From Chloroflexota bacterium (GTDB lineage: Bacteria > Chloroflexota > Anaerolineae > Anaerolineales > VGOW01): a stretch of 64,000 bases of DNA. The notes beneath the pieces are model-generated. The model saw only the letters and a list, made by a program, of their open reading frames with translations. It did not search any database and was not told where the DNA came from. Made by a program: the position numbers and the translations under genes. This document shows positions 1 through 64,000 of this stretch, piece by piece (the first letter of the stretch is position 1; the number at the start of each line of letters is the position of its first letter). Location: contig JACPWC010000057.1 of the NCBI GenBank assembly GCA_016197225.1, positions 44,675 through 108,674 of the forward strand. The letters are read 5' to 3'.

Positions 1-239
1 CCGAAGGCGCGGTAGCGGATCTTGAAGCGAGTCTCCGTTGGCATACTGCCGATCCGAATGCCGTCGCCGCCACCCTGGCCGAGGCCCACGCCAGACGCGC
101 TCACGACTTTTCGCGTCTGCCGCTCGACTCGCTGACGCAGGTTATTCAACAAGCCGTCCGCCGGGCGCAGACCGCCGAGTCGGCGGCTCGCGCCGATCCG
201 TATGGCTGCTTCGTCACGCCGGAGGGCGTACATGCCTGA
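1..239 (+). CDS. 3' end of an unidentified upstream gene (C-terminal fragment)
   Basis: Open frame running in from the window edge, translating to ...ARADPYGCFVTPEGVHA* with TGA at 237-239; overlaps the next start (ATG 232). No recognisable motif. Confidence 0.3.
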   Translation, partial: EGAVADLEASLRWHTADPNAVAATLAEAHARRAHDFSRLPLDSLTQVIQQAVRRAQTAESAARADPYGCFVTPEGVHA

Positions 240-1131
240 GAAAGAAATCGTCTTTCACGCGCCCGGCCTCAAACGCTTCAAAACGTCCGAATACGCGACG
301 CAAGAACTGACACGTTTTGTGTCTATTAGCGTCACCGGCACCGAGTGCGCCCTGGCCTGTGAGCATTGCAAAACCCACGTGCTCGAAGGCATGACGGCTC
401 TGCCAAAGTTCGACGGCTCGCTCTTCGATTTATGTTGTGAACTCGCCGAACGTGGCGCGCGCGGCGTGCTGGTGTCCGGCGGGTGCGACCGGCACGGGCG
501 CGTGCCGCTTCTCCGTCATCTCCCCGATCTGATTCGCGCTCGGCGCGAACTGGATTTCACCATCCGCGTTCACCCCGGCCTGCCCGATGAAGAAACCGTC
601 GCCGGTCTGGCCGAAGTGGGAATTGACGGGGCAATGGTGGACATCATCGGCGACGACGCGACCATCCGCGAGGTCTATCACCTTGAGACAACCGCCGCCG
701 AGTACGAGGCTGTGTTGGAACGATTAGAACGCTACGAAGTTCCCGCCGTGCCGCACATCATCCTCGGCCTGCACTTCGGGCAGATGCGCGGTGAGTGGGC
801 GGCGCTCGATATGATTGCTCGCCACGCCCGGAAATTTTTGGTGCTGGTGATCCTGATGCCGCTGACGGGGACGCCGATGGTGGGTGTGACTCCGCCGCCG
901 GTCACCGAGGTTGCCGATTTCTTTGCCCTCGCCCGCCAGACCCTGCCGGCCACGCCGGTGATGCTTGGCTGTGCGCGGCCACTCGGCAAGATCAAGGCCG
1001 ACATTGATCGGGCGGCGGTGGACGCCGGGTTGAACGGCATTGCTTATCCGGCGGAAGGCATCATCGCCTATGCCCGCGAGCGCGGTCTCACACCAAAGTT
1101 CGTAGATGCATGTTGTGGAGTGAACTGGTAA
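232..1131 (+). CDS. radical SAM protein, LipS1-like (candidate lipoyl synthase component 1)
   Basis: CALACEHC = CxxxCxxC radical-SAM cluster motif near the N-terminus; ~300 aa. Stop TAA 1129-1131 is immediately followed by the next radical-SAM gene and then a lipoate-protein ligase. An alternative ATG at 202 exists. Confidence 0.6.
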   Translation: MPEKEIVFHAPGLKRFKTSEYATQELTRFVSISVTGTECALACEHCKTHVLEGMTALPKFDGSLFDLCCELAERGARGVLVSGGCDRHGRVPLLRHLPDLIRARRELDFTIRVHPGLPDEETVAGLAEVGIDGAMVDIIGDDATIREVYHLETTAAEYEAVLERLERYEVPAVPHIILGLHFGQMRGEWAALDMIARHARKFLVLVILMPLTGTPMVGVTPPPVTEVADFFALARQTLPATPVMLGCARPLGKIKADIDRAAVDAGLNGIAYPAEGIIAYARERGLTPKFVDACCGVNW

Positions 1132-2214
1132 ATGGCTAAAGTAACGCTTTCAACCAAAGAGCAAAGCGAGCAATTGCAAATCAGCCCGGAGTATGTGCGT
1201 ATTAGCATGGCGGCGGCGATTGAATTGGGGCTTAAGCGGGGCCGTTTGTATCGGGGCGCGCACTGCGGGTGCATCAATCTGCTGCAAAACTATCCCGAGG
1301 GCTGTTACGCCAATTGCACCTATTGCGGTCTGGCCCGCGAGCGGCCCGGCGCGCCGGAAGACAATACCTTCATCCGCGTGGCCTGGCCGTTGTTCCCGAC
1401 CGACCTAGTAGCCGAGAAAATTGCCGAACATCAGGAACGGGTAGGTCGGGTGTGCATCGCTCAGGTGCAAGACCATCGCGCCTACGACGACCTGATTGAC
1501 ATGACTCGGCGCGTGCGCCGCCTGAGCGATGTGCCGATTTCGGCCCTCGTGTCGGCCACCACGCTCAACGAAGAGCGGCTGGTTCACATCAAAGAAGCCG
1601 GCGCCGACATCATCGGTGTTGGGTTGGATGGAGCCAGCGAGGACGTGTTCCATAACACACGCGGCAAAGGCGCGCGCGGCCCGCACGACTGGGATCACCA
1701 CTGGCACATCGTCCGCGCCGCCCGCCAATTATTCGGGCCAATGAAGGTTAACTGCCACATCATCGTCGGCCTCGGCGAGACCGACCGCGATCTGGTCAAC
1801 CTCTTCTACCAACTCAAGTCAGAGCAGATCGCCGGTTACTTGTTCTCGTTCAATCCCGAACCCGGCACGGCCATGCAAGCCGTGCCGCGCGCGCCGATCC
1901 ATCGCTGGCGGCGCATTCAACTCACCAAGCATCTCGTCGAGGAGCGCGACTTGCCGCGCGATGCAATTGAATTCAATGCTAGTGGAGAAATCAGGCGCAT
2001 CAACGCACCCGATATCATGGTCGAAGTCGCCATCAACACCGGCATGCCCTTCATGACCAACGGTTGCCCCGATAAAAACGGCGTCATGGCCTGCAATCGC
2101 CCGTATGGCTCGTACCGCCCCGCCGAAGAGTTTCGTGATTATCCCTTCCTGCCGGAGGCCGATGACCTGGTTCAGATTCGCCAGCAGATGAGGCTGGAAG
2201 AAATCTGGCAGTGA
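1132..2214 (+). CDS. radical SAM protein, LipS2-like (biotin-synthase-related; candidate lipoyl synthase component 2)
   Basis: CYANCTYC CxxxCxxC motif; 360 aa; start abuts the upstream stop (translational coupling); lies between the LipS1-like gene and the LplA-like gene. Confidence 0.6.
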   Translation: MAKVTLSTKEQSEQLQISPEYVRISMAAAIELGLKRGRLYRGAHCGCINLLQNYPEGCYANCTYCGLARERPGAPEDNTFIRVAWPLFPTDLVAEKIAEHQERVGRVCIAQVQDHRAYDDLIDMTRRVRRLSDVPISALVSATTLNEERLVHIKEAGADIIGVGLDGASEDVFHNTRGKGARGPHDWDHHWHIVRAARQLFGPMKVNCHIIVGLGETDRDLVNLFYQLKSEQIAGYLFSFNPEPGTAMQAVPRAPIHRWRRIQLTKHLVEERDLPRDAIEFNASGEIRRINAPDIMVEVAINTGMPFMTNGCPDKNGVMACNRPYGSYRPAEEFRDYPFLPEADDLVQIRQQMRLEEIWQ

Positions 2215-2282
2215 CGTATTGCGTATTCCGTATTACGTAAGCAAAACGGCGGATACGGAATATGCAATACGCAATACGCGAA
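2215..2282. repeat. intergenic imperfect palindrome built from (G/C)CGTATT heptamers
   Basis: cgtattgcgtattccgtattacgtaagc-aaaacggc-ggatacggaatatgcaatacgcaatacg; arms are near reverse complements. Confidence 0.7.
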
Positions 2283-3266
2283 ATGCCGTCCGCGATTCGC
2301 CTTCTCACTCTCGGCCCGACGCACTGGCTCAAAACCCAGTCGGTCTATCACGCCCTGGCGGAGACAATGACGGCGGACTCGCCGGACACCCTCATCCTGG
2401 CCCAACCCTTACAACCGTATCTTTGCCTGGGCTATCACCAGGAATTGCATTCGGTGCTGGATCGCGCGGCGTGCGCCCGGATGCACTTGCCTATCGTCCG
2501 GCGGCGGGTGGGCGGGGGGGTGACGTATTTGGATGTCAACCAACTGTTTTATCAGTGTGTCTTTCACCACATGCGCGTCCCGGCCCTTATCACCGATGTC
2601 TATGCCCGATTGCTGGCCGCGCCGGTAGCGGCTCTGCAAAGACTGGGCTTGAAAGCAGAATTATGCGGCGAGAATGAGATCGAGGTGAACGGCAAACGCA
2701 TCGCCGGCATCGGCGGGGCGCGGATCGGCGAGGCGGCAGTGGTCGTCGGCAACCTGCTGTTCGATTTTGATTACGACAAGATGATACGGGCCTGGCGAGT
2801 TCCCTCCGAAGCTTTTCGCCAATTGGCCGCCGACGCTTTACGCGCACGGTTGACGACACTCTGGGCCGAGCTATCTTATCCCGTCGCGCCGTTTGAAGTT
2901 CAATATACCTTGATTGAAGAGTTTGCCCGCGCCCTTAATCGCTCTGTCGAAGAGGGCAAACTGACCGATGAAGAGATGCGAAAGATTGAAGCAGTCGAGA
3001 AACGGCTGGTCTCGTATCAATGGTTGAACCTCCATAACAATGGCGGCCAGCCTATGTCGGCGCTCAAAATCTCGCGCGGCGTCTTCATCCGCGCCGCTGA
3101 AGCGGATAGGGAAGGTAGCCGCATTCGAGCCGCGTTCCGCTTGCGTGACGACGTGATTGAGGAGGCCTGCCTGGAGTCCGATCCGGCGCAAGACTGGGAT
3201 CAGGTCGAGGCCGGCCTGCGCGGGGTACTGTTCAAGAAGTGGCAAACGCATCTGGCGGCTCGCTGA
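2262..3266 (+). CDS. lplA: lipoate--protein ligase family protein (BPL/LPL catalytic domain)
   Basis: LplA-like segments RRRVGGGVTYLDVNQLFY and NGKRIAGIGGARIGEAAVVVGNLLFD (lipoyl-AMP-binding Lys region). The true start is more likely ATG 2283 (MPSAIRLLTLGP) because 2262 lies inside an intergenic hairpin. Confidence 0.7.
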   Translation: MQYAIREMPSAIRLLTLGPTHWLKTQSVYHALAETMTADSPDTLILAQPLQPYLCLGYHQELHSVLDRAACARMHLPIVRRRVGGGVTYLDVNQLFYQCVFHHMRVPALITDVYARLLAAPVAALQRLGLKAELCGENEIEVNGKRIAGIGGARIGEAAVVVGNLLFDFDYDKMIRAWRVPSEAFRQLAADALRARLTTLWAELSYPVAPFEVQYTLIEEFARALNRSVEEGKLTDEEMRKIEAVEKRLVSYQWLNLHNNGGQPMSALKISRGVFIRAAEADREGSRIRAAFRLRDDVIEEACLESDPAQDWDQVEAGLRGVLFKKWQTHLAAR

Positions 3267-4027
3267 ACGGCAAAGTGGCTCTCGTCACCGGCTCGTCGCG
3301 CGGGATCGGGCGGGCGATTGCGCTGGAACTGGCCGGGGCGGGCGCTGATGTGGTGGTGCATTACGCGCGCAAACAACAAGCGGCGGAAGAAACGGTTGCC
3401 GCCATTGCAGCACTGGGCCGCCGGGCCGTTGCCCTCAAAGCCAATTTGGCCGAGGCCGACAAAATAGAGGCCTTGTACGACTCGTTGGAAGCCGCCTTTG
3501 GCCGCTGTGATATTTTCGTGGGCAATGCGGCCAGCGGGGTTCATGCGCCCATGCTGGAGATTGCCGACAAGCATTGGGACTGGACAATGGATGTGAATGC
3601 GCGCTCCGTCCTGCGGTGCGTCAAACGCGCTGTGCCACACATGGAAAGAGCGGGATGGGGGCGAATTGTGACGATCACCAGTTTGGGAAGCACGCGCGCT
3701 GTTCCCAACTACGGGGCTGTGGGCGTATCCAAAGCGGCTGTAGAGTCCTTGACTCGTTATCTGGCCGTGGAACTGGCCGGCAAGGGCATCATCGCCAACG
3801 CCGTTTCTCCCGGCCTCGTCAACACCGACGCTTTGGAGGCTCTACCAATAGATCAACAGGCCGCTTTGGCGCACGTAGCTCGCCGCAATCCGGTCGGCCG
3901 GCTGGTGACACCGGAAGACGTGGCGCGAGTGGTCGCTTTTCTTTGCTCCGAGGCCGCCGGCATGATCGTGGGGCAGACGATATTGGTTGACGGAGGCTAC
4001 GGGTTATTGACCGAGTATTTTGTATGA
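3239..4027 (+). CDS. SDR-family oxidoreductase (3-oxoacyl-ACP / enoyl-ACP reductase-like)
   Basis: GKVALVTGSSRGIGRAIA Rossmann motif, NAAS and the YxxxK catalytic region; 262 aa. Confidence 0.8.
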   Translation: MANASGGSLNGKVALVTGSSRGIGRAIALELAGAGADVVVHYARKQQAAEETVAAIAALGRRAVALKANLAEADKIEALYDSLEAAFGRCDIFVGNAASGVHAPMLEIADKHWDWTMDVNARSVLRCVKRAVPHMERAGWGRIVTITSLGSTRAVPNYGAVGVSKAAVESLTRYLAVELAGKGIIANAVSPGLVNTDALEALPIDQQAALAHVARRNPVGRLVTPEDVARVVAFLCSEAAGMIVGQTILVDGGYGLLTEYFV

Positions 4028-4039
4028 AATGGAGTATTC

Positions 4040-5587
4040 ATGAATTACGGCTTTGTCATTGACAACCGCAAATGCATCGGCTGTCACGCCTGCTCGACCG
4101 CATGTAAGAGCGAGAACGAAGTAGCGGTCGGCGTCAACCGCACATGGGTGAAGTACACCGAGAAGGGCGTCTTCCCGGACACGCGCCGCTACTTTCAAGT
4201 GACGCGCTGTAACCACTGCGCCAACCCGCCGTGCGTCTACATCTGCCCGGTCACGGCGATGTATCAGCGCAAAGACGGAATCGTCGAATTTGATCCGACG
4301 CGGTGTATCGGCTGCAAAGCCTGTATGCAGGCTTGCCCCTACGACGCCATTTACATTGATCCGAATACGAACACTGCCGCCAAATGCCACTACTGCGCTC
4401 ATCGCACGGACGTGGGCCTCGAACCGGCCTGTGTCGTCGTCTGCCCCGAACACGCCATCCTCGCCGGCGACCTCGACGACCCCAATTCCGAAATCGCGCG
4501 GGCGATTGCCACGCAACAGGTGCGCGCCCGCAAACCGGAGCAAGGCACGAAGCCCAAACTGTTTTACATTGACGCCGAAGAGTCCTCCATCGTCCCAACT
4601 CTCGCAACGCAAGACGGCGGCATGTTGTGGGCCGAGTGGCCCAATCACGGCCAGGGTGACTGGCGCGGCCCGATTCAAATTGGCGATGGAAACATGGCGA
4701 GCGCCCTGGTGCGTTCCGCCGCTGCACCGCGAGAAACGTACAACGCTCCCCACAAGATTCCCTGGCACTGGCAAGTCCCGTCGTACCTCGTCGCCAAATC
4801 AATCGGCGCCGGCGCGTTCATCGTCGCCGCCGTCGGCGTGGCCCTGGGCCTGCTCCCGGCCACGCCGCTCTTCACCACCGTCGCCGCTTTCGTCTCTCTG
4901 CTCTTCATCGGCCTCAACACCGGCCTCCTCGTCTGGGATTTGGATCGGCCTGATCGATTCTGGACGATTCTGATTCGACCACAATGGCGATCGTGGCTGG
5001 CCAGAGGCGCATTTATCCTCGTCGGCTTCACCGGGGTTGGCGGCCTCTATTTCCTCAGCTACCTCTTTAATCTCCAATTCTCTAATCTCCTTCTGTGGCC
5101 CGGCGTCATCCTGGCCGTCCTGTCAGCAATTTACACCGCCTTCCTTTTTGCCCAGGCTGAGGGCCGCGACTTGTGGCAGAGCACACTGCTCCCAGGGCAT
5201 TTCTTTGTGCAAGCCATCATGGCCGGGGCCGCCGCCTTGCTCGTGGTTGGCCCATTCTTCGGCATTGCGCCCGACTCAACTCGCGCCCTGGCCTGGACGT
5301 TCGGGTTGAGCCTGCTTGTCAATTTGCTGATCACCGTCGGCGGCGAGTTTGCTGTGCCGCACGCCAGCCAGGTAGCGGCAACTGCCGCCCACCTGATCAC
5401 CCACGGGCGCTACAAGACTCACTATTGGTTCAGCATCACCGGCGGCCTGCTCCTACCGCTGGCAACCGTTGTCTTCGTCGGCAACTCGCCTGTGGCATTG
5501 GCCGTAGCAAGCCTGCTTTCTCTCGTTGGCTTGTTTGCTTACGAATGGGCATTCGTCATGGCTCCGCAGGAAGTGCCGAATAATTGA
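4040..5587 (+). CDS. 4Fe-4S ferredoxin-type subunit fused to an NrfD/PsrC-like polytopic membrane anchor
   Basis: N-terminal half has four Cys clusters (CIGCHACSTAC; CNHCANPPCVYICP; CIGCKACMQACP; CHYCAHRTD...C) typical of DmsB/PsrB. The C-terminal ~290 aa is strongly hydrophobic with about 8 predicted TM helices. RBS GGAG sits upstream of ATG 4040. Confidence 0.75.
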   Translation: MNYGFVIDNRKCIGCHACSTACKSENEVAVGVNRTWVKYTEKGVFPDTRRYFQVTRCNHCANPPCVYICPVTAMYQRKDGIVEFDPTRCIGCKACMQACPYDAIYIDPNTNTAAKCHYCAHRTDVGLEPACVVVCPEHAILAGDLDDPNSEIARAIATQQVRARKPEQGTKPKLFYIDAEESSIVPTLATQDGGMLWAEWPNHGQGDWRGPIQIGDGNMASALVRSAAAPRETYNAPHKIPWHWQVPSYLVAKSIGAGAFIVAAVGVALGLLPATPLFTTVAAFVSLLFIGLNTGLLVWDLDRPDRFWTILIRPQWRSWLARGAFILVGFTGVGGLYFLSYLFNLQFSNLLLWPGVILAVLSAIYTAFLFAQAEGRDLWQSTLLPGHFFVQAIMAGAAALLVVGPFFGIAPDSTRALAWTFGLSLLVNLLITVGGEFAVPHASQVAATAAHLITHGRYKTHYWFSITGGLLLPLATVVFVGNSPVALAVASLLSLVGLFAYEWAFVMAPQEVPNN

Positions 5588-5630
5588 GAATTAGAGGATT
5601 GGAGAATTCTCTAATTCTCCAATCCTCTCC
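5586..5630. repeat. AT-rich palindrome (GGATTGGAGAATT-ctct-AATTCTCCAATCC) at the FeS-anchor / Mo-subunit gene junction
   Basis: 13-bp perfect arms read directly from the sequence. Confidence 0.75.
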
Positions 5631-5640
5631 ACATGAAACG

Positions 5641-8553
5641 ATGCCTATGACTGACACCATCACCCCTACCCGCCTCACCACCCAACACAACGACGCAGGT
5701 GAACGCCTGCAACAATACCCGCCGCCCGAAAAATGGGACGACTGGGTTGAGTGGGATCACAAACAGTGGCCGAAGAAAGTGCCCAAGCACTACATGCTCG
5801 TGCCGACCGTGTGTTTCAATTGCGAGTCGGCTTGCGGCTTGCTGGGCTGGGTGGATAAAGAGACGATGCAGGTGCGGAAGTTCGAGGGCAACCCGGTCCA
5901 CCCCGGAAGCCGGGGCCGCAACTGCGCCAAAGGCCCGGCCACCATCAATCAAGTCAACGACCCCGACCGCATTCTCTATCCGCTCAAGCGCGCAGGAAAG
6001 CGCGGCGAAGGCAAGTGGGTGCGGGTGACGTGGGAAGAAGTGCTAAAGGACATCGGCGGTCGTATTCGCAAAGCGTTTTTAGAAGAGCGGCACAACGAGA
6101 TCATGTATCACGTTGGCCGCCCCGGCCACGATGGCGTCATGGAATGGATTCTTCCAGCCTGGGGCGTGGACGGCCACAACTCGCACACTAACATTTGCTC
6201 GTCGGGCGCGCGGGCGGGCTACGCTTTTTGGATGGGCTTCGACCGCCCCAGCCCCGACCACGCCAACGCCAACGTCATCCTGCTCATCAGCAGTCATCTC
6301 GAAACCGGCCACTACTTCAACCCGCACGCCCAGCGCATCATCGAGGGCAAGATGAACGGGGCAAAATTGATCGTGTGGGACACCCGGCTGTCGAACACGG
6401 CCTCGATGGCCGACACCTGGATTGCGCCGTGGCCCGGCTCGGAAGCCGCCATCCTGCTCGCCATCGCCAACTACCTCATCACTACTGGCAAATACAACCG
6501 GGAGTTTGTGAAGAAGTGGGTGAATTGGGAAGAGTATCTAAAGGCGACGGCAGACGATGGACGGCAGACGACAGACGACTCGTCGTCCATCGTCCATCGT
6601 CCGTCGTCATTCGATGATTTCGAGGCCGCGCTGAAAGAGCAATACGCAAAATATACGTTTGAGTATGCGGCAAAAGAGTCGGGCGTAGAGGCGGCTGTGT
6701 TGCGGAGGATTGCTGAGGATGTTGCAAACTGCGGCGGCAAACTGGCGACGCACAACTGGCGTAGTGCGGGCGCGGGCAACCTCGGCGGCTGGCAGGTGGC
6801 GCGTTGCCTGTTCTTCCTCAACGTCCTCACCGGCAGCATCGGCGTGGAGGGCGGCACCTCGGCCAATGCGTGGGACAAGTGGGTGCCGCGCCCGCATAAG
6901 TTCCCGCCGCACGGCAAACGCTGGAACGAACTCACCTGGCCGCGCGAGTATCCGCTCTCCTACTTCGAGATGAGCATCCTCCTCCCGCACTTCCTCAAAG
7001 AAGGGCGCGGCAAACTCGACACCTACTTCACCCGCGTCTACAACCCGATGTGGACGAACCCCGATGGCTTCACCTGGCTCGAAGCTCTGCGCGATGAGTC
7101 GAAGATTGGTTGTCACGTCGCCCTCACGCCCACGTGGAGCGAGTCGGCGTGGTGGGCCGATTACGTTCTGCCGATGGGCCACGCCTCCGAGCGCCACGAC
7201 CTGATGAGTCAGGAGACGCATGCCGGGCAGTGGATTGCTTTCCGCCAGCCGGTCAATCGCGTGGCGATGGAACGAATGGGAAAGAAAGTCAACCGCACCT
7301 ACGAAGCCAACCCCGGCCAGGTTTGGGAAGAGACTGAGTTCTGGATTGACCTGAGTTGGGAGATTGACCCCGACGGGGCACTCGGCATCCGTCAGTATTT
7401 CGAGTCGCCCTATCGCCCCGGCGAGCGCATTACGATGGACGAGTTCTACGGCTGGATGTTTGAGAACACCGTGCCCGGCCTGCCGGAGGCCGCCGCAAGG
7501 GAAGACTTGAAGCCGCTGGCGTACATGCGGAAATATGGCGCGTTCGAGATTCGCAAAGGCGCGTTGACTGAATACGACCGGACGCTTGCGCCTGAAGAAA
7601 TGACTGACGCGCAAGTGGATGAGGCGACGGGCATCATCTACATCAAGACTCCGATGACGCCGCCGAAAAACATCGTGCCGACTCCTGCCCCCGTCACCAC
7701 CGACTTAGGGCGACCCGTCGGCGTGATGGCCGGCGGCCAACCAAAGTTCGGCTTCCGCACCCCGTCGCGCAAACTCGAATTCTTTTCGACCACCCTCCGC
7801 GATTTCGGCTGGCCCGAAGTTGCCACGCCCGAATACATCGAGAGCCACGTCCACCCCAGCCGGGTCAACCGTGAGGCCAATGAGTTCGTTTTGCTTTCTA
7901 CCTATCGCCTCCCGACTCTGATCCACACCCGAAGCGCCAACGCCAAATGGCTGGTTGAAATTTCGCACTCCAACCCGACGTGGATTCACACCAGTGATGC
8001 CAACCGGCTTGGAGTTAAGACGGGCGAGTTGGTGCGCGTCGAAACCGAGATCGGTTATTTTGTGGATAAAGTCTGGGTCACCGAAGGCATCCGCCCCGGC
8101 GTGATCGCCTGCTCGCATCACCTCGGCCGCTGGCGGCTGACCGAAGGTGACGGCACAAACCGGATCGCCTCGGCGCTGGTTGAACTAAAAGAGGCGGGCG
8201 GCCAGTGGCAATTGACTCAACTCCACGGCGTCCAGCCGTACAAATCCTCCGACCCGGACACCGAGCGCATCTGGTGGAGTGATGCCGGCGTCCACCAGAA
8301 TCTCACCTTCCCCGTCCAGCCCGACCCGATCAGCGGCATGCACTGCTGGCATCAGAAAGTGAAAGTGACAAGAGCGCAACCCGGCGACCGTTACGGTGAT
8401 GTTCACGTAGACACGAACAAAGCCCACGAAGTGTACAAGCGCTGGCTGGCGATGGCCCGCCCGCCGACCGGCGAGTGGCGGCGGCCCAATTGGATGCTGA
8501 GACCGTTCCGGCCCGACGTGAGCGCGTACCGAATTAAGAAGGATGAAGGATGA
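5641..8553 (+). CDS. molybdopterin (bis-MGD) oxidoreductase catalytic subunit, PsrA/PhsA/TtrA-like (CISM family)
   Basis: N-terminal MopB FeS motif CFNCESACGLL...NCAKG; ~970 aa. No twin-arginine signal is visible. The ORF track starts at TTG 5584, which lies inside a hairpin; ATG 5641 (MPMTDT) is preferred. Carries an in-frame palindromic insert (DDGRQTTDDSSSIVHRPSS). Confidence 0.75.
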   Translation: MPMTDTITPTRLTTQHNDAGERLQQYPPPEKWDDWVEWDHKQWPKKVPKHYMLVPTVCFNCESACGLLGWVDKETMQVRKFEGNPVHPGSRGRNCAKGPATINQVNDPDRILYPLKRAGKRGEGKWVRVTWEEVLKDIGGRIRKAFLEERHNEIMYHVGRPGHDGVMEWILPAWGVDGHNSHTNICSSGARAGYAFWMGFDRPSPDHANANVILLISSHLETGHYFNPHAQRIIEGKMNGAKLIVWDTRLSNTASMADTWIAPWPGSEAAILLAIANYLITTGKYNREFVKKWVNWEEYLKATADDGRQTTDDSSSIVHRPSSFDDFEAALKEQYAKYTFEYAAKESGVEAAVLRRIAEDVANCGGKLATHNWRSAGAGNLGGWQVARCLFFLNVLTGSIGVEGGTSANAWDKWVPRPHKFPPHGKRWNELTWPREYPLSYFEMSILLPHFLKEGRGKLDTYFTRVYNPMWTNPDGFTWLEALRDESKIGCHVALTPTWSESAWWADYVLPMGHASERHDLMSQETHAGQWIAFRQPVNRVAMERMGKKVNRTYEANPGQVWEETEFWIDLSWEIDPDGALGIRQYFESPYRPGERITMDEFYGWMFENTVPGLPEAAAREDLKPLAYMRKYGAFEIRKGALTEYDRTLAPEEMTDAQVDEATGIIYIKTPMTPPKNIVPTPAPVTTDLGRPVGVMAGGQPKFGFRTPSRKLEFFSTTLRDFGWPEVATPEYIESHVHPSRVNREANEFVLLSTYRLPTLIHTRSANAKWLVEISHSNPTWIHTSDANRLGVKTGELVRVETEIGYFVDKVWVTEGIRPGVIACSHHLGRWRLTEGDGTNRIASALVELKEAGGQWQLTQLHGVQPYKSSDPDTERIWWSDAGVHQNLTFPVQPDPISGMHCWHQKVKVTRAQPGDRYGDVHVDTNKAHEVYKRWLAMARPPTGEWRRPNWMLRPFRPDVSAYRIKKDEG
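6545..6612. repeat. GACGA-family palindromic mini-element inserted in frame in the Mo-enzyme catalytic gene
   Basis: gacgatggacggcagacgacagacgac / tcgtcgtccatcgtccatcgtccgtcgtc; encodes DDGRQTTDDSSSIVHRPSS. Confidence 0.7.
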
Positions 8554-8585
8554 ATTACGAAATGAAGCTTCATCCTTCATCCTTC
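8538..8585. repeat. palindrome (GAAGGATGAAGGATGAA ... TTCATCCTTCATCCTTC) spanning the stop/start junction of the Mo-subunit and TorD-like genes
   Basis: Inverted arms flank the ATGA overlap. Confidence 0.65.
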
Positions 8586-9455
8586 ACGCGAAGCGTTCAT
8601 CCTTTGCTTTCCCATCTCTGGCTTCACGAACCGGATGCAGAGGCAGTGGCCCGCGCGGCGGCTGAGTTGGATTTGCCCTTCGCCGATCCAACCGAACTTG
8701 CTTCCGCTTACACCGATGTCTTTCTACTCAACGTTTACCCTTACGGCACGGCCTTCACTGATCCGTCTGGCGAATTGAACGGCCCGGCGGCGCAGGAAAT
8801 GGCGGCGTTGTACGAGGCGCATGGCTACCAGCCGCCCGAACTGAATGTGGTCGGCGCACCGGATCATGTAGGACTATGTTTGGGGTTTCTAGGAAAATTA
8901 GGAGAATTAGACGCGAAGCGTAGAGAATTATCTCTTGACTGGATTGCTGTATGTTGCCTTGCCGTCGAGCGGGAATCGGCCGCGCCGCCTTTTTATCGCG
9001 CCCTCGCCAACATCACCCGCGAAGCGCTGTTTGCGCACCACGCGCCCCCTTCCGCACCCATCGCCAATTCTCCAATTCTCCAATTCTTGAATCCGCAGGA
9101 AGAACTTTCCCTTCGCGACCTCGTCCGCTTCTTCCTCGCCCCGGCGCAGTGCGGCGTGTTTCTCTCACGCTCACAGCTGGGGCAGATGGCAAAGGCATTG
9201 GGGTTGAGGCTCCCGTTTGGATCGCGGTTTGAAGTGGCGGAGATGTTGTTCGCCAGCGCGGGCGAGGCGGAACAGATTGAACAGTTAATTGGCACATTGG
9301 AGGCCGAAGTTCAGGTATGGGCGACGGAATATCGGGCTTGGGCAGAGAAGTATCCAGAATGGCGGCCCCTTGCCGACGCCTGGCTCGCACGGACGGCGGA
9401 GGCTGACCACCTGTTGGCCGGGATGCGGCAGATGGCGACGACGGCGATCACATGA
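8550..9455 (+). CDS. TorD/DmsD-family redox enzyme maturation chaperone-like protein
   Basis: ATGA overlap with the upstream stop. Region FTDPSGELNGPAAQEMAALYEAHGY...PDHVGLCLGFLGKL matches the TorD-like pattern (PDH..ELEF). At 301 aa it is longer than typical. Confidence 0.5.
   Translation: MNYEMKLHPSSFTRSVHPLLSHLWLHEPDAEAVARAAAELDLPFADPTELASAYTDVFLLNVYPYGTAFTDPSGELNGPAAQEMAALYEAHGYQPPELNVVGAPDHVGLCLGFLGKLGELDAKRRELSLDWIAVCCLAVERESAAPPFYRALANITREALFAHHAPPSAPIANSPILQFLNPQEELSLRDLVRFFLAPAQCGVFLSRSQLGQMAKALGLRLPFGSRFEVAEMLFASAGEAEQIEQLIGTLEAEVQVWATEYRAWAEKYPEWRPLADAWLARTAEADHLLAGMRQMATTAIT
9064..9090. repeat. CCAATTCT tandem triplet inside the TorD-like CDS (encodes NSPILQF)
   Basis: ccaattctccaattctccaattct, a low-GC island in a high-GC gene. 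Confidence 0.55.
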
Positions 9456-10213
9456 CGCCGCCAACACTCCCCGACTATCTCGAACTACGCTTACGTTTCG
9501 CCGTCACACGCGAAGCGGCGCAGGGCGCGCTCAATTGGGCGCAACCGCTGGCAATGGAAACTCTCGGCGTGCACACTCAGCGGCAAACACTCGTCGAAGG
9601 CGAACTGCCCGCTTACCTCGTGATGACCACGCCCGAAACCAACGGTGGCTGGTCGGAACTCATGCCGTTGTGGTTCAAGCCCTACGAGCGCCCGGTGCCA
9701 CTCCATTGCCTCGACAACTGGGCCCTGTTCGCTTTGCTCTATCGTTCCGCCTTCGGCTCGGATGCCGACACGCCGGCCTTCGCCGTTGAAAATCTGGCGC
9801 GGGTGATCATCGGCGCAGATTTGCTCATCCCGTTTTTGCCGGGCACTGACGGGGCCGGGCGGTTCTTGCGGCATGGCGCTCTGCCAATCTTGTTAGCGAT
9901 CTTGTGGCTTGAGTCGGAAGTGCGCGACGCCTGGTTAGCTCTGCACGAATGCGGCGGGCAAATATTCGTCGCCGAAAATAACTTGCGGGACGTCGAAAAT
10001 CTGAACGAATGGCTAGAGCGAATTGAGAATGAGGCCTGGCTGGCGCCTGAACGCGAAGCGGTTGCCAGCGAGGCGGCGGTCGCCACATTTTTGGCCGACC
10101 CAACACGTTTCACTCAGTACAGCGCGTTGTTCGGCGGACTGTGTTTGAGTGTGGCGGCCCTGGCCGCCGCACTGGGCAGTGATTGGCGGCAGTGGGTATT
10201 TCCTTTCTGGTGA
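9452..10213 (+). CDS. hypothetical protein, translationally coupled to the TorD-like gene
   Basis: ATGA overlap at 9452-9455; 253 aa; no recognisable motif. Confidence 0.45.
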   Translation: MTPPTLPDYLELRLRFAVTREAAQGALNWAQPLAMETLGVHTQRQTLVEGELPAYLVMTTPETNGGWSELMPLWFKPYERPVPLHCLDNWALFALLYRSAFGSDADTPAFAVENLARVIIGADLLIPFLPGTDGAGRFLRHGALPILLAILWLESEVRDAWLALHECGGQIFVAENNLRDVENLNEWLERIENEAWLAPEREAVASEAAVATFLADPTRFTQYSALFGGLCLSVAALAAALGSDWRQWVFPFW

Positions 10214-11022
10214 CTCTCTTCTTGTGGATCGAGGCGCGCCGCTATCGCTATTACGAATTATGGAGTCTGCGCACGCGGCTGATGGAAACGGATTTCTACG
10301 CCGCCATGCTCGTGCCGCCATTTGCCCCCAGTCCCGAATGGGCCGAGAGCCTCTCGGAAAGCCTCCTCCAGCCCGATTTCCCCATCAGCATGTGGGAGGC
10401 TTTTGGCCGCCGCTTCCGCCGCAACTATTTGTGGATCTTTCTTATCCTGGCCGCCGCCTGGTTGCTCAAGACATTTCTACATCCCGTTCCGGCCGCCTCG
10501 TTTGAAGAAATGATCGTCCGCTCCGGCCTCGGCCCCGTTCCCGGCTGGGCGGTGCTTGCCGCCGGCCTGTTGTACAACGGAGTGCTATTCATGATCGGCT
10601 TTCTCACTGCCGGACTCAATCAGGCCACCGGAGAGGTCTTGCCCAAATGGGGCGGCAACTTCCCGGTGCTCAACACCCTGTGGCGAGCGATGGAAGTGCG
10701 CGATTCCGAAACGGCGGCCAGCCCCCGATCTGCCTCGCGGCCAACCGGGCGAAAGCGCAACCAGTTATTAGCCTTCATCATCTCCTCCAAACCGCAGGCA
10801 ATTTCCGACCGGGTGCTCAAGGAATTGAATCGCGGCCTCACCGCTCTACACGGGCGCGGCATGTATGCTCAACAGGAACGTGATGTGCTGATGATTGCCG
10901 TGACCGTCACCGAAATGCAACGCCTCAAATCGCTGATCAAGGCCGAAGACCCGAATGCCTTCTGCATCATCGCCCCGGCACAGGAGATCCTCGGGCGAGG
11001 CTTTCAGCCACTGGAAAAGTGA
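10183..11022 (+). CDS. membrane protein with a C-terminal DUF2179-like (PII-fold, YitT-type) domain
   Basis: N-terminal TM segments; C-terminal LMIAVTVTEMQRLKSLIKAEDPNAFCIIAPAQEILGRGF resembles the DUF2179 signature. Confidence 0.5.
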   Translation: MAAVGISFLVTLFLWIEARRYRYYELWSLRTRLMETDFYAAMLVPPFAPSPEWAESLSESLLQPDFPISMWEAFGRRFRRNYLWIFLILAAAWLLKTFLHPVPAASFEEMIVRSGLGPVPGWAVLAAGLLYNGVLFMIGFLTAGLNQATGEVLPKWGGNFPVLNTLWRAMEVRDSETAASPRSASRPTGRKRNQLLAFIISSKPQAISDRVLKELNRGLTALHGRGMYAQQERDVLMIAVTVTEMQRLKSLIKAEDPNAFCIIAPAQEILGRGFQPLEK

Positions 11023-11115
11023 AGTCTCTCGCCGACGTGCTGGCCGGAACCATGCCTGGGCTTGACTTACCGCAATTCTGCCAGAGTTTGAGCCACTTAA
11101 CACACGCACCAACGC

Positions 11116-12345
11116 CTAGCCGAGCCAGAACGGAAAAATCAGGAAGAGGACGACATTGATCAACCCGTGGGCAATCGAAACGCCCAGGAGTGAGCCTGTT
11201 CGGGCGACGATGAGACTGAACAGCAGTCCCACGCCAAAGGCAAAGACAAGCTCTAACGGCAAAGCGTAACCCAGATGCCAGGCGGCGAATAGCACGGCCA
11301 CGTAGGGAATGCCGAATCGCCCCAGACTTTCGACGGCGGTTCGTTGTATCAATCCGCGAAAGATCAATTCTTCGACAAACCCGCCGAACACCATCAGGAT
11401 CAGGGCTGGCAACCACAGCTGCTCCCACGTCAGAGACTCGATCAAGCGGGGCGGTCGCAAAATGAGATATTCGACGTAACCCAATCCGATGCCGGACAAG
11501 CCGACGACGAGTTGCACCGGCAGGCCCCGAACGGTCAGCCCCATCTTCCGCCCACCAAACCCTATCGTTCGCGCCGTTAAAAATACGGCGACCATCAGCG
11601 GCAGGCCGACCACCAACGGCCAAAACGTTGGCGGGAATTGCGCCAGCGGAACAGCCAGACTGAGAATCCGGATCAGGGGAGCCAGGCTCAGGCTCAACAC
11701 GAATCGCTGTTGCGGGCCGCGGCCTCTAAACGAAGCATGGATGATAAGCGCAATAAAAAGCACAATGTGCAACCCTAATCCGATCACCGGCGATACCAGG
11801 GTCGTGATACCTTCGGCCAGGATCAGCGCGGCCAGATAGCCAAACGGGGCGACAAGATTTTCGTTGACTTGGAGCTTGCTGAAGCGGGGGCGGGCAACTG
11901 CCGCGTTCGAGGCGTTGGCTGCCTCTAAATCTGCGAGCGGCGGGTTTGTAATCTCTGCGATGGCGGCATTCAGGGCTGGCGGCGTCTGTGTTTCAATTTT
12001 AGACGTTAGCTCTGCCGCCCAGTTCAAGCCATCGGCGGCGAGAGGGTTATCCGGCTCAAGGACTAACGCTTGTTTGAAATAGTCCAGAGCCGCCGCCGGA
12101 GTCGGCGCGGTCCAACCCAGCAGCAGCCAGGCCTGAAAATGTGCGGGGTCGAGTTTGACGGCGGTCTGGAGCAGCTGATGAGCCGCGTCGGGCCGGTTGG
12201 CGCGCAGGGCCGCCAGCGCCGCGACGAACGGCGTTTCCCCCGTCGGCGCTGAGGCAAGGTCCTGAGTGGTGTTAGCCATGAACGCATTATAACTTTTTGC
12301 GGCACAACACACTGTAGCCGAGAGTAAAGTCCTGTGCGCGATCAA
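11116..12345 (-). CDS. TPR-repeat protein fused to a CPBP (CAAX/Abi) intramembrane metalloprotease domain
   Basis: N-terminal TPR-like helices; C-terminal FVEELIFRGL...WHLGY, i.e. the EExxxR and H motifs of the CPBP family, with multiple TM helices. Confidence 0.7.
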   Translation of the reverse strand: MIAHRTLLSATVCCAAKSYNAFMANTTQDLASAPTGETPFVAALAALRANRPDAAHQLLQTAVKLDPAHFQAWLLLGWTAPTPAAALDYFKQALVLEPDNPLAADGLNWAAELTSKIETQTPPALNAAIAEITNPPLADLEAANASNAAVARPRFSKLQVNENLVAPFGYLAALILAEGITTLVSPVIGLGLHIVLFIALIIHASFRGRGPQQRFVLSLSLAPLIRILSLAVPLAQFPPTFWPLVVGLPLMVAVFLTARTIGFGGRKMGLTVRGLPVQLVVGLSGIGLGYVEYLILRPPRLIESLTWEQLWLPALILMVFGGFVEELIFRGLIQRTAVESLGRFGIPYVAVLFAAWHLGYALPLELVFAFGVGLLFSLIVARTGSLLGVSIAHGLINVVLFLIFPFWLG

Positions 12346-12979
12346 AATGGTCTAACAGAGAACCCAGCCACGGGAGCGGGGCAAGCATTGCCCAACATAC
12401 GGCGTAGACCGCGGCCACCCACCACCGCCGTTGTTGGGCCATCGGGCCAAAGAGTTGAGTCGGGATCTGCGCCGTCATGCAACCGATCATCGAGAAGATG
12501 CCGCCGCGATGCTTGAGGCGCACGATTTCAAACCCGGCTTCATCGAGGAGTTTGGTCAGTCCACGCGCAGTCCACCGCTGGTAGTCCACGTAATCGTGCA
12601 CGCCCCAGATTAAAGGAACGGTGATGAGCAAATAGCCGCCTTCCTCCAGTACTCGCCGTATCTCGGCCAGGGCTTGGGGCGGATTGGGAAGGTGCTCGAA
12701 GACTTCGGTAGCCAGGGCGAGGCGGGCGACCCCGGAAGCAAAAGGCAGGTTTTCTCCGTCGGCTCTCACATCAGCCTGTTCAAAGTAATCCAACGTGAGG
12801 TAGCGGTCGTACTGGAACAGAGGGCGGTACGGGGCGAGCCGGCCACTGCCAATGTCGAGGATCAACGGCATCGGGCCGACGAGGCGGGCGAACTCGGCGA
12901 GGTGAGTTGTCAGGTGATGGCGGGGCAGGCTGAGTTGCCGCGAGAGGACGCGCCCCATTAATCCCAATCGTTGCATCAT
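12287..12979 (-). CDS. class I SAM-dependent methyltransferase
   Basis: ILDIGSG motif I and the acidic loop ...LATEVFEHLPNPPQALAEIRRVLEEGGYLLITVP. Confidence 0.7.
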   Translation of the reverse strand: MMQRLGLMGRVLSRQLSLPRHHLTTHLAEFARLVGPMPLILDIGSGRLAPYRPLFQYDRYLTLDYFEQADVRADGENLPFASGVARLALATEVFEHLPNPPQALAEIRRVLEEGGYLLITVPLIWGVHDYVDYQRWTARGLTKLLDEAGFEIVRLKHRGGIFSMIGCMTAQIPTQLFGPMAQQRRWWVAAVYAVCWAMLAPLPWLGSLLDHFDRAQDFTLGYSVLCRKKL

Positions 12980-13809
12980 CGCGCTTGACCTTCACCCGGT
13001 TTGGCGGCAAGGATGGACGCCGATGGCATGAGCAAATAGATCAGGCTCGATGGCGGGCGCAGGAAACTCAACCGCCTCACCCAGGTTTGGAGCGCGGGGT
13101 TAACAATGAGGTCTGGCCGGGTCAGAGTAGCGTGTAATAGATTGGTTGTGTGCGTGACCCCGGCCTGCCGCAGAGCCTTCAGCACGTCAAAGGGAGTCAA
13201 ATAATGGATGTGATGAACGAAGTAGTATGGATCGCGCCCCAGACAGCGCAACAGTTGCTGGCCGATCCACTTGGGCGTGTAAGGCGCCCACGGCAGATGA
13301 TAATGCGGCTCCATCGGCCAGAGATAATTCGGGCAATTGATCAGGCACAAGCCGCCTGGCTTCAGCACCCGGATCATTTCGCCGACGACCCGTTCCAGAT
13401 CGTCCACATGCTCGACGACAAAATTTGAGCAGACCAGATCGAAGCTATTGTCTCTGAAGGGAAGCTGTTCGCCTACTGCCTGGTTGACCCGGAATCGTTT
13501 CGAGTAACGACCGCCTCTTGCCGCCGCAACCGTCAGCCACGCCTGATCCGGGTCAATCCCTGTCACCTGCGCCGCGCCGGCCTCAAGCAGACTCAGCATC
13601 ATATCGCCAAAGCCGCATCCCACATCCAGAATATGTTTTCCTCTCAGGTCAACGAAACTCGCCAATCGCTTGACTTGCCCCTCCAGCCCGGTCTGCAAAC
13701 GCCGCGCAACCGCCGCTTCCCAATCCGGCAGGCCGAGAGTGTCACGATAGTAGGCTTCAAGGATGACCTGCATTGAAGCGTGAATGTCTGTCGTCATATT
13801 GCAATCCAT
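12976..13809 (-). CDS. class I SAM-dependent methyltransferase
   Basis: HILDVGCGFGDM motif I, DLVCSNFVVEHV, VLKPGGLCLINCPN; ATGA overlap with the downstream gene. Confidence 0.75.
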   Translation of the reverse strand: MDCNMTTDIHASMQVILEAYYRDTLGLPDWEAAVARRLQTGLEGQVKRLASFVDLRGKHILDVGCGFGDMMLSLLEAGAAQVTGIDPDQAWLTVAAARGGRYSKRFRVNQAVGEQLPFRDNSFDLVCSNFVVEHVDDLERVVGEMIRVLKPGGLCLINCPNYLWPMEPHYHLPWAPYTPKWIGQQLLRCLGRDPYYFVHHIHYLTPFDVLKALRQAGVTHTTNLLHATLTRPDLIVNPALQTWVRRLSFLRPPSSLIYLLMPSASILAAKPGEGQAR

Positions 13810-16178
13810 TATGGCGCAAACCGGAGCACAAGCGACTGCTCCGGGCCGGGGCCGCTGTCTTTCTGCAAATCAACTCTGAGCGGGTCAGTCCAGGCGGCTG
13901 GCAGAGTCAGAGTGCCCTGCCACGACTCGGAGTCGTTCAGGATAATGGGCGTTGTGACCCGGTGGACGCGGTAGGTCGTCGTCTGCCCTTCGTGATTGAT
14001 CAGGCGCAGGCCGATGCAGATATTCGAGTCACAGGAGGCGACGCTTTCCACGTAGAACTCTGTATAAGGTTCAGCCGCCGCCTGCCTGGATAGCCGATCG
14101 GCCAACGGCCCATAACCCAACATCAACACACTCGTCAGCAGGATGATCAACATGATCTTGTTGCTCGCCGACTGCCGCCAAAGACGCCACAGGCTCAACC
14201 CGGCCAGTCCGGCTAGCGTCAGCGGTGCCAGCCACCCGGGCGAAGGCGCGCCCAGCAGATTGGCCAGCAGGTATTCCACAAAGACAAGCAGAAGCGCTAA
14301 CGCGACACCCAGGCCAAGCCCGGCTTCAACGTCGGCTCGCGCCAAAACCGTCAGCCCGGCCCCGCACAGAATCAAAAGAACGATCTGGCCGGTTGCCAAC
14401 AGCCAGGGCAACACTTGATCGCCGGCGTTGAAAACGGGCAGCGAATCAGAAGCAGAAAGCAGATCGCGCATTTGAAATCCGCGCGACACACTTAACGGCG
14501 GGGCGTAAACTTCGGCCCAGCCCGCATCGTAAATGCGGCCTAGCTTGCCAGCCGTGAACGACTCCAGAGAAATGTTGGAAGCGAACTGATACTGATCGCG
14601 CTCGCCGACTATCAGGGAGGCCGAGGGCGACGGTATCGCCGGCTCCAGATCGCAGTGCGCGCATCCCGGGTTGTTGCCGGTGAGCGGGCGGATCAGGCGG
14701 TAGAGGCCGAGTCCGGCGAAGATGTCGGCCTCGGGGCGGAGTTGCAGAATCAGATCGTATTCCTGCCGCAACAGCAGAGAGCGCGTCTCGCCCTGCGCGA
14801 GGTCGGGTTGGCGTTGCGAGTAGAGGTGGGCAGGCACGCGATACAGACTGTTTAGCCCATAGACGACGAACACCAGCCCCAGCGGCCACGACAGCCACCG
14901 CCGTCCTTGAAATGAAATCAGCACCGTATAAGCGGCGGCGGGCAACAAAAAGGCATAGCTCAAAATCTCAAAGCGGCTGGGGAGCGAACTGGTTCCCTGA
15001 ACTCTGCCGAGTGTAACCAGCACACTCCCCAGACCCATCATCCCGCCCCACAACACAAAGATTGTGTGCCAGACTCGCCGGCTTTTGCCGGAAGTGAACG
15101 ATCCGGCCAGAGCCAGCAGGCCGAACAGGGCAGTGGTCAGCATTTGCAGGTACAACAAAATTGTGTAGCGCGCCGTCTGCGGCAGTTTTAGCGCCGCCAC
15201 TTCCGGCCCGGCGGTGGCGTCCTGAAACAGCGACTCGGCCAGCCTCAGTGGCGTGTATCGCAGATAAAGCCAGTACATGGAGAGAGCCACAAAAATGAAG
15301 AGCCACAGGGTGAAATTGATCTGGCCCACGCTGGAGAAATGGAGTCGATCTTTCAACCAGGAGAGGCGCGCCCCGTAATGCGCCACCAGCGCCAACAGCA
15401 CAAACATCAACAGCGCCAACGCCATGAGGTGGTGCGCAAAAATAACGCCAACGCTGAGGGCCATTGCCGCCAGCCGGTAAAAACGCCCCGCCGTCTCCTG
15501 CGACTTCACAATCGAATAGATGGCCGCCAGAAATAGAGCGAAGGCCAGCGTCTCGCGCACGTAGAGCGAGTGAAACATGAGGTACATGTACGTCAGGCCA
15601 AAGCCCAGCGCGCCCAACAGCGCAACCCGTTTCGACTGATAGACTTCCAGGCTGATCGCATAAACCAACTGCAGAGAGATTAGACTGAGGAAGGGCATTG
15701 ACCAGCGCGCCCAGGTCATCAGCGATAGCTGGACGGGGCCGGTGAGTGACAGGCTGATGGCGGAGAGAAAAGGGTAACTGGTTTGATGCGGCCACAACGA
15801 CAGCCCTTCATTCCACGGGGAAAGCGCCAACCAGCCCGAGCGCCCGATCTCGGACGTGGCGGCGTAATCGTGGTAGGCATCCGAACCGAAAAAGGGGACG
15901 GTTGCCGGGGCAAAGATGGTTTTGAACAGCCAGACCAGAGTCATAATTGCCCACAAGGCCCAGATGAGCGATGGCGCTTCATCGTGGCTAATCAAAATCC
16001 ACACGACCAGCGCCGTGATCGCCAGCGCACTGCCGCCCCAAAACAGGCTCACGGGCAAATACAGTCCGGCCCGAACGGCGATCAGATAAGCCAGCAAAAC
16101 GATCAAACTGATCCCAAACAAACTCTGGCAGACCCGTATCGGCAAGCGTGGCGCAATCCCGGTTGAGTTTACGTTCAT
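13809..16178 (-). CDS. large polytopic membrane protein, putative GT-C-type glycosyltransferase/polymerase (PMT/ArnT-like)
   Basis: 789 aa with more than 15 hydrophobic helices and a large C-terminal soluble region; embedded in a glycosyltransferase operon next to a polyprenol-P-sugar synthase-like GT2. Function is inferred from context only. Confidence 0.4.
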   Translation of the reverse strand: MNVNSTGIAPRLPIRVCQSLFGISLIVLLAYLIAVRAGLYLPVSLFWGGSALAITALVVWILISHDEAPSLIWALWAIMTLVWLFKTIFAPATVPFFGSDAYHDYAATSEIGRSGWLALSPWNEGLSLWPHQTSYPFLSAISLSLTGPVQLSLMTWARWSMPFLSLISLQLVYAISLEVYQSKRVALLGALGFGLTYMYLMFHSLYVRETLAFALFLAAIYSIVKSQETAGRFYRLAAMALSVGVIFAHHLMALALLMFVLLALVAHYGARLSWLKDRLHFSSVGQINFTLWLFIFVALSMYWLYLRYTPLRLAESLFQDATAGPEVAALKLPQTARYTILLYLQMLTTALFGLLALAGSFTSGKSRRVWHTIFVLWGGMMGLGSVLVTLGRVQGTSSLPSRFEILSYAFLLPAAAYTVLISFQGRRWLSWPLGLVFVVYGLNSLYRVPAHLYSQRQPDLAQGETRSLLLRQEYDLILQLRPEADIFAGLGLYRLIRPLTGNNPGCAHCDLEPAIPSPSASLIVGERDQYQFASNISLESFTAGKLGRIYDAGWAEVYAPPLSVSRGFQMRDLLSASDSLPVFNAGDQVLPWLLATGQIVLLILCGAGLTVLARADVEAGLGLGVALALLLVFVEYLLANLLGAPSPGWLAPLTLAGLAGLSLWRLWRQSASNKIMLIILLTSVLMLGYGPLADRLSRQAAAEPYTEFYVESVASCDSNICIGLRLINHEGQTTTYRVHRVTTPIILNDSESWQGTLTLPAAWTDPLRVDLQKDSGPGPEQSLVLRFAP

Positions 16179-17362
16179 CTTAGAACCGCATCCGGGCGCG
16201 CTTGTGGTTGGCGGCGGGCCAGCGCCTCTTCGCAGATTTGAATCAACTGCGCTCCTGTCGCTTCAACGCTGTAGGCCTGCATGGCCTGACTACGCCGTTC
16301 ACGCGCCATCTCAGAGTCCGATTCACGGGTGATGAAGTCAATGAGAGCTTCAGCCAGCGCTTCTTCGGCGGCAGGCACGATGCGCCCCATCTCCGGCGAA
16401 GCGGAGAGCACCTGCCGCGCATCGCCGATGTCGGTGCTCACGACCGGCGTGCCGCAAGCCAACGCCTCTTTGATCACCGTCGGGCTTCCCTCTTCGAGCG
16501 AACACAGGGCCAGCACGTCCGCCGCCGCGTAATAGTGGGCAACTTGATCCGGCAGAACTTCGCCGACGAACGTGATCCGGTCGCTGCATTGGGCCGCCAG
16601 CGATTTTAGCATCGCCCCGCTTTCTCCGTGGCCGGCAAGCCAGAGCCGGGCCTCAGGCACTTTTTGGGCTACGAGGGCGAAGGCGCGCAAGAGAAGAGGA
16701 ATGTTTTTGACGGGGGCCAACCGGCCCATGAATAAAACAAGGCGAGCTTCGGGAGGCAGGTTGAGGGCCGCCCGCGCTTCGCTCTGGCGCAAGCGATGCA
16801 TGTGGCTAAGATCAACCGCCGATGGCACGCAGGCGGTGAGGCGCGCCTGAGGATAGCGCCGGGTGTAGTACAGGCGCGTCGCCGGGTCCACCGGCACAAT
16901 CGCGTCACAGCCGTTGACGCAAATGCGTTCGGCCAGCCGGTATAGCCAGCCAAACAACGCAAACAAGTTCGGAAAACTCAAACGCAAAAAGTGGGCGGGA
17001 GTCGCGCTGATCATGACTTTGGGCTGGCCGGGCTTAAACAGCACAAAGGCCAACATGCAATCCATGCGGTGGGTGACGACAACGGCGTCCGCCGGAATTT
17101 GTAGGAAGGGTAAGCGCAAATAGAGGTTTAGCAAATAGCCCGCCCATCCTGTCCAGTGGGCGGCCTCGTGGCTGATGGCAATGTGAGTCCACGAAGCGGC
17201 GGGGTTGGGCGCTCCGGCTTGCGCTCCGATCGCGGTGACACCCCAGCCATGATCGAGCAGGACCCGCAACAAATTCATCAGGTAGCGAATGCCACCGCCG
17301 CTGGCCGGGTGAAACGAGTCCATCGGATGGGCGATCACCGCCTGCTTGAGAGTTTGGGTCAT
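16175..17362 (-). CDS. glycosyltransferase family 4 (GT-B)
   Basis: EGSPTVIKEALACGTPVVSTDIGD, the E-x7-E GT4 motif. Confidence 0.8.
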   Translation of the reverse strand: MTQTLKQAVIAHPMDSFHPASGGGIRYLMNLLRVLLDHGWGVTAIGAQAGAPNPAASWTHIAISHEAAHWTGWAGYLLNLYLRLPFLQIPADAVVVTHRMDCMLAFVLFKPGQPKVMISATPAHFLRLSFPNLFALFGWLYRLAERICVNGCDAIVPVDPATRLYYTRRYPQARLTACVPSAVDLSHMHRLRQSEARAALNLPPEARLVLFMGRLAPVKNIPLLLRAFALVAQKVPEARLWLAGHGESGAMLKSLAAQCSDRITFVGEVLPDQVAHYYAAADVLALCSLEEGSPTVIKEALACGTPVVSTDIGDARQVLSASPEMGRIVPAAEEALAEALIDFITRESDSEMARERRSQAMQAYSVEATGAQLIQICEEALARRQPQARPDAVLR

Positions 17363-18637
17363 GATCCGGTTTGCCGTTTTCTAATCAGAAGCAAATAGGC
17401 CGCCGCCGCCGATTGGGCAACTCCCCACACAATGCCCACCATGAACAGCCCGCGCTGAAGACTTAGTTGGGCCAGCAGTAGACTCACCAGCGCGATCAAG
17501 CCAAAGGCGATGTTGATCGAGCCTAGCTGTTTGCGAATGCGTTGCGTTGCCGTCAACAAGTACACCAGCGCCGCCGGCAGGGTGGCGACGGCCAGCCACC
17601 GCAACGCCGCCGCGCCGCCGGCGGCATAAGCCGGGCCGAAAATGCCCAACAACAAATCGGCGGCCACCATCACGGCCAGGGCCATCGCCGCCGTAATTCC
17701 CAATGCTACACCCAATGCCCGTGTTCGCAACTGCGCCAACCGGCCCGCCTCGCGCGATCCCTCCACAAAAAGCGACAGCGAGACCGAAGCCGAAACGGTC
17801 GTCAACATACTGAAGATGTTCCAGGCGATGTAAAAGTAGGCGGCGCTCGCCGCGCCAAGTTGATTGGCGATCAGGTGGGGCAACGCTTGATAAGGAAGAT
17901 CGTGCAGTAGGTTGCCCGCGTAGCTGTTGGCCGAATACCCGCTCACCTGCCGCAATCGCGCTACGTGAAAAGCGGGGCGGGGGGCGTAGCCGGCGATCTG
18001 CCGGGGCAGGACGAGAAGGGTCGTCGCCGCAACCGCCAAAACCAGAGGCAGGGCAAAGGCTATCATCACCATCGTCGGCGAGGGCCGAACCGAGGCCAAC
18101 GCCAACAGCCCGACCCGCCCGAGTCCGGTCAACATATTTTTCCAGAGCAGAACGCGGCTGGCGCGAAGGGCGGTCAGCATTTGATCGAGCAACTGAAACA
18201 GGGCCAGCGACACCGTCATCAGGATGAACATGACTCCATAGCCGCCAGACTGTGAGAGCCGCCCCAGCTCTGGCGAGAGATGCGGCCCGGCGACGAGGGC
18301 GAGCGCCGCCAGAGTCAAGGCCAACCCGCCGGCGACGGTCAGGACCGAGTTCAACAACATCGCCGCCTCGGCTCCGGCCTCCGGCAGGAATCGGATCACT
18401 CCGTAGCCCAGCCCCATCTGCGCCGCCGTCGTGATCAATTGAACAGTGGAGATCGCCACGACCGCCAGACCGATGCTTTCGGGCGGATACAGGCGAGCCG
18501 CGCTCCACCAGAACAGCACCCCCAATCCCGTCACGGCAAAAGTGTTGGCGGCGAGATACGAAGAACCGGCGATCAAATGGTCGCTCCGAATCCGGCGATA
18601 CCAAGCTTGCACAAAGGTGAGCATTGAAGAACTCATG
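17359..18637 (-). CDS. oligosaccharide flippase (Wzx/MOP superfamily polysaccharide biosynthesis protein)
   Basis: About 12-14 TM helices and the usual PST-family layout. The ORF track extends to 19071, but ATG 18637 (MSSSMLTF) forms an ATGA overlap with the upstream stop, so I chose that. Confidence 0.65.
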
Positions 18638-19910
18638 AAATGTTCAGGCGGTTGATCAGGACTCGCGGCGGCTCGTCGGGACGCAATTTGCTCAGGCCGG
18701 CTCTGCTGTCCAGAACGTAGATGTCGAGCGGGAAGCGTCGAAAGGTGGCCCGCGTCCGTTCGCGCAAGACCAACAGACAGGCGCGCAGTGCATTCATCAC
18801 GCCGGGTTGGCGAACCAGCCTTACATCCAAATCCGAGGCCGGAGTCCATTTGCCCCGCGCCGGACTGCCGTACACGGCCAGGTAGGCGATGCTGAGTTCG
18901 GCTTGCGCCCGCGCAGTCAAAGCGGCGATGTAGTCTTCGAACTCCTCGCGGCTGTGCCGCACCCGGCCAAAGTGTTTGAGGACGACCCAGGGTTGCCCGT
19001 TCAACAAAAAGTTGAACGTGTGCGCCAGGCCGACGGCCAGAACGCACGCCCACGGCCAGCGCCCGCTCCACCCCAACATGATCGGGAACAAGGCAACGGC
19101 CAATAGCAAATCAATCCCCAGCTTGAAAAGCCGCTCGGTGCGATCCATGTACGTCATGCCCTGAAAGACCCAGTGAACACTCAGCGCCACAACTGGATTG
19201 CTCAATAAAGGTTGGAGCCAAGGCGATCTGGAAACCGCGTATGATTTTCTCTTGTTACCGGAAACGCGCATGACAACTTGTCGGATCTGTTCGCTCACTT
19301 CTTCCAAAAGTTGATCACTGCGAATGACAGGCATACCAAGATCGGCGGCCAATTGCCGATACACTTCCAGCCGGGTTTCCAACCGGCGATCCGTTCGCAG
19401 GTCTGGCCGCCGCTCGCGGATAGTGGCCGCATCCAAATCCAGAGCCACAATCGCCGCGCCCGTCGGGAGGAGGCGTGGATAAAGTTTCCCCGGCAAACGG
19501 CGGCTCAACCCGGGATCGTCAAACGCCACTGCCAGATCGGCAAGCATGTCCAACACAAACCGTTCGCACACAATCGTCTTGCCTAACCAGAGCGGCAAAT
19601 AGATATTGATCACCGCCGCCAGCGTCGCATCAATCAACAACAGCCAGGGCAACGTTAAACGCAACAGCCGCGAATTGCGAAAATCCCAGTAGCCATGCCG
19701 GACGCCGCCCGCGTCTTCATACCAACTGTGTCCGCGCCAGCGGGCATACAACAACACCGGCAAGCTCAACAGGAATGGAAAGCGCAGCCATAAATGCCGG
19801 GGCTTGACGTCCGAGGCAGTGAGGCGCGCCAGCAATGCTTTGGCCTGCGTGGATTTGCCCGTGCCATCGCAACCGGTGAGGTAAATAAAGTGCGGCCAGC
19901 CTTCATTCAT
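18633..19910 (-). CDS. fusion protein: thymidylate-kinase-like P-loop domain, TM segments and a Pol-beta-superfamily nucleotidyltransferase domain
   Basis: N-terminal GCDGTGKST matches the dTMP-kinase P-loop GxDGxGKST; C-terminal YGSPARGKWTPASDLDVRLV matches the minimal NTase motif GS..D.D. Start chosen at ATG 19910 (MNEGW), which overlaps the upstream TGA. Confidence 0.55.
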   Translation of the reverse strand: MNEGWPHFIYLTGCDGTGKSTQAKALLARLTASDVKPRHLWLRFPFLLSLPVLLYARWRGHSWYEDAGGVRHGYWDFRNSRLLRLTLPWLLLIDATLAAVINIYLPLWLGKTIVCERFVLDMLADLAVAFDDPGLSRRLPGKLYPRLLPTGAAIVALDLDAATIRERRPDLRTDRRLETRLEVYRQLAADLGMPVIRSDQLLEEVSEQIRQVVMRVSGNKRKSYAVSRSPWLQPLLSNPVVALSVHWVFQGMTYMDRTERLFKLGIDLLLAVALFPIMLGWSGRWPWACVLAVGLAHTFNFLLNGQPWVVLKHFGRVRHSREEFEDYIAALTARAQAELSIAYLAVYGSPARGKWTPASDLDVRLVRQPGVMNALRACLLVLRERTRATFRRFPLDIYVLDSRAGLSKLRPDEPPRVLINRLNIS

Positions 19911-21115
19911 AACTGTTGCAGAAGATACGCCCACCGCGAACCTACCTGCTCCCAGCTCGGCCACTGCGCCCCGAACGCCCGCGCCCACGCGGCCATTTGT
20001 TCCCGCCGCTCACGATTCGTCGCCAGAGACACCAACGCATTTGCCAGCGCCGCAACATCTGCCGGCGGCACACAAACGCCGCAATCCGCCGGAACCATCT
20101 CCGGCAGGCAAGCCGCCGTCGTCGTCACCACCGGTTTGCCCAGGGCCAGCGCTTCCAAAACGCTCAAGGGCATGTCGGACGGCACCAACTCAAACGGCAG
20201 GGCCACGATATCTGAAGCGGCCAGATAACATTTGACGCTTGAACGATCTAGGAAACCGGAGACGACGGTTGCAACTTGAAGCAACCCTTGTTGAGCGATC
20301 AAGTTCCGGACGCGCAACTCTGCCGCCGCCATCTCCTCATTGTGACGGCGCGAGAGGATCAACAGTTTGAGCCGGGGCGCGTTCTCTCGCGCCCGCGCCA
20401 CTGCCCTGACCAGCGCATCAATTCCTCGCAACCGCATTGGCGCTCCGGCGTATGCCACCACTACATCATCCGGCGCAAAGCCCAACTGTTGCCGCGCCGC
20501 TGGCAGTTGATCTGCCGGAAACGATTCTTGCCATTCGGCCTCAAGGCCGGGCGGGATACAGGCAACGTGATTCGCCGGCGCCCCTCGCCCGATCAACCGT
20601 TGCCTGGCAGTTTCGCTCAACGTGACCAGGCGGCGCAAACCGCTTTGTGCGCTCCGACGGATGGCGATGCCCGGCACGAGCCGCCCCACAAAATGGGCGA
20701 TGGAGAGTTCCTTCTCCGCAACCAGCGATGGCAGGCCGGGGCGCAACAATTCCCGGAGATCATAAACCGGGCTGGTGAAGACGCCAATGGAGGGCGCAGA
20801 GAATCGGCCTGCAATATCAAAATGAAAAAAACTCGTCAGGCCGAGATGCCAGATCAACAACTCCGGCTCAAGCCGGCGAATGGCATTTGCGAGAGCAGGA
20901 TTGGCTTGCCACCACACCGGGCGAACATCGGGCAGGCGGTGGATATTAACGCCCGCCAGTGACTCTTCGACGGGGCCGCCGTCTTCTGAGGTGGAGAGGA
21001 TCGTCACCAAATGCCCCGACTGGCCGAGGCCACGCGCCGTCTCGATCAAATATCGCCAGGGTTGCAGTCGCCATCGAGCCGCCGTCAACCCGGCGGCGAC
21101 TATACAGACCTTCAT
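19907..21115 (-). CDS. glycosyltransferase family 4
   Basis: GT-B fold motifs: ...GFLDRSSVKCYLAASDIVALPF...ALALGKPVV. Start at ATG 21115 (MKVCIVAAG). Confidence 0.7.
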   Translation of the reverse strand: MKVCIVAAGLTAARWRLQPWRYLIETARGLGQSGHLVTILSTSEDGGPVEESLAGVNIHRLPDVRPVWWQANPALANAIRRLEPELLIWHLGLTSFFHFDIAGRFSAPSIGVFTSPVYDLRELLRPGLPSLVAEKELSIAHFVGRLVPGIAIRRSAQSGLRRLVTLSETARQRLIGRGAPANHVACIPPGLEAEWQESFPADQLPAARQQLGFAPDDVVVAYAGAPMRLRGIDALVRAVARARENAPRLKLLILSRRHNEEMAAAELRVRNLIAQQGLLQVATVVSGFLDRSSVKCYLAASDIVALPFELVPSDMPLSVLEALALGKPVVTTTAACLPEMVPADCGVCVPPADVAALANALVSLATNRERREQMAAWARAFGAQWPSWEQVGSRWAYLLQQL

Positions 21116-21116
21116 C

Positions 21117-22250
21117 CTAACCCGCCCCGAGCAACTGCCGATAAATTTGCAGATAACGCCCGCCGACCTTCTCCCACGAATACCGCGCTTCAATCGTCTG
21201 CCGGGCGGCGCGGCCCAAACGTTGGCCTAATGCCGGGTCGGCCAGCAAACGGGCGACAGTCCCGGCCAGCGCCGCCGGGTCTTTGGGCGGAGTCAGCAAT
21301 CCGTTTTCTTCCGGCTCGACGACATCGAGCGCGCCGCTCACGGCGGTGGCAACCACCGGGCGGCCACAGGCCATCGCTTCCAGCAACACGGTGGGCAGTC
21401 CTTCGTAATGCGCCGGATGAACAAAGACCGCCGCCCCCCGGTACAGCGCCGCCATCCGTTGCCGGTCGGCGATGTGGCCGAGCAGTTCAACCCGGCCACT
21501 CAACCCGGCTTTCTCAATTTGGGTTCGCAGTGATTGTTCGAGCGGGCCGCTTCCGGCAATCAAGAAGCGAACATCTGAAATTTGCTCAGTCACGATTCGG
21601 GCGCACTCGATCAGGTCTTCAAAACCTTTGCGTAATCCCAGTCGCCCGGCGGCCAACACGTAAGGCGCGGCGGTCTGCTCAACCTCAGCGGGCGAAAACA
21701 TTGTCGTATCCACGCCGTTGCCCAGCACGGCCACCGTTTCGGGTTTCAGTCCATATTCGGCCAATTCGCTGGCCACGCTCCGGGCCACCGCCGCAACTCG
21801 CGTTGCCCCCTTGAGCAACTGCTGTTCCACCCGGTAGCTCACTGGAGCCTGCAACCTGACGAGGAGCGCTTGAACGTTGCGAAGCGGGATCGAACGCGCG
21901 TCGGCCCGCATCGGCGTGTGGACGGTCAACAGGATTGGACGGCGGGTTTTAATAACAGGCGGCAGGGGCGAGTGCGCGTGGAAAACGTCAACGTCCGAGA
22001 GGGAGCGCGATATGAGTTGATTGACGAACAGGCTGTGCAGATGAACGTGCCAGGGGTAGACGGGCGCGAAGGTGGGCCGCCAGATGATGATCCCCTCGCG
22101 CTCTTCTCGTTGCGTTCGGCCCCAACTGCCCCGGGTGATGATCTGGACGGTATGCCCTTGCCGCAACAGGAAACGGGACAAATTCCAAACGTAATGCCCA
22201 ATGCCTTCTTGGGGCGGCACCGGCGTGGATGCAATCAGGCAAATGTTCAC
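21117..22250 (-). CDS. glycosyltransferase family 4
   Basis: EGLPTVLLEAMACGRPVVATAVSG, the E-x7-E motif. Confidence 0.8.
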   Translation of the reverse strand: MNICLIASTPVPPQEGIGHYVWNLSRFLLRQGHTVQIITRGSWGRTQREEREGIIIWRPTFAPVYPWHVHLHSLFVNQLISRSLSDVDVFHAHSPLPPVIKTRRPILLTVHTPMRADARSIPLRNVQALLVRLQAPVSYRVEQQLLKGATRVAAVARSVASELAEYGLKPETVAVLGNGVDTTMFSPAEVEQTAAPYVLAAGRLGLRKGFEDLIECARIVTEQISDVRFLIAGSGPLEQSLRTQIEKAGLSGRVELLGHIADRQRMAALYRGAAVFVHPAHYEGLPTVLLEAMACGRPVVATAVSGALDVVEPEENGLLTPPKDPAALAGTVARLLADPALGQRLGRAARQTIEARYSWEKVGGRYLQIYRQLLGAG

Positions 22251-22753
22251 GAAGTATTCAAGATCATCAGCGCCTGCTCCACTTCCATTTGATCCAACTG
22301 GGCCTTGAGCGCCGTTATCAATTGGCTCTTGTTAGAAGAAGCAACGACTTTGAGCTGCCGCGCCTGATTAATCGCCGCCGCCAATTGATCCATATCCTTT
22401 ACCATAACCGCTCGCCCGGATTCCTGCAAGGCCGCCGCCAGTTCAAGCTGATGATCGTCAATGATTTCGCCATATTTCTTCAGGCGCGGCGCCAGCACCA
22501 GAGGCTTGCCATATTTTTGCGCCAACAGAATTGAACCGGCCCCGGCGTGCGAGACGATGACGCTGGCCGTCTCATACCAATGCTCCATCTCGCTCTGCGG
22601 CGCAAACGAGAAAACGTCGGCGTGGGCGGGAGTGTAAACTGTCGAGCCGAGTTGTATCATCACCGTTTCCCCGGCGGTCCCGGCCAATTCATCCATGGCC
22701 TTTACCAATCGCAGGAATCCGATCGAGTGTGTGCCGACGGTGACGAAAATCAT
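22247..22753 (-). CDS. Alg13-like (GT28 C-terminal domain) glycosyltransferase subunit
   Basis: MIFVTVGTHSIGF...VIVSHAGAGSIL, the Alg13/PssE-like signature. ATGA overlap with the Alg14-like gene. Confidence 0.65.
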   Translation of the reverse strand: MIFVTVGTHSIGFLRLVKAMDELAGTAGETVMIQLGSTVYTPAHADVFSFAPQSEMEHWYETASVIVSHAGAGSILLAQKYGKPLVLAPRLKKYGEIIDDHQLELAAALQESGRAVMVKDMDQLAAAINQARQLKVVASSNKSQLITALKAQLDQMEVEQALMILNTS

Positions 22754-23199
22754 AGCAAGCCTCCTGCGAACCGCGCTTTCGGGCCGTACACTGGAGCCAA
22801 CGCCGGCCACTGCACAAAAAATTCGGTGGCGATGGGGTAAACCAGCCGCCCCGTTTGCGAAGGCGTGCTGAGGCGGCACACACTCTCGACGAAGATCGTC
22901 TTGATCCCCAACAGCCACGCCAGATAAAAGAATGGTAGCGCAATTTCGGAGCCGGTGCTGACCAGCAGATCGGGGCGCTCACGGTGGAAGATACGGATGG
23001 CGATCCATGTCGCCCGGAGCAGCCGCCACGGGCTGACGCCGATATTCTGAAGCTGATAGACTTGTTCCTGCTGGGCCAGAGTCTCCGCCCGCTCAGAAAC
23101 ATAAGTGACGTAGAAAACGCCATGCCCGGCAAAGGCCTCTCGCAACTCCAGCATCTCCGTCAGATGCCCGCCGTGAGAACAGACCAACCCGATTTTCAC
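22750..23199 (-). CDS. Alg14-like (GT28 N-terminal domain) glycosyltransferase membrane-associated subunit
   Basis: MKIGLVCSHGGHLTEML...LLVSTGSEIALPFFYLAWLLGIKTIFVES, typical of Alg14/PssD. Confidence 0.65.
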   Translation of the reverse strand: MKIGLVCSHGGHLTEMLELREAFAGHGVFYVTYVSERAETLAQQEQVYQLQNIGVSPWRLLRATWIAIRIFHRERPDLLVSTGSEIALPFFYLAWLLGIKTIFVESVCRLSTPSQTGRLVYPIATEFFVQWPALAPVYGPKARFAGGLL

Positions 23200-23214
23200 G
23201 ATCTGATTTCCTTT

Positions 23215-24321
23215 CTACCACCACACGACAGCCAGCGTCGCCGCTTTCAACAGAGCGAATAGCGGGCCGAAGGTCAATTTCGCCACCAACGCCACCGGGC
23301 CTTTCGCGGCCTGGGCAAAATCAATTGTGAAACCCGCCTGGCGCAGAATTGCCCGGTCGGAGACTTTGCGAAGTTTCTGAGTGGTCTGCCGTTTTCTCAG
23401 GATGTGTTGCCAATTCGCGCCGAGCCACTGATAGGCCAGCAATTTATTTTTGATGTTGCGCCGATCAGCCAGCAACACAAATCCCCAGGTGATCACTTCG
23501 GCCAGCAGGAGCGCGGGCAGAAGCGCGAACAACGTGGGCCAGCGCAGGTTCTTCAGGAGCATCAAGTAGCGGTTGCGCTCCTGGAAGAACACTTTGAGCG
23601 GGGTGATCTTCAGTGTGTAGCTGTGGCGGATGACGCTGTCTGGCGTGTACCAGTTTCGCCAGCCAGCCAGCCGGGCGCGCCACGAGAGATCGGTGTCTTC
23701 CATGTAAAGGAAGAAGTCTTCGTCAAACCCGCCGAGGGCGGCGAACGTTTCCCGCCGAATGGCAAAGGCCGCGCCCGAAACGGCGTTGACGGCTTCGGAT
23801 TTGTCGAAGGTTTCACGCGGCAGGCCGAGGCCCCGGCACAGAGTCAGGCCCGTCAGGTGAATGGCGTTGCCACAGGTGTTGATCCGGTCGGGTTGATCCG
23901 TAAGCACAATTTTCGATGTTACCAACCCGATCTGCAGATCGTTTTCAAACGGGGCCAGCATGGCTTCCAGCCAGCCTGCTTCTGCGACGGTGTCCGGGTT
24001 GAGAAATATGAGGTATTCGCCTTTCGCCCAGCTTGCGCCGATGTTGTTGCCGCCGCCAAAGCCGACGTTGGTTCGGGAGCGGATCAGCGTCACCTGAGGA
24101 AAATCGCGCTCCATAACATCAGCGCTTCCGTCGCCGGAAGCGTTGTCCACTACAACAACTTCACACTCCGGGCCGACAGTTTCCAGAATGGAGGCCAGGC
24201 AGGCGGATAGTTTTGCCCCGCTGTTGTAATTGACGATGATGACGCTTGCGTGAGGGGCGACTCGCCAGGCAAGCAGGGTGGGCGCTTTGTTCCGGGTTAG
24301 TACCGAATTGAGGGTTGTCAT
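23215..24321 (-). CDS. glycosyltransferase family 2
   Basis: VIIVNYNSGAKLSACLASI...VVVVDNASGDGS...FGGGNNIG, with the GT2 DxD region. Confidence 0.8.
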   Translation of the reverse strand: MTTLNSVLTRNKAPTLLAWRVAPHASVIIVNYNSGAKLSACLASILETVGPECEVVVVDNASGDGSADVMERDFPQVTLIRSRTNVGFGGGNNIGASWAKGEYLIFLNPDTVAEAGWLEAMLAPFENDLQIGLVTSKIVLTDQPDRINTCGNAIHLTGLTLCRGLGLPRETFDKSEAVNAVSGAAFAIRRETFAALGGFDEDFFLYMEDTDLSWRARLAGWRNWYTPDSVIRHSYTLKITPLKVFFQERNRYLMLLKNLRWPTLFALLPALLLAEVITWGFVLLADRRNIKNKLLAYQWLGANWQHILRKRQTTQKLRKVSDRAILRQAGFTIDFAQAAKGPVALVAKLTFGPLFALLKAATLAVVWW

Positions 24322-24336
24322 ATCCAGCTCCCTTTC

Positions 24337-25113
24337 CTATGGCGAGGAAGTTCCAGCAAGAGGCCGCCGTTCGAGTGGAGGCCGAGGCGGCTGAGCAAAG
24401 CCAAAACGCCGCTGGCGCTGGCCGACCAGCCGCAACATCTCGCTTAACACGGCCAGCCCGTGGATAAATACGTTTCGCTTCGGCCTGCCCTGATAGCGAA
24501 CGGTGATCGGCACTTCACCCAGCCTCAAATCGTAATCACGGGCCAGAAATTGCATCTCGGACTCCACCGCGAAGCCGCTTGATTGAAATGAGATTGTTTG
24601 GAGTGCGCGGGGAGAGAAAGCCCGGAACCCGCTCTGAGAGTCAGTGATCGAAGTGCCGGACACTGCATTGGTGAGGAAATTGAAGAGCAGATGGCCCAGG
24701 ATGCGGATCAGAGGCACCTCGTTGCGCTTCTCCAGATAGCGTGAGCCGATGACGATGTCGGCTTCACCCTTGAACACCGGGGCGGCCACTTTCGGCATTT
24801 CCTCTGGCAGGTGCTGGCCGTCGCCGTCTATAGTGACGACGACGGCTGGCTCAAGCTCGCGCGCCTTGCGGAAGCCGGTGTTGAGCGCCGCGCCTTTGCC
24901 CTGATTGCGCTCGTGCCTGACGACGATGGCCCCGGCGGCGCGCGCGATTTCGGCGGTGGCGTCGCTCGACCCGTCGTCAACGACGATCACCACGTCCGCA
25001 AAATCACCGGCCTTGAGCACCATGTCGCCAATGAAGCGCTCTTCGTTGAAGGCGGGGATGAGGGTCACCACTCTGGGATGGTTTGCCGGCAAAATGGATT
25101 TATTGGCGGCCAT
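24337..25113 (-). CDS. GT2 polyprenol-phosphate sugar synthase (dolichyl/polyprenyl-phosphate mannosyltransferase-like)
   Basis: TLIPAFNEE...VVVDDGSSD...DGDGQH...IGSRY, the DPM1-type GT2 signature. RBS AAGGAGA upstream. Confidence 0.75.
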   Translation of the reverse strand: MAANKSILPANHPRVVTLIPAFNEERFIGDMVLKAGDFADVVIVVDDGSSDATAEIARAAGAIVVRHERNQGKGAALNTGFRKARELEPAVVVTIDGDGQHLPEEMPKVAAPVFKGEADIVIGSRYLEKRNEVPLIRILGHLLFNFLTNAVSGTSITDSQSGFRAFSPRALQTISFQSSGFAVESEMQFLARDYDLRLGEVPITVRYQGRPKRNVFIHGLAVLSEMLRLVGQRQRRFGFAQPPRPPLERRPLAGTSSP

Positions 25114-25475
25114 ATGTTCTCCTTTGCAAAGTAGCGCTCCAGTGACCGGAGCTTTCCAAAATGTTGGGTTGCGCCTTGCCTTCCGGCAAAATAAAACGAG
25201 CCTGGTAAATCCAGGCTCGTTGAAGCTAAATTAGGAATGCGAGGGCCTATAATAAAAACTTCGGCGGCCTGGCGGTCATGGCCGACTCAGGCGGCTGTAG
25301 ACCCATAGCTTTGCGCCCCCGGCTTTCGCCGGGTTTGCCTTTATCAAGTTTTTAAGTTGACAGGTTCTATATTTACTTCTTAGTCTGGCGTTAGTATATG
25401 TCAGCATAATGATGATGTCAGTTGGTTTTTGGAGGGAATAGTTAGGAAAAGTAACATAAATTCCAGCGCCGGTGC

Positions 25476-25504
25476 TTGACATGAAAGATAGCGGGGGCTA
25501 CACT
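25476..25504 (+). promoter_or_regulatory. sigma70-like promoter candidate (TTGACA-17-TACACT)
   Basis: TTGACA at 25476-25481, 17-nt spacer, TACACT at 25499-25504, within an AT-richer intergenic island. Confidence 0.35.
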
Positions 25505-25777
25505 GCTAGCGCAAGCCGCGCGCCGAGCGATTGGCCGGAGAGATCAACGGTGTTAACGACTACAACTTTCACAGCTACCTCATCTACCCTTGCCGGGTCT
25601 CTGGCCGTTGTCGTCACCCTGCTATTGCTGGCTATGCTGATCCAAAAGGAAATGACGAGCGCGGCGAAGGATAGCCGCACCTGGAAGCTGGGCCGGGCCT
25701 TGAGCATTGCCATTGTTCCACTCCTTATCGCATTTATCTTAATTGCGGCTGTTAGGTTAATTGAGATTTTGCATTAG
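25481..25777 (+). CDS. small hypothetical membrane protein (two predicted TM helices)
   Basis: Open frame with two hydrophobic stretches (LAVVVTLLLLAMLI; LSIAIVPLLIAFILIAAV). It overlaps the candidate promoter, so either the promoter or the N-terminus is wrong. Confidence 0.25.
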   Translation: MKDSGGYTASASRAPSDWPERSTVLTTTTFTATSSTLAGSLAVVVTLLLLAMLIQKEMTSAAKDSRTWKLGRALSIAIVPLLIAFILIAAVRLIEILH

Positions 25778-26069
25778 CAAGGTGATGACCCAGCCGCTCT
25801 GCTTCCATTGCTCGGGCGAGTGCGCCGGGTGGAACAGGATGCATCCTTTTGGGCGACTGCGGCAGAAGACAACGCGAGAGCTTTGTACACTTCGCCTCAG
25901 AATTCGGGCGCAACTATCTGGCAAAACATGAATTGACGAACTGTTTTGATCTGGGCTAGACTGTATTATCTCAGCCTGGAGTGTGAGATATTGACTTGGG
26001 CCGCGAAGCCCTCGACCTTTCATCGGCGCGGAAGGTTGGGGGCTTTTCATTATTTGCTTCAAACGCTGA

Positions 26070-28383
26070 TTGCCAATGCTTTGCTTATCCGAAACCTCGA
26101 CGGCGGCCATGCCGCTCACTGCCCCGGACTGGCCGACGGCGCTAGGTATCTTGCGCGACGCCGGCACGACGATCAACCGTCTTGGCCCCGAAACCTCTTT
26201 GCCTGAGGCTCTCCAACTCATCGCCCAAACCGCCGCTCGTCTGATCGGTCTTGATCCGGCGGATTGCCCGACGGCGGTGATTTACACCTACGATGCCGCT
26301 CGTGGAGCGTTCGATCCGAACTCGCGCGTCTCTGCCGGGGAAGGCGAGTCGCCGCTTCTCGGCGACGCGCCACGACCGGACGGCGCGGGCGCAACGGCCC
26401 TCTCCCGCCGCTCGCGGGTGTTGTCGTATGAAGAGAACGGCATCGCCTTCCACCCTCTCAAACGGACAACCGGTCGGCGCGTTGTACATTGATCTACGTT
26501 CTGACCGCCGCTTCGCCGACGAAGAGTTGTTGCTGTTGGATACCTTTGTCCATTTGGCCGCCGTCGCCATTTACAACACGCGCCAGTTTGAGGGCATGAA
26601 CCGCGCTCTGCAACGCAAGGTGGACGAGCTCGAACGCCTCCAGCGCGCCGGACATCTGCTCAGCTCCCGCTTGAATCTGGATGATACGTTGCGCGAAATT
26701 CTCAACACCGCACTCGACCTGATCGGTGCCGAACACGGCTCGTTCCGGTTGCTGGACAAACGCGCCGGCCTCCTGCGCCTGAGCGCGATTGCGCCCAGCC
26801 CGGCCTTTGGCCGCCCTTCTCCCTCCGCAGGTTTCCCGTCCGAGGGCGAAGGCCTGGAAGTAAGCGAACGCAGTAGTGTGATGGGTTGGGTGGCCCAACA
26901 TCGCCGACCGATACGGATCGCCGACTTGCGCGAACCGCCCTGGGCCGAAATCTACCGCCCTCTGCATCCACTGCGCGAGATGCGCTCTGAACTGGCCGTG
27001 CCATTGTTGGGGCCGGGCGGCGGCCTGGAAGGTGTATTGAACCTCGAAAGCCCGCGCCCGGGCGCATTCGACGCCGAGGATCAACGGGTGCTTGAATCAC
27101 TCGCCACCCAGGCCGTCATCGCCATTCAGGAAGCCAAACTGCTGGCGGCCATCGAAGCAGTGACCGAGCAGTTGCTCATCCGCTCGCCGGACGAAACCTT
27201 CACCCTGTTGATCGAGCGCGCTTGCGACCTGCTCAACGTGCCGCATTCTGCGATCTGGGAGGTGTCGGATGGCGAGCCAAAGGTGTTGACTCTGCGAGCG
27301 TCTAACGGGGACTTTCCACCCAGTTACCAGGTGCCGGTGCAGAGCAGTTTATTGGGCGCCGCCGTGCTCACCCGCCGCCCGGTCATCAGCGGCGATCTGC
27401 ATTCAGATGCTCGCGTCCTGCGCCCGGAGTTGGCGCGGCAAATGGGCTGGACTTCGGCGCTCATCGCGCCGCTGGTCGCGCGCAACGGCACGCCGCGCGG
27501 CGCTTTCGGAGTCTACACAACCGGGCCACGTGCCTTTTCGGATTGGGACGTGCGCTTGTTGACTTGCCTGGCCAATCACGCCGCCGCCGCGCTTCAGCAG
27601 GCCGAGGCGCTGGCCCAGGTGAAGCTGGCCGAGGAAAGGCAAGCCGTCGCCGAGACGTTCGCCGTGCTGGGCGACGTGGCCGCCAACCTTCTGCACCGCG
27701 TCAACAACCGGGTTGGCCTGATCCCGGTGCAGGTGCAGGACATCGCCGACAAGCGCCCGGCCATCCTTGCCGATCCGTACCTGGAAGCGACGTTGCGTGA
27801 CATCGAAGACAGCGCCCGGGCCGCGATGGAAGCCGCCCGCGAGACGATGACTTATTTGCGCCCGCTCCATCTGCGGCCCATCGCCGTGGCCGCCTGTTAC
27901 CGGACGGCAGTTGCCTGGTTGGACCTGCCGCCCCACATTCGTCTTTCGGCCTCGGGGTTGGACTCCTTGCCGCCGGTGTGGGCCGGCGAGGAGCAACTGC
28001 GATTGGTCTTGTTCAATTTGATCGAAAACGCAATGGATGCCTTCGCCGATCGTTCCGGGCAGATCAGGGTGAGCGGGCGCATCGTCGCCGATTCGTTTGA
28101 CCGTGACCGGCAGTGGGTGGAGATCACCGTGGCCGACGACGGGCCGGGGGTGCCGCCGGCGACGCGGGGAAAAATATTCGACCCCGACTTTTCGACCAAG
28201 CGCTCCATCAACAAACTGGGCTTTGGGTTGTGGTGGGTCAAATCGTGGGTGCAACGTTGCGGCGGCAGTATTGCCCTGGCCGACTCGCCCCATTCGGCGA
28301 ACTTGACGGCGGAGGAAGGTGCGGGAGGAAGTGGCGGTTGCACCTTTGTCATCCGGCTCCCGCCCGCGCCGCGAGGTGAATGA
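26070..28383 (+). pseudogene. triple-GAF sensor histidine kinase, apparently interrupted by a +1 frameshift near 26450-26465
   Basis: Frame 0 (26070-26492) encodes the first half of a GAF domain and frame +1 (from ~26440) encodes its second half (QPVGALYIDLRSDRRF...AAVAIYN). Two more GAF domains follow, then HisKA (LLHRVNN H-box) and HATPase_c (IENAMDAF...DDGPGVP...GFGLW). Confidence 0.55.
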
Positions 28384-29030
28384 GTATGGAGATCATCGAA
28401 CATCTTTATGCTCTGGTGGTCGAAGACGACGCGCGCTGGCGCGTCCTCTACGAAGGAATTCTGATCGAGGCCGGCTATGTATGCCGCTTTGCCGAGAGCT
28501 ACGGCGAAGCGCGTGGCTGGTTACAGCGGGCAATGTTCAAGCTGGCGATTGTAGATTTGCACCTGGCCAGTTCGGCGGAGCGGCAGGAAAACAAAGACGG
28601 TTTCTCTTTTTTGCGGGCGGCGCGTCAGCGGGGCGTGCCGGCCATTGTGGTGAGCGCCCTGGGAGCGCCGGAAGACATTGATCGGGCTTACGAAGAATTC
28701 GGCGCGTTCGCTTTCGTGGAGAAAGAGTTGTTCAACCGCCACACCTTTGCCCGCTTGGTCGCCGAAGCTGTGGCAACAGCCAGCCTGTCTGAAGGAGAAG
28801 TCAAATCCGCGCCACATTTCGCGGACGAATTGACCGAGCGCGAGCGCGAAGTGTTAGCCCTGCTCACCCGGGGTTGCACCAATCGCCAAATTGCGGAGGC
28901 GTTGCTCATCACGCCCAACACCGTCAAGAAGCACGTTGACCACATCCTGCAAAAGCTGAACGTGAGCAACCGGGCGGCGGCAGTGGCGGCGGCCCTGCGC
29001 GACGGATTTATAGGAGAAAGCACCCGATGA
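28380..29030 (+). CDS. response regulator, NarL/FixJ family (REC + LuxR-type HTH)
   Basis: ALVVEDD...IVDLHL receiver region; C-terminal LTEREREVLALLTRGCTNRQIAEALLITPNTVKKHVDHILQKL LuxR HTH. ATGA overlap with the kinase stop. Confidence 0.85.
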   Translation: MSMEIIEHLYALVVEDDARWRVLYEGILIEAGYVCRFAESYGEARGWLQRAMFKLAIVDLHLASSAERQENKDGFSFLRAARQRGVPAIVVSALGAPEDIDRAYEEFGAFAFVEKELFNRHTFARLVAEAVATASLSEGEVKSAPHFADELTEREREVLALLTRGCTNRQIAEALLITPNTVKKHVDHILQKLNVSNRAAAVAAALRDGFIGESTR

Positions 29031-30364
29031 CACTCGAACCGGCCCGGTTCGCCCAATACCGGCCTCGCCCGCTGGAAATTATTGATACCACGCTGCGCGA
29101 GGGACAGCAGACCTCTCTTCTGCACGATCACTATAAATATTTTTTCACCCGCGCCGACAAGGAAGAAATTCTGAGCGCGTTGATTACTTACGGAGTCAAA
29201 TTTGTCGAGTTGTTCGCCCCGGTCGTCAGCGCCCAGGAGCGGGACGATTTCGCGGCGCTCAAGGCCGCGCGCGATGCGCTCATTACCCAGAAGGGCTACA
29301 CCTTCCTGCTTGCCCACGTCCGCTGTCATCCGCGCGATGTGGAATCCGCAATCCAGGCCGGAGCCGACGGCCTGAACTTCTACATCGGTACTTCAGCCGA
29401 GTCGCAGGCCTTCAATCATGGGCGCGATCTTAAGTCCATTGCTACTGAAGCCCGGACGCTGATCGAAGACGTGCGCCGCTGTTATCCCCATCTCATCCTG
29501 CGCTTCTCGGGCGAAGACGCCTTCCGCACCCGTGAAGCCGACCTCTTCCGCGTGTACGATGAAATTGCGCCGCTCGTGGATCGCCTGGGACTCCCGGACA
29601 CGGTCGGGGTTGCCACTCCGGCCAGCGTTGCCCAGCGCGTCGAGGCCCTGCAAACCCGTTACCCGCAGATGGAGTTCGAGGGCCATTTTCACGACGACCG
29701 GGGCTTTGCTTTGATCAATGCCCTCGCCGCCGTCGGTCATGGCGCGCGTTACCTCAACACCACCGTCCTCGGCTTCGGCGAGCGGTCGGGCATCACCTCG
29801 CTCACCGCCCTGCTGTTCAACTTGTATATTGATCGCGACTACGACAAGCTCGAAGGCTATCACCTGCGCGGCTCTTATCCGCTCAACGTTCTGGTCGCCG
29901 ACAAGCTCAAGAAGCTTGTCCCATCCAAAGAGCCGGTGAGCCTCACCAACCGAACGCACACCGCGGGCGTGCATCAAAACGCGGTCTTGCGTGATTCGTC
30001 GGCTTACGAGGCGCATCCGCTTGATGTCTTCGGGGTGAGCGCGTCCGAGATTCTGCTTGGCCCGCTCTCCGGCTGGAACATCATCCATTACTTTCTCAAA
30101 GAGATTCGCTACTACCAACTTGATGAGGCCGTCGCCAAAGAGATCGCCGTCGTCTTCAAGGAGCGCGTCTATCAACTTGCGCCCGACATTTCGCCCGAAC
30201 AGGTGTTGATCGGTATTGCTGAGAATCAATTCGGCCTGGCCCGTTTGCAACTGCCGGAGACAGCGCGTAGCCAGATCATCCAACGACTCGACTCGCCTGA
30301 GGGTGAGCGCGAGGCCGGGGTGGCGGGCGTCCCACTCAACGGGCGCTCGAAGGACGTTCACTGA
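29027..30364 (+). CDS. DRE-TIM metallolyase: homocitrate/2-isopropylmalate/citramalate-synthase-like enzyme with a divergent active-site motif
   Basis: [11 protein letters not shown] where LeuA/CimA have RDGEQ and Thermus homocitrate synthase has REGEQ (motif comparison from memory, not checked against an alignment); [17 protein letters not shown]...GFGERSGI (H-x-H metal site). 445 aa; ATGA overlap with the upstream regulator. Confidence 0.7.
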
Positions 30365-31686
30365 TGGGATACACGTTTGCCGAAAAAGCTCTGGCCCGCG
30401 CCGCCGGGCTGTCCCACGCCGTCGCCGGGCAAGTGGTGGACGCCCGCCCCGACATTGTCCTCTCGCACGACAACACGGCGGCCATCGCCAAAATCTTTCG
30501 CTCTATCGGGCTGGAGCGCGTGGCTATCCCCGACCGAATGGCGATCACCCTCGACCACGCCGTGCCAGCGCCCACTACCAAACACGCTCAGAACCACGCC
30601 GAAGTGCGAGCCTTCGTCAAAGAGCAGGGCATCAAGCATTTCTTTGAAGTCGGGCGCGGCATTTGTCATCAGGTCTTCAGTGAAGAAGCGTTGATCCTGC
30701 CCGGCCAACTCATCCTGGGATCGGACTCGCACACGGCGCACTTCGGCTGGCTGGGGGCGTTTGGCGCGGGCGTGGGCCGTACCGAAGTGGCCGCCCTGTG
30801 GGCGACCGGCGAACTCTGGTTGCGCGTGCCGGAGAGCATGAAGATTGTGGTCACCGGCGAACTGGGCCGGGGCATCACCGCCAAAGACCTGTCCCTGCAT
30901 ATCATCGGCCAACTCGGCGCAGAGGGCGGGTTGTACATGTCGGTCGAACTCTCCGGCCCGGCCATCGAACAGATGAGTCTGGAGAGCCGCATGGTTATCC
31001 CCAATATGATGGCCGAGTTTGGGGCGAAGAATGCCTACCTTGCCCCGGACGAAAAAGTGTTTGAGTATCTGGCCGAGAGGCGGCTCAGACGTGTTGCGTA
31101 TTCCGTATTGCGTAACGCGGACGCTCGGTCAGCCATCAACGATCAGAAATCAACTATCAAAGAATTGGCTCTGTATCCGGACCCCGACGCAGTTTACGCC
31201 GCCGTTCATACCTTTGACGCCTCAGCCATCAGTCTCACCGTCTCTTGCCCCCACACCGTTGACTCAACCCAACCCCTTTCCGCCGTCCGGGGAACGCGCA
31301 TCCATCAGGCCTTCATCGGGACTTGCACCAACGGGCGCGTGGAAGACCTCGCGGCGGCGGCAGAAATCGTGAGGGGCAGGAAAGTTGCTCCGGGCACCCG
31401 CCTGCTCGTCGTCCCGGCCTCCTCTGAAGTTTATGCCGATGCGATTCGCCTGGGCCACGTTCAGACGCTGATGGAGGCAGGCGCGGTGTTCGGCACGCCG
31501 GGCTGTGGGCCGTGCATGGGCAACCACATGGGCGTGCTGGCCCCGGGCGAAGTCTGCCTCTCGACGGCCAACCGCAACTTCAAGGGCCGCATGGGACAGC
31601 CTGAGGCGGAAATTTATCTGGCCAGCCCGGCGGTGGTAGCGGCGAGCGCGGTGACGGGCGTGATTACCGATCCGAGAGAGTTGTGA
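30364..31686 (+). CDS. aconitase-family dehydratase large subunit (3-isopropylmalate dehydratase / homoaconitase LeuC-HacA-like)
   Basis: GICHQV...LGSDSHT...GTCTNGR...GCGPCMG, the aconitase-family Cys ligand motifs; ~440 aa archaeal-type. Contains an in-frame CGTATT heptamer insertion. Confidence 0.8.
31093..31119. repeat. CGTATT-heptamer element copy inside the LeuC-like CDS
   Basis: gttgcgtattccgtattgcgtaacgcg, the same heptamers as the 2215-2282 hairpin; in frame ([12 protein letters not shown]). Confidence 0.55.
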
Positions 31687-31696
31687 GTTTGGGGGT

Positions 31697-32239
31697 GTGG
31701 GTGTGACTCAATCAACAATTATTGGCAGAGTCTGGAAATACGGCGACGGGGTGAATACCGACGTGATCTTCCCCGGCAAGCATACCTACACCTTGCGCGA
31801 ACCAGATGAGATCGCGGCGCACGCGCTGGAAGACCTCGATCCAGGTTTTGCGGCGCAGGCCCGGCCGGGCGACATCGTCGTCGCCGGGCGCAACTGGGGC
31901 AACGGCAGCTCGCGCGAGCAGGCCGTCACCTGCCTGAAGTACAAAGGCATTGCCGCCGTCGTCGCCAAATCGTTCGCCCGCATCTACTTTCGCAACGGCA
32001 TCAATCAAGGCCTGTTGCTTATCACCTGCCCGGAGGCCGTGGACGCGGCGCAGGTTGGAGACATGATGGAGATTGACCTGGCCGGCAGTCTGATCCGTCT
32101 CGCTTCGCGCGGGCGAGAGTACACATTCCCGCCTTTATCCTCCACTGCCCTGAGCATCATCGAAGCGGGCGGCCTGGTGCCGCACCTGCGGCAGAAACTT
32201 GGGCTGAGTGGCACGGCGGATGTGCGGATGACGGATTAG
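31697..32239 (+). CDS. aconitase-family dehydratase small subunit (LeuD/HacB-like)
   Basis: [14 protein letters not shown]...[14 protein letters not shown], the LeuD signature. Confidence 0.8.
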
Positions 32240-32251
32240 GGAACGCGCCTA

Positions 32252-32737
32252 TCACCGCCGCCGCGCTTTTTTGGCCCGCAGTCGTTCCTTTTTGTTCGGC
32301 TTGTGTTTCTCCTTAGCCCGCCCTGGCAAGGCAGGCGGCCCCCCGGGCGCGCCGTCGGAATGGATAAATTCCACCAGCGGATATGGATTATCGTCAGTGC
32401 CGAGGGGCAAATGCCGCTTTGACTCCGGCACGGCGTCCAAATCTACCAGGCCCAGCGGGGCCCATTCCGAGCCGATATTCCAACCCTGTTTGCCAAAGCC
32501 CAGCATCTCGCTCACCCGGTCGCCGTTGATCACTATCGTCGGGCAGGCGGGACAAAACCAGCCAAAGTCTCCGCCCAGCACAAAGCTGTCGGCGATACGC
32601 CTCCCCTGCCGGGTGGCGATCATGTACGTCGCGCGTTCTTGCTTCAACGCCGCGCCGCAGTTCGGGCAAGGTTCCGGCCGGCCCGTGAATGAGTGAACGA
32701 AACACTTTCTTCGGATAGTCTGGTCAATGGTTGTCAT
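32252..32737 (-). CDS. small zinc-ribbon protein with a lysine/arginine-rich C-terminal tail
   Basis: ATG 32737; CPNC...CPAC paired CxxC motifs; C-terminus KEKHKPNKKERLRAKKARRR. The ORF track entry 32252-33712 is mostly antisense to the dehydrogenase gene; only the 3' 161 codons look genuine. Confidence 0.45.
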   Translation of the reverse strand: MTTIDQTIRRKCFVHSFTGRPEPCPNCGAALKQERATYMIATRQGRRIADSFVLGGDFGWFCPACPTIVINGDRVSEMLGFGKQGWNIGSEWAPLGLVDLDAVPESKRHLPLGTDDNPYPLVEFIHSDGAPGGPPALPGRAKEKHKPNKKERLRAKKARRR

Positions 32738-32776
32738 TGGTTTGACTCCCCTCACTGACTGTATCTTACCGCGACC

Positions 32777-32815
32777 CGAGACTTCCGAAGTCTTAAAGAC
32801 TTCGGAAGTCTGGGA
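32777..32815. repeat. perfect 15-bp inverted repeat AGACTTCCGAAGTCT-taa-AGACTTCGGAAGTCT (intergenic, divergent promoter region)
   Basis: Read directly; the same element occurs inside gltB. Confidence 0.8.
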
Positions 32816-32845
32816 TTCTCGTGAGTGTATAATCTCTGGAGTCAG

Positions 32846-33838
32846 ATGAACAAAACGATTGTCCTCATCCCCGGCGACGGCGTTGGGAAAGAAGTGATTC
32901 CGGCGGCGGCGGAGGTGCTGGCGGCGCTTGGCCTGGGGTTCAAATTCGTCGAAGCGCAGGCGGGCTTTGAGCACTTTCAAAAAACAGGCAACGCCATCCC
33001 CGACGAAACGCTGGCCGAGGTGGAAGCGGCCGGCGTCGCACTGTTCGGGGCGACTTCCTCCCCTTCCACCAGCGTGCCCGGCTATCGCAGTCCGATCCTG
33101 GCTCTGCGGAAGACTTTCGATTTGTACGCCAACCTGCGCCCTACCTTCTCGCTCCCCGGAAAATTTTCCCGGCCCAACGTCAATCTGCTCATCGTCCGCG
33201 AGAACACCGAGGGGCTGTACGCCGGGCGCGAACGCCGCGAGGGAGACACGGCGATTGCCGAAAGAGTCGTCACCGTGCGCGGGTCGGAACGAATCGCGCG
33301 GGCCGCGTTTGAACTGGCGAGGAAGAAAAAATCCCAAGTGACAATTGTCCACAAGGCTAACGTGCTCAAGCTGACCGACGGCCTGTTTCGCGAGTGTTGC
33401 CTGAGGGTAGCGGCGGAATTCCCGGAAGTGAAGGTGAGCGAAATGCTGGTGGACGCCATGGCGATGCGGCTGATGCGCGACCCGGAGAACTTTGAAGTGA
33501 TCGTGACGACCAACTTGTTTGGCGACATTCTCTCGGATGAGGCGAGCGCGCTGATGGGCGGCCTGGGGGTTGCGCCTTCGGCGAACGTGGGCGCGCGCGT
33601 TGCGGTGTTTGAGCCGGTTCACGGCTCCGCGCCGGATATTGCCGGGCAAGGCGTTGCCAACCCCATCGGGGCGATTCTGTCGGCGGGGATGTTGTTGGAT
33701 CACCTCGGCCACGTCGAGGCGGCGGATCGGGTCAGGAGGGCGGTCATGGCAACCCTGGTGGCCGGAGTCATGACAAAAGACCTGGGTGGTCAGGCGACGA
33801 CGAAGGAAGTGACGCGCAAGGTTTTGGCCGGTTTGTAA
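32846..33838 (+). CDS. isocitrate/isopropylmalate-dehydrogenase-family enzyme (3-isopropylmalate or homoisocitrate dehydrogenase)
   Basis: [13 protein letters not shown]; [13 protein letters not shown]; [12 protein letters not shown]; the [12 protein letters not shown]...GG region. TATAAT at 32828-32833 lies just upstream of ATG 32846. Confidence 0.8.
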
Positions 33839-33958
33839 AGCGACTATTCACCCAATACCCCAAACGGGTGAGCAAGGGAAATGGCCCGCTTCGGTGACGA
33901 CAGAGTGCGGTCCGCTCCGTAAACTGCTAGAGAAATCCCGGCGGAACGGAGCAACCCC

Positions 33959-36900
33959 TTGCCTCACCCTTCATTCTCTAATTCCTCTCTCTCTCCCTAC
34001 GCCCCTCGTTTTGATCGCGGCGGTTGCGGCATCGGCTTTGTGGCCGACCAGCATGGCCGCCCAAGCCACGCTCTTCTGCTTCAAGCCCTTGAGGCGCTGA
34101 ACAACCTTCAACACCGGGGCGCATTGTCTGCCGACGCGCGCACTGGCGACGGGGCAGGCGTGCTCACCCCTCTTCCCCGCAACCTCTTCGCCCGTGAGGC
34201 TGAACGGCTCACCGGCCATTCCGTCAATCCCGATCAACTAGCCGTCGGCGTTTTCTTCTTTCAGCCGGACACAGCCGAGCAGTGCATGGCTCTGGCCGAG
34301 TCGGCGCTCGCGGCACAGGGCCTCCGCCTCTTGTGTTGGCGCGAAGTCCCCACCCACCCCGACGCTATTGGCGAACGCGCCCGCGCCACCATGCCGCGCA
34401 TCATGCAGGCAATAATCTATAACCAATTACCAATTACTAATTACCAATTTGAGCGCTCCCTCTACCTCGCCCGCAAACACTTCGAGCGCCACGCCCGCCC
34501 CCTCGGCGCGTACGTCCCCTCCTTCTCTTCGCGCACCATCGTCTACAAAGGCTTACTCCTCGCCCCGCAACTTCCGGCTTTCTACGCCGACCTGCAAGAC
34601 CCCGATTACGAAGCGCCGCTAGCCGTCTTTCATCAACGCTACAGCACGAACACGCTTCCCACCTGGCAGCGCGCCCAACCGTTCCGGGTGCTGTGCCACA
34701 ACGGCGAGATCAACACTTTGCAGGGCAACATTAACTGGATGAAGACGCGCGAGCCGCAATTAGACCTGTCAGGTCTTCTCCGCCCGGTGATTGATACCGG
34801 CGGCAGTGACTCGGCGATGCTCGACAACGCGGCGGAACTGCTGATGATGGGCGGGCGCGACATCCGGCACGCGCTCACCATGCTGGTCCCGCCCGCCTGG
34901 GAAAAGCTTCCCGACCTGACCGATGCCGTCCGCGATTTCTACGAATACCACACCTGCCTGACCGAACCCTGGGACGGGCCGGCGGCCCTGGTCTTCACCG
35001 ACGGTGCAACCGTCGGTGCAACCCTCGACCGCAACGGCCTGCGCCCGTGCCGTTACGTTGTCACCGAGGATGGATTGATCGCGGCGGCGTCCGAGGCCGG
35101 AGCGGTGGCCGTAGATGAAGCGCGCGTTCTCGTCAAAGGCAAACTCGGCCCCGGCCAGATGATCGCGGTGGACACGGCGCGCGGCCTGTTCTTCGAGGAC
35201 GGCCAGATCAAAGCCGAACTCGCCGCGCGAAAGCCCTATGGCGTTTGGGTGCGCGACAATCTGCGAAAACTCCCTGCAACAGCCACGCGAAGCGGCCATC
35301 AGCCACGCGAAGCGACCATCAGCCAGCAGGCCGCTTTCGGTTACACCAACGAAGAACTGGTCACGGTGATCCGTCCAATGGTCGAAAACAAAGCCGAGGC
35401 CATCGGCTCGATGGGCGACGACACTTCGCCGGCGGTGCTCTCGGACAAGCCCCGTCCGCTGTTCGGCTATTTCCGCCAGCGCTTCGCGGAAGTGACCAAC
35501 CCGCCGATTGACCCTCTGCGCGAAGAGTTGGTGATGTCGCTCCGTGTCCGGCTCGGCGCGCGCGGCAACTTCGTGGCTGAAACGCCGGAGCAGGCTCGAC
35601 TGCTCGAACTCGACAGCCCCTTCCTGACCGACGCCCAGTTGGCCGCCCTCAAAGCCGATCCTGAACTCAAGGCGGTGACTCTCTCAACGCTGTTCCGGGC
35701 GGCAGAGGGCGCGCCCGGGTTGCAGTTGGCGCTCGACCGGCTGTGCGCCGAAGCCGAACAGGCGGCGCGGGCCGGGGCGCAAGCCATCGTCCTGAGCGAC
35801 CGGGGCGTGGACGCCGAACACACTTTCATCCCATCGCTCCTCGCTCTCGGCGCGGTTCATCATCATCTTTTGCGGAGTGATTTGCGGGTGCAGGTAGATT
35901 TAGTAGTCGAAAGCGGCGAGCCGCGCGAGGTGCATCACTTTGCGGCACTCGTCGGTTATAGCGCGGCGGCCATCAACCCTTACCTGGTGTTGGCGGCCGC
36001 CGCCGGGTCGGGCCGGGATCAGGTGTCCCCCGAAGAGGCGGCGGCACGTTATCTTCATGCCGCCGAGCGCGGTCTGTTGAAGATCATGTCCAAGATGGGC
36101 ATCAGCACCGTAGATGCTTATTGCGGCGCGCAGATTTTTGAGGTCATCGGCTTGAGTAGTGAAGTAGTAGACGTTTATTTTGTCGGGACGGCCTCACACC
36201 TGGAAGGCCTCGGCCTGGACGGAATCGCCGACATCGTGCTGGCCTGGCATCGGGCCGCGTTTGGCGTAGACCGGCCTTCCCTCGACAGCCCCGGCTTCTA
36301 CAAATTCAAGCGCAACGGCGAACAGCACGCTTTCAGCCCGGCGGTTGTCCATGCCTTGCGCGATGCGGTGCGCACCCCCGGCGCGCTCAACGGCCACTGG
36401 GCCGAAGGGCACTCGGCTTACAAACGCTACAGCAAGCTCCAACACTCGCGAGCGCCGGTAGACGTGCGCGACCTGCTGGACTTTCACACCAATTACCAAT
36501 TACCAATTACTACCGATCAGGTGGAGTCCATTCCCACGATCATCCGCCGCTTCTCCACCGCCGCCATGTCGCACGGCGCGCTCTCGAAAGAGGCGCACGA
36601 GACCATGGCGATTGCCATGAACCGCCTCGGCGCGTGGAGCAACTCCGGCGAGGGCGGCGAAGACCCGGCGCGTTACTACGGCGAGAGCAACGACCGCATC
36701 AAGCAAGTGGCCTCGGCCCGCTTTGGCGTCACCCCGGCCTATCTCGTTTCGGCAGACGAATTGCAGATCAAAATGGCGCAAGGCTCCAAGCCCGGCGAGG
36801 GCGGGCAATTGCCGGGCCACAAAGTCACCGCCGAGATCGCCGCCATCCGTCACGCCACGCCCGGCGTGACGCTCATCTCGCCGCCGCCGCACCACGACAT

Positions 36901-38470
36901 TTACAGCATCGAAGACCTGGCGCAGTTGATCTACGACTTGCGGCAGATCAACCCGCGGGCGATCATCTCGGTCAAACTGGTGGCGCAGGCGGGAGTTGGC
37001 ACGATCGCGGCGGGTGTGGCAAAGGCGGGCGCGGACGCGATCCTCATCAGCGGCAGTTCCGGCGGCACCGGCGCGTCGCCGTTGAGCAGTATCAAATATG
37101 CGGGCATCCCCTGGGAACTTGGGCTGGCCGAGACGCAGTACGTTCTGATCGAGAACGGCTTGCGCGAGCGCGTTCGTTTACGAGCCGACGGCGGCCTGCG
37201 CACCGGGCGCGATGTGGTCGTGGCCGCCCTGCTCGGCGCGGACGAATACTCTTTCGGCACGGCGGCGGTGGTGGCCGAAGGTTGCCTCATGGCCCGCGCC
37301 TGCCACCTCAACACCTGCCCGGCCGGAATCGCCACCCAACGCCCGGAACTGCGGGCCAAGTTCGACGGCACGCCCGAACAAATCATGGCCTTCTTCATGC
37401 ACGCCGCTGAAGAAGTGCGTGAGATTCTGGCGAGCCTCGGGCTGGAGTCGCTCGACGAAGCGATTGGCCGGGTGGAATTGTTGAAGCAGATGGCCGCTCC
37501 GCGTGAGCGGCCTCTGGACCTCAGCCGCCTCTTGCTCGCGCCGCCGGGTGATGGCTCCCGGCGTTACACGGGTGAGCCGAATCGCGTTCCTTCGGACTCG
37601 CCGCTCAACGAGCAACTTCTGGCAGATTGCGAGCAACACTCAATCCTTGACCACCCCTGGCGGCCTCTGCGCCGGGAAAGTTTTGTGTACCACATCACCA
37701 ACCGCGACCGCGCCTTTGGGGCGCGGCTGGCCGGCGAGATTGCCATGCGCTACGGCGACGCCGGCCTGCCTGAGGGCACGATCAAAGTCACGCTCCGGGG
37801 CAGTGCCGGGCAATCGTTCGGCGCATTTGGCGTGCCGGGGCTAAATCTAACATTGATGGGCGAAGCGAACGACGACGTGGGCAAGGGTCTGGCTGGAGGG
37901 AGGATCGTTATCAAACAGACTTCCGAAGTCTCGCCGGTCTTTGGCGCTTCGGAAGTCTGGGGTTCGGAAGTCTGGGCGGAATCCCCCGTGCTTGCCGGGA
38001 ACACGGTGCTATATGGCGCAACCGGCGGCGAAGTCTTCATCGCCGGGCGGGCCGGTGAACGATTCGCCGTCCGCAACAGCGGCGCGACGGCGATTGTCGA
38101 AGGCGTGGGCGACCACGGCTGTGAGTATATGACCGGCGGGCTTGCCATCATCTTAGGCTCCATTGGCTACAACTTCGCGGCGGGGATGACGGGCGGCGTC
38201 GCCTTTTTGCTCGACGAGGACGGGCGAGCGCCAGCGCGAATCAACGGGCAGTTGGTTCAGGTCGAAGCGCCCAGCGACGAAGACCTGGAAATGTTGCGAG
38301 TCTGGATCGCCCAACATGCGCAACTGGCCGCCAGCAACAAGGCTCAAGCGTTGCTGGACAATTGGGCAGAGGCGTCGAAGCAGTTCTTGAAGGTCGCCCC
38401 AAAAGATCAACCGGCGGCTGGCCTCATTCCGGTAATATCGCCTGGGTTGGCTGTGCCTGTGCCGGGATAA
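33959..38470 (+). CDS. gltB: glutamate synthase large subunit
   Basis: N-terminal class-II amidotransferase CGIGFVA; FMN and GXGXG domain layout; ~1500 aa. The start is a TTG in the ORF track and the true start is uncertain. Contains three in-frame low-complexity inserts. Confidence 0.9.
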   Translation: MPHPSFSNSSLSPYAPRFDRGGCGIGFVADQHGRPSHALLLQALEALNNLQHRGALSADARTGDGAGVLTPLPRNLFAREAERLTGHSVNPDQLAVGVFFFQPDTAEQCMALAESALAAQGLRLLCWREVPTHPDAIGERARATMPRIMQAIIYNQLPITNYQFERSLYLARKHFERHARPLGAYVPSFSSRTIVYKGLLLAPQLPAFYADLQDPDYEAPLAVFHQRYSTNTLPTWQRAQPFRVLCHNGEINTLQGNINWMKTREPQLDLSGLLRPVIDTGGSDSAMLDNAAELLMMGGRDIRHALTMLVPPAWEKLPDLTDAVRDFYEYHTCLTEPWDGPAALVFTDGATVGATLDRNGLRPCRYVVTEDGLIAAASEAGAVAVDEARVLVKGKLGPGQMIAVDTARGLFFEDGQIKAELAARKPYGVWVRDNLRKLPATATRSGHQPREATISQQAAFGYTNEELVTVIRPMVENKAEAIGSMGDDTSPAVLSDKPRPLFGYFRQRFAEVTNPPIDPLREELVMSLRVRLGARGNFVAETPEQARLLELDSPFLTDAQLAALKADPELKAVTLSTLFRAAEGAPGLQLALDRLCAEAEQAARAGAQAIVLSDRGVDAEHTFIPSLLALGAVHHHLLRSDLRVQVDLVVESGEPREVHHFAALVGYSAAAINPYLVLAAAAGSGRDQVSPEEAAARYLHAAERGLLKIMSKMGISTVDAYCGAQIFEVIGLSSEVVDVYFVGTASHLEGLGLDGIADIVLAWHRAAFGVDRPSLDSPGFYKFKRNGEQHAFSPAVVHALRDAVRTPGALNGHWAEGHSAYKRYSKLQHSRAPVDVRDLLDFHTNYQLPITTDQVESIPTIIRRFSTAAMSHGALSKEAHETMAIAMNRLGAWSNSGEGGEDPARYYGESNDRIKQVASARFGVTPAYLVSADELQIKMAQGSKPGEGGQLPGHKVTAEIAAIRHATPGVTLISPPPHHDIYSIEDLAQLIYDLRQINPRAIISVKLVAQAGVGTIAAGVAKAGADAILISGSSGGTGASPLSSIKYAGIPWELGLAETQYVLIENGLRERVRLRADGGLRTGRDVVVAALLGADEYSFGTAAVVAEGCLMARACHLNTCPAGIATQRPELRAKFDGTPEQIMAFFMHAAEEVREILASLGLESLDEAIGRVELLKQMAAPRERPLDLSRLLLAPPGDGSRRYTGEPNRVPSDSPLNEQLLADCEQHSILDHPWRPLRRESFVYHITNRDRAFGARLAGEIAMRYGDAGLPEGTIKVTLRGSAGQSFGAFGVPGLNLTLMGEANDDVGKGLAGGRIVIKQTSEVSPVFGASEVWGSEVWAESPVLAGNTVLYGATGGEVFIAGRAGERFAVRNSGATAIVEGVGDHGCEYMTGGLAIILGSIGYNFAAGMTGGVAFLLDEDGRAPARINGQLVQVEAPSDEDLEMLRVWIAQHAQLAASNKAQALLDNWAEASKQFLKVAPKDQPAAGLIPVISPGLAVPVPG
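34423..34450. repeat. CCAATTA heptamer run inside gltB (encodes NQLPITNYQ)
   Basis: ccaattaccaattactaattaccaatt. Confidence 0.6.
36487..36512. repeat. second CCAATTA heptamer run inside gltB (encodes TNYQLPITT)
   Basis: caccaattaccaattaccaattacta. Confidence 0.6.
37917..37976. repeat. GACTTCCGAAGTCT-family palindromic element inserted in frame in the gltB C-terminal domain
   Basis: agacttccgaagtct-cgccggtctttggcg-cttcggaagtctgggg-ttcggaagtctggg; encodes TSEVSPVFGASEVWGSEVWAE. Confidence 0.75.
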
Positions 38471-38484
38471 GGCAGTAACCCCAT

Positions 38485-39378
38485 CTAAAGTATACGTTGC
38501 CCAAAAAGGGACGTTGCCAACTCCACTCCAAGTTTAGCCGTCCGGTTGCGGTCATCCAGAACAGGGTTGACTTCGACGATGTCGAGCGAAGAAACTTTGC
38601 CAGAGTCGGAGAGGATTTCCATGAGCAAGTGGGCTTCGCGGTAGGTGAGGCCGCCAGGAACGGGCGTGCCAACGCCGGGCGCTTCGTTCGGGTCGAGAGA
38701 GTCCATATCGAGGCTGATGTGGAGTTTGTTCATCCGGCCCAGGCGTTCCAGCGCCTGGCGGGCCGCCGCCGCCATTCCCATTTCGTCAATGTCGCGCATG
38801 GTGATCACTAGAATACCTGACTCGCGCAAAGCGACCCGCTCCTGAGCATCAAGGTCGCGCGCGCCAATGATGACGGCCTCCGAGGGTTTGAGTTTTGCGC
38901 CGGGGCGGCCAATGTCGGTCAGTTCTGCCGGGCCGCGCCCCAACAACGCCGCCAGGGCCATGCCATGCACGTTGCCTGACGGGGTTATATCGGGCGTGTT
39001 GAAATCGCCGTGAGCATCTACCCAGATCACGCCCACATTTTCGCCATGCGTGTCCATCGCCGACACCGTGCCGATGCTGATCGAATGGTCGCCGCCGAGA
39101 AAGACGGCAGTCTCGTGCTGTTCGAGGCAGGCCAGAGCGTTGGCGTAAACGTCGCGGCACACGCTGGCGATGCTGTGCAAGTGGCGGGCGCGCGAGTTGT
39201 CGGGTGGCTCGTTTTCGGGCAAGGGCACGATGAGGTTGCCATTGTCGGTGATGGTGTGGCCGATCTTGCGAAGCTGATCGTTCAGTCCGGCATAGCGCAG
39301 GGCGCTGGGGCCCATGTCTACTCCGCGCCGCCGCTGGCCTAAATCCATAGGAACGCCGAAGATGCGGATGTTTCGCAT
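38485..39378 (-). CDS. arginase/ureohydrolase family enzyme (arginase-like)
   Basis: [27 protein letters not shown]: the three Mn-binding ureohydrolase motifs. Confidence 0.75.
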
Positions 39379-39384
39379 GATGGG

Positions 39385-39470
39385 TAGTCAGGTGGTCGAG
39401 TGGTCAGGTAGTTTGGTGGTCATCGTGCATGAAGATTTGACTACTCGACTACAAGACAACGCGACTACTC
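39385..39470. repeat. intergenic inverted repeats of GTCGAGT(A/G)GTC-type units
   Basis: agtcaggtggtcgagtggtcaggtagt ... gactactcgactacaagacaacgcgactactcgact. Confidence 0.5.
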
Positions 39471-40259
39471 GACTTTAGTCAGCCTTCCAATCAAGTTGTA
39501 GAAAATCAAAAAGTTCGGAATCTGAGGCACGCCGGCGGTGGCCCAGTTGAACCAGCCGCCTTCTTTTTTCACCGAGATCGTGCCTCGATGAATCTTGATT
39601 CCTTTGATCTCGTCCCAGCGCAGTGATTTGTTGCCAGAGTAGATGCCGTTGGGGTCAATGGCGAGCGGGCCAAAGGTAAGACGCTGGCCCTGTTGCAAAG
39701 CCTGGAGGTAGCGGGGGAAAAGGGCGGTGGCCGAGCCGCTGATGATGGCGTTGCCCAGGTCTTCAATCTTTTTGAATTTGTTGTCCAGCACGATCCGCTG
39801 TTTGTCTTTGGTCTGGACGGTGTAGAGGTAAGTGGTGCCGGTGTAGATGCCGTTGCGATAGTGTTTGGTGATGTTTTGCCAGACGGCGTCAATATTATCC
39901 CAGCGCACTTGTTTGAAGCCGTTGCGATCGTTGTAGGCAAAGCCGTTGTCGTAAAGCGCCGCCGCCAGCGGCCAGTTGCGCCAGGCGCTGTAGAGGCCGT
40001 AGAGGCCGAGCGGAACGGCAATGACGCCGCAAATCAGCGGAAGAATGAATCCGGAATCATCTACCTTGCTAATGCCATAGCGAGTGTAGGCGTTGTAAGC
40101 CATGAAGGCCGCGACCAGCAGGAGCACCGGCCCGGCGACGACAATCAGCCCACTGAAGATGACGTTGATCCAGCGGCCCGATTTTGCCGGGCTGTGATCG
40201 CTTTTGAACGCGCCCAGTCCGACGACGGAAGCAAAAGGTGAAGACGGATCAGGTTGCAT
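39465..40259 (-). CDS. hypothetical membrane protein
   Basis: Two or three N-terminal TM helices followed by a soluble domain; no motif recognised. Confidence 0.4.
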   Translation of the reverse strand: MQPDPSSPFASVVGLGAFKSDHSPAKSGRWINVIFSGLIVVAGPVLLLVAAFMAYNAYTRYGISKVDDSGFILPLICGVIAVPLGLYGLYSAWRNWPLAAALYDNGFAYNDRNGFKQVRWDNIDAVWQNITKHYRNGIYTGTTYLYTVQTKDKQRIVLDNKFKKIEDLGNAIISGSATALFPRYLQALQQGQRLTFGPLAIDPNGIYSGNKSLRWDEIKGIKIHRGTISVKKEGGWFNWATAGVPQIPNFLIFYNLIGRLTKVE

Positions 40260-40298
40260 TTGCGCCTCCTAATTCAATCTGCAATCTAAAATCCAAAA

Positions 40299-41192
40299 TC
40301 AACACTCGGCCACAATTTGCCCGTCAGCCGTCACCCAGGCGCGAGCCAGGCGCGGGGTGTTGAAAGCGTGGCCGACCCGGCCTTGGGTGTCAATGACGAT
40401 GATGCCGCCGAGTCCTTTCACGCGCTCGGCGAGTTGTTTGATGACGGCGTCGGCGGCTTGTTGGGCGGTGTGCCCGCTGGCGATCAAGTCGCAGGCGGCT
40501 TTGCTGATGACGATCTTCATGAGCGATTCGCCCCAGCCGGTGGCCGAGGCCGCGCCGCTGAAATCGTCGGCGTAAGCGCCGCTGCCGATGAGGGGGCTGT
40601 CGCCGACCCGGCCCGGGAGCTTGAAGGCGGTTCCCCCGGTGGATGTCGCCACTGCTAAATGGCCGTTCGCGTCGCGGGCGACGGCTCCCACCGTGTCGTG
40701 GGCAAATTCCACATCGGCCAAATCTTCGCCGGATTCTTGAATCTTCTGCCAGCGTTCCAGTTCGCGAGAGGTGATCAAATTCTCTTCGGGCCAGTCTGGC
40801 ACGCCATGCCGCCGGGCGAAGGCCTCGGCGCCCGCGCCCACCAGCAGGTTATGCTTGCTTTTTTCCATCACCAGCCGGGCCAGGCTGACGGGGTTCTGCA
40901 CCCGTTGCACGGCGGCAATTGCGCCGTTGTTGAGCGTCACGCCATCCATGATGATGGCGTCCATTTCGACGTAACCGGCGGCGTTGAGGCACGAGCCGCG
41001 CCCGGCGTCGAAGGCCGGGTCATCTTCGAGAACTTTCACCGCCGCTTCGACCGCGTCCAACGCCGAGCCGCCTTTTTGCAGAACTTCCCAGCCGGTTTGG
41101 GCCGCGACGCGGCAACCGTGAATGTAATCCGGCACTTCGGCGTCGGGGATGTTGCCTGCGCCGCCATGAACGATGAGGGAAGGGGTTATCAT
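40299..41192 (-). CDS. isoaspartyl peptidase / L-asparaginase (Ntn hydrolase, plant-type asparaginase family)
   Basis: HGGAGN N-terminus and GAVA...ATSTGG (nucleophile Thr region), typical of IaaA. Confidence 0.75.
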   Translation of the reverse strand: MITPSLIVHGGAGNIPDAEVPDYIHGCRVAAQTGWEVLQKGGSALDAVEAAVKVLEDDPAFDAGRGSCLNAAGYVEMDAIIMDGVTLNNGAIAAVQRVQNPVSLARLVMEKSKHNLLVGAGAEAFARRHGVPDWPEENLITSRELERWQKIQESGEDLADVEFAHDTVGAVARDANGHLAVATSTGGTAFKLPGRVGDSPLIGSGAYADDFSGAASATGWGESLMKIVISKAACDLIASGHTAQQAADAVIKQLAERVKGLGGIIVIDTQGRVGHAFNTPRLARAWVTADGQIVAEC

Positions 41193-41221
41193 GGGTTTGG
41201 ATTATACTCTGAGTGAACAAT

Positions 41222-41270
41222 TGGCAAATCCCAATTCTCAACTCCCAAAATCCCAAATCCCAACTTCCAA
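41222..41270. repeat. AT-rich CCCAA(A)T(C) repeat tract upstream of the carboxyltransferase start
   Basis: aatcccaattctcaactcccaaaatcccaaatcccaacttccaaca. Confidence 0.5.
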
Positions 41271-41272
41271 CA

Positions 41273-42913
41273 ATGCCTGTCATCGAATCCCAACTCAACC
41301 CAAACGACGAACGCTTCAAAGAGAACGCCGAACACAACCGGGCGCTGGCCGAAGAATTGCGGACGCGGCTGGCGCAAGCCCGGCAGGGTGGCGGCGAGAA
41401 GTATCAGCGGCGGCACGAGGCGCAGGGCAAGTTGTTTGTGCGCGAGCGCATTGACAAACTGCTCGATCCCAATTCTCCATTTCTCGAATTCTCCCCATTG
41501 GCGGCCTGGCACATGTATCACAACGAAGCGCCGGGCGCGGGCCTCGTCACCGGCATTGGCCGCGTGAGCGGGCGCGAGTGCCTGATTGTGGCCAACGACG
41601 CGACGGTAAAAGGCGGCTCCTACCTGCCGATGACGGTGAAGAAGCATTTGCGGGCGCAGGAGATCGCGCAAGAGAATCGACTGCCGTGCATTTATCTGGT
41701 GGACTCTGGCGGCGCGTTTTTGCCATTGCAGGCCGAGGTCTTTCCCGACCACGATCACTTTGGCCGCATCTTCTACAACCAGGCGCGGATGAGCGCGCTG
41801 GGCATCCCGCAGATTGCGGCGGTGATGGGCAGTTGCACGGCAGGCGGGGCCTACGTTCCGGCGATGAGCGACGAGACAGTGATTGTTCAAGGGACGGGCA
41901 CGATCTTTCTGGCCGGGCCGCCGCTGGTGAAGGCGGCGACGGGTGAAGAAGTGACCGCCGAGGAGTTGGGCGGCGCGTGGGTTCACACTCACAAGTCCGG
42001 CGTGGCCGACCATTTTGCCGAGGACGATGAGCAGGCGCTGGAGATGGTGAGAGAAATCGTTGCGACACTGGGAGACGAAGGACGAAGGACGATGGACGGT
42101 AGACAACAATCGTCGGTCGTCGGTCGTCCGTCGTCGGTGGAAGAACCGCTGTATCCTGCTGAGGAGTTGTATGGGATTATTCCAAAGTCGTTCCGCGAGT
42201 CTTATGATGCGCGGGAGGTGATTGCGCGGCTGGTGGACGGGAGCGAACTGCGCGAGTTCAAGGCCAACTACGGCACGACGCTGGTGACGGGCTTTGCCCG
42301 CATTGACGGTTTCCCCGTCGGCATCATTGCCAACAACGGGGTACTGTTCAGCGAGAGCGCCTTGAAGGGCGCGCACTTTGTCGAACTTTGCGCGGCGCGG
42401 GACATCCCGCTATTGTTTTTGCAGAACATCACCGGCTTCATGGTCGGGCGCGAATACGAGGCGGGCGGCATCGCCAAAGACGGGGCCAAGATGGTGCATG
42501 CCGTCGCCAACGCCCGCGTGCCCAAGTTTACAATCATCATCGGCGGCAGTTTTGGCGCGGGCAACTACGGCATGTGCGGGCGGGCCTACCAGCCGCGCTT
42601 CCTGTGGATGTGGCCCAACGCTCGCATCAGCGTGATGGGCGCTGAGCAGGCGGCCAACGTTCTACTGACGGTGAAGCAGGATCAACTGGCCCGCGAGGGC
42701 AAGCCGCCGATGTCGCCCGAAGAGGCAACCGCTTTCAAACAGCCCACGCTCGACAAGTACGAAGCCGAAGGCAGTCCCTATTACTCGACGGCGCGGCTTT
42801 GGGATGATGGGATTCTTGATCCGGTGGAGACGCGGCGTGCCCTGGGGTTGGCGATTGCGGCGGCTTACAATGCGCCGGTGGAGGAGACGAAGTATGGCGT
42901 GTTCAGAATGTGA
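41273..42913 (+). CDS. acyl-CoA carboxylase carboxyltransferase (beta) subunit (propionyl-/methylcrotonyl-CoA carboxylase beta-like)
   Basis: Two crotonase-like CT domains, with [10 protein letters not shown] and [13 protein letters not shown] motifs. The ORF track starts at 41213, but ATG 41273 follows an AT-rich repeat. Confidence 0.8.
42070..42138. repeat. GACGA-family palindromic mini-element inserted in frame in the carboxyltransferase gene
   Basis: gacgaaggacgaaggacgatggacgg...cgtcggtcgtcggtcgtccgtcgtcgg; encodes [21 protein letters not shown]. Confidence 0.7.
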
Positions 42914-42924
42914 GGAGGGAGAAG

Positions 42925-44712
42925 ATGACGGATATTCAACCGATTGAATCATGCCTGAAGTTCTCTAAAATTCTCATCGCCAACCGCGGCGAAATCGCCG
43001 TCCGCATCATCCGCGCTTGCAGGGAAATGGACATTCGCACTGTTGCCGTTTACTCCGAAGCTGATGCCAACGCACTCCACACTCGGCTGGCCGACGAAGC
43101 TGTGCCCATCGGCCCGCCCGCGCCGCGCGAGTCCTACTTAAAAATTGATCGCCTGCTCGAAGCCGCCCGGAACACAAACGCCGACGCCATTCATCCGGGC
43201 TACGGCTTCCTGTCCGAGAACGCCGACTTCGCCGAGGCGGTTGCGGCGGCAGGCATTGTGTTCATTGGCCCGCCTGCCGAAGCCATTCGCAAAATGGGAA
43301 GCAAGACCGGAGCGCGAACCATGATGGAACAGGCTGGGGTGCCTGTGGCGTCGGGCTTCTCGCCGATGAACAATGAAATAATGAACAATGAACAATGGGC
43401 TGGAGCGGCAAAAAAGATTGGCTATCCGGTGCTGGTGAAGGCGGCGGCGGGCGGCGGCGGCAAAGGGATGCGGATCGTTCGCGCGCCGGATGAACTGGAC
43501 GAGGCAGTGGCGGCGGCCCGGCGCGAGGCGGCCAATGCCTTTAGCGACGATAGCATCTTTCTCGAAAAGTACATTGAGAGTCCGCGCCACATTGAGTTTC
43601 AGGTGTTGGCCGACTCGTTCGGAGAGACCGTTCACTTGTTTGAGCGTGAGTGTTCCATTCAGCGTCGTCATCAGAAAATTATTGAAGAGACGCCGTCGCC
43701 GTTCCTCACAAGGGAAATAAGAGAAAAGATGGGAAATGCGGCGGTGGCGGCGGCCCGGGCCGTCGGCTATGCCAGCGTAGGCACGGTTGAGTTCATCGTT
43801 GAACCGTCCGGCAATTTCTACTTTTTGGAAATGAACACCCGCCTGCAAGTGGAGCACCCGATCACTGAAATGATGACCGGCGTGGATTTGGTGAAGGCCC
43901 AAATTCGAATCGCGGCGGGCGAGCGCCTCTGGTTCGGGCAACGTGATCTTTCGCAACGCGGCCACGCCATTGAGTGCCGGGTCTACGCCGAAGACCCGGC
44001 CAATAATTTTTTTCCGTCGGTCGGGAAGATCGAGGAGGCCATTGAACCAGTCCGCCCCGGCGTGCGCGTGGATGCCGGCGTGGCGGCGGGCGACGAGGTC
44101 TCGATCCACTACGATCCGATGATCGCCAAAGTGATTGCCCACGCCGAGACTCGCGCCGACGCAATCCGCAAGATGGATGCGGCGCTGGCTGACTACAAGT
44201 TGACAGGCATCACCACCAATATTTCATTTTTGCGTGCCGTGCTGGCTCACCCGGCTTTTGGGCGGGGCGAGACGACGACGCATTTTATTGAAGAGCATTT
44301 GAGGGATTGGCAACCAGAGGCACAGGAGTCAGAAGTCAGGAGTCAGAAGCCAGAATTGAGAGCAATGGCGGCAGACCCCTGGGAACGCGCGGATGGTTTC
44401 AGGCTGGGGACGGGCGCGGCGGCAGGTAGTGGGCGGCAGGCGAGCGGGGGCGTGAAGCGAGAAGCGGCCAAACGACAAACGACACGGGCGGGCGGCCACG
44501 AGGCGCTGGAGGCGGCAATGCCGGGCCTGGTGCGAAACGTGCTGGTAAAAGAAGGCGATTTGGTGGAAAAAGGCCAGGCGCTGGTGCTGTTGGAGGCGAT
44601 GAAGATGGAGATTCGGGTGGCCGCACCGCACGCCGGGAAGGTCGTCAAAGTGCTGGTTTCACCCGGCGAGACGGTTGACCGGGGCCAGCGGCTGATTGAA
44701 CTCGGCCATTGA
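42925..44712 (+). CDS. acyl-CoA carboxylase alpha subunit (biotin carboxylase + biotin carboxyl carrier domain)
   Basis: ILIANRGEIAVRIIRAC...ATP-grasp; C-terminal EAMKMEI biotinyl-lysine motif; RBS GAGGAGGGAG upstream of ATG 42925. Confidence 0.85.
   Translation: MTDIQPIESCLKFSKILIANRGEIAVRIIRACREMDIRTVAVYSEADANALHTRLADEAVPIGPPAPRESYLKIDRLLEAARNTNADAIHPGYGFLSENADFAEAVAAAGIVFIGPPAEAIRKMGSKTGARTMMEQAGVPVASGFSPMNNEIMNNEQWAGAAKKIGYPVLVKAAAGGGGKGMRIVRAPDELDEAVAAARREAANAFSDDSIFLEKYIESPRHIEFQVLADSFGETVHLFERECSIQRRHQKIIEETPSPFLTREIREKMGNAAVAAARAVGYASVGTVEFIVEPSGNFYFLEMNTRLQVEHPITEMMTGVDLVKAQIRIAAGERLWFGQRDLSQRGHAIECRVYAEDPANNFFPSVGKIEEAIEPVRPGVRVDAGVAAGDEVSIHYDPMIAKVIAHAETRADAIRKMDAALADYKLTGITTNISFLRAVLAHPAFGRGETTTHFIEEHLRDWQPEAQESEVRSQKPELRAMAADPWERADGFRLGTGAAAGSGRQASGGVKREAAKRQTTRAGGHEALEAAMPGLVRNVLVKEGDLVEKGQALVLLEAMKMEIRVAAPHAGKVVKVLVSPGETVDRGQRLIELGH
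44325..44356. repeat. tandem GAGTCAGAAG(T/C)CAG repeat in the BC-BCCP linker (encodes QESEVRSQKPE)
   Basis: ggagtcagaagtcaggagtcagaagccagaa. Confidence 0.5.
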
Positions 44713-44777
44713 CGAGAGTCGCCGGGCGGGGTATCATCTCGCCGCTTTGAAGTTCACGGCGAAGGAGGTGATTATTG

Positions 44778-44978
44778 ATGACTGTTGTCAATTTACGACC
44801 GAATGAATCGCAGGACCAACTGCTCAAGCGCTTCAAGAAGAAAGTGATGAAGAGCGGGCTGTTGACTACTCTGCGCAACAAACGCTGGTTCGTTTCCAAG
44901 AGCGAGACTCGCCGCATGGAAAAGAAGAAAGCGATTCGCCGCCTGCGCCGCAAACGCCGCCCTTCGTTCGACGAATAG
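44778..44978 (+). CDS. rpsU: 30S ribosomal protein S21
   Basis: MTVVNLRPNESQDQLLKRFKKKV...KRRPSFDE; RBS GGAGGTG 8 nt upstream; followed by a strong intrinsic terminator. Confidence 0.85.
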   Translation: MTVVNLRPNESQDQLLKRFKKKVMKSGLLTTLRNKRWFVSKSETRRMEKKKAIRRLRRKRRPSFDE

Positions 44979-44982
44979 AAAC

Positions 44983-45013
44983 ATGGCCCCTCGTTTGAGG
45001 GGCCATGTTTTTT
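44983..45013 (+). terminator. Rho-independent terminator after rpsU (possibly bidirectional)
   Basis: atggcccctc-gttt-gaggggccat followed by gtttttt. Confidence 0.8.
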
Positions 45014-45036
45014 AACTTGCAGTAGGCGTCTTGCTA

Positions 45037-45873
45037 TTAGTGGTTGATCCCCGCCCGCGCCAGCACGTTGTGGGCGGCGCGAATGACGGGCATGTCTACC
45101 ATGCGGCCCTCGAAGGCGAAAGCGCCCGCGCCTTTGGCCTGATGCTCTTCGTGAGCCTGCACCAGCCGCCGGGCGCGCTCCACTTCCTCAGGCGAGGGGC
45201 AGAAGGCTTCGAGGATGGGCGCGATCTGCTTGGGGTGAATGGCGAGTTTGCCGCTGTAGCCAAGCTCGACGATGGCGCGAGTCTCGTCGCGCAGCCAGGC
45301 CTCATTTTGCAAATTGACGAACGGCGTATCAATTGCCTGCAGGTCGAAGGCGGCGGCGTACGCGGCGATGGCGCTTCGGGCGTAGAGCAGGTTGGCGCTA
45401 TCGCGGTCGCGGGTTCTCGCGCCGCCCACGCTGGCAGTGTAGTCGTCGGCCCCAAAACACAAGGCGGCTACACCGGGCACGGCGGCGATTTCCTTCAAGT
45501 TGATCAGCCCTTTGGCGGTTTCGATCATCAGCAACAGCGGCAGGTCGGTTTGGCGGTGAAGCCAGTCTATTTGTTCAGCCGACTCGGCTTTGGGGAGCAT
45601 GATGGCTTCGGGGCGGGCGGGGAGGGCGATGGTCAAATCGTCGGCTTCCAGCCCGGAGCCGATTGGGTTGATGCGGACGACTCTTTCGACGGAGCCAAAG
45701 TCCAACTCGGTCAGGGCGGCGGCGATGACAACGCGGGCTTCGGCCTTGCGGTTGAGAGCCACGCCGTCTTCCAGGTCCATGATGACCGAGTCGGGTTGGG
45801 CGGCAATGCCCTTTTCAATTTTGCGGCGGTCGTCGCCAGGCATGAAGAGGAGGGCGCGGCGGAGGCGGGTCAT
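45037..45873 (-). CDS. HpcH/HpaI-CitE family lyase (citryl/citramalyl/malyl-CoA lyase-like)
   Basis: ALLFMPGDDRRKIEKG...VIMDLEDGV...ALCFGADDYTASVG, the CitE-like signature. Confidence 0.7.
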   Translation of the reverse strand: MTRLRRALLFMPGDDRRKIEKGIAAQPDSVIMDLEDGVALNRKAEARVVIAAALTELDFGSVERVVRINPIGSGLEADDLTIALPARPEAIMLPKAESAEQIDWLHRQTDLPLLLMIETAKGLINLKEIAAVPGVAALCFGADDYTASVGGARTRDRDSANLLYARSAIAAYAAAFDLQAIDTPFVNLQNEAWLRDETRAIVELGYSGKLAIHPKQIAPILEAFCPSPEEVERARRLVQAHEEHQAKGAGAFAFEGRMVDMPVIRAAHNVLARAGINH

Positions 45874-46247
45874 TCGCGGAACTGCTGGAGGTAAACTACT
45901 GCGTTATAAAGTTCATCGGCGGTTAGTTTGTCCAAGAGGGTCAATGTCCAGTGAAGCAGAATGGCGTATTGATCCAATGACAACTCCGGCGAGATAATAA
46001 CACCCCAATGATCTTGTCCGCTTTCGATCCGTTCGTCTGCGGCGAGCTTGAACCTGTGATCAAAAGTCAGCACCGCCATTTGGTGTTCTGCGGCGTAAGC
46101 CAGATGAACTGAGTCGTCCCAGTTGAAATGTCGCAAAGCCTGCGCGCTTTCTGCCTGATAACCCTTTTCCCTCAAGTCTTCTGCAAGCTTGGCTGATATA
46201 TGCTCGTCGGTGTATAGCGCAATAAACAAACGCAGGCCGTCGCTCAT
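45870..46247 (-). CDS. DUF5615-family protein (putative PIN-like toxin of a DUF433/DUF5615 pair)
   Basis: 125 aa; ATGA overlap with the upstream DUF433 gene; LFIALYTDEHIS...VLTFDHRF resembles the DUF5615 N-terminus. Confidence 0.55.
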   Translation of the reverse strand: MSDGLRLFIALYTDEHISAKLAEDLREKGYQAESAQALRHFNWDDSVHLAYAAEHQMAVLTFDHRFKLAADERIESGQDHWGVIISPELSLDQYAILLHWTLTLLDKLTADELYNAVVYLQQFRE

Positions 46248-46666
46248 TTGGCGCTAGCTTTCAGCCTTTCATTCTTGCGTTTATTTCCGTTGTGGGAAGG
46301 GCTATGTTTTTTAGGCTCTTGCCGCAAGATATAGAAGCCGCTCTTATCCAACTTGAAACCCATTTTCTCCAAATTGTTGGGGGCGGCTCGTTGCTCGGCC
46401 AGCTCTTTGTTGATTTCATCCGAGTGGTCAAGATAATAGCTAATCGCGTCATGAACCCAGGCGGCTCTGAGGTGCGGGTAATGATGCAAAATATCGTTCA
46501 CGCTATTCCCTGCCCGATGAAATCGCGCGATCAACCAGACAGGGATTCCTGTTCCGCGAATGTGCGGACTGCCTGACCGATTATTTGGCGGATTTTGCAC
46601 AATATGTGGGTGCTCGGTCGGAGTGTCCTTTTGGCGTTTAGATCGGGTTCGAGTTACCGTCTTCAT
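46244..46666 (-). CDS. DUF433-domain protein (putative antitoxin)
   Basis: HIRGTGIPVWLIARFHRAGNSVNDILHHYPHLRAAWVHDAISYY matches the DUF433 core (R.GTRIPV...G.S.EEI...YP.L....I.AAL.Y). Confidence 0.6.
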   Translation of the reverse strand: MKTVTRTRSKRQKDTPTEHPHIVQNPPNNRSGSPHIRGTGIPVWLIARFHRAGNSVNDILHHYPHLRAAWVHDAISYYLDHSDEINKELAEQRAAPNNLEKMGFKLDKSGFYILRQEPKKHSPSHNGNKRKNERLKASAK

Positions 46667-46674
46667 GTTGCCAA

Positions 46675-47130
46675 TTATACCCCCGGCCTTCTGAGAAACA
46701 TCACAGTCCGTTCCACTTCCACTACCACTGTCCCATCCTGCTTGCGCCCGATATGCTTTAGGCGGATGATGCCTCGATCCGGTTTGGAGGCCGACTCGCG
46801 CTTCTCCAACACATCGGTTTCGACGTAGATCGTGTCGCCGTGAAAGACAGGGTTGGGGTGGACGACGCGCTCGTAGCCCAGGTTGGCGACGATGGTGCCC
46901 TCGGTCAGGTCGGGCACAGTGAGGCCGATGACCAGGCCAAAGGTATAGATGCCGTTGACAATGCGCTGGCCGAATTGAGTTTTGGCGGCGAAGTCCTCGT
47001 TGAGGTGCAGAGGCTGGGTGTTCATCGTCAGGGCGCAGAACAGCACGTTGTCGGCCTCGGTGACGGTGCGCCCCAGGCTATGTTGGATGTGGTCGCCCAC
47101 GTTCAGGTCGTCGAAGTATTTGCCGGGCAT
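46675..47130 (-). CDS. MaoC-like (R)-specific enoyl-CoA hydratase/dehydratase
   Basis: MPGKYFDDLNVGD...hot-dog fold. The ORF track start at 47175 would translate a GACGA-family repeat; ATG 47130 is preferred. Confidence 0.75.
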   Translation of the reverse strand: MPGKYFDDLNVGDHIQHSLGRTVTEADNVLFCALTMNTQPLHLNEDFAAKTQFGQRIVNGIYTFGLVIGLTVPDLTEGTIVANLGYERVVHPNPVFHGDTIYVETDVLEKRESASKPDRGIIRLKHIGRKQDGTVVVEVERTVMFLRRPGV

Positions 47131-47192
47131 AAGAGAACGAAGGACGATAGACGAAAGACGACGGATGGTCGTCATTTGTCATTCGTCATTTG
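47131..47192. repeat. GACGA-family element, intergenic copy
   Basis: gaacgaaggacgatagacgaaagacgacggatggtcgtcatttgtcattcgtcatttgtcat. Confidence 0.6.
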
Positions 47193-48518
47193 TCATTTCT
47201 TCTCCCCAAACTTCGCCGTCAACAACTCCGTCAGCGTCGGCTGGCCGATCTCTTGCAGTTCGTAACGCACGCGCTGAGCCGGCTTGTCGAACTTGATCAG
47301 GCGGCTGAGGTCAATTGGGGTGGCGACAACGACCACGTCTGCCGGAGTGTTGTTGATCGTCTGCCGCAGTTCTTCGGTCTGCTTCGCGCCGTAGCCCATC
47401 GCCGGCAGCACCGCGCCGGTCGTTGGATACTTTTTGTAAGTGGCGATGATACTGCCGACGGCATACGGTTTCGGATCAATAATCTCCGCCGCCCCGAAAC
47501 GTTTGGCCGCCACCACGCCGGCCCCGTAAGCCATCTCGCCGTGAGTGAGGGTGGGGCCGTCTTCGACCACCAGCACCCGCTTGCCGCGAATGGCCTCCGG
47601 GTCGTCCACAAAGATCGGGGAAGCCGCCTCGACGATAGCGGCTTTGGGATTCAGGCCGCGCAGACTCTCGCGCACACTCATCACCGCGCTGGAGTCCGCC
47701 GTGTCCACTTTGTTGATCACCAGCGCATCGGCCAGCCGCACGTTGGCCTCGCCTGGGTGATAGCTGGACTCGTGGCCGGGGCGGTGCGGGTCGGCCACCA
47801 CAATGTGATAATCGCTGACGTAAAACGGCAGGTCGTTGTTGCCGCCGTCCCACAACACAATGTCCACTTCCTTCTCGGCCTCGCGCACAATCTTCTCGTA
47901 GTCCACCCCGGCGAACACCACCACGCCCCGATCAATGTGCGGCTCGTACTCTTCGCGCTCTTCGATGGTGCAGTTGTATTCTTCGAGATCGTCGTATTCG
48001 GCAAAACGTTGGACGTTCTGGGCGATGAGGTTGCCGTAAGGCATAGGGTGGCGAATGGCGGCCACGTTGTAGCCCAGCCCGCGCAAAATGCTGGCCACGT
48101 GGCGCGAGGTCTGGCTCTTGCCCGCGCCGGTTCGCACCGCGCCGATGGAAACGACGGGCTTGGTGGATTTGACCTGCGTGTGCCGCAGGCCGAGCAGGCT
48201 GAAATCGGCGCCGGCGGCCAACACCTGAGAAGCCTTGTGCATCACATAGTTGTGCGAAATGTCGCTGTAGCTGAACACAACTTCGTCTACTTTCAGATCG
48301 GCGATCAGTTTGAGCAGTTCTTCTTCGCCATAAATGGGAATGCCTTTGGGATAGTTCGGCCCGGCCAGTTCAGGCGGGTAAGCCCGCCCGGCGATGTCGG
48401 GAATCTGGGTGGCAGTGAAGGCTACCACTTCCACTTGATCGTTCTGGCGATAATACGTGTTGAAATTGTGGAAGTCGCGCCCGGCGGCTCCCATGATCAA
48501 AATGCGTTTTTTGGACAT
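47193..48518 (-). CDS. cyclic 2,3-diphosphoglycerate synthetase-like P-loop protein
   Basis: 441 aa; P-loop VSIGAVRTGAGKSQT about 130 aa in; WDGGNNDLPFY..YHIVVADP block. The layout resembles archaeal cDPG synthetase as I remember it; the family assignment is from memory, not from an alignment. Confidence 0.45.
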   Translation of the reverse strand: MSKKRILIMGAAGRDFHNFNTYYRQNDQVEVVAFTATQIPDIAGRAYPPELAGPNYPKGIPIYGEEELLKLIADLKVDEVVFSYSDISHNYVMHKASQVLAAGADFSLLGLRHTQVKSTKPVVSIGAVRTGAGKSQTSRHVASILRGLGYNVAAIRHPMPYGNLIAQNVQRFAEYDDLEEYNCTIEEREEYEPHIDRGVVVFAGVDYEKIVREAEKEVDIVLWDGGNNDLPFYVSDYHIVVADPHRPGHESSYHPGEANVRLADALVINKVDTADSSAVMSVRESLRGLNPKAAIVEAASPIFVDDPEAIRGKRVLVVEDGPTLTHGEMAYGAGVVAAKRFGAAEIIDPKPYAVGSIIATYKKYPTTGAVLPAMGYGAKQTEELRQTINNTPADVVVVATPIDLSRLIKFDKPAQRVRYELQEIGQPTLTELLTAKFGEKK

Positions 48519-48535
48519 AGGTCTCCTGGAATTTT

Positions 48536-49282
48536 CTACCGGCTCTGGCGAGCGCGATAGGTGATGGCGGTGAGGAGGATGCTGAGGAAGTACAGGGCGA
48601 TGAGCGGCCCCATGACCAGCATCATGTTGAAGGGGTCAACTGTGGGCGTGATGGCGGCGGCGATGATGGCGATGGCGACGATGGCAATTCGCCAGGCTCT
48701 GAGCAAAATTCGCGGGCTGACGATACCCAATCTTCCCAGAAAGGCAAACACCAATGGCATCTCGAACGAGATGCCGACCCACAGCGTGAGCGAGAGCACG
48801 AACGGCACGAAGCGTTCAGCCGTCCATCCGATCTGAAACAGCTCAACGCCAAAGTTAGCCAGAAAGTCTATGGCCGCTGGAATCATAATGAACCAGGCGA
48901 AGCTTGCGCCGATCAGAAATAGAATGAGCGCGCCCGGAATGATAAAGAAGCGAAGCAGATTCGCTAGCCGTTTCTCCTGTTGCGTTTCAAAGGCGGGAAT
49001 GGCAAAGCCAATTAACTGGTAAATGACAAATGGCGAAGCGGCGGCAGACCCCAGAGTCAAGCCCACCCGGATCAAGGTTGAAATGCCCTCGGTCGGGCTG
49101 AGAATTTGCAGTTTTTCACCGTAAGGTTCGATCAAGAACTTCAGCACCGGTTCGGCGAAGAGCAGACCGGCTGTGCAAAAGACCAGCAGGATGATGGCCG
49201 CATTGCGAATGGTGATAGCTAAGTCTTCGAGATGCTCCAGGAAGCTGGTTGCTTCCTTGCGTGCTCTGGTTCGTGTTGCCAT
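48536..49282 (-). CDS. tatC: twin-arginine translocase subunit TatC
   Basis: LEHLEDLAITIRNAAIILLVF... with six TM helices; TatC family. Confidence 0.85.
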   Translation of the reverse strand: MATRTRARKEATSFLEHLEDLAITIRNAAIILLVFCTAGLLFAEPVLKFLIEPYGEKLQILSPTEGISTLIRVGLTLGSAAASPFVIYQLIGFAIPAFETQQEKRLANLLRFFIIPGALILFLIGASFAWFIMIPAAIDFLANFGVELFQIGWTAERFVPFVLSLTLWVGISFEMPLVFAFLGRLGIVSPRILLRAWRIAIVAIAIIAAAITPTVDPFNMMLVMGPLIALYFLSILLTAITYRARQSR

Positions 49283-49284
49283 AG

Positions 49285-49740
49285 TTAACTTTTGGGCTTG
49301 CTCACCCAGGCTGAATAGGACGGCTTGGGCGGAGCGGAGGTGGTCGACTCGGGCGCGGCCTCAGGCTTGGATTCGTCGGCGGTTGAGGCGGCGGATGTTG
49401 ACGGGGTAACCGTCGTGGGTTGGGGGGACGGCGTTTGCCCCGAACCATTCGGCGGCAACGGGGAAGCGATGGTGAAATTTTCCTGAAGCGACTGCACACT
49501 CTTCGTCACTTCGTCTTTGAGCGCGTCAAGCTCTTTCACCAGGCCGCCCGAGTCGTCCTCGATCTCGTCAAGCTGGTCTTTGATCTCCGCCGAGGCCTTT
49601 TGCCACATCTGATTCAGAATTCGCAAATACTCGCCCGCCTTGCGCGAGAGAATGATCATCTGCCTGGGGCCGAGCACCACCAGCGCGATGACGGCGATCA
49701 TCAGCAATTCCCAGAGGCCAATCCCAAAAAATTGATCCAT
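49285..49740 (-). CDS. tatA: twin-arginine translocase TatA/TatB-family protein
   Basis: MDQFFGIGLWELLMIAVIALVVLGPRQM, the TatA/B N-terminal TM plus amphipathic helix, with a Pro/Ser/Thr-rich tail. Start at ATG 49740. Confidence 0.75.
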   Translation of the reverse strand: MDQFFGIGLWELLMIAVIALVVLGPRQMIILSRKAGEYLRILNQMWQKASAEIKDQLDEIEDDSGGLVKELDALKDEVTKSVQSLQENFTIASPLPPNGSGQTPSPQPTTVTPSTSAASTADESKPEAAPESTTSAPPKPSYSAWVSKPKS

Positions 49741-49744
49741 GCGT

Positions 49745-50188
49745 TTACCCGACCTGTTTGGCTGATATTTCGTTGACGAGTTGATTCTCTTTGGCCGCCA
49801 GCGCCCCCAGCACCCCGTTGATAAACCTGGAGGCCGAGTCGCTGCCATAGTCCTTTGCCAGTTCCACTGCCTCATTGATGGCAACCTTGATCGGGTTCGT
49901 GCGGCTCACGGCAAATTCCCAGATCGCCATCCGCAGAATGTTGCGGTCTATGATCGCCATCTGGTCGAGCGGCCACTCCGGCGCGTGCCGGTGGATGAGG
50001 CTGTCCAGTTCGGCGGCATTGCGCAAGACGCCGTCAATCATCTGGCGGGCGAAGACTTCCACGTCAACGTTGACAGGCGTGTCTTCCAGGCGGGAGCGGA
50101 TCACATCCTCAACCGGGTGAGTTGTGCAATCCACTTCGTAAAGAACTTGCAACGCTAAACTGCGCGCCTTGCGGCGATCCTTCATCAT
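49745..50188 (-). CDS. nusB: transcription antitermination factor NusB
   Basis: RRKARSLALQVLYEVD...AINEAVELAKDYGSDSASRFINGVLG. Confidence 0.85.
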   Translation of the reverse strand: MMKDRRKARSLALQVLYEVDCTTHPVEDVIRSRLEDTPVNVDVEVFARQMIDGVLRNAAELDSLIHRHAPEWPLDQMAIIDRNILRMAIWEFAVSRTNPIKVAINEAVELAKDYGSDSASRFINGVLGALAAKENQLVNEISAKQVG

Positions 50189-50200
50189 GGCCGGAAAGCG

Positions 50201-50545
50201 CTACTCGGCGAACTCCACATTCTCTATGTGAACATTGACGGTGCGGGCTGTCATGCCCACCATCTCCGACATGGCCCGGGCCACCTCGCTTTGCACTTTC
50301 TCGCTCACCGCCCGGGCGTTGGCGTCGCCGGTGATGACGATATGCAGGTCGGCGGCCAGGTCGTGATTGAACACCTGAATGCGGACGCCGTCGGCGGCGC
50401 CGCGTTTGAAGTAGCGATCAATGCCGCCCGGCACGGGGGCCATGTGAGCCACGCCCGGCACACCCAGGGTGGCGAGTTTGGCGATCGTGATCAGCACCTC
50501 AGGCGCGATCACGATTTTACTGTCGTAAGAAGCTTCTTGTCCCAT
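50201..50545 (-). CDS. Asp23/Gls24-family envelope stress protein
   Basis: KIVIAPEVLITIAKLATLGVPGV...VNVHIENVEF, the Asp23 signature. Confidence 0.75.
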   Translation of the reverse strand: MGQEASYDSKIVIAPEVLITIAKLATLGVPGVAHMAPVPGGIDRYFKRGAADGVRIQVFNHDLAADLHIVITGDANARAVSEKVQSEVARAMSEMVGMTARTVNVHIENVEFAE

Positions 50546-50561
50546 ATTCTAACTCTCTGCT

Positions 50562-51308
50562 CTAACTCATCGCCATCCCGCCGTCCACGTTCAGCGTTTG
50601 GCCGGTGATGTAGCCCGCCTCGTCGGAGGCAAAAAAGGCGACGGCGTGCGCGACTTCCTCCGCCGCGCCCCAGCGTCCTAACGGGATCACCTTCATCGTT
50701 TCGCTCTTCAACTCATCCGACAATGACGACGTGAGATCGGTGGGGATGAAACCGGGCGCTACGGCGTTGACGGTGATGTTGCGGGCCGACACTTCGCGGG
50801 CCAGGGCCTTGGTGAAACCGATCAGCCCGGCTTTTGAGGCCGAGTAATTGGTCTGCCCGCCGTTGCCCATCACTCCCGACACCGACGAGATGTTGATAAT
50901 GCGGCCATTGCGCTGGCGCATCATCGTCTTCACGGCGGCCTTGGAGCAGTTAAAGGCGCTCTTCAAGTTGGTGCGGATCACCACATCCCAATCATCTTCA
51001 GACATCATCGCCAGCAAAGTGTCGCGGGTCGTCCCGGCGTTGTTGACAAGGATGTCGAGCCGGCCAAATGCGTCGGTGGCGGCTTTGATCAGCGCGGCGG
51101 CGGCCTTGGCGTCGGTCACATCGGCCTGAACGGCAACCGCCTCGCCGCCGGAGGCCTTGATCGTGTTCACGGCCTCTTCCGCGCCCTCAACGCTCTTGGA
51201 ATAATTGACCACAACTTTTGCCCCGCGCTTGCCAAGCTCAACGGCAATGGCTTTGCCAATGCCGCGCGAGGCGCCGGTGACTACGGCGACTTTACCTTGA
51301 AGAGTCAT
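50562..51308 (-). CDS. fabG: 3-oxoacyl-[ACP] reductase
   Basis: LQGKVAVVTGASRGIGKAIA, NNAG, YSASKAG; -10 TATAAT about 35 nt upstream on the minus strand. Start at ATG 51308. Confidence 0.8.
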   Translation of the reverse strand: MTLQGKVAVVTGASRGIGKAIAVELGKRGAKVVVNYSKSVEGAEEAVNTIKASGGEAVAVQADVTDAKAAAALIKAATDAFGRLDILVNNAGTTRDTLLAMMSEDDWDVVIRTNLKSAFNCSKAAVKTMMRQRNGRIINISSVSGVMGNGGQTNYSASKAGLIGFTKALAREVSARNITVNAVAPGFIPTDLTSSLSDELKSETMKVIPLGRWGAAEEVAHAVAFFASDEAGYITGQTLNVDGGMAMS

Positions 51309-51542
51309 ACAGGCTCCTGGTGAACATAGTTTGCGGAGGTGATTATACCGCGAACGATGTAACCCCGGATTACACAATGCCTTCTGCTACAGGACTTTCC
51401 CAAAGTCGCTTGGCGATTGGAAATCGCGGCAATACAAGGCAAAGTCCACCTTCGTGGACTGCGGTTTTAGCCGACGCAGGTCGGCTTCGCCTTATGTTGG
51501 TGCACGCTTCGCATCAACTTTGTTATTATATGGCCGACGGGT

Positions 51543-51914
51543 TTATTGTGCAGTGGCCCGTTTTTGTTTGAAGATCATCCACGCAAATACTGCCAGGCTC
51601 ATCGTCCAGGCAACATGCACGAGATAATGTTCGGCTGACTGCTCCGGCTTCCACGGCCAGAATGCCAGCGGCAACACCGAGGCCAGGCCGCCGCCGGTGA
51701 GCGCCAACATCACAAACGCAAGGAGTGTTATTCGGGCGGCACGGGCCAGACGCGGCCATCGCCGCCAGACGAATAACAAAGCTCCGGCCAGAATGAAGAA
51801 CGGGATGGTGTTTTGGATCGAGGGCGCGCCAAATTCCGCCACATCGTGCAAGGCCGTGCCGCCAACTGCAATGACGTATCCTGCCATTAGCCGGCTAAAA
51901 GTGTTTGGTGACAT
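51543..51914 (-). CDS. hypothetical small membrane protein (4 TM)
   Basis: Hydrophobicity only. Confidence 0.4.
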   Translation of the reverse strand: MSPNTFSRLMAGYVIAVGGTALHDVAEFGAPSIQNTIPFFILAGALLFVWRRWPRLARAARITLLAFVMLALTGGGLASVLPLAFWPWKPEQSAEHYLVHVAWTMSLAVFAWMIFKQKRATAQ

Positions 51915-51917
51915 GGG

Positions 51918-52523
51918 TTAATTCTTTCGAAGTTTTGTCATCAAATACACCGCCTCGCCGCCGATGAAGCCGGAGGAGAAGACGCGCTCGGCGAGTTTCT
52001 CGATGGTGAAATGTGGGCCGAAGTCGGCTTCCACTTCGCCGGGCGACATGGGTTGCATCCCGAACCCGCGATAGAGCGGCCGCTCCCACCAGCGCAAGGG
52101 CCATTGATGGACGTAGATCAGGAAGCGGCTGTGAGCGTGGGTCAGTAGCAGGACGTTGCGGAGATATGCCCGCCGGTGGGGCAAGCTCAAGTCGTCGTAC
52201 ACGCCCCAATCCACCAGGAAATCGAATGGGCCGTGCACGCGCTGTAAATGCGTCAGGTCGTCTTCAATCCAGTTGACCGTGACGCCCGCGTCCGCGCCGC
52301 GCCGTTGGCAGAGGGCAATAGCGGCTGGTGAGTAGTCCGTCCCGGTTACGTCGAAACCGTGTTGGGCCAGGAAGATGGCGTTGCTTGCCGTGCCGCAGCC
52401 GAGGTCAATGGCCTTGCAGGGTTGGATGCGCCCACTCTCCACCACTTCCACTAGTTCCTTGCGCGGGCCGATGTCCCACGGGGCGCGGAAACGGCCATAG
52501 ACGAGTTCGTAAAACCATTTCAT
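51918..52523 (-). CDS. class I SAM-dependent methyltransferase
   Basis: KAIDLGCGTASNAIFLAQHGFDVTGTDYS, motif I. Confidence 0.7.
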   Translation of the reverse strand: MKWFYELVYGRFRAPWDIGPRKELVEVVESGRIQPCKAIDLGCGTASNAIFLAQHGFDVTGTDYSPAAIALCQRRGADAGVTVNWIEDDLTHLQRVHGPFDFLVDWGVYDDLSLPHRRAYLRNVLLLTHAHSRFLIYVHQWPLRWWERPLYRGFGMQPMSPGEVEADFGPHFTIEKLAERVFSSGFIGGEAVYLMTKLRKN

Positions 52524-52593
52524 TTCTCCACACTCCCTTCAGTTCCTTCGAGTTGCCGTCCAACGGTCGGGTTCATCCGCGTTGCGCCCTGTA

Positions 52594-53586
52594 TCATAAT
52601 GACGCTTCTATGATTTTCATTGGCGATGGAGTGGGAATGACCCGGTTCAGTTTCAAGCCCGCTTTTTGCAACAGCAGACTGAATTCGCTCTCCGTTCTTT
52701 CCTTGCCATTCATCAATACCTGCATGTGCAAGTCGTAGAACGCCCCCGCAAAATCCGTTGGGGAGGCGATGACCCTCTCAACGATGAGCAGGCGCGAAGA
52801 TGGCTGCATGGCTTGCCGGCAATGGTTTAGGATGACCTGACATTTCTCGTCGCTCCAATCATGAAGCACGGTCTTCATCAGCAACACCTCGGCGGCAGGC
52901 ACGCGCTCAAAGAAATTTCCAGCTTGAATTTCCACGCGCCCGGCCAGGTCGGCGAGCACATGCTCTTTCACCACGTTCTCCTGGTCGTAGAGGATGCCGC
53001 GCAGGCGCGGGTTGGCAGTCAGGATGCCCTTGAGCAGGATGCCTTGCCCGCCGCCGATGTCGCAGACTGTCCCGAACGGGGTGAAGTCGTAAGCCTCGGC
53101 GATGGCGCGGGCGGCCAGGGTGGTCAGGATGGTCTGCCACTGGTTGAAGGGCGCGCCGTATTCGGGGTGCTGGTCGAGGTACTCGAAGAAGCTCGCGCCC
53201 ATCACTGGCTCGAACGCATTCTCCCCGGTGGCCAGGGTATGAGAGAAATTGTTCCAGGCACTCTGCCAGGGCTTACTGCCTATCAATATCAAGCCCATGT
53301 AGATACTGCCGGGCACATCCTTGAGCAGCAACCGGCCCACGTCGGTCAGGGCGTATTGTTCCCCTTCCTGAGTCACTACATCATTCACTGCGGCAAAGCG
53401 CAGGGTGCGGTAGAGCACGTCGGCGTTCAGATTGCAAGCCTGCGCCAGTTCCGGCAAGCGCCTGGGTTGTTCGCGCAATTGCTCGATCACCCCAGCCTTG
53501 ACCAGGGCATGAAGCACGGTGGTGGTGGCAAACCCTAAACCGATTTGCCAAATGCGAAGTTGAGGAGGTACTTGTATTTGATTCAT
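52594..53586 (-). CDS. O-methyltransferase family 2 (dimerisation domain + SAM-dependent MTase)
   Basis: VCDIGGGQGILLKGIL...ILYD; ~330 aa, with the N-terminal winged-helix dimerisation region. Confidence 0.7.
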   Translation of the reverse strand: MNQIQVPPQLRIWQIGLGFATTTVLHALVKAGVIEQLREQPRRLPELAQACNLNADVLYRTLRFAAVNDVVTQEGEQYALTDVGRLLLKDVPGSIYMGLILIGSKPWQSAWNNFSHTLATGENAFEPVMGASFFEYLDQHPEYGAPFNQWQTILTTLAARAIAEAYDFTPFGTVCDIGGGQGILLKGILTANPRLRGILYDQENVVKEHVLADLAGRVEIQAGNFFERVPAAEVLLMKTVLHDWSDEKCQVILNHCRQAMQPSSRLLIVERVIASPTDFAGAFYDLHMQVLMNGKERTESEFSLLLQKAGLKLNRVIPTPSPMKIIEASL

Positions 53587-53596
53587 GGTTATTCCT

Positions 53597-54829
53597 TTAT
53601 GAGGCCTCCGCTTTTGCCGTCATCGTCCTCGGCGCGGTTTGCAGGCGAAGCGTGTAAGTGACGATGGCGATTAAGATCGCCGCGCCCATGATGGGCGAGA
53701 ACACTTCTTTGATGATGGCCGATTTCTGGGCCAGCCCGACGACGAAGCCCACCACGCCGACGTTCATCCCCCAGAAGAGCGCGTGATCGGCCCACGGCCA
53801 GAAGGAGCGCCGCTCGCTCGTCGCCTCGGACACCAGCCCGAACAGCCCGTTGGTCATCACGCCGATGAACATGGCGTGATCCATTGCGAAGATCAGCCAC
53901 GAGGGAATCAGCGCGAAGTCCGGCGGGTCGCCGTATGCGCCGCTGACGAAGTTGACGATCAGATACGTGATCAGCCCGACGTTGGCGACGAGGAAGACGG
54001 CGCTAATGGCGTAGTGCCGCTCCGGGCCGCCCGCCAGCCACGGGGCGGCCAGCATCTTCGGCCCCAGCCGCACCAGGTAGATGATGACGCCGATGACCTG
54101 AAGCGGGATGTACATTCCGATGACCATCTGGTTGTTGGTCAGCGCGCCGGCCGTGAGCACCAGTCCGCCGATGAAAGGCAGGGCCACCTGCGCCCACCCG
54201 GCCTTGCTGGCCGGTTTCCCCGCCGACTCCGGGGCCAGCCGCCACTCGCTGAGGGCCATGCCGGCCAGCACCAGATAGCCCACCACCATCGTCGTCGGAT
54301 GGGTGACGAAGATTCCGCGAGGCAGGGATTGCAGGCCGCCTTTGAGCCAGATGCCCAGCATCACCCCCAGCACCGAGCCGATGGTCAGCGTGGTGGCGGC
54401 GGCGAACATGCCCAGGCGCGGCGTGCTGAGAGTCGCGCCCCGCATCTGAACCACGATCCACACGTAGAAGCCCACGATGGCGGCCAGCGTCAGGCTTCCA
54501 CCGGCCAGCCGCAAGTCCAGATTGCCGGTGTAGAAAGCGTAAGCGTAGAAGGCGATGGACACGGCGGCGGCGACTCCCAGCCAGCGCGGCGCGGCGGCCC
54601 GCCATCCAGTGACGGCTTGCCCGTCGGAAAAAATCCACAGGCAGGCGGCGATGAAGCCGAGCGTGATCCAACCCAGCGTCCCGGCGTGGACGTGGGCCAT
54701 GAGCATTTTGCGATCAAAGTCAACGACATCGAGGCCGTTGAGGATGCCGACGCCGACGGTGAAGGTGAAGATCAACAGCCCGGCTTGCAGGAGGAGTTTG
54801 ATCTCATTGCGGAATTGAGTTGTGGACAT
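53597..54829 (-). CDS. polytopic (about 12 TM) membrane protein with conserved intramembrane His residues (NnrS-like?)
   Basis: 410 aa; MAHVHAGTLGW, DHAMFIGV, DHALFWGM His-containing helices. The NnrS-like guess is tentative. Confidence 0.35.
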   Translation of the reverse strand: MSTTQFRNEIKLLLQAGLLIFTFTVGVGILNGLDVVDFDRKMLMAHVHAGTLGWITLGFIAACLWIFSDGQAVTGWRAAAPRWLGVAAAVSIAFYAYAFYTGNLDLRLAGGSLTLAAIVGFYVWIVVQMRGATLSTPRLGMFAAATTLTIGSVLGVMLGIWLKGGLQSLPRGIFVTHPTTMVVGYLVLAGMALSEWRLAPESAGKPASKAGWAQVALPFIGGLVLTAGALTNNQMVIGMYIPLQVIGVIIYLVRLGPKMLAAPWLAGGPERHYAISAVFLVANVGLITYLIVNFVSGAYGDPPDFALIPSWLIFAMDHAMFIGVMTNGLFGLVSEATSERRSFWPWADHALFWGMNVGVVGFVVGLAQKSAIIKEVFSPIMGAAILIAIVTYTLRLQTAPRTMTAKAEAS

Positions 54830-54848
54830 CTTGTGCCTCCCAAGACCC

Positions 54849-55265
54849 TTAGGGTTTGCTTGCTGTCTGTGCGCCCTGCCGCCGAAGCGCCATTGCCAGC
54901 GCCACGCCCGCCAGCAGGCCGAGAATCAGATTCGACAAGTTGGCGATATTGACGGCGAAATTGGAGCACCAGCCGGGGCAGTAGAAGAATAGCGTGCCGA
55001 CGGAAATACCAAGCCAGAACAGCGCGTTGAGTGCGAAGGTCACAATCAGGCCGCCGCGATTGCCGCCCGAGGCAGAATACATGGCATAAGCCCATGCCGC
55101 GAGAAAGGCCGTGTAGACCAACGTGAATGTCACGAGCGAACTGCCGGCTGTGGCGTTTGAATAAAAGCCTTGTGTGGCGTCAATCAGCGCCCGCCACAAT
55201 TGGCTGAGCCAGGCCAAGGCGGCGAGCGCCAAAGCGCCGTTGAGGGATGTGAACCAGGTTTTCAT
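54849..55265 (-). CDS. small hypothetical membrane protein
   Basis: 4 TM helices; RBS AAGGAGA upstream of ATG 55265. Confidence 0.45.
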   Translation of the reverse strand: MKTWFTSLNGALALAALAWLSQLWRALIDATQGFYSNATAGSSLVTFTLVYTAFLAAWAYAMYSASGGNRGGLIVTFALNALFWLGISVGTLFFYCPGWCSNFAVNIANLSNLILGLLAGVALAMALRRQGAQTASKP

Positions 55266-55295
55266 GAGAGTTCTCCTTTCGTCTAAACATTTCGC

Positions 55296-55333
55296 AGACC
55301 TCACAGGTCTGCTTCGCAAGACCTGTGAGGTCT
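55296..55333. repeat. perfect 15-bp inverted repeat AGACCTCACAGGTCT-gcttcgca-AGACCTGTGAGGTCT between two minus-strand genes
   Basis: Read directly. Confidence 0.75.
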
Positions 55334-55339
55334 ACGCCG

Positions 55340-56236
55340 CTACTTCGTCGCCGTCTCCAACTTGGGCAGAGATTGCAAGTACAGCCAGACGGTTTTCAGT
55401 TCATCATCCGTCATCTTGCCCAGCCCTTTCCACGGCATGGCGTCGCCGAGTTGGCGGCCGCCGGGCGTGACGCCCTCACGCAGGGCTTTGAAGAAATCGG
55501 CCTCCGACCAGCCGACGAGTTCGCCGCCGGGCGTGAGGTTGGGCGCAAAGGGGGCGCCCGGTTCGGAAGGTTGCGCGCCGTTGAGTTGCGGGCCGTGGCA
55601 ACTGGGACAGCCATTCGCGTTGGACAGATACTCGCCGTAGTCCACCGTCACCCCGACCGGCGGCGCGGGCGGGCGCACGTCGTGCTGAATCGTCTCGGCA
55701 TAGAGCAGGTTGCCAAACGCGCCGAGGGAATACAGCACTTTGGCGAACGGCGCTAACGACCGTGGGCGAGTTTCGCGATCTACCGGCGGAACGGATTTCA
55801 CGTAGGCGATGACGCCGCCCAGGTCTGCATCGCTGAGGTAGTAGTAATCGCTGGACGGCATGATGAAGACCGACGTGCCATCATGCTTGATCCCGTGCCG
55901 GATCGCCCGTACCCAGTTGGCGTCGGTGTTCGCGCCGCCGAGGCCGCCCTTGCCCGCCGTGAGGTTTGGCGCGTCCACGTAGCCAAGCGACGGATCATCA
56001 AAGAACGGGCCGCCGCCCAAATCTTCGCCATGGCAGGTCTGGCAGTGCATTTCAGCCCAGTGTTTGCCGATTGCCAGACTGGCCGCGTCGGTGGGAACAG
56101 TGACTGGCTCGGGTGTAATGTCGTAGGTTTTGTTGAACCGGAATTCGGCGCTGAGGTACAACCCGGCCAGCGCCAGAACAATGAGGCCGACGAGCGCGCC
56201 CACCACAATGCCGATCCATTTGAGTATTTTCTTCAT
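55340..56236 (-). CDS. membrane-anchored diheme cytochrome c
   Basis: N-terminal TM helix; two CxxCH motifs (CQTCHG, CPSCHG). Confidence 0.8.
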   Translation of the reverse strand: MKKILKWIGIVVGALVGLIVLALAGLYLSAEFRFNKTYDITPEPVTVPTDAASLAIGKHWAEMHCQTCHGEDLGGGPFFDDPSLGYVDAPNLTAGKGGLGGANTDANWVRAIRHGIKHDGTSVFIMPSSDYYYLSDADLGGVIAYVKSVPPVDRETRPRSLAPFAKVLYSLGAFGNLLYAETIQHDVRPPAPPVGVTVDYGEYLSNANGCPSCHGPQLNGAQPSEPGAPFAPNLTPGGELVGWSEADFFKALREGVTPGGRQLGDAMPWKGLGKMTDDELKTVWLYLQSLPKLETATK

Positions 56237-56547
56237 GGTAGTCTTCCTTTGGTTTTTTTGTTTTTATCTTCCGCGCTATGGCTCTCGGCTTCCTGCGGAA
56301 TTTGAATCCATCGTTCGAGAAAAGCGACGAGTTCATCAAGATTTTTGAATCCAATACGTTCCTCCTTCTGCGAGTCCTGCAAACTGAACCGCCACGCCGC
56401 GTGCTGTCCCTCCGCGTCGCGCTCCTCCCACACCAGCAAAACAAAGTGGTGATAACGGGGCGGGCGCGCTTGTAAAAATTCAGGCATAGGCTCTGGCAGT
56501 CCGTTCATGAATGTGTTATTCTTGCGCCCATTGTATAAAGCCATCAT
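56233..56547 (-). CDS. small hypothetical protein, translationally coupled to the cytochrome c gene
   Basis: ATGA overlap at 56233-56236; no motif recognised. Confidence 0.3.
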   Translation of the reverse strand: MMALYNGRKNNTFMNGLPEPMPEFLQARPPRYHHFVLLVWEERDAEGQHAAWRFSLQDSQKEERIGFKNLDELVAFLERWIQIPQEAESHSAEDKNKKTKGRLP

Positions 56548-56605
56548 TTAGAAATCATTTATATTCAGACTCTAAGGGTCTCCTTCCCAAACGCAACAAC
56601 TCCTT

Positions 56606-59600
56606 TTGCGGGAAAAACCTTTAGAGTCCTGGCACAACTGGAGAGCGGTGGCAGGACTTAAAATTCATCTCCTCGGCGGATTGCAGATCTCGCGCGCCGA
56701 CGCCCCCATCACCGATTTCATCTCCAACAAGGTTCCAGCCTTGCTGGCCTATCTCGCCGTCACGCACCGTGCACACTCGCGCGATAAACTGGCGTCCCTG
56801 TTGTGGGGCGAGATGTCCGAAGCCGACGCGAAAAACAACCTGCGGCAAGCCCTCGCCAACTTGCGCCGCGTCGCCGATGACCACCTGACCGTCACCCGCG
56901 ACTCTGTCGAATTTTCCGGGGACGGCTTTCTGGACTCTGCCCAATTTGAATCTGACGTAAAATCTGCTTCTTCTTTAGGCCCCGAGCCTGCTTCTGTTAT
57001 CCTGATAGAGTCCCTGCGCCTCTACCGCGGCGACTTTCTCGAAGGCTTCCACGTCCGCGACGCGCCCGACTTCGAAGACTGGATGCTCACTGAGCGCGCC
57101 CGTCTGCGTGAACTTGCGCTCGAGGCCTTGCACACGCTGACCCACTTCCACACTTCGCTCGGCAACTTCGCCGAGGCCATGGCCACCGCCTCGCGCCTGC
57201 TGACCTTCGACCCCTGGCGCGAGGAAGCGCACCGCCAACTCATGTTGTTGCAAGCGCGCACCGGCCAATTCAGCGCGGCGCTTGCCCAATATGAGACTTG
57301 CAAAAAGATTCTGGAAAAGGAACTCGGCGTCCAACCCTCACTCGAAACGACCGCCCTGTACGAAAGAATCCGCGCCGCGCGGCAATCGGCGCGACACAAC
57401 CTCCCCGCTCTCACAACCGAATTCATCGGACGCGAAAAAGAACTCGGAAACCTGCGTCAACGCTTGGCCGACCCACAATGCCGTCTTGTCACGGTGACGG
57501 GCCTGGGCGGCTGTGGCAAAACGCGCCTGGCGCAGGAAACCGCGCGCGCCTGCGCCGACATGTTCATCAACGGCGCTTGGTTCGCCCCGCTGGCGGCTGT
57601 AGAGGCGGAGGGGATTGTCCCTGCGGTAGGGAATGTGTTCAACTTCCCCTTTTCAACGGGTGACCACAAGAAGCAACTGCTCAACTTCCTTCGACAAAAA
57701 GAACTCTTGCTCGTGCTGGACAACTTCGAGCATTTGCTGGAGTCGTCCGCGCTGCTCTCCGATATTTTGAAAACCGCGCCGGAGGTAAAACTCCTCGTCA
57801 CCTCGCGTGAACGGCTGGACATTGATGGCGAGTGGGTGGTGGAACTCTCAGGGCTGGATGTCGGCTCATCGAGCGCGGCCCAACTCTTCGCCCAGAGCGC
57901 GAAGCGGGCGGGGGCGGAAATCCGGTTTAGTGAGCAGGACCAGGCCGCCATCGCTGAAATCTGCCAAATGGTCGGCGGTCTCCCGCTTGGAATTGAAATT
58001 GCCGCCGGGCGGATCCGTTCGATGGACTACGCGTCAATCGCCGATGAAATCCGCAAGGGTTTGGATTTTCTCGCGTCCACGCGCCGGGACGTGCCAGAGC
58101 GCCAGCGCAGTTTGCGGGCGGTGTTTGAATCGTCGTGGGAGAAATTATCGGAGGCGGAACAAAAAGCATTCGCGGCCTTGTCCGTTTTTCGCGGTGGGTT
58201 CACGCGCGAGGCGGCGGAGCAAGTGGCGGGCGCGGTCATCGCGTCGCTGGTGGATAAATCGCTTGTGCAAAGAAACGACGCGCGTTTTGAATTGCATGAA
58301 GTAATGCGGCAATTTGCGGAAGAAAAATTGAGCGCCAGGAAAAAACTGGCGCAACAGGCGCGGGCCGCGCACGCGTCCTATTTTGCAGAATGGGCGAAGA
58401 AATACGGAACGGCTGACGAGCGCGACTCGTTTCCGGCGATGCACCGCGAATTGGAAAACGTGCGCGCCGCGTGGAATTGGGCGAGCGAACAAGCCGATGT
58501 GGCCGCGCTGGCCAGCCTGGCGCCGTTCACCAAACGCTATCTGGACTTGCAAGGACGCTATCGCGAAGGCATTGAGATATTTCAGCGCGCGCTCGCCGGA
58601 CTCGGCGCGCCTGCCAATGTGGACGATCTGCCGCTCGACGAGCGCGGGCATTTGATTGCGCGCCTGCTGATGTACAAAGCCATTTTGATTGCGGACGCCG
58701 GCGAACCCGATGCGTCATTTCAATCGTTGAAATCCTGTCTCGATTATTTTCGCCGGACGGAGGAAGATGCTCAGCTTGCCACCTGTTTGAATGGGCTGGG
58801 GAATGCGTGCCGTTTTCTCGGGCAGGAGGCAGAGGCCGTTGATTACTATCGGGAGGAATTGGAGCTGGCCCGTTCGATGGGGAACAGGAACGAGGAAGGC
58901 ATGGCGCTGAACAACCTCGCGCTTTCCATTAATACCCTGGGGCGATTTGAAGAGGCTGAACGCCTGCACCGGGAATGTCTCGCCCTGCGACGCGAGTTGA
59001 ATGATTACTCGGGGTTATCGTCCAGCCTGATTAATTTGAGCGTCGTCTTATTTGACCAACACCGATCGGACGAAGCAAAGCCGTTGCTTTACGAAGCGAT
59101 AGAAATTTCCCGCCAGTTGAACCAAACCCGCCAACAGGCCGCCGCGCTTGGCAACCTGGGCGGCATCTTGTTGGAAGAAGGCCGGCACGAAGAGGCATTA
59201 AGATTATTCCTGCAAGGATTGGAAATCCACCGCAACACCGGCTATCGTTTTGGCATGGCGATTGCGTTGGATAACGTCGGCACGGCGCACTATCGTCTGG
59301 GCAACGAACAGGACGCGCTCTATTATTTGAAACAGTCCCTCCGCGAAGCGCGCGACATCCGCTCCGACCTCGTCGCGCTGGATGCGCTGGTGTCCATTGC
59401 TGGTTTGCGAGCCAGAAACAGGGATAAGGAAAGCGCGCTGGAATTATTTGGCCTCATCCGCCATCATCCAAAAGCTGATCCTGAAACGGTGCATAACGTC
59501 GAGAAACTGTTGCCGCAGGTTGTGGAAGGGATGAGCGCGGATGCCGCCCGCGCGGCGGAGGAGCGAGGCAAGACGCGTGAACTGGCAGACGTGGTCGCCG

Positions 59601-59620
59601 CGATCCTCTCGGCCTATTGA
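56606..59620 (+). CDS. AfsR/SARP-family regulator (OmpR-type wHTH + BTAD + NB-ARC P-loop + TPR repeats; STAND NTPase)
   Basis: LKIHLLGGLQI...ALLAYLAV (SARP wHTH); BTAD segment LYRGDFLEGF...; VTGLGGCGKTRLAQE Walker A; C-terminal TPR array. The ORF track starts at TTG 56606; GTG 56648 (MAGLKIHLLGG) is a plausible start. Confidence 0.75.
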   Translation: MREKPLESWHNWRAVAGLKIHLLGGLQISRADAPITDFISNKVPALLAYLAVTHRAHSRDKLASLLWGEMSEADAKNNLRQALANLRRVADDHLTVTRDSVEFSGDGFLDSAQFESDVKSASSLGPEPASVILIESLRLYRGDFLEGFHVRDAPDFEDWMLTERARLRELALEALHTLTHFHTSLGNFAEAMATASRLLTFDPWREEAHRQLMLLQARTGQFSAALAQYETCKKILEKELGVQPSLETTALYERIRAARQSARHNLPALTTEFIGREKELGNLRQRLADPQCRLVTVTGLGGCGKTRLAQETARACADMFINGAWFAPLAAVEAEGIVPAVGNVFNFPFSTGDHKKQLLNFLRQKELLLVLDNFEHLLESSALLSDILKTAPEVKLLVTSRERLDIDGEWVVELSGLDVGSSSAAQLFAQSAKRAGAEIRFSEQDQAAIAEICQMVGGLPLGIEIAAGRIRSMDYASIADEIRKGLDFLASTRRDVPERQRSLRAVFESSWEKLSEAEQKAFAALSVFRGGFTREAAEQVAGAVIASLVDKSLVQRNDARFELHEVMRQFAEEKLSARKKLAQQARAAHASYFAEWAKKYGTADERDSFPAMHRELENVRAAWNWASEQADVAALASLAPFTKRYLDLQGRYREGIEIFQRALAGLGAPANVDDLPLDERGHLIARLLMYKAILIADAGEPDASFQSLKSCLDYFRRTEEDAQLATCLNGLGNACRFLGQEAEAVDYYREELELARSMGNRNEEGMALNNLALSINTLGRFEEAERLHRECLALRRELNDYSGLSSSLINLSVVLFDQHRSDEAKPLLYEAIEISRQLNQTRQQAAALGNLGGILLEEGRHEEALRLFLQGLEIHRNTGYRFGMAIALDNVGTAHYRLGNEQDALYYLKQSLREARDIRSDLVALDALVSIAGLRARNRDKESALELFGLIRHHPKADPETVHNVEKLLPQVVEGMSADAARAAEERGKTRELADVVAAILSAY

Positions 59621-59654
59621 TGCCTTCGTACAGGATGGCAAATCGTTAAAGTGG

Positions 59655-59695
59655 GGAGGGCAGGCGGCCAGCCTGCCCTCCCTCGATTCTCTGTT
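59655..59695. terminator. GC-rich hairpin between convergent genes (bidirectional terminator candidate)
   Basis: gggagggcaggc-ggcc-gcctgccctccc followed by a T-containing tract. Confidence 0.5.
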
Positions 59696-59733
59696 CGTGG
59701 AACGAAAGTGAGGGGTAGGGTGGGTGACTCGTC

Positions 59734-61653
59734 TCAACTGTTTGGTTGAGGAGCCGACCCGCCGCTGGCCCCGTTGCCATTCATTTGGCTTCGCAAGATC
59801 ATCCCCAGCAAGGCATCGGTCATGCTCGCCCCGCTGGCGCCCGCGCCGTTAACGATCAGGTCAGGGATGATACGCACCCTCTGATCGCCGATGATCTGCA
59901 TGAGTTGGATGGCGGTGTAGCCTTGCGGGCCGAGGGCCTGCATACCGGCGCGATACGCTTCGGCCTTGGCCATACCAATAGCGCGGATGCCTTCGGCCTC
60001 GCCCAGGCCGCGTAGTTTGATAGCCTCGGCTTCGCCCGCGCCGCGCAGGCGGATGACTTCGGCCTCACCGTTAGCACGCTTGATCACTGCCTTCGACTCA
60101 ATGTCGGCGATGTTCACGCCCTGCTCGGCCTTGACCATGTTCTGCTGGATGTCGGCCAGCGACGTTTCGCGCACAAGTTGCTGGCGCTGGGTTTGGGCCG
60201 CCTGTTGTACTTCGTAAGTCTTCCTCTGCTCCTCGGCGATCTTCCGGTCAGTCTGCGTCTGCATCAATTCAGCCGGCGGGGTGATGTCGCCAATGAGGGT
60301 GTCTATGGCCTGCACATCGTAGGTTTGCAAAGCCTTGTAGATGTGCGAGGCGGCCTCGTGCTGACGCTCACTGCGGTTGCTCAAAAAGTCCAACACTGTG
60401 TACGCTTGCGCGGAGTTGCGGAAGTAGTTGCCGACGATCGGTTGTAAAACGTGATCCACCAGATTTTGCATCGAGCCGACGCGCGAGATCACCTTGGGAG
60501 CGTCGGGCGCGCCGACGTGGATGATTTGAGCCACGTCGAGGTTGAACGAGAAGCCGTCTTTGGAGCGCACGGTGATGGATGAGAGTCGAGCGTCGTAGCT
60601 GTGCGCTTCAGTGCGGGCCGCCCAGTTGAGGACGATATTGGTAGTGGGCACCAGTTCAGTCTTCATTACCCGGGTGTTGATGGGGTGTTTGCCGGGGTAG
60701 AGCGGCGTTACCCACACGCCCTTGTGGCCGGTGTTTACCAGGTCGCCATGTTTGAATTCGGCGCCGCTCACGTCTTCGTGAGCTTTGCCGACGTAGGAGA
60801 TGACGACGCCCACATAACCGATCGGGATTTCGGTCATCGGCGACTGTTCCACCACCACAAACCAGGGGTTGAGGTTCCACGAGCCGGACAGTAGAACCTG
60901 TTCCTGCAAACCACGGCGGCCACCCCGTTCAATAAAGTGCTGGGCGCTCTGGAAGTTGTCGTGGCCGGGCACGATCACGCCGGCGATCTCGCCTTCGTCA
61001 ATGGGCTTGCCGTCGAGCGTGGTTACAATGCCCACCTTGTCGGGCTGAACCGAGTAGACGAGCAGTTGCCTCGGCGTCATGCCGTGCTTCTCGGCGTTGG
61101 CGGCTGTGATGACCGTGAAGAGGGCGGTGTTGATGCGATAGGTGCCAGTGGTGAGGAGGCCAAGTTGACGACCTTTCTCGCCGCCATTCAACAGAAACTT
61201 GCGCGCGTTCTGGAAGTTGTCACACTCCACCAGCTTGCCCAGGATGTGTTCGGGCGGGATGGGTGAGCCGTCGTTGGCGACGAGAAGCGCGATCTCGCCC
61301 TGAGGGATGGTGATGACTTGAGCTTTGGTGATAGTGTATTGCCAGAACCAATAGCCGAAGTGCCAACCAGGAGCCAGCGTGTCGGCCTGGTAGCCGGCCT
61401 CGCCATTGAGGGCCACGAGTCGGCCAGCAGATAACGACTTGGTGCTGAACTTCTTAATGACGATGCCTACCTGTCGCTCGCCAATAATTACCAGCCCAAC
61501 TGTGGCCGCCACCAACAGAAGACCCAGAGCGGCTACCCCCAATGCTGACAGCCAACTTAAGGCCGTTCCCAGCCCCAAAGCCGGGCCGAGCCAGGGCATA
61601 ACGATGCCAATGAACAGCAAAAATATACCAAGCAACAAAAAGAAACTTTCCAT
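59734..61653 (-). CDS. SPFH/band-7 family protein, flotillin-like
   Basis: N-terminal TM helices, SPFH domain, then a Glu/Ala coiled-coil (AEVIRLRGAGEAEAIKLRGLGEAEGIRAIG) typical of flotillins; RBS AGGAGG. Confidence 0.75.
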   Translation of the reverse strand: MESFFLLLGIFLLFIGIVMPWLGPALGLGTALSWLSALGVAALGLLLVAATVGLVIIGERQVGIVIKKFSTKSLSAGRLVALNGEAGYQADTLAPGWHFGYWFWQYTITKAQVITIPQGEIALLVANDGSPIPPEHILGKLVECDNFQNARKFLLNGGEKGRQLGLLTTGTYRINTALFTVITAANAEKHGMTPRQLLVYSVQPDKVGIVTTLDGKPIDEGEIAGVIVPGHDNFQSAQHFIERGGRRGLQEQVLLSGSWNLNPWFVVVEQSPMTEIPIGYVGVVISYVGKAHEDVSGAEFKHGDLVNTGHKGVWVTPLYPGKHPINTRVMKTELVPTTNIVLNWAARTEAHSYDARLSSITVRSKDGFSFNLDVAQIIHVGAPDAPKVISRVGSMQNLVDHVLQPIVGNYFRNSAQAYTVLDFLSNRSERQHEAASHIYKALQTYDVQAIDTLIGDITPPAELMQTQTDRKIAEEQRKTYEVQQAAQTQRQQLVRETSLADIQQNMVKAEQGVNIADIESKAVIKRANGEAEVIRLRGAGEAEAIKLRGLGEAEGIRAIGMAKAEAYRAGMQALGPQGYTAIQLMQIIGDQRVRIIPDLIVNGAGASGASMTDALLGMILRSQMNGNGASGGSAPQPNS

Positions 61654-62104
61654 GTTGTCCTCCTAAATTGATAAGGTGTGCCGCGCTGTTGCGCTGGCAC
61701 GCGTCAAGGCATGCGCCAGAGTGTGGCGCAGTATTTCGCTTCATGCTTGCGGCGATTCAAACCGCCTTTCCTCATCAAGCCAGACAGCACAAAACAACCT
61801 CCGCCGCTATTTGGAACGACGAGGCTGGCAGGCTGTTTGGATGCCGATGAAGAGTTGAAGGGGAAAGGGTTAGGTGGGGAGCATGTTAGCGCCTTTTCGA
61901 GACGCACTGCTTTGACGAATGCCGATCATAACAGTCGGCCTATATTGGTTCCGCGTCTGAACCGTGAAGCATCTTAGCACTTAAGGGCATTACAATCTTG
62001 ACCGGAATTCGACGATCACCTGACGACGATGTTTCAATGTATCAAAGAGCCGCCAGGCGATTTTGGAAACACTTTGCGTCTCCTTGAACGGACAAAAAGC
62101 GCCG

Positions 62105-62133
62105 TTGACAAGCCTTTTTGGGCGTGATAACAT
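62105..62133 (+). promoter_or_regulatory. sigma70-like promoter for the metK leader (TTGACA-17-TAACAT)
   Basis: TTGACA 62105-62110, 17-nt spacer, TAACAT 62128-62133, just upstream of the riboswitch. Confidence 0.5.
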
Positions 62134-62159
62134 GCCGCCGAAAGTTCAATAGCCTACAC

Positions 62160-62380
62160 GGCAACTCTTATCCAGAGAGGCGGAGGGACCAGCCCGATGA
62201 AGCCTCGGCAACCGTCTGGATGTTAGAGGTTAGAGGTTAGAAATTGGAGAACTTCCAAAATCTAACATCCAACTTCCAACCTCCAAAATTGGTGCCAATT
62301 CCGGCAGGTATCTGGAAGATGAGAGGGAGCCACGAGTTAAATCGCCATGCCCCTTCTCCGCCAGAAGGGGCTTTTATTTA
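62160..62380 (+). promoter_or_regulatory. SAM-I (S-box) riboswitch with an expanded P3 stem, plus terminator-type expression platform
   Basis: CUCUUAUCCAGAGAGGCGGAGGGACCAGCCCGAUGAAGCCUCGGCAACC ...GGUGCCAAUUCCGGCAG...GAAGAUGAGAGG matches the SAM-I consensus blocks. A ~75-nt imperfect palindrome (62222-62290) is inserted where P3 normally closes. Terminator ccccttct-ccgcc-agaagggg + cttttattt at 62349-62380. Confidence 0.8.
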
Positions 62381-62450
62381 CACGACGACTGACCGACGAC
62401 GAAAGACGAGCGACAAGCCTTCGTCTTTCGCCTATCGTCCTCCGTCATTC
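62381..62450. repeat. GACGA-family element between the riboswitch terminator and the metK RBS
   Basis: cgacgacgaaagacgagcgacaagcc-ttcgtctttcg-cctatcgtcctccgtcat. Confidence 0.6.
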
Positions 62451-62470
62451 ACACAAGGAGAAATTTTACA

Positions 62471-63700
<1,230 letters not shown>

Positions 63701-63716
63701 ACTAACCCACAAAAAA

Positions 63717-63750
63717 CTCCGCAGTATTTCAAGATACTGCGGAGTTTTGC
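63717..63750 (+). terminator. Rho-independent terminator after metK
   Basis: ctccgcagtat-ttcaag-atactgcggag followed by ttttgc. Confidence 0.75.
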
Positions 63751-63771
63751 ATTAAAGATCGGCTTGGAACT

Positions 63772-64000
63772 TTAGCCGCCAACGGGCAAAGTAGGAGAAG
63801 AAGTAAGAGTAGGGGCCACAGGCGTATCTGTTGGCGGCGGGATAGGCGTGTCAGTAGGCGGCGGCACCGGCGTGTCGGTATCTGGTGGGATGGGCGTGTT
63901 AGTAGGCGGCACAGGGGTATCCGTATTTGTTGGTGGAATGGGCGTGTCGGTGGGGAGCGGCGTGGCGGTCGGCACGGGCGGGTGGGTGGTGGTGGGAGTT
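63772..64000 (-). CDS. C-terminal fragment of a Pro/Thr-rich tandem-repeat protein (runs off the window)
   Basis: Repeats PTDTPIPP / PTNTDTPVPP; stop at 63772; the gene continues beyond 64000. Confidence 0.4.
   Translation of the reverse strand, partial: TPTTTHPPVPTATPLPTDTPIPPTNTDTPVPPTNTPIPPDTDTPVPPPTDTPIPPPTDTPVAPTLTSSPTLPVGG

Follow-up and report, generated by a model that had tools for sequence, protein, structure and literature searches.

A tandem-heptamer hairpin in the P3 stem of a metK SAM-I riboswitch, and a class of short-period palindromes in its Anaerolineales host

The canonical SAM-I riboswitch combines an anti-antiterminator, an antiterminator and a terminator, with SAM contacting P1, J1/2 and P3 of the aptamer (PMC2770654). 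Among short repeats, heptameric simple sequence repeats are over-represented in bacterial intergenic DNA, as with GGGAATC in Xanthomonas and GGGGAYT in Nostoc (PMC4692102). Rickettsia palindromic elements (RPEs) occur both in coding sequences and in the tmRNA gene. These elements are 100-150 bp long and have family consensus sequences. In heterocyst-forming cyanobacteria, STRR heptamers reportedly lie inside the RNase P RNA gene, a description attributed to Vioque (1997, Nucleic Acids Res 25:3471). Here we describe a metK leader in which an ordinary SAM-I riboswitch hosts an unusual class of repeat arrays, one that STRRs, RPEs and the Xanthomonas and Nostoc repeats resemble without including it.

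The window (the whole stretch of 64,000 nucleotides analysed here) comes from a metagenome-assembled genome of Chloroflexota that its MetK relatives place in the Anaerolineales. The metK leader runs in the expected order from promoter through aptamer, antiterminator/terminator pair, second palindrome and RBS to metK:

62105 to 62133, plus strand: sigma-70-type promoter, TTGACA-17-TAACAT with TG before the -10 (10/12 matches in a consensus scan)
62165 to 62325, plus strand: SAM-I (S-box) riboswitch aptamer, P1-P4 (Rfam RF00162)
62214 to 62290, plus strand: distal P3 hairpin of tandem heptamers, 77 nt, between GGCAACC and GGUGCC
62321 to 62358, plus strand: antiterminator, GAGAGGG (62321-62327) pairing with CCUUCUC (62352-62358) in constrained and partial-transcript folds
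62349 to 62379, plus strand: intrinsic terminator, a GCCCCTTCT / AGAAGGGGC stem with a CCGCC loop, then TTTTATTT (terminator scan)
62384 to 62450, plus strand: second short-period palindrome, of GACGAnn heptamers, in the read-through 5'-UTR from T-tract to RBS
62455 to 62460, plus strand: RBS AAGGAG (read from sequence)
62471 to 63700, plus strand: metK, S-adenosylmethionine synthetase, 409 aa (protein match and Pfam domains)

A whole-window Rfam scan matched the aptamer (62165-62325, plus strand) to RF00162 over model positions 1-108 of 108, with 77.2 bits where the gathering score is 44.4 (E = 2.1e-16). The long insert was in place during this search, and 67 unaligned bases fall in the P3 terminal loop. 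All of the conserved SAM-I blocks aligned with top posterior probability ('*'), and the alignment to this covariance model, which omits the pseudoknot, contains the GA/UGA consensus letters of the K-turn; some P3 pairs beside the insert are flagged as non-canonical. The minimum-energy fold gives the four-way junction P1-P4, and the nucleotides of the junction and of the base of P3, which make up the SAM pocket, are conserved. A reading made from the letters and open reading frames only (hereafter the sequence-only reading) had placed a SAM-I riboswitch upstream of metK and had proposed a search with the Rfam SAM-I model; the full-length match above threshold, with metK starting at 62471, bears it out. 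The encoded MetK has as its closest database protein P0001 (100% identical) and contains the three S-AdoMet synthetase domains PF00438, PF02772 and PF02773, and its position downstream of the aptamer agrees with the association of SAM-I riboswitches with methionine/SAM metabolism genes.

The expression platform is likewise of the SAM-I type, where P1, through its 3' strand, and an antiterminator are in competition ahead of an intrinsic terminator. Read against the canonical scheme (PMC2770654), GAGAGGG is the 3' strand of P1 and beyond, and CCUUCUC is the 5' arm of the terminator. The terminator scan found a stem of nine pairs, six of them G-C, at 62349-62371, followed by TTTTATTT, which agrees within a few bases with the hairpin and U-tract predicted beforehand at 62349-62380. 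Folded as a whole, the leader yields P1, P2, an extended P3, P4 and the terminator at -86 kcal/mol (z = -4.7). The terminator is conserved in every relative compared, the RBS-to-ATG spacing is conserved in relatives, and the promoter block TTGACAAGCC...GGTAACAT / GATAACAT is kept in L081, L087, L088 and L089 (relatives are listed below).

The 77-nt insert at 62214-62290 is built of TTAGAGG-type units in its 5' arm and CCAAC/CCTCCAA-type units in its 3' arm. A repeat search delimited arms of 32 nt each (62217-62248 and 62254-62285) that are 78% complementary, and Tandem Repeats Finder reported period 7 in both (GTTAGAG x2.9 and AACATCC x5.3). The insert folds into a single long imperfect hairpin at -29.8 kcal/mol (z = -4.6; 0/200 shuffles as good). 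The earlier description of P3 as expanded by a palindromic repeat of about 75 nt thus stands as regards extra sequence in distal P3 and a real inverted repeat; the length is 77 nt, and the structure is a hairpin of tandem heptamers rather than a single palindromic unit.

The locus thus agrees with RF00162 in its complete consensus aptamer and four-way junction, in having a terminator/antiterminator platform and in lying upstream of metK, and differs from it in distal P3. A metagenome scan with the 32-nt aptamer 5' core returned 113 aptamers with 95 distinct distal-P3 sequences, and among these 95 distinct aptamers the median distal P3 is 22 nt, compared with the 77-nt tandem-heptamer hairpin of the window. 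Because distal P3 exceeds 60 nt in 20 of the 95, this position evidently tolerates insertions. Ten of those 20 are short-period repeat palindromes, found in at least five separate riboswitch lineages, and the other ten are non-repeat extensions. Some of the repeat-bearing aptamers sit upstream of genes other than metK. Octamer inserts with similar ends (TTTAGTC...GACTAAnCCCAA) occur in leaders of two kinds, those of metK (L087, L089) and those of metH type (L143, L133). This similarity supports the tentative idea that arrays move between riboswitches, with the near-identical aptamer cores of SAM-I paralogues perhaps serving as homology arms.

We compared the leader with those of related genomes. 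At least 590 metK relatives were confirmed by tblastn, the closest among the matches listed having 81% MetK identity, and closer relatives came from exact look-ups with near-identical MetK sequences. Anaerolineales at 74-81% MetK identity, among the matches listed, mostly have normal aptamers of 102-109 nt with a short P3, and insert-free relatives score up to 94.7 bits against RF00162 (among the matches listed). Since these distant Anaerolineales combine a normal aptamer with a short terminator-RBS gap, both palindromes of the window are additions to an ordinary layout. In contrast, all five related species (MetK 87-94%, metK nucleotide identity 84-88%) carry a repeat hairpin at the same P3 site:

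L081-L086: metK nucleotide identity to the window 87.5%; P3 insert 83 nt, heptamer GGTTGGA
L111: metK nucleotide identity to the window 83.6%; P3 insert 83 nt, heptamer TTAGAGR
L087: metK nucleotide identity to the window 85.6%; P3 insert 75 nt, octamer
L088 / L090: metK nucleotide identity to the window 85.7%; P3 insert 64 nt, 13-mer containing TTAGAG
L089: metK nucleotide identity to the window 86.1%; P3 insert 88 nt, octamer

The aptamers of L081, L087, L088 and L089 pass the Rfam threshold at 76-85 bits, with P3 inserts of 52-79 nt there, and the relatives' inserts fold as long hairpins (-27 to -52 kcal/mol). Arrays homologous to that of the window lie at the same position in L081, L111 and L168; the four inserts can be aligned, with 73-75% identity and the same start, GTCTGGA.GTTRGAG, for L081 and L111. 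From these alignments the four arrays are evidently orthologous, and the insert is old and inherited across several species, not the fresh one-off insertion that a mobile-like element had suggested. L087, L088 and L089 are mutually 92.8-92.9% identical in metK, yet their P3 insert families differ: L087 and L089 have octamer GTRGTCnn arrays and L088 a TTAGAG-type array, with no remnant of one unit family inside the other among these three inserts. Across relatives the units have periods of 7, 8 or 13, belong to different families, and in one case are inverted. Judged by this pattern, the P3 array is old as a feature and its content is replaced quickly.

Identity between the window and its relatives differs strongly along the locus:

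Aptamer 5' core: 96-98% identity
3' core and expression platform: 81-90% identity
metK fourfold-degenerate sites: 60-71% identity
P3 insert: 48-75% identity

Because the core is 96-98% identical where neutral sites are 60-71% identical, and all of the species compared carry an insert, purifying selection has preserved the core with the insert present. The riboswitch had been called functional in the sequence-only reading, and this conservation supports indirectly that it works with the insert in place.

The read-through leader contains the second palindrome (fold z = -3.2; hairpin scan score 54, with period 7 on both arms). A GACGA-family palindrome had been seen between terminator and RBS; it is indeed there, at 62384-62450, and relatives mark it as extra. 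The RBS lies 10-20 nt past the terminator in L087 and in more distant Anaerolineales, and for this reason we regard the palindrome as added sequence in the window. What fills this gap varies: the window, L088 and L089 have GACGA arrays there, L081 has a CACAGAG array and L111 an unrelated element of ~110 nt, while in L087 the gap is empty. The terminator-RBS gap is therefore, like P3, a hot spot for elements. We also considered whether the second palindrome masks the RBS and dropped the idea: its arms pair with each other, and RBS pairing makes up 2% of the ensemble.

Palindromes of this kind are spread through the window. A gapped hairpin scan found 12 strong hairpins, against 0-1 in shuffles, and across the scan nine hairpins have short-period arms (7 or 8), giving at least nine such palindromes. 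The census rests on the gapped scan; an ungapped scan (24-nt arms, >=19 matches) proved too strict and recovered four elements only. The nine are:

2215 to 2278: short-period palindrome (gapped hairpin scan)
5593 to 5628: short-period palindrome (gapped hairpin scan)
6546 to 6608, plus strand: GACGA-type palindrome in frame in a molybdopterin oxidoreductase gene; the PDB alignment has a gap from about residue 304 to residue 329
8538 to 8585: short-period palindrome (gapped hairpin scan)
39386 to 39474, plus strand: intergenic octamer palindrome GTRGTCnn / nnGACYAC, of the unit family of the L087 and L089 P3 inserts
42074 to 42135, plus strand: GACGA-type palindrome in frame in a methylcrotonyl/propionyl-CoA carboxylase beta gene, in an inter-domain linker (open translation)
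47125 to 47207: short-period palindrome (gapped hairpin scan)
62217 to 62285: the P3 palindrome of the metK leader (scan bounds)
62387 to 62450: the second palindrome of the metK leader (scan bounds)

Seven of the nine have period 7, periods 8 and 13 also occur in the class, and there are additional one-armed period-7 arrays. The unit families include GACGAnn, TTRGARR, GTRGTCnn and ACGTATT, and copies share only a core of 5-6 nt per unit. Their units recur far above expectation: in the window the GACGA-type unit GACGANNGACGA has 12 matches at four loci (0.1 expected), TTRGARRNTTRGAR has four (0.04 expected), and GTRGTCNNGTRGTC, of the family found in P3 of L087 and L089, has three (0.01 expected). 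In the carboxylase beta protein the alignment to PDB 4q0g is unbroken over residues 19-546, with extra residues at 265-290. This linker is hypervariable among 26 close homologues, several of which have the peptide signature of GACGA arrays; at the DNA level, the same codon position holds a GACGA palindrome in L211 and an AAAATCC array in L212. One-armed heptamer arrays also lie in frame in the glutamate synthase and biotin carboxylase genes. The occurrence of the class in coding sequences was absent from the sequence-only reading. For a comparison of density we counted two-armed short-period palindromes with a stricter filter, which kept seven of the nine window elements:

Window: 1.1 per 10 kb
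Close relatives, sampled around metK: 0.6 per 10 kb
Other Chloroflexota loci: 0.14 per 10 kb
Unrelated phyla: 0.06 per 10 kb

In a limited literature search there was no account of repeats within riboswitch aptamers or of heptamer palindromes in Anaerolineae, and the class of short-period palindromes in Anaerolineales is apparently undescribed.

We think it probable that the leader is a working SAM-I termination switch, in which the P3 array and the second palindrome are tolerated passengers belonging to a genome-wide class of repeats that arises at the DNA level. More tentatively, and with clearly less confidence than an even chance would deserve, we suggest that an actively renewing, undescribed set of 7-8-nt tandem-repeat palindromes exists in Chloroflexota, above all in this Anaerolineales clade, and that it colonises every structurally permissive site and is replaced, resized and inverted faster than synonymous sites diverge. 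Were this so, a dedicated process acting on DNA would have to exist, whether slippage and repair templated by hairpins or an enzyme.

The class could instead consist of true miniature mobile elements, MITE- or REPIN-like and moved by a hairpin-acting transposase, with independent insertions in P3 and in the leader. The sharing of unit families by unrelated loci and different genomes would fit such elements, as would the variable occupancy of the terminator-RBS gap, empty in L087, the change of P3 family among three species ~93% identical in metK, and the presence of one element in both orientations at a single site (L108 compared with L174/L190, below). However, at the nine window elements we found no consistent target-site duplications, common termini, flanking direct repeats or full-length conserved copy, and the mobile-like mini-element proposed from the sequence is unsupported to that extent. 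Flanks of ACAC...ACAC in the window and of AAAC...AAAC in L088 and L089 are a suggestive pattern that is not general. Copies agree only in the 5-6-nt core of each unit and vary in unit number, single-arm non-palindromic arrays of the same kind fit slippage better than transposition, and an unsystematic look through the window identified no associated transposase. We consider transposition rather unlikely as the explanation of the two palindromes.

A further possibility is that in this clade the riboswitch keeps its long P3 hairpin as an adaptation at the RNA level, one that might stabilise P3 and the SAM pocket, time folding, bind a protein, or give RNase III an entry for leader and mRNA turnover. 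All six clade species keep a hairpin of 64-88 nt though its sequence changes completely, all of the clade inserts fold at -27 to -52 kcal/mol, and long extensions, repeat and non-repeat, recur in other SAM-I lineages; such clade-wide retention, without reversion to a short P3, might mean that the extension is useful. We looked for an RNA-level signature in the mismatches, reasoning that in a hairpin maintained as RNA the transition mismatches should lean towards G·U, a pair in RNA, and away from A·C, which becomes G·U only on the opposite strand; this replaced a count of compensatory changes, for which inserts of different families could not be aligned. The 14 repeat-type P3 inserts counted, partly related sequences that give small numbers, contain 389 Watson-Crick pairs; of their mismatches 29 are G·U, 44 are A·C and 71 are of other kinds, and hence there is no excess of G·U over A·C. 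Moreover, L108 and L174/L190 have identical flanks around inserts that are reverse complements of each other (63/80 identity when reverse-complemented, 52/76 when aligned directly), and this flip in orientation shifts the predicted energy of the RNA hairpin from -21 to -30 kcal/mol. The lack of G·U bias, together with an inverted copy between the same flanks, points to a DNA-level passenger tolerated by the RNA rather than a selected RNA structure. Arrays of the same kinds also lie in protein linkers and intergenic DNA, where they have no riboswitch function, and inserts of different species are about as similar as the neutral proxy, or less so. An adaptive P3 hairpin is thus improbable on present evidence, and neutrality of the insert is itself our assumption: a hairpin of ~30 bp could be an RNase III substrate or could slow co-transcriptional folding. 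Least plausible, to the point of near dismissal, is a decaying relic disabled by the insertion, with metK constitutive or otherwise controlled, for while the 77-bit score lies below that of insert-free relatives (up to 94.7 bits among the matches listed) and some P3 pairs adjoining the insert are non-canonical, all of the invariant SAM-I blocks are present, the promoter, antiterminator and terminator are conserved, and the core is kept at 96-98% against 60-71% at neutral sites across insert-bearing species.

On the preferred reading of a working switch with tolerated passengers, SAM binding would hold P1 closed so that the GAGAGGG/CCUUCUC antiterminator could not form, and the terminator at 62349-62379 would then halt RNA polymerase and leave metK off. 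The contacts that SAM makes in P3 lie at the junction-proximal end of the helix in the SAM-I structure. The distal end would face away from the ligand pocket and, being naturally variable in length, could offer a site for the array, which we expect to fold locally and lengthen P3 while leaving the pocket undisturbed. The array would set the 5' half of the aptamer ~70 nt further from the 3' half; because the distance from aptamer completion to the terminator is unaffected, the decision window should be unchanged. The second palindrome would be a similar passenger in the read-through leader. We infer that the arrays evolve fast, changing their number of units, exchanging one unit for another and inverting, as core and platform stay conserved, and that the class would accumulate wherever extra sequence is tolerated: at the tips of RNA stems, in the terminator-RBS gap, in intergenic spacers, and in protein linkers at the surface or between domains. 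The arrays may have originated by slippage in register-shifting hairpins, by repair templated on hairpins, through gene conversion among paralogous riboswitches, or by true transposition.

The comparison with described repeats can now be made more closely; the nearest precedents are the STRR heptamers of RNase P RNA and the RPEs. As with cyanobacterial STRRs, whose host helix in RNase P RNA is P12, dispersed tandem 7-nt units are tolerated here in a variable helix of a structured, functional RNA. The present arrays differ in phylum, in units and in being mostly self-complementary palindromes; periods of 8 and 13 occur as well, the host RNA is a riboswitch rather than RNase P RNA, and there are in-frame arrays in coding sequences. 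Dispersed tandem heptamers are thus a common feature, and the STRR unit sequence and restriction to heterocyst-forming cyanobacteria do not extend to this Anaerolineales host. RPEs offer the same combination of palindromes in intergenic DNA, in frame in coding sequences and inside a structured RNA gene, and the window has in-frame copies at 6546-6608 and 42074-42135 along with the P3 insert. In contrast, its elements are 36-89 bp long and internally periodic, with a 5-6-nt core conserved per unit, and there is no family-wide profile consensus: identity among orthologous inserts is 48-75%, and relatives that are ~93% identical carry different families. REP, REPIN and MITE sequences are likewise short, dispersed, hairpin-forming and mostly extragenic repeats that differ in presence between relatives, whereas the window elements have a tandem-unit substructure, occur inside coding sequences and show neither a full-length consensus nor, at the nine elements, terminal inverted repeats with flanking target-site duplications; no linked RAYT or transposase was seen in an unsystematic look. 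The Xanthomonas and Nostoc heptamers are similar in period, intergenic enrichment, rapid change of length and sequence, and occasional inverted pairs (PMC4692102), but are G-rich, quadruplex-prone, mostly one-armed and intergenic; those of the window lack G-runs, are two-armed and lie in a riboswitch and in coding sequences.

For riboswitch biology, the P3 series amounts to a natural experiment in which the same SAM-I aptamer bears many unrelated inserts, with P3 tips that range from 12 to 98 nt. The series reveals the tolerance of this position for foreign sequence and supplies ready variants for kinetic (co-transcriptional) models; in our judgement, a riboswitch specialist would find it useful rather than shocking. 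For annotation, inserts of this kind lower covariance-model scores and stretch the match, and length-limited tools could miss such riboswitches. For genome evolution, the short-period palindromes of Chloroflexota, a phylum abundant in wastewater and sediments, behave like cyanobacterial STRRs and Rickettsia RPEs combined. Enzymes acquire low-complexity peptides from them and leaders acquire hairpins, and in this way they could be a general source of variation in linkers and UTRs. More surprising than the P3 variant series is the repeat class itself, which lies in frame within enzymes and is rapidly replaced and inverted; it merits a genome-wide study.

Short-period repeats of the kind found in the metK leader were also present inside genes of the window, both as palindromes, in which tandem units of 7-8 nt form a two-armed hairpin, and as one-armed arrays lacking the inverted arm:

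6546-6608, GACGA-type heptamer palindrome, in frame, molybdopterin oxidoreductase gene
42074-42135, GACGA-type heptamer palindrome, in frame, inter-domain linker of the methylcrotonyl/propionyl-CoA carboxylase beta gene
34409-34452, 36483-36517, 43366-43397 and 44319-44361, one-armed heptamer arrays, in frame, glutamate synthase and biotin carboxylase genes

Peptides encoded by the two in-frame palindromes include DDGRQTTDDSSSIVHRPSS, and the units of the one-armed arrays are ACCAATT, ATGAACA and CAGAAGT. Across 26 close homologues of the carboxylase beta subunit (P0121-P0146), the linker, which lies between VATL and EEPLYP, is hypervariable in both length and sequence. This same linker contains a GACGA palindrome in locus L211 (301-1929) and an AAAATCC tandem array in locus L212 (301-1935).

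The window additionally holds repeats that are not short-period, as well as a second riboswitch:

32776-32814, 37948-37976 and 55293-55336, strong hairpins or repeats
63820-63980, degenerate tandem repeats of 24 nt and 18 nt, AGGCGTGTCAGTAGGCGGCGGGAT-like, 3' end of the window
25259-25348, minus strand, c-di-GMP-I-GGC riboswitch (RF03167; Rfam score 73.2 bits, threshold 59)

Among the first three elements the GACTTCGGAAGTC type occurs twice, together with a AGACCTCACAGGTCT type, and these may represent another small repeat family or terminators. The degenerate repeats probably lie within a repetitive coding region that continues past the window end. The c-di-GMP-I-GGC riboswitch carries a small additional loop segment and bears no relation to the metK-leader finding.

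We also compared P3 of other SAM-I riboswitches. Loci L174 and L190 carry the same imperfect heptamer palindrome in P3 as L108 but in the opposite orientation and between identical flanks; the palindromes match at 63/80 positions once one is reverse-complemented, compared with 52/76 in a direct alignment. Between the two orientations, the predicted energy of the RNA hairpin differs by 9 kcal/mol. In all three loci the riboswitch lies upstream of a gene other than metK. A different, non-repeat extension of distal P3, ~89-96 nt in length, is common to the aptamers of L098, L183, L189, L192, L180, L129 and L208; it shows a weak consensus stem with a few compensatory pairs and may be a separate structured P3 domain.

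Heptamer and octamer palindromes occur in MAGs of more distant Chloroflexota as well:

L017 (Roseiflexaceae), 2912-2989, directly upstream of metK
L015, 1224-1290

Among close metK relatives, a non-tandem element of ~110 nt or more, unlike the heptamer arrays, is found between the riboswitch terminator and the metK ribosome-binding site in L111 and at ~1330-1600 in L089, where it lies upstream of the metK promoter. The two places have the 14-mer GCCCCTTGTGGGCG in common, in opposite orientations, which suggests a further dispersed element family. Finally, the contigs L081-L086 belong to one species and encode identical MetK, and an array of CAATGAn heptamers, located where the intergenic region preceding metK has its 5' end, differs by 48-63 nt among them. 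The difference is a copy-number polymorphism within one species.
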